Assembly: GCF_003334355.1 (NCBI RefSeq)
Contig: NZ_QOWP01000087.1
Source of the DNA: Escherichia coli
GTDB taxonomy: Bacteria; Pseudomonadota; Gammaproteobacteria; Enterobacterales; Enterobacteriaceae
Direction: 5' to 3' (one strand)
DNA length: 1,443 bases
Part shown: in pieces, positions 1 to 1,443 of the stretch
Numbering within the stretch: the first letter of the stretch is position 1
Layout of the letters: the number at the start of each line of letters is the position of its first letter
Program-made: the position numbers and the translations under genes
The notes under the pieces: model-generated
Told to the model about the DNA's origin: nothing
What the model saw: the letters and a program-made list of their open reading frames with translations, nothing else
Database searches by the model: none

Positions 1-31
1 TGTACTGACCCCAAAAAGTTGGACAGTTAAA
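1..31. repeat. Terminal inverted repeat at the orfB-proximal end (IRR in the element's own orientation)
   Basis: TGTACTGACCCCAAAAAGTTGGACAGTTAAA; shares the terminal TGTACTG and internal GTTGGAC blocks with the opposite end. The inner boundary is approximate. Confidence 0.8.
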
Positions 32-878
32 CACGAGGCATATAGGTCTGATTCCGATATTCAATTGGAGTCAGACCTTTTAATTTCAGGCTAATTCTTC
101 TGCTGTTGTAGTATTCAATATATTCCGTAACAGCATCCTTCAGTTCGCTTATATTACTGAACTCATCAAGATAAAAACACTCCGACTTTAAGGTTCCAAA
201 GAAACACTCCACCACAGCATTATCCAGACAATTGCCTTTTCTGGACATGCTTTGTTTAATACCATGTTCTTTAAGGATATTTTGATATCTTCTCATACGA
301 TACTGCCATCCCTGGTCAGAGTGCAGAACAGGATGCTCGTGAGGATTAAGCTTTTTGAATGCCTGATCGAGCATATTCTCAACCATGTTCATCACTGGTC
401 TTTCCGAAAGGCTGTAAGAAATAACTTCGTTGTTGAAGAGATCTATTACTGGAGACAAATACAGCTTGCGCCCATTGACTGCAAATTCAGTAACATCGGT
501 AACCCACTTCTCGTTTGGCCGCGTAGCCTTGAAATCTCTTTGGAGAACATTAGGGGCGGTTTGCCCTACCTCTCCTCTGTAAGAGCGGTATCGCTTGACC
601 TTAATCGCTGCTTTAAGTGAGAGGGTTCCCATCAGGCGCTGAACAGCTTTATGGTTAATCTGTTTCCCTTCTCGATGAAGAGACAGCGTTACCCTACGGT
701 ATCCGTATCGGCCTCTATTCTCGTGATAAATCTCACTAATACGCTTTTTAACGTCCGCATACTTGTCAGGCTTGCTGAGAGCCTTTAGATGATAATAAAA
801 CGTACTGCGCGGTATCTCCGCAGCCCTGAGAAGCTCATCAAGAGGATAAAACTGCCTTAGCTCGTTGAGTACTTTCAC
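27..878 (-). CDS. insK: IS3-family transposase OrfB (InsK-like): DDE/RNase H-fold integrase catalytic domain, 283 aa if initiated independently at GTG
   Basis: ORF track 27..878 (-). The first codon is GTG (878..876), overlapping the orfA TGA stop as GTGA. DDE triad located by hand: D128 (GAT, 497..495, motif WVTDVTEF), D188 (GAC, 317..315, motif HSDQGWQY), E224 (GAG, 209..207, motif [17 protein letters not shown]); D-to-E spacing 35 residues. The stop lies 26 nt from the window's left end. Confidence 0.93.
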
Positions 879-1396
879 TTTTTCGTGGGATGAGCTAAGG
901 CTTTCAGCTTTTTTAGATACATAAGCCGCGTTTCAAGAAATCGAACTTGCCTTTCAAGATCCTCAATGCGTCGGTCTTTTGACAGCTCCAATGCTGATGC
1001 CGCTTTTTCTGGATCAACTGATATTGCAATGTTTCTTTTGGTGCCAATCTTGAGCGCGCGTAAACCAGCTTCTCCGCGCTCTTCATAGACCTTCAGCCAC
1101 CTGGCTACAGAACCACTACCAGCAAGCATAAAGTGAGCAGCAGCCTGATTAAGGGACATGTGCTGCTCGATCACAGCTTTCACGACCTTAATACGCAACT
1201 CTGGATCAGCACTAACGCCTTTAGGTTTGGGAATTAAACCTTTTTCTCCATGTTTTTCATAGAGGGCAACCCATGTCCTGACCTGGGTTCGGGGGACACC
1301 AAAACGTGCCGAGATGATCCTGTAACCATCATCAGTTGTGAAGTAGTGATTCACGACTTCAAGGCGCTTTTCAAAAGGGTATTTTGGCTTTGACAT
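27..1396 (-). CDS. insJK: Predicted InsJK (OrfAB) transframe fusion transposase, made by programmed -1 ribosomal frameshifting at 914..908; roughly 455 aa
   Basis: OrfA zero-frame codons CTA AAA AAG place the heptamer A AAA AAG at 914..908. After a -1 slip the reading continues GCT GAA AGC CTT AGC TCA TCC CAC GAA AAA GTG AAA GTA..., with no stop, straight into the orfB frame (checked by hand). The length is an estimate from coordinates, not a verified translation. Confidence 0.8.
854..901 (-). promoter_or_regulatory. Frameshift-stimulating mRNA stem-loop: perfect 10-bp stem, 28-nt loop holding the orfA stop and orfB GTG start
   Basis: Plus 854..863 GCCTTAGCTC is the exact reverse complement of plus 892..901 GAGCTAAGGC. 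On the mRNA the 5' arm begins 6 nt (CTGAAA) after the heptamer, a typical spacer for -1 frameshift stimulators. The loop (891..864) contains the GTGA overlap at 878..875. Confidence 0.8.
875..1396 (-). CDS. insJ: IS3-family transposase OrfA (InsJ-like): DNA-binding HTH protein with C-terminal leucine zipper, 173 aa
   Basis: ORF track 875..1396 (-); ATG at 1396..1394, TGA at 877..875. HTH-like segment [24 protein letters not shown] (aa 25-48, about nt 1324..1253). Leucine heptad L147/L154/L161 (about nt 967..896). Begins 47 nt inside the element's right end in window coordinates, as expected for IS3-family orfA. Confidence 0.93.
   Translation of the reverse strand: MSKPKYPFEKRLEVVNHYFTTDDGYRIISARFGVPRTQVRTWVALYEKHGEKGLIPKPKGVSADPELRIKVVKAVIEQHMSLNQAAAHFMLAGSGSVARWLKVYEERGEAGLRALKIGTKRNIAISVDPEKAASALELSKDRRIEDLERQVRFLETRLMYLKKLKALAHPTKK
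908..914 (-). promoter_or_regulatory. Slippery heptamer A AAA AAG (X XXY YYZ) for programmed -1 frameshifting
   Basis: Plus strand 908..914 = CTTTTTT, so the minus strand reads A AAA AAG in the orfA zero frame (L161-K162-K163). Lies 31 nt upstream of the orfA stop. Confidence 0.85.
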
Positions 1397-1425
1397 ATTA
1401 GGGGCTATTCCATTTCATCGTCCAA
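1397..1425 (-). promoter_or_regulatory. Candidate orfA promoter inside IRL: -35-like TTGGAC (1425..1420); no convincing -10 or Shine-Dalgarno found
   Basis: Minus-strand sequence upstream of the orfA ATG: ...GTTGGACGATGAAATGGAATAGCCCCTAAT-ATG. TTGGAC matches the sigma70 -35 consensus at 5/6. The only hexamer at 17-bp spacing (CCTAAT) abuts the ATG, and the best purine run (GGAAT) is a weak SD. This is inference; IS3-family promoters are typically weak and partly within IRL. Confidence 0.3.
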
Positions 1426-1443
1426 CAAAATGGGTGCAGTACA
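1413..1443. repeat. Terminal inverted repeat at the orfA-proximal end (IRL in the element's own orientation)
   Basis: Reverse complement of the 3' end reads TGTACTGCACCCATTTTGTTGGACGATGAAA. Against window 1..31 (TGTACTGACCCCAAAAAGTTGGACAGTTAAA) it matches 18/24 over the first 24 nt and 22/31 over 31 nt. Conserved blocks are TGTACTG (terminal) and GTTGGAC (18-24 from the tip). The inner boundary is approximate. Confidence 0.8.

Follow-up and report, generated by a model that had tools for sequence, protein, structure and literature searches.

Insertion sequences of the IS3 family are built on a shared plan. IS911, IS2, and IS3 each encode an OrfA and an OrfB, employ a -1 frameshift at an A6G motif, terminate in TG...CA, and produce a transposase of the DD(35)E type. 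IS150 is another member of this family and has been characterised since 1988. In 2002, Haas and Rak reportedly described circular and linear excision products of IS150 as intermediates of its transposition. Two reports describe the figure-eight and circle pathway for the IS3 family, with IS911, IS2, and IS3 transposing through such intermediates (PMC3219604, PMC3299598). These 3 elements belong to other groups within the family; they have low sequence similarity to IS150 and inverted-repeat sequences of their own.

Closer relatives are found within the IS150 group. ISKpn8 (IS3 family, IS150 group), known from Klebsiella, Enterobacter, and Salmonella IncHI2 plasmids, has the same length of 1443 bp, the same termini, and the same frameshift heptamer and stem as the DNA analysed here; the two are 94.7% identical and differ by 76 substitutions, which alter 10 residues of InsJ and 15 of InsK. 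Closer still is an IS150 variant of the same 1443-bp length, with 98.8% identity and 17 mismatches. The closest described system is IS150 of K-12 itself, which has the same bases, ends, open reading frames (ORFs), and frameshift signal.

We examined a window, the whole 1443-bp stretch of Escherichia coli DNA presented above, that differs from the K-12 element in displayed orientation only. The window consists of one complete, unmutated copy of IS150, cut exactly at both termini and shown in reverse-complement orientation; we place the probability of this reading at about 0.97. IS150 here is an already described, ordinary element, and nothing in the window is new.

Identity and boundaries of the element

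The annotated IS150 of K-12 served as the reference for identity, as a proxy for the ISfinder entry. In K-12 MG1655, the mobile_genetic_element feature "insertion sequence:IS150" (NC_000913.3 3720633-3722075) spans exactly 1443 bp and contains insJ (b3557) and insK (b3558). The window matches the reverse complement of this feature at 1443 of 1443 positions, with 0 mismatches. The E. coli B REL606 copy between kup and rbsD (NC_012967.1 3893554-3894996) is also identical to the window (1443/1443), and the window holds no substitutions, indels, or premature stops relative to either copy. ISfinder sets its isoform threshold at >95% nucleotide identity; the window stands at 100% to the annotated K-12 IS150. 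Its length equals the annotated length, TG...CA termini are present at both ends, and identity to both reference copies assigns positions 1..1443, on the minus strand, to a complete IS150 (IS3 family, IS150 group). In the sequence comparison, all structural parts are intact and identical to those of the reference IS150, and the window yielded no sequence evidence against its being a complete IS150.

These results bear on a first-pass annotation of the same DNA, which had described a single intact IS150-like element filling the window. The end-to-end match to K-12 IS150 confirms the single intact element and the element type; the qualifier "-like" falls away, since with 0 mismatches this is IS150 proper. 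The annotation had also called the element a known type and not a novel system, as its identity to the annotated K-12 copy bears out, and had proposed alignment to a reference; with K-12 MG1655 IS150 in that role, the alignment gave 100% identity and neither premature stops nor indels. As a discovery, the window is of little significance, since the copy does not differ from the reference. Its use is practical: the window can confidently be annotated as an intact and presumably active IS150.

The window begins with TGTACTG and ends with CAGTACA. A repeat finder pairs positions 1-31 with 1413-1443 as terminal inverted repeats of 31 nt, which are imperfect: 22 of the 31 positions are complementary (71%), including a perfect outer 7. 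Of the two repeats, the left one (IRL) precedes insJ and occupies 1413..1443 with the outer end ...CAGTACA; it was compared base by base with positions 1-31. The right one (IRR) follows insK and occupies 1..31 with the outer end TGTACTG..., and public copies have target-site duplications directly against position 1. Among identical and near-identical public copies, 3-bp direct repeats abut positions 1 and 1443 at 5 distinct, independent sites. In the orientation of the window, these read GGG[IS]GGG at chromosomal hokE (two copies) and again in plasmid p300709_97, TGG[IS]TGG in F-type plasmids (two copies), and GGT[IS]GGT in IncHI2 plasmids (two copies). At the REL606 kup/rbsD site, where the element shows no sequence difference from the window, the repeat is GTC[IS]GTC, corresponding to a GAC duplication in the opposite orientation. 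A 3-bp duplication is of the size expected for the IS3 family (3-4 bp). Because these duplications adjoin both window edges in public copies, IS150 ends exactly at positions 1 and 1443. The first-pass annotation had equated the window edges with the IS termini and had named flanks that place the ends elsewhere as grounds for rejecting this; the end-to-end match to the K-12 feature and the duplications at the 5 public sites put the ends where it had drawn them.

The K-12 copy at hokA departs from this pattern: no target-site duplication was found around it. Two unoccupied hokA sites in other strains hold 39 bp beside the left inverted repeat that are absent from K-12 (AGAGGCTAACCTTATGGTGTCTATGCATAGAGGGGCCTC). 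Since the unoccupied sites keep these 39 bp, the K-12 copy appears to have undergone an adjacent deletion, which, we infer, took away one copy of the duplication.

A further observation concerns an IncHI2 site shared by IS150 and ISKpn8. Repeated hits at a hotspot, or replacement of one insertion sequence by the other, were considered for this site and set aside; a single insertion, made long ago and inherited since, explains the site more simply, because the flanks are also ~2.5% diverged.

Transposase genes and the frameshift signal

The window is the reverse complement of conventional IS150, because both long ORFs lie on its minus strand. This placement of the transposase genes on the minus strand is a correction of orientation to the first-pass annotation. 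By position and DNA identity to K-12 insJ (b3557), the first gene is insJ, or orfA, whose product is also termed InsA: it occupies 875..1396 on the minus strand, starts with ATG, and encodes 173 aa. The second, insK or orfB (K-12 insK, b3558), whose product is also termed InsB, occupies 27..878 on the minus strand, starts with GTG, and encodes 283 aa. The two overlap by 4 nt in relative phases 0/-1, and no stop interrupts the insK frame from window position 932 onward. A -1 programmed frameshift would join them into the InsAB (InsJK) fusion transposase, reconstructed here as a protein of 456 aa from 27..1396 on the minus strand. In the PGAP annotation, this span is a joined CDS bearing the remark "programmed frameshift" (WP_085947770.1, the same protein as in REL606).

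Domain content follows the family pattern. InsK carries the DDE catalytic domain, of RNase H fold; by itself it scores 350.3 bits against the NCBIfam model NF033516 (transpos_IS3), for which the curated cutoff is 160, and InsJ matches the N-terminal part of this model. In Pfam comparisons, HTH_28 occurs twice in the InsAB fusion, at residues 10-60 and 68-116 (E = 1e-9 and 6e-9), followed by HTH_21 (216-269), rve (292-390, E = 1.2e-28), and rve_3/rve_2 matches that extend to the C-terminus. The C-terminus of InsJ carries leucine-zipper-like heptads (L147/L154/L161 together with I144/V151/L158); InsJ combines the helix-turn-helix motif and leucine zipper expected of OrfA in the IS3 family.

The catalytic residues can be assigned within InsK, all on the minus strand. 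The first aspartate, D128 (D301 of the fusion), lies in WVTDVTE and is encoded by GAT at 495..497; the second, D188, lies in LHSDQG and is encoded by GAC at 315..317. Both fall inside the Pfam rve match. The glutamate, E224, lies in DNAVVECFF, is encoded by GAG at 207..209, and falls in the adjoining rve_3/rve_2 matches. A lysine, K231 (186-188), follows at E+7. With 59 residues between D128 and D188, and 35 between D188 and E224, the spacing is that of DD(35)E. The published signature of the IS150 group is D(57-60)D(35)E with K or R about 7 residues after E (PMC5771124), and D128, D188, E224, and K231 of InsK fit it. A sequence search of solved structures returned none similar to InsK at E <= 0.01; the DDE assignment draws on the Pfam rve match and the family motif, which together point to these residues as the probable active site.

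The frameshift signal lies in the overlap region of the two reading frames and has the form expected in the IS3 family, an AnG slippery motif followed by an RNA structure. The slippery heptamer A_AAA_AAG is at 908..914 on the minus strand (530-536 in canonical orientation, phase 2 relative to insJ), in the X_XXY_YYZ phase with orfA. A spacer of 6 nt separates it from a putative frameshift-stimulating stem-loop at 854..901 on the minus strand, whose perfect 10-bp stem (901-892/863-854) is 100% complementary; the stop codon of insJ and the GTG start of insK both fall in the 28-nt loop region. A 76-nt segment containing the signal folds at -20.4 kcal/mol, as compared with -10.4 +/- 2.8 for shuffled sequences (z = -3.56); none of 200 shuffles folded as well. 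High-level frameshifting at the IS150 site was reportedly shown experimentally by Vogele and colleagues in 1991. Neither the IS150 variant nor ISKpn8 shows any change in the heptamer and stem region, so a covariation test of the stem is uninformative. An Rfam scan of the window gave no family match, and no curated RNA family over either the frameshift element or the hairpin at 44-78 described below; the best score, for mir-15, was a sub-threshold chance match (20.5 bits, where the gathering score is 57.3).

Three structural claims of the first-pass annotation are upheld by these comparisons: it had both ORFs at full length (173 aa and 283 aa, free of stops and indels relative to the reference); it had an intact DDE triad, here D128, D188, and E224 with 59/35 spacing, to which K231 can be added; and it had an intact frameshift heptamer and stem, now seen as an in-phase A_AAA_AAG, a 6-nt spacer, and a perfect 10-bp stem.

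Transposition competence and alternative readings

With these parts in place, the element would work as follows. According to established knowledge of IS150, orfA (insJ) and orfB (insK) would be transcribed from a weak left-end promoter. As ribosomes translate orfA, they would stall at A_AAA_AAG under the influence of the downstream stem-loop, and a fraction would slip back by one base to produce InsAB. This fusion, in which a helix-turn-helix/leucine-zipper part for DNA binding is linked to the DDE catalytic domain, would be the transposase; InsA by itself would act as a regulator that modulates the reaction. InsAB would bind the terminal inverted repeats and cleave at the 3' CA ends, and figure-eight, circular, and linear intermediates would then lead to insertion into a new target with a 3-bp duplication, as in other IS3-family elements. 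We infer the pathway and the protein roles from published experiments on IS150 and the IS3 family (Vogele et al. 1991; Haas & Rak 2002).

A promoter scan detected no consensus sigma-70 site ahead of insJ, and its overall number of hits was that expected from shuffled sequence. A modelled circle junction (IRR + 3 bp + IRL) contained no junction-spanning promoter at >= 8/12 matches; its sole promoter match lies wholly within IRL, with a -10 that overlaps the ATG. In this respect IS150 is unlike IS911, IS2, and IS3 in the comparison: its junction promoter is not recognisable by consensus. The missing consensus accords with published work in which the 150-bp ends of IS150 showed no detectable promoter activity (PMC12095673).

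In the long-term evolution experiment with REL606, IS150 is the most active insertion sequence: activity has been documented experimentally for the five copies in REL606, and clones at 50,000 generations carry a mean of 9.4 new insertions, with up to 40 copies (PMC7881107). Bursts of IS150 have occurred in REL606 lineages without mutation of the element (PMC7881107), and the copies within REL4536 are mutually identical (PMC5289635). IS150 was seldom seen to move in mutation-accumulation lines of several E. coli strains (PMC5289635). Between lineages, its activity differs strongly without any change in sequence (PMC5289635, PMC7881107). Because the window is identical to the REL606 copy, its competence for transposition, which the first-pass annotation had read from its appearance, is strongly supported by identity to an element that transposed repeatedly in REL606 experiments (PMC7881107, PMC5289635); activity would depend on host and site. 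In its source genome, this IS150 could give rise to insertional mutations, to deletions beside the element, and to recombination, just as IS150 does in the long-term evolution experiment.

A structurally intact copy may nevertheless be effectively silent in its source genome, held back by host factors, a weak promoter, or local context, in which case "transposition-competent" would overstate the biology. The rarity of transposition in several strains and its variation among lineages with unchanged sequence (PMC5289635, PMC7881107) speak for this, as do the failure to find a consensus promoter upstream of insJ and the promoter assays of the 150-bp ends (PMC12095673). The same DNA sequence, however, is an active element in REL606, every functional part is intact, which amounts to competence at the level of sequence, and low activity is normal for IS3-family elements and signifies no defect; we therefore regard effective silence as unlikely, though it deserves some weight.

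Two further readings concern the nature of the window rather than its activity. That it forms one arm of a larger composite structure, such as a compound transposon or the junction of an IS-mediated rearrangement, is suggested by the many genomic matches in which IS1, IS5, IS903B, or ISKpn26 stands beside or within IS150, and by the K-12 copy, where the adjacent 39-bp deletion takes the place of a target-site duplication. The window itself is a single uninterrupted element shown without flank, and nothing supports a composite origin for this copy; we consider such a structure highly improbable. A diverged relative or isoform, in the form of ISKpn8 or the IncHI2 IS150 variant, or else a decayed relic, was likewise considered, given that 1443-bp relatives exist at 98.8% and 94.7% identity; it was rejected with near certainty, as the window has 0 mismatches to K-12 and REL606 IS150, against 17 to the variant and 76 to ISKpn8, and stops and indels of the kind expected in a relic are absent.

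An internal hairpin and the distribution of IS150

One feature within the element invites a further, tentative proposal. An inverted-repeat search and a terminator scan identify a 15-pair hairpin followed by TTTTAATTT at 44..78 on the plus strand, a candidate inward-facing intrinsic terminator and the only terminator-like site found in the window. It lies inside the 3' end of insK; the plus strand is antisense to insK and reads inward from the right end of the element. The predicted fold is -22.9 kcal/mol (z = -6.0) on the plus strand versus -16.0 kcal/mol (z = -3.8) on the minus strand, and two G.U wobbles among the pairs of the hairpin account for its far greater stability on the plus strand. 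ISKpn8 has four substitutions within the hairpin, and 4 of 4 keep plus-strand pairing: an A-T pair becomes G.T, a T.G pair becomes G-C by changes on both sides, and a C-G pair becomes T.G. In three relatives of ~68% identity, the hairpin is not conserved.

The hairpin could serve as a functional, inward-facing intrinsic terminator and so protect IS150 against antisense transcription running in from flanking host genes, a role that we consider doubtful. The terminator reading draws on two lineages only and is suggestive, the structural hypothesis behind it being weak. If it were true, the pairing-preserving substitutions of ISKpn8 would reflect selection for the structure at 44-78.

About half of the complete E. 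coli genomes searched contain IS150. By Megablast, matches occur in 2865 of 5426 complete E. coli genomes, at 6090 places; the best place reaches >=99% identity in 3017 records. The annotation "IS3-like element IS150 family transposase" is attached to matches in 3446 records of E. coli and in 1601 of plasmids, with Escherichia, Salmonella, Klebsiella, Enterobacter, and Shigella as plasmid hosts. Identity among the plasmid matches falls into bands: ~100%, 98.8% (the IS150 variant), and 94.7% (ISKpn8). In many genomes, IS150 is interrupted by, or adjoins, IS1, IS5, IS903B, or ISKpn26.

hok genes as neighbors of IS150

A hok-family type I toxin gene directly adjoins 7 of the 9 IS150 or ISKpn8 loci fetched: the chromosomal hokE copies (L001 and L003), plasmid p300709_97 (L002), hokA of K-12 MG1655 (L004), 2 F-type plasmids (L006 and L007), and an IncHI2 plasmid (L008). 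Counted by distinct site, the fraction is 5 of 7, and the neighboring genes are hokE, hokA, and plasmid hok. The hok-side insertions share 1 relative position, following a GGGCCTC..GGG-like motif. Such loci are already documented as IS150 hotspots, with hokC/nhaA, insA-7/hokE, and trg/mokB listed in table 3 of PMC5419217; PMC5289635 likewise describes a hotspot at hok loci.

The K-12 MG1655 copy, arranged as hokA-IS150-sokA, has no target-site duplication at its junctions (L004:2133/3577). Unoccupied hokA sites of other strains (L010 and L011) carry 39 bp (AGAGGCTAACC...GGGGCCTC) that K-12 lacks beside the left inverted repeat of IS150. The missing 39 bp indicate a deletion of DNA adjoining the element after it inserted.

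Candidate expression signals within the element

Upstream of the insJ ATG (window 1397-1443, minus strand), we found neither a consensus sigma-70 promoter nor a clear Shine–Dalgarno sequence. The sole hexamer pair there, TGGACG-18-TAATAT, is weak, and its -10 overlaps the start codon. The lack of a consensus promoter is consistent with a report that promoter activity of IS150 ends is undetectable (PMC12095673).

At the opposite end, a 15-pair hairpin (window 44-78, plus strand, antisense to insK) is followed by a T-run, TTTTAATTT (79-87), in a terminator-like layout. The fold is far stabler on the plus strand (-22.9 kcal/mol, z = -6.0) than on the minus strand (-16.0 kcal/mol, z = -3.8). All 4 ISKpn8 substitutions within the hairpin keep plus-strand pairing, 1 change being two-sided; among relatives of approximately 68% identity, the hairpin is not conserved. 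It may serve as an inward-facing terminator.

Probable inherited insertions

An IS150 variant and ISKpn8 (L008:1501-2943 and L009:1501-2943), with 17 and 76 mismatches to the window, occupy an identical site in the IncHI2 plasmids pKUSR18 and pEC-IMP, respectively; the 12 bp on either side and the GGT duplication do not differ between the two plasmids. Since the flanking plasmid DNA has also diverged by approximately 2.5%, the simplest reading is a single old insertion, inherited along with the backbone.

Many chromosomal IS150 copies are interrupted by other elements, namely IS1A/IS1B, IS903B, ISKpn26, and ISApl1 (for example, H2-H22 and H24-H27 in the megablast match table). There, interrupted copies appear as two-piece matches over 2.2-2.7 kb. 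Several, from different strains, sit at similar genome positions (approximately 150-160 kb), which suggests an inherited nested insertion.

Follow-up and report, generated by a model that had tools for sequence, protein, structure and literature searches.

The insJ-insK junction of IS150 carries a heptamer and a stem-loop that almost certainly form its known programmed -1 ribosomal frameshift signal

The window, a stretch of 1,443 nt that was analysed over its whole length, carries two open reading frames that meet on its minus strand, and this raises the question of how a single transposase is made from them. A programmed -1 frameshift cassette had been predicted at the junction from the letters alone. 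We consider that the cassette is almost certainly the programmed -1 ribosomal frameshift signal of IS150. This signal is already known and has been understood since 1991, and our analysis adds no new biology to it. The anatomy of the cassette, the reading frames, the stability of the fold, its conservation and covariation, and the continuous profile match across the junction were computed in this study. The actual occurrence of the shift and its stimulation by the stem-loop are taken from the literature and from annotation.

The reverse complement of the window is 100% identical to NC_000913.3:3720633-3722075 of E. coli K-12 MG1655, where the annotation gives insertion sequence IS150, and the mRNA sense strand of the element is the minus strand of the window. 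E. coli has thousands of copies of IS150: among 5426 complete genomes of the species, 2865 have matches, at 6090 places in all. The features of the element at the level of genes are the following.

1..1443, minus strand: complete insertion sequence IS150, from its identity to the annotated K-12 IS150
1396..875, minus strand: orfA (insJ, InsA), 173 aa, 19.7 kDa, with two HTH_28 domains and the stop TGA at 877..875
878..27, minus strand: orfB (insK) as annotated, in the -1 frame relative to orfA
27..908, minus strand: -1-frame portion of the OrfAB transposase, entered at G908
920..922, minus strand: ATG in the orfA frame, two codons 5' of the heptamer, candidate start of a shorter frameshifted product

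The sequence of the window is that of the type element for the IS150 group, which belongs to the IS3 family. Its 1443 nt lie within the 1.2-1.5 kb of that family, and its ends (TGTACTGCACCCATTTTGTTGGAC... and ...GTCCAACTTTTTGGGGTCAGTACA) run from 5'-TG to CA-3' and form imperfect terminal inverted repeats, with TGTACTG opening both. As is also characteristic of the IS3 family, orfA and orfB are consecutive and overlapping, with orfB in -1 phase. A direct target duplication of 3-4 bp in the flanks was absent at the K-12 copy, the one genomic copy considered, where the flanks are GTA and AAC. The window itself comes without flanking sequence, and the missing duplication at K-12 bears on one copy and not on the identity of the element. 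In the RefSeq PGAP annotation both frames are one joined CDS, named 'IS3-like element IS150 family transposase; programmed frameshift'.

The two frames together encode one coherent protein. Translation of 1396..908 joined to 908..27 gives an OrfAB fusion of 456 aa and 53.1 kDa, and from the heptamer onward the -1 frame remains open and supplies the homologous remainder of the protein. The NF033516 profile (IS3 family transposase) scored 414.7 bits on the fusion (cutoff 160), with one stretch that covers residues 66-448 and the whole profile (1-369) and spans the junction at residues 163/164. Two HTH_28 domains, an HTH_21 domain and rve/rve_2/rve_3 were identified by Pfam on the fusion. The resulting architecture is HTH-HTH-HTH_21-rve, in which the HTH DNA-binding part lies in OrfA and the DDE (rve) catalytic core in OrfB. 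The transframe peptide that had been predicted is the very peptide that is encoded by the sequence on translation.

Between the two frames, the cassette consists of the following parts, given in the order of the mRNA.

908..914, minus strand: slippery heptamer A AAA AAG, in X_XXY_YYZ phase relative to orfA
902..907, minus strand: spacer CUGAAA, 6 nt
892..901, minus strand: 5' arm of the stimulatory hairpin, GCCTTAGCTC (GCCUUAGCUC), alignment columns 14-23
864..891, minus strand: loop of 28 nt, ATCCCACGAAAAAGTGAAAGTACTCAAC, which holds the orfA stop (877..875), the -1-frame GTG (878..876) and a second G_AAA_AAG (884..878)
854..863, minus strand: 3' arm of the stimulatory hairpin, GAGCTAAGGC (GAGCUAAGGC), alignment columns 70-79, which encodes E-L-R-Q of OrfAB/OrfB

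At the heptamer the orfA frame reads CTA AAA AAG and the -1 frame is the orfB frame; the heptamer is the sole A6R run in the whole element. The original prediction had placed the heptamer at 914..908, the CTGAAA spacer after it and a perfect 10-bp stem at 901..892/863..854, and a script check of the sequence showed that these positions were exact to the base. It had also placed the orfA stop and the orfB GTG inside the 28-nt loop, where TGA 877..875 and GTG 878..876 were indeed found. The two arms are exact reverse complements of each other, and the same pair was found independently by a repeat search. It is the sole perfect 10-bp inverted repeat in the element with a loop of 3-60 nt. In dinucleotide shuffles, the mean number of such repeats was 0.10 per 1443 nt, and the chance expectation for one that begins 4-10 nt past a given site is about 5e-4.

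Folding of minus-strand 930..840, which had been named as a check on the prediction, favored the stem. RNAfold retained it in both the MFE and the centroid structures (-23.8 kcal/mol, z = -3.1), and none of 200 shuffles was as good as the real sequence. In a 195-nt context, all ten stem pairs had pair probabilities of at least 0.97, and the energy of the hairpin was -17.0 kcal/mol over 48 nt. For stimulators in the IS3 family, Sharma et al. 2014 asked for a start 4-10 nt 3' of the heptamer, an unfolding energy of at least 7.6 kcal/mol, an opening G-C pair and then at least three more pairs. The IS150 hairpin is within all four limits, with its 6-nt spacer, its G-C opening, its ten Watson-Crick pairs and its energy. 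A scan of Rfam at E <= 10 gave no match to a frameshift-element family, the IS1222_FSE and DnaX_FSE models included, and the IS150-type hairpin is without an Rfam family. The sole match at this threshold was a spurious one to mir-15, at 1181..1122.

A hairpin inside an operon might also work as an intrinsic transcription terminator or attenuator, and the sequence A-GUUUUAU directly after the stem would be in keeping with this. However, the hairpin was not flagged by the terminator scan, only four U's follow the stem, and the loop has 28 nt, compared to 3-8 nt in terminators. Moreover, the catalytic domain required for transposition lies wholly downstream of the hairpin. The intrinsic-terminator reading was rejected on the negative scan, and we put its probability at practically nil.

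The role of the hairpin as a frameshift stimulator is consistent with its conservation. We compared 64 loci that encode OrfB relatives (54-99% aa identity) in Firmicutes, Beta- and Gammaproteobacteria and Actinobacteria. An in-phase A_AAA_AAR was present at the homologous place in 62 of the 64, and folding revealed a hairpin 5-7 nt 3' of the heptamer in nearly all relatives; in three Cupriavidus relatives the IS150-type stem was absent and another fold was found. Pairing was also assessed by explicit pair counting on a 62-sequence alignment, in which the outer helix of 11 pairs was 92.5% paired, compared to 24-48% in slid controls. For a 14-pair helix, the observed covariation score was reached by 0 of 500 shuffles, which as controls ignore phylogeny. 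RNAalifold returned an empty consensus structure for the full 62-sequence alignment and recovered the stem after removal of four divergent sequences. As each arm also codes for protein, the 5' one in two frames, their conservation is in part conservation at the protein level.

This leads to the question of whether the heptamer alone shifts, with the 10-bp repeat being a by-product of coding constraints (the ALA/SLS and ELRQ codons) that has no role at the RNA level. The amino acids encoded by both arms are conserved in relatives. In E. coli, with its single type of Lys-tRNA, A_AAA_AAG is by itself highly prone to shifting, and Sharma et al. saw no drop in variability at the synonymous sites of the IS150 cluster (PMC4066793). 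However, synonymous changes in the 3' arm follow the 5' arm. At the column pair 20/73, G-C occurs 27 times, G-U 18 times and A-U 14 times, and A-C never occurs, such that an A in column 20 is always accompanied by a U in column 73. C-G/U-A swaps are seen at columns 21/72 and 18/75; the C-G of IS150 stands where most relatives show U-A, and a Kluyvera relative has C-G in place of the U-A/U-G of others. In a Photorhabdus relative (L063) the arm sequence is wholly different and still pairs at the same position. The helix as a whole is paired at 92.5%, against at most 48% in slid registers, and a stem mutation is said, in the 1991 abstract, to have lowered frameshifting by about 80%. It is very unlikely, in our view, that the hairpin lacks a role at the RNA level.

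Another way to reach the same fusion would be slippage of RNA polymerase on the A6 run, by which some of the mRNAs would gain one A and so code for OrfAB directly. The site of the shift consists of a homopolymer of A, and transcriptional slippage is used by some IS3-family and other IS elements, including a +1 case in IS1447 (PMC6211511). However, the relatives keep a phased heptamer together with a hairpin at a spacing appropriate for the ribosome, and the hairpin would be useless to a polymerase mechanism. The A run is only 6 long; about 8-9 or more identical bases are needed for efficient slippage of E. coli RNA polymerase. In the literature, IS150 is classed under ribosomal frameshifting stimulated by a stem-loop (PMC4066793). 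We consider slippage of the polymerase at this site extremely unlikely.

Ribosomal frameshifting at this site is documented. The insJ/IS150 cluster A_AAA_AAG_37 was rated '[true]' by Sharma et al. 2014 (PMC4066793), and the same paper, citing Vögele et al. 1991, presents IS150 as a proven case of stem-loop-stimulated -1 frameshifting. The synthesis of the IS150 transposase needs PRF (PMC8254509), and the frameshift efficiency is given as about 50% in PMC5771124, which cites Vögele. That one transcript would yield OrfA by termination and OrfAB by frameshifting, as had been predicted, agrees with the annotation and the literature for this exact sequence. The 1991 abstract reportedly gives the efficiency as about one third.

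In the mechanism that almost certainly applies, ribosomes translating orfA arrive at CUA AAA AAG, where both Lys-tRNAs, that of the P site and that of the A site, can re-pair one base back, on AAA AAA. The stable hairpin 6 nt downstream (10 perfect bp, about -15 to -17 kcal/mol) would stand at the mRNA entry channel and resist unwinding, leading to a larger slipping fraction; we infer this mechanical action on the ribosome from general knowledge. The ribosomes that do not slip meet UGA 10 codons on and produce the 173-aa DNA-binding/regulatory OrfA (InsA), and those that slip read through the DDE (rve) catalytic domain and produce the 456-aa OrfAB transposase. It is thus the rate of slippage that sets the ratio of transposase to regulator and the transposition activity. 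In this way, the frameshift rate governs how often the very active IS150 moves and mutates E. coli genomes; in the long-term evolution lines, for example, IS150 is a major mutator.

It had also been suggested that OrfB alone might be initiated at the GTG (878..876), and this could happen independently or by termination-reinitiation. This GTG is in the orfB frame, lies in the loop of the hairpin and overlaps the orfA TGA as GUGA, which is a classic arrangement for coupling. It is kept in ISKpn8 (94% identical), and for the relative ISSau2 three products with the sizes of OrfAB, OrfB and OrfA have been seen. However, the GTG has no Shine-Dalgarno (anti-SD duplex +0.1 kcal/mol), and 44 relatives out of 62, among them the enterobacterial ones, have a cassette with no start codon in the -1 frame. 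In a 99%-identical Enterobacter copy there is GTC at this place, by which the GTG and the TGA are both lost. With neither a Shine-Dalgarno nor a conserved start codon, the GTG is a doubtful start for OrfB; this part of the original prediction was not supported, and we regard a separate OrfB of this origin as unlikely. That the GTG 'orfB start' is a non-conserved feature is one small addition of this study.

The 1991 abstract is said to state that 'expression of ins150B also involves frameshifting', and this would fit a start at the ATG 922..920 followed by the same -1 shift. The candidate product of this route is MYLKK/AESL..., with 298 aa and 35.2 kDa on translation. The ATG has a weak Shine-Dalgarno (-1.1 kcal/mol) and is replaced by GTG in a 99.2% variant and by ACG in ISKpn8. 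In the literature on IS150 we found no description of the origin of InsB. The loop further contains the second, shift-prone G_AAA_AAG immediately next to the UGA (884..875), and together with GUGA it might specify a further recoding or coupling event beyond those described. Such an event could take the form of a back-up -1 shift at a 'shifty stop', or of termination-reinitiation leading to OrfB. We give it only a slight chance; if true, it would tune the ratios of OrfA, OrfB and OrfAB beyond the published single-site model.

The size of the loop had led to the further suggestion of a pseudoknot or additional internal pairing. On this reading, the stimulator would be a pseudoknot or a branched structure that involves the 28-nt loop, as in IS3 or IS911. 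The loop is large, two mini-helices are placed within it in the MFE structure, an inner helix is possible in many relatives with 46-nt loops, and a three-way junction is in use in IS911. However, when the loop was paired with the 100 nt that follow, the duplex energy (-9.5 kcal/mol) was equalled or bettered by 74% of shuffled loops, and in pairing with the upstream 60 nt by 46%. The mini-helices in the loop (3 bp and 2 bp) contribute only about 2 kcal/mol. There was no evidence for a pseudoknot or extra pairing, as complementarity of the loop to upstream and downstream sequence was no better than that of shuffled loops, and we consider such a structure quite improbable. Across the family, the inner helix of the relatives (columns 35-41 with 61-67) shows only 62% pairing, and the segment of 18 nt that contains its 5' strand is absent from IS150; as a family feature this helix was rejected.

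Read as a heptamer followed by a simple stem-loop, the cassette is the same, base for base, as the ins150A/ins150B site of IS150 (Vögele, Schwartz, Welz, Schiltz & Rak 1991, Nucleic Acids Res 19:4377), with its A AAA AAG heptamer, its downstream stem-loop and its products InsA, InsAB and InsB. The entry of IS150 for SD and hairpin is N/Y (PMC4066793), and positions 934..915 contain neither GGAG nor AGGA, so there is no conserved upstream SD. IS911, of the IS3 group, shares A AAA AAG, the logic of orfA, orfB and a -1 fusion, and an RNA structure on the 3' side; unlike IS150, it has an upstream Shine-Dalgarno-like stimulator and a three-way-junction structure. The OrfB of IS911 starts at an AUU codon. 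In E. coli dnaX, as in IS150, the A AAA AAG heptamer is followed by a simple stem-loop a few nucleotides downstream, and the Rfam model of dnaX has no match in IS150. An upstream SD is also used in dnaX, and the shift there leads to early termination (the gamma subunit) and not to a protein-extending fusion.

Closer relatives resemble IS150 in more of these parts. ISKpn8 and other enterobacterial elements of the IS150 group have the same heptamer, the same 6-nt spacer, a homologous stem of 10-11 bp and a loop of 26-28 nt, with ISKpn8 differing by the ACG in place of the orfA-frame ATG 922. Enterobacterial relatives at 66-76% have U-A for the C-G of IS150, the orfA stop at +18 and a loop without GTG. 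In the long-loop hairpin architecture, the orfA stop is always within the loop. The IS150-group elements of Firmicutes and Betaproteobacteria (e.g. the ISSau2 group) have, like IS150, an in-phase A_AAA_AAR with a hairpin 5-7 nt downstream, and their arms (GCCUUAGUUCA / UGAAUUAAGGC) are homologous to those of IS150, with the orfA stop in the loop. Their loops are 18 nt longer (about 44-46 nt), sometimes with an inner helix, through a segment that is absent from IS150 and its closest relatives. As a further small addition of this study, the layout of heptamer, spacer and hairpin, with compensatory pair changes, is common to IS150-group elements of distant phyla.

The minus strand of the window was identical at every base to IS150 of Escherichia coli K-12 MG1655 (NC_000913.3:3720633-3722075; 1443 nt), where the annotation reads 'insertion sequence:IS150' with insJ (InsA) and insK (InsB). 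By megablast, 2865 of 5426 complete E. coli genomes carried matches to IS150, at 6090 places in total, and 3017 records were at least 99% identical to the window; the 81-nt cassette alone was found in 2833 genomes, almost always at 99% identity or above. In RefSeq, PGAP joins both ORFs into a single CDS, which is named 'IS3-like element IS150 family transposase' and labelled 'programmed frameshift' in its note. The K-12 copy is located in the hokA/mokA/sokA locus (L001), where it is flanked by GTA and AAC (L001:1131-1133 and 2577-2579), with no 3-bp direct target repeat at that copy.

The original prediction was a -1 frameshift cassette on the minus strand, and a base-by-base script check found all of its coordinates exact. 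The parts of the cassette (each checked by script) and the two reading frames are as follows:

914..908, minus strand: slippery heptamer AAAAAAG
907..902, minus strand: spacer CTGAAA
901..892, minus strand: 5' arm of the stem, GCCTTAGCTC
891..864, minus strand: loop, 28 nt
863..854, minus strand: 3' arm of the stem, GAGCTAAGGC
1396 (ATG) to 877..875 (TGA), minus strand: orfA, 173 aa
878..27, minus strand: orfB, in the -1 frame relative to orfA

Because orfA reads ...CTA AAA AAG CTG AAA GCC... at this site, the heptamer lies in the X_XXY_YYZ phase. A repeat search independently recovered the inverted repeat 901..892/863..854. IS150 contains no other perfect 10-bp inverted repeat, and no A6R run besides the heptamer; the chance expectation for such a repeat beginning 4-10 nt past a given site is about 5e-4.

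Folding of minus-strand 930..840 favoured the stem, as had been proposed: it was present in both the MFE and the centroid structures (RNAfold, -23.8 kcal/mol, z = -3.1), and none of 200 shuffles was as stable. Each of the ten pairs had a probability of 0.97-0.99 in a 195-nt context, and the isolated hairpin reached -17.0 kcal/mol, or -14.9 kcal/mol with the loop open. The suggestion that the loop might form a pseudoknot or additional pairs fared less well, since its duplexes were no better than those of shuffled loops. With the next 100 nt the loop paired at -9.5 kcal/mol at best, which 74% of shuffled loops equalled or bettered; for the upstream 60 nt this share was 46%. Two mini-helices within the loop contribute only about 2 kcal/mol. 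In most members of the IS150 group the loop is 18 nt (6 codons) longer than in IS150 and its close enterobacterial relatives. In an inner helix that sometimes forms in the longer-loop relatives, the 5' strand comes from the segment absent from IS150 (columns 31-48 of A1, our alignment of 62 cassettes). We rejected this helix as a family feature because family-wide pairing was only 62% and IS150 has no 5' strand for it. The stimulator is best described as a simple long-loop hairpin.

Using OrfB as a query, with one genome per species, we obtained 80 loci (54-99% amino-acid identity) from Enterobacterales, Burkholderiales, Bacillales, Clostridia and Streptomyces. At the homologous place, 62 of the 64 loci examined had A_AAA_AAG or A_AAA_AAA in phase, and the two exceptions were single-base changes, T AAA AAG (L032) and A CAA AAG (L070). 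In nearly all relatives, folded singly, a hairpin began 5-7 nt past the heptamer; its arms (GCCUUAGUUCA ... UGAAUUAAGGC) are homologous to the IS150 arms, and its loop contains the orfA stop. Transcriptional slippage as the source of the frame change is unlikely, because the run has only six A's and the conserved hairpin lies downstream at ribosome spacing. In A1, the 11-pair outer helix was 92.5% paired, against 24-48% for registers slid by 1-3 columns, counts to be read with the caveat that both arms are coding. For a 14-pair version, the covariation score was reached by none of 500 shuffles, a control that ignores phylogeny, and 47 cells had changed on both sides. Columns 20/73 were G-C in 27 sequences, G-U in 18, A-U in 14 and never A-C; columns 21/72 were C-G in IS150 and U-A in most relatives, among them enterobacterial ones (66-76% nucleotide identity) with an 11-bp stem; and columns 18/75 were C-G in a Kluyvera relative. 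The arms of a Photorhabdus element were unrelated in sequence, yet paired at the same place. RNAalifold returned no structure for the full 62-sequence alignment and recovered the stem only with four outliers removed. Three Cupriavidus copies (L007, L035 and L061) kept the A AAA AAG heptamer and lacked the family stem GCCUUAG.../...CUAAGGC; a different GC-rich hairpin directly followed the heptamer, and it looks as if the stimulator was replaced within the IS150 group. In Kluyvera sichuanensis (L070:1050-1260; 71% amino-acid identity), the heptamer was degraded and the hairpin retained, one U-A pair having become C-G by compensatory change. The element may be inactive here, or the A_AAG tetramer alone may be used.

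A -1 fusion at the heptamer gives OrfAB, a protein of 456 aa and 53.1 kDa (junction after ...MYLKK), with the Pfam domains HTH_28 (twice), HTH_21, rve and rve_2/rve_3. Against NCBIfam NF033516 (IS3 family transposase; cutoff 160) it scored 414.7 bits, and the alignment took in the entire profile (1-369). Since the match is one unbroken stretch of fusion residues 66-448, it spans the junction at residues 163/164.

Separate initiation of OrfB at GTG 878..876, also raised originally, was not supported. No Shine-Dalgarno sequence precedes this codon (anti-SD duplex +0.1 kcal/mol), and a -1-frame start codon within the cassette was absent in 44 of 62 relatives, enterobacterial ones included. In the 99% identical Enterobacter sp. 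Cy-643 copy (L002:1050-1260), GTC replaces GTG and abolishes both this start and the orfA TGA; orfA then extends to a TAA in the hairpin 3' arm, with heptamer and stem intact. The GUGA overlap could permit termination-reinitiation of OrfB. It shares bases with a second shift-prone motif, G_AAA_AAG, which abuts the orfA stop in the loop (ACG AAA AAG UGA; 884..875, minus strand), and ribosomes slipping by -1 on its AAG would likewise move into the orfB frame. According to an abstract from Vögele in 1991, ins150B expression reportedly involves frameshifting as well. An alternative InsB route that would fit this is a start at the orfA-frame ATG 922..920 (minus strand), two codons 5' of the heptamer (AUG UAU CUA AAA AAG), followed by the same -1 shift; translation gives a 298-aa, 35.2-kDa 'InsB-like' product. 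In ISKpn8 this ATG is replaced by ACG, and in a 99.2% Salmonella-plasmid variant by GTG, so neither OrfB route is conserved. We regard the origin of a separate OrfB as a minor sub-question.

A terminator scan gave no support for the hairpin as a terminator, and an Rfam scan of the window found no family covering the frameshift element. A mir-15 match at 1181..1122 (minus strand; 20.5 bits, gathering score 57.3) was judged spurious; the region is an 8-bp hairpin within orfA (GAGCAGCA ... UGCUGCUC, 18-nt loop). Within the 3' end of orfB, close to the right IS end, an inverted repeat at 44..78 (plus strand; 15 bp, 87% complementary, 5-nt loop) is followed by TTTAATTTCA. Its score is terminator-like for transcription that enters IS150 antisense to the transposase, and one such site does not exceed chance expectation.

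In the 1991 Vögele abstract, about one third of ribosomes are said to shift, an 83-bp segment to be sufficient and mutation of the stem-loop to cut shifting by about 80%. The insJ/IS150 cluster (A_AAA_AAG_37) has been classed as a true case, with a conserved hairpin and no conserved upstream Shine-Dalgarno (Sharma et al. 2014, PMC4066793), and IS150 as proven stem-loop-stimulated -1 frameshifting (PMC4066793, citing Vögele et al. 1991). Frameshifting is required for synthesis of the IS150 transposase (PMC8254509), with an efficiency of about 50% (PMC5771124). Annotation, literature, the fusion protein match and comparative conservation support the -1 programmed frameshift reading, and the cassette is the textbook IS150 -1 frameshift signal, already known.

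Follow-up and report, generated by a model that had tools for sequence, protein, structure and literature searches.

The GTGA stop/start overlap at the orfA/orfB junction of IS150 is true but incidental. The functional unit is the slippery heptamer together with its spacer and hairpin, and orfA terminates in the hairpin loop as it does throughout the IS150 subgroup. Our comparison of related junctions indicates that the hairpin is strongly conserved in the subgroup and that the overlap is not. The overlap does not appear to go beyond chance, and seems mostly to be a by-product of the position at which the orfA frame ends. We lean towards the reading, which draws partly on published reports, that independent initiation at GTG 878 is not significant and that the free OrfB protein (InsB) depends mainly on frameshifting.

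Identity and anatomy of the element

The window, i.e. the whole 1443-bp stretch of DNA that was analysed, is one entire IS150 element lying in reverse orientation, with a 100% match along all 1443 bp. The records that it matches are annotated as 'IS3-like element IS150 family transposase', and RefSeq carries the joined 456-aa coding sequence under the label 'programmed frameshift'. IS150 is a well-studied insertion sequence of the IS3 family, found in 2865 of the complete E. coli genomes (5426 in all); K-12 has a single copy. Both IS150 and its frameshift cassette were characterised decades ago, and the GTGA finding adds no new entity to them. We detected no difference from the reference IS150: the ORFs, the heptamer, the hairpin and the inverted repeats are all the same.

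Membership of the IS3 family and its IS150 subgroup is borne out by whole-element identity, the terminal inverted repeats, two ORFs in phases 0 and -1, an in-register A(n)G motif, and the DDE and HTH domains. OrfB scores 350 bits against NCBIfam NF033516 (IS3 family transposase; cut-off 160). The Pfam domains PF00665, PF13276, PF13333 and PF13683 are recorded on database proteins identical to OrfB (283-aa products), and HTH_28 is recorded on the orfA products of close relatives or homologues. The edges of the window coincide with the inverted repeats, and the window holds no flanking DNA. The features are collected in Table 1.

Table 1. Features of the IS150 copy, in coordinates of the 1443-bp window
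Feature	Position	Strand	Evidence
Left terminal inverted repeat (orfA side), starts TGTACTG	1413..1443	-	inverted-repeat search; arms 1-31 / 1413-1443, 31 nt, 71% complementary
orfA (insA/insJ), 173 aa, ATG start, TGA stop 877..875	875..1396	-	ORF list; calculated mass 19.7 kDa
TGA opening the orfB frame	933..935	-	frame scan; frame open from 932
orfA-frame ATG (ATG TAT CTA AAA AAG), two codons ahead of the slippery codons; candidate internal start	920..922	-	sequence, frame scan
Slippery heptamer A_AAA_AAG of the -1 programmed frameshift, zero-frame codons CTA AAA AAG (916..908)	908..914	-	sequence and frame
Hairpin 5' arm GCCUUAGCUC, 6 nt past the heptamer	892..901	-	inverted-repeat search and folding
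28-nt hairpin loop with the end of orfA and GTGA	864..891	-	inverted-repeat search and folding
GTGA, orfB-frame GTG (878..876) on orfA TGA (877..875)	875..878	-	sequence, ORF list
Hairpin 3' arm GAGCUAAGGC, also coding for invariant OrfB E6-L7-R8	854..863	-	inverted-repeat search and folding
orfB-frame ORF (insB/insK), 283 aa from GTG, DDE (rve) catalytic domain	27..878	-	ORF list, NF033516
Right terminal inverted repeat, ends CAGTACA	1..31	-	inverted-repeat search

orfA and orfB overlap by 58 nt, from just past the TGA at 935..933 to position 875. On the minus strand the orfA frame ends with ...CCC ACG AAA AAG TGA, and its TGA has TG 877..876 in common with the orfB GTG, giving GTGA at 878..875. 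The frame scan found this GTG to be the earliest ATG/GTG/TTG of the orfB frame after the upstream stop, and the sole start codon of that frame from the heptamer to 15 codons into OrfB. The original prediction had placed the overlap inside the frameshift loop. Both its coordinates and its location were confirmed on the minus strand: the arms at 901..892 and 863..854 are 100% complementary with 28 nt between them, and GTGA occupies nucleotides 14-17 of the loop.

Another inverted repeat of 15 nt (44-58 / 64-78, 87% complementary, arms 5 nt apart) sits in the 3' end of orfB, immediately upstream of the right inverted repeat. It could form a hairpin affecting the transposase mRNA or read-through out of the element.

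Stability and conservation of the frameshift hairpin

The hairpin has a perfect 10-bp stem, which begins after a 6-nt spacer and closes the 28-nt loop. Folded alone it reaches -18.5 kcal/mol (z = -5.07), and none of 200 shuffled sequences was as stable. The 106-nt junction region as a whole did not fold significantly better than its shuffles (z = -1.11). An Rfam scan of the window at a permissive threshold returned no curated family over the frameshift element. A match to mir-15 was rejected as due to chance, with 20.5 bits against a gathering score of 57.3.

The sample began with 80 loci that encode relatives of OrfB at 54-63% identity, taken from genomes of three phyla (Pseudomonadota, Bacillota and Bacteroidota). 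Assemblies supplied nine closer relatives, and a further six came from plasmids, ISKpn8 among them. Dereplication, selection for an in-register A6N heptamer and the discarding of truncated or decayed copies left 78 distinct junctions. The loci L083, L087, L089 and L096 were excluded from the counts as truncated copies or for a decayed heptamer. The slippery site has decayed to CAAAAG in L087 and L089, and in L096 to A5G, which an additional A further along compensates; judging from these sequences, the three are probably inactive copies.

The hairpin is found almost throughout this sample. In 77 of 79 junctions a perfect stem starts 4-8 nt past the heptamer; it has 7 bp or more, and usually 10. 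Among the 77 relatives with a detected hairpin, the spacer of 6 nt is the commonest value (47 relatives); 67 have the orfA stop within the loop, 10 have it within the 3' arm, and none has it downstream of the hairpin.

The two arms also covary. We tested 76 distinct relatives with the 5' arm set from the heptamer and the 3' arm set from the OrfB protein alignment, neither arm being picked by its pairing. The arms pair in 95.4% of the cells. Sliding the partner by 1-3 nt lowers this to 19-53%, and none of 500 column shuffles reaches it, their maximum being 93.2%. The compensatory exchanges in the stem are GC/AU, UA/CG and CG/UA. A downstream structure 5-8 nt past the heptamer that is conserved with covariation characterises a -1 frameshift cassette, and the IS150 junction has it.

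The residues E6-L7-R8 of OrfB are invariant and are coded within the 3' arm. The AGG of this arm, which is the Arg8 codon in IS150 and pairs with the CCU of the 5' arm, has its A in 75, its first G in 73 and its second G in 75 of the 76 junctions, covering three phyla. The near-fixed AGG points to selection at the RNA level, with the codon choice apparently fixed by RNA structure.

The cassette thus has three parts, the heptamer A_AAA_AAG (914..908), the 6-nt spacer and the 10-bp hairpin with its 28-nt loop. Ribosomes that do not slip terminate at TGA 877..875 within the loop and release OrfA, and those that slip read the GTG as an internal valine and produce the OrfAB transposase (456 aa). 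This layout resembles the dnaX-type signal, in which a simple stem-loop likewise follows the same heptamer at a distance of 6 nt. In dnaX, however, the -1 frame ends almost at once and yields a truncated protein, whereas the IS150 shift adds 283 residues and it is the zero frame that terminates, within the hairpin loop.

In many distant elements of the IS150 subgroup a GGAG stands 11 nt ahead of the heptamer; IS150 itself is without it. The spacing of this GGAG resembles that of the SD-like sequences that stimulate frameshifting from upstream in dnaX and IS911.

Conservation of the stop/start overlap

The overlap is found in a minority of the related junctions. A start codon overlaps the orfA stop in only 20 of the 78, as GTGA (12), ATGA (1), TTGA (1), TAATG (3) or TAGTG (3). 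No ATG, GTG or TTG of the orfB frame is present from the heptamer to 15 codons into OrfB in 29 of the 78. The codon aligned to the IS150 GTG codes for Ala or Thr (GCG/GCA/GCC/GCT/ACG) in 56 of the 75 tabulated junctions. Several Bacillota elements have GTA with a TAA stop at the position of the IS150 GTG, a single G-to-A difference that leaves both proteins unchanged.

A TGA stop by itself goes a long way towards creating such an overlap. The chance of a nominal start, given a TGA stop, is about 75%, because any preceding base but C yields ATG, GTG or TTG. The base before the stop is other than C in 14 of the 16 relatives whose orfA stop is TGA, which does not differ significantly from the 75% expected (binomial p = 0.20). 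The overlap of a start with the upstream stop, as termination-reinitiation requires, is present in IS150 as GTGA 878..875, but among the relatives we did not find it conserved above chance.

The same position varies within E. coli. A G-to-A change to GTAA retains the orfA stop and the OrfAB valine and loses the GTG, and GTGA/GTAA is in this sense a natural silent toggle. Among E. coli records, 153 contain the IS150 70-mer exactly in its GTAA form, versus 3170 for the wild-type. We considered whether GTAA proves the GTG dispensable in an active element and rejected this, as the three GTAA copies inspected all represent one vertically inherited insertion between glyS and hokA. Judging from these copies, GTAA is a lineage marker of a resident copy. 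Unrelated isolates (the E. coli chromosomes L001, L097, L098 and L099) have this IS150 insertion between glyS and hokA in common, and it carries SNPs specific to lineages, one of them the GTAA change that abolishes the orfB GTG.

Start-site quality and routes to free OrfB

Little de novo initiation is to be expected at GTG 878, given its near-zero anti-SD complementarity and the enclosing hairpin of -18.5 kcal/mol. We scored each start by the best duplex of the 22 nt upstream with the 3' end of the 16S rRNA. The duplex at GTG 878 is only -0.3 kcal/mol, a value equalled or bettered at 99.6% of the window positions, compared with -1.8 kcal/mol at ATG 922 and -3.3 kcal/mol at the orfA ATG. The scan of these 22 nt gave no SD for canonical initiation at the GTG, in agreement with the original prediction that no obvious SD is there. 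In the minimum-energy fold the GUG is paired with a CAC inside the loop, and we infer that a 30S subunit would be unable to thread the 28-nt loop without melting the stem.

The prediction that independent OrfB initiation is inefficient stands as far as a de novo start is concerned, given the GTG codon, the missing SD and the stable stem. It overlooked two other routes, re-initiation at the overlap and a start at ATG 922. A stop/start overlap is the classic geometry of termination-reinitiation, a route that needs no SD, and a ribosome terminating at the orfA TGA has already opened the hairpin.

The products of IS150 were reportedly described by Vögele et al. in 1991, with InsA, InsB and InsAB all seen, proteins of 19, 31 and 49 kD, and a shift by about one third of the ribosomes. 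The same study is said to state that 'expression of ins150B also involves frameshifting'. If so, the experiment proposed with the original prediction to detect InsB was largely done there. The full-text literature searched gave only passing citations, and none of these names the start site of InsB.

GTG 878 is the nominal first start of the orfB ORF and, in our preferred reading, not a significant site of SD-led initiation. In this reading free InsB does exist and would come from the same frameshift, as reportedly found in 1991, most simply by a start at AUG 922..920 followed by the slip on the heptamer. A small share from re-initiation at the GUGA is possible. Translation that starts at ATG 922 and slips on the heptamer would give a protein of 298 aa and 35.2 kDa, i.e. 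OrfB plus 15 residues, and the calculated mass of InsB started at the GTG is 33.5 kDa. The ratio of the gel size reportedly found to the calculated mass is 0.92 for InsAB, and the 31 kD of InsB corresponds to 0.93 of the GTG product versus 0.88 of the AUG-922 product; the GTG start is therefore slightly favoured by this comparison.

ATG 922, the candidate InsB start, is peculiar to IS150, which alone among the 78 related junctions has ATG at this position. Against a start there speak its weak SD (-1.8 kcal/mol) and its lack of conservation even in ISKpn8 (L091; 94.7% OrfB identity), which has ACG in its place. In ISKpn8 and the elements L082, L084 and L085 this position is ACN, and an orfA-frame ATG stands six codons ahead of the slip site. 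The sequence is gaaACGcggcttATGtat in IS150, gaaATGcggcttACNtat in L082, L084 and L091, and gaaATGcagcttACCtat in L085; among these close relatives the one orfA-frame ATG by the slip site has traded places with a Thr codon.

An orfA-frame ATG within 10 codons of the heptamer is found in 34 of the 78 junctions. It is at the -6 codon position in 33 of the 75 tabulated junctions and is common there in distant relatives. Such distant elements (L010, L011, L020, L029, L043, L054, L066 and others) read cgt ATG GAG AAT GCC TAT TTA AAA AAG. We considered this conserved ATG as a start for OrfB and rejected it: its conservation is uninformative, nearly all cases being the Met of an R-M-E-N-A-Y-L-K-K motif in which Met alternates with Ala.

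Alternative explanations

Termination-reinitiation is the alternative that survives best, and we regard it as possible though rather unlikely as the main source of InsB. Ribosomes ending OrfA at UGA 877..875, with the hairpin melted, would restart on the GUG at 878..876 without an SD and make the 283-aa InsB in a fixed ratio to OrfA. The geometry is exactly that of a 4-nt stop/start overlap, the GTG has no competitor in its frame near the junction, and the 31 kD reportedly found is slightly nearer to the GTG product. These points have to be weighed against the 20 of 78 subgroup junctions with an overlap, the 29 without a nearby start, and the ease with which a TGA stop creates a nominal start by chance. 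The 1991 study also reportedly has InsB expression involving frameshifting, which coupling would not.

The enterobacterial relatives give re-initiation its best case. In the clade with at least 63% OrfB identity, 7 of 10 junctions have an NTGA overlap (GTGA or ATGA), which is suggestive only, and it occurs at four positions, offset from the GTG codon of IS150 by -12, 0, +3 and +6 nt. As far as these sequences go, selection could lie behind an overlap placed at four codon positions. It is conceivable, although we think it doubtful, that NTGA is selected in this clade and has been re-created at the four positions. Re-initiation in the opened loop would then provide the 283-aa OrfB from a second, frameshift-independent source beside the frameshift-dependent product of 1991. 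TGA and TAA, however, alternate at one site within one clade, as GGTGAG (L086, L089), GGTAAG (L092, L093) and GATAAG (L094). The TAA stop is found in three Klebsiella plasmid elements that have an intact heptamer and no nearby orfB-frame start, whereas their close relatives L086 and L089 have GTGA there.

Two related elements offer precedents for an OrfB made in other ways. IS3 reportedly (1994) makes its OrfB by translational coupling at an ATGA overlap. Both IS3 and IS150 have a 4-nt stop/start overlap of orfA and orfB shortly downstream of a -1 frameshift site. IS150 differs in having GTG instead of ATG, in the position of its overlap in the loop of a simple hairpin, and in an InsB that is reported to need frameshifting. 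In IS911, OrfB was said in 1991 to be initiated at an AUU next to the A6G. The likeness to IS150 lies in a third, OrfB-only product whose start is non-AUG or otherwise unusual and lies near the slippery site. In IS911 this start precedes the heptamer, in the orfB frame, and its SD doubles as a stimulator of frameshifting, whereas IS150 has no SD-like sequence upstream of its heptamer.

Native IS150 might also make no functionally relevant free OrfB, in which case the '31 kD' species would stem from breakdown of OrfAB or be an artefact of overexpression, and GTGA would have no role. The 29 of 78 relatives without a possible orfB-frame start by the junction are in its favour, and the subgroup as a whole therefore needs no independently initiated OrfB. 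We nevertheless think it quite improbable, because OrfB bands have been reported for two elements of the subgroup. A paper that cites Vögele 1991 has IS150 making three proteins through programmed frameshifting, an OrfB band included. For ISSau2, also of the IS150 subgroup, three bands of similar concentration were described. ISSau2 OrfB supplied separately lowered transposition, an effect cited there for IS3 and IS629 as well.

These bands bear on a further claim of the original prediction, that free OrfB is kept low relative to OrfAB. The claim finds no support: the ISSau2 bands are of similar concentration, and the InsB of IS150 was reportedly visible. That initiation at the GTG is inefficient probably holds, though the low level of free OrfB that was derived from it is unsupported.

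The weakest reading is that GTG 878 is an ordinary independent start, with free 30S subunits on an exposed loop making InsB regardless of orfA translation; although the GTG is in the loop and not the stem, and gene callers and older annotations begin insB/insK there (283-aa products), we find it very hard to credit for a weak start codon that has almost no anti-SD pairing, is not conserved, and is paired with a CAC in a 28-nt loop shut by the 10-bp stem.

Implications for IS150 and its subgroup

For the GTGA overlap the outcome is a clean negative: unlike the hairpin, it does not belong to the conserved design of the IS150 subgroup. If NTGA re-initiation in the enterobacterial clade is true, it would be an extra source of the OrfB inhibitor that is independent of frameshifting. 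OrfB-only proteins can damp transposition, and the amount of IS150 OrfB and the route by which it is made therefore bear on how active IS150 is, an element behind many mutations in laboratory evolution of E. coli.

Follow-up and report, generated by a model that had tools for sequence, protein, structure and literature searches.

The stretch of Escherichia coli DNA analysed here (1,443 nucleotides, referred to below as the window) carries an open reading frame for a 283-aa protein, OrfB, in which an initial annotation made from the sequence recognised the DD(35)E signature of IS3-family elements. The locus raises the question of whether the three acidic residues singled out in OrfB are those of a true catalytic triad and, if so, which protein encoded by the window acts as the transposase.

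Identity and organisation of the element

Read as its reverse complement, the window matches IS150 of E. coli K-12 MG1655 at 1443 of 1443 bases (NC_000913.3, 3720633-3722075, annotated 'insertion sequence:IS150'; 100% identity over 1443 columns), and the window is thus one complete IS150 lying on the opposite strand. Open reading frames, ends and frameshift site are the same as those of the K-12 element (insJ/insK), with no difference between the two. Size and ends also agree with the description of the IS3 family and its IS150 group, in which elements of approximately 1.2-1.5 kb are bounded by imperfect inverted repeats, starting with 5'-TG and ending with CA-3'. The window measures 1443 bp and runs from TGTACTG... 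to ...CAGTACA on the coding strand, and its two terminal inverted repeats match at 22 of 31 positions, the outer 7 bases being identical. The features of the element are listed in Table 1.

Table 1. Features of the IS150 copy, in window coordinates
Feature	Position	Strand	Basis or remark
Complete insertion sequence IS150	1..1443	-	window ends = element ends
Left terminal inverted repeat (IRL)	1413..1443	-	begins 5'-TGTACTG on the coding strand
orfA (insJ/InsA), 173 aa	875..1396	-	ORF list; MG1655 insJ annotation
Slippery heptamer A_AAA_AAG, -1 frameshifting	908..914	-	phase X_XXY_YYZ in the orfA frame
Putative frameshift-stimulating stem-loop	854..901	-	RNA fold
orfB (insK/InsB), 283 aa, nominal GTG start	27..878	-	ORF list; MG1655 insK annotation
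HTH_21 'HTH-like' domain, OrfB 43-96	591..752	-	Pfam PF13276, E = 1.5e-16
Integrase core rve, OrfB 119-217	228..524	-	Pfam PF00665, E = 5e-29
First catalytic aspartate, D128 of OrfB = D301 of OrfAB	495..497	-	codon GAT
Second catalytic aspartate, D188 of OrfB = D361 of OrfAB	315..317	-	codon GAC
Catalytic glutamate, E224 of OrfB = E397 of OrfAB	207..209	-	codon GAG
Conserved lysine, K231 of OrfB = K404 of OrfAB	186..188	-	seven residues past E224
rve_2, OrfB 224-278, C-terminal part of the catalytic core	45..209	-	PF13333, E = 1.2e-21
Right terminal inverted repeat (IRR)	1..31	-	finishes ...CAGTACA-3' on the coding strand

The end of orfA (1396..875) overlaps the beginning of orfB (878..27), with orfB in the -1 phase, an arrangement that is characteristic of the IS150 group. 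Upstream of its GTG codon the orfB frame stays open for 18 more codons, through the slippery heptamer to position 932 (878-932, minus strand), and the annotated start of the 283-aa InsB is for this reason only nominal. OrfA contains two tandem HTH_28 domains, as defined by Pfam (residues 10-60 and 68-116; window 1049-1369, minus strand), and makes up the DNA-binding N-terminus of the fusion transposase; the orfB product is the catalytic part. The rve match in OrfB contains D128 and D188, and E224 occupies position 1 of the rve_2 match and also lies inside a match to rve_3 (OrfB 205-271). In addition, OrfB scores 350.3 bits against the NCBIfam model NF033516 'IS3 family transposase', for which the cut-off is 160.

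A scan of the window for promoters and terminators gave counts not above those obtained with shuffled sequence. Just inside the right end and antisense to orfB there is a terminator-like hairpin of 15 pairs, followed by TTTAATTT (window 44-78, plus strand, with a T-rich tail to 88). The hairpin could stop outside transcription from entering IS150, and one such site is the number expected of shuffled sequence.

Position and conservation of the catalytic residues

Translation of 878..27 on the minus strand places D128, D188 and E224 at the coordinates given for them in the initial annotation, and the three signature motifs quoted there are all present in OrfB: WVTDVTEF at residues 125-132, HSDQGWQY at 186-193 and a motif of the GNCxDNAxxExFFGTLK type at 215-231. 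D128 and D188 are separated by 59 residues, and D188 and E224 by 35. A D-to-E distance of 35 had been described as typical of retroviral-integrase-like DDE transposases, and it is also that of retroviral integrases. The IS150 group has been defined by a D(57-60)D(35)E motif together with an AnG frameshift window, and the motif is taken to include a lysine or arginine seven residues past the glutamate; the D(59)D(35)E arrangement of OrfB, with K231 at +7, falls within this definition. As judged from the profile scores (rve, E = 5e-29; rve_2, E = 1.2e-21; NF033516, 350 bits), the match of the triad is far beyond chance.

The Pfam rve profile had been put forward as the means of checking the triad, and it served for two residues of the three: the match covers both aspartates but ends before E224, so that family alignments, a profile alignment with HIV-1 integrase and a structure model were needed to place the glutamate. 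The failure of the proposed check to reach the third residue lends some substance to the suspicion that the triad had been picked by eye from motif-like strings and that the true catalytic residues lie elsewhere. Nevertheless, the three other lines of evidence, which are described below, converge on D128, D188 and E224, and the likelihood of such a misassignment is regarded as practically negligible.

Alignment of OrfB with IS3 InsF and IS2 InsD, both from MG1655, shows D128, D188, E224 and K231 in invariant columns. The IS2 residues that occupy the triad columns are D240, D306 and E342, in the contexts W-C-S-D, V-E-W-L-T-D and I-A-E. In the published IS2 triad, D240/D306/E342, W237 precedes D240 by three residues, V301 precedes D306 by five and A341 adjoins E342, and since the local contexts fit this description the aligned residues can be equated with the published ones. 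IS2 and IS150 agree in the D, D, E and K(+7) columns and in having 35 residues between D and E, and both have two ORFs arranged for frameshifting, although their OrfB proteins are only about 20% identical and the aspartates are separated by 65 residues in IS2 as opposed to 59 in IS150. According to the literature the elements also differ in their donor ends, with the right end only acting in IS2 and both ends able to act in IS150. IS3 InsF is approximately 32% identical to IS150 OrfB and has the same triad, K(+7) and surrounding motifs, whereas the OrfA of IS3 is considerably shorter, at about 100 aa (300-nt insE) compared with 173 aa and two HTH_28 domains in IS150. A tblastn search of plasmids with IS3 InsF as the query returned no match labelled IS911.

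More distant relatives show the same conservation. A scan of 1.84 billion representative proteins yielded 39,286 relatives of OrfB, and an alignment of 85 sequences was assembled from 82 near-full-length hits (22-54% identical to the query OrfB), the query itself, IS3 and IS2. In this alignment D128 and K231 are kept in 85 of 85 sequences and D188 and E224 in 84 of 85 each. Of 83 sequences, 82 have 35 residues between D and E, and all have 6 between E and K.

A phmmer search of PDB sequences with the single OrfB sequence gave no match. A profile of the 85 relatives does reach the deltaretroviral (STLV/HTLV) integrases in the PDB, and aligns the OrfB aspartates with the DITHF and TDNG motifs, although it covers the two aspartates only. 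The glutamate was for this reason anchored through an hhalign comparison with HIV-1 integrase, using a sequence identical to PDB 8w34 chain A. D128 was paired with D64, D188 with D116, E224 with E152 and K231 with K159, the last block being free of gaps, and the catalytic residues are thus not displaced by a profile alignment. Taken alone, the hhalign result is only modestly significant (probability 46%, E = 2e-4), and with this modest support the triad aligns with that of a solved integrase, as is expected of a member of the DDE transposase/retroviral integrase superfamily.

A confident AlphaFold model of OrfB built on the alignment (mean pLDDT 94.9, pTM 0.88) has the element order b1-b2-b3-a1-b4-a2/3-b5-a4 of the integrase-type RNase H-like fold, with strands at 124-127/130-134, 137-146, 151-158, 184-187 and 208-211 and helices at 163-174, 191-204 and 217-235. 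In the model D128 is at the end of beta1, D188 just past beta4 and E224 on alpha4, where K231 follows two turns further on. A Foldseek comparison with solved structures ranks TnsB, IstA and retroviral integrases highest (E from 7.5e-10 to 7e-7). The order of the fold is common to IS150 and the retroviral integrases (HIV-1, with D64/D116/E152 and K159; HTLV/STLV; RSV; PFV), as are the placement of triad and lysine and the 35-residue D-to-E spacing. However, sequence identity is only 12-22%, and IS150 has neither the HHCC zinc domain nor the SH3-like C-terminal domain of the retroviral enzymes. DNA is bound through helix-turn-helix domains in IS150, unlike in retroviral integrase, and the enzyme would be produced by frameshifting instead of by cleavage of a polyprotein.

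All three residues of the triad are present; they fall in the conserved catalytic columns of the alignments, and they are located in the fold where a triad is expected. The window is almost certainly a complete, unmutated IS150 (IS3 family, IS150 group), in which D128, D188 and E224 form the DD(35)E triad of an RNase H-like core of the retroviral integrase type. Transposase activity requires an intact triad, but an intact triad does not guarantee it.

Predicted frameshifting and a probable OrfAB fusion

The slippery heptamer of the window is followed after 6 nt by a perfect stem of 10 bp, in which GCCUUAGCUC (901..892) pairs with GAGCUAAGGC (863..854). Folding of the RNA of this region gives a minimum free energy of -22 kcal/mol (z = -2.64 against shuffles), and the 10-bp stem is present in both the minimum free energy and the centroid structures. 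The combination of an AnG slippery motif with a predicted downstream RNA structure is that of the IS150 group. No curated frameshift-element family was found in an Rfam scan of the window, whose sole match, to a microRNA family, was below threshold and due to chance. In later papers, the IS150 heptamer and its role are credited to Vogele et al. (1991), and frameshifting in IS150 is described in one of them, with reference to the same work, as highly efficient.

Ribosomes translating orfA would slip back by one base at A_AAA_AAG, ahead of the 10-bp stem-loop, to produce OrfAB. The product predicted from the -1 slip has 456 aa and a mass of 53 kDa, with its triad at D301/D361/E397, and would carry both helix-turn-helix domains of OrfA in front of the catalytic core. 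Against NF033516 the fusion scores 414.7 bits in a single stretch over positions 1-369 of 369, with OrfA alone covering 1-89 and OrfB alone 93-369. Many of the representative homologues, moreover, reach about 450 aa, and in these the part resembling OrfB begins near residue 170-200. In the original studies of IS150, about a third of ribosomes reportedly shift frame and InsAB was reportedly shown to be the transposase, and the synthesis of InsB reportedly also involves frameshifting.

The initial annotation took the intact triad as support for a competent transposase in OrfB. The triad is indeed intact, but the wording implied that the 283-aa protein made from its own GTG start is the enzyme, and that part of the claim most probably does not hold. 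OrfB does hold the entire catalytic core and HTH_21, and in ISSau2, a member of the IS150 group, purified OrfB has been reported to cut inverted repeats in vitro with an activity similar to that of OrfAB. However, OrfB is devoid of the two HTH_28 DNA-binding domains, only the fusion spans NF033516 from end to end, and both slippery heptamer and stem-loop are intact in the window. In the literature, too, the transposase of the IS150 and IS3 groups is identified as OrfAB, and OrfB of ISSau2 is described as an inhibitor of transposition. Very little credence is accordingly given to OrfB as the stand-alone transposase. Sequence evidence and secondary literature both point to the 456-aa OrfAB fusion, and not the 283-aa OrfB, as the most likely active enzyme.

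ISSau2, of Staphylococcus aureus, is described as having a D(60)D(35)E motif followed six residues later by a lysine, an A6G frameshift site and an OrfAB transposase, and differs from IS150 in its host, in its greater length (1660 bp) and in the sizes of OrfA (251 aa) and OrfB (297 aa). By comparison with this element, free OrfB (InsB) of IS150 might act by itself in catalysis or regulation, for example by processing intermediates or by inhibiting transposition in the manner of ISSau2 OrfB, although such a role is considered unlikely.

Transposition, spread and significance

By general knowledge of DDE enzymes, the three carboxylates would hold two Mg2+ ions. A water molecule activated by these ions would nick IS150 at its 3' end (...CA-3'), and the resulting 3'-OH would be activated in turn for strand transfer to a new phosphodiester bond. 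By analogy with K159 of HIV-1 integrase, K231, which shares its helix with the glutamate, may contact the terminal DNA. The literature on the IS3 family suggests that transposition would proceed by a copy-out/paste-in route with a figure-of-eight and a circular intermediate. A two-step circle pathway has been described for IS150, and a later paper attributes the figure-of-eight/circular copy-out/paste-in mechanism of IS150 to Haas and Rak (2002).

A 3-4 bp target-site duplication, expected of the group, was not found at the identical IS150 copy of MG1655, the one insertion site inspected for it, where the flanks read GTA and AAC and form no 3-bp direct repeat. The absence of the repeat suggests that the insertion was atypical or that the site was rearranged later; it concerns the history of the MG1655 insertion site and not the sequence of IS150 itself. 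The missing repeat could nevertheless be read as the sign of a domesticated or silent relic, which no longer transposes in this genome and whose triad is intact only because the insertion was recent. Such a reading is at odds with inverted repeats, orfA, heptamer, stem and orfB that are all intact. It also has to contend with the spread of the element: of the 5426 complete E. coli genomes searched by megablast, 2865 have matches, annotated as 'IS3-like element IS150 family transposase', and sequence at least 99% identical to the window occurs in 3017 E. coli records, chromosomes and plasmids included, with up to 14 places per genome. So wide a distribution is what a still mobile element would be expected to show, and high rates of IS150 transposition have been reported in lineages of E. 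coli B. A silent relic is therefore held to be highly unlikely, and a complete, unmutated IS150 remains the preferred reading.

Among the insertion sequences of the Lenski long-term experiment IS150 was the most active, rising from 5 to up to 40 copies without sequence change, and it dominated the structural mutations in REL4536 mutation-accumulation lines; this activity is documented for E. coli B, and the one REL606 copy compared with the window is cut by IS1. In E. coli B REL606 the IS150 beside hokE (NC_012967.1, approximately 588.5-590.5 kb) is interrupted by IS1A. It has lost window positions 150-382 and matches the window at 100% over the 1210 bases that are left. The lost stretch includes the codons for D188 and E224, and this copy must therefore be catalytically dead. 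An intact IS150 was sought in REL606, but pflB proved to be uninterrupted and another region inspected in that genome contained no IS150. IS1-interrupted copies of IS150 also head the megablast ranking of E. coli genomes.

In the two strains examined, IS150 lies between hokA/mokA and sokA (K-12) and just upstream of hokE (REL606), and an insertion hotspot for IS150 has been reported between trg and mokB in E. coli B. That IS150 adjoins hok loci in both strains may reflect a preference for hok/sok loci as targets, although this, too, is considered unlikely.

IS150 itself, the DD(35)E triad, the lysine at +7, the frameshift signal and the kinship with retroviral integrases are already known, and have been established features of the IS3 family for decades. 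Confirmation of the triad answers no open question, but two refinements emerge: the rve match falls short of E224, and the competent enzyme is most likely OrfAB. For the organism, the meaning goes little beyond correct annotation and is one of genome stability, given the standing of IS150 as the most active insertion sequence in the Lenski experiment: with its triad, frameshift signal and ends intact, this copy has everything needed to transpose.
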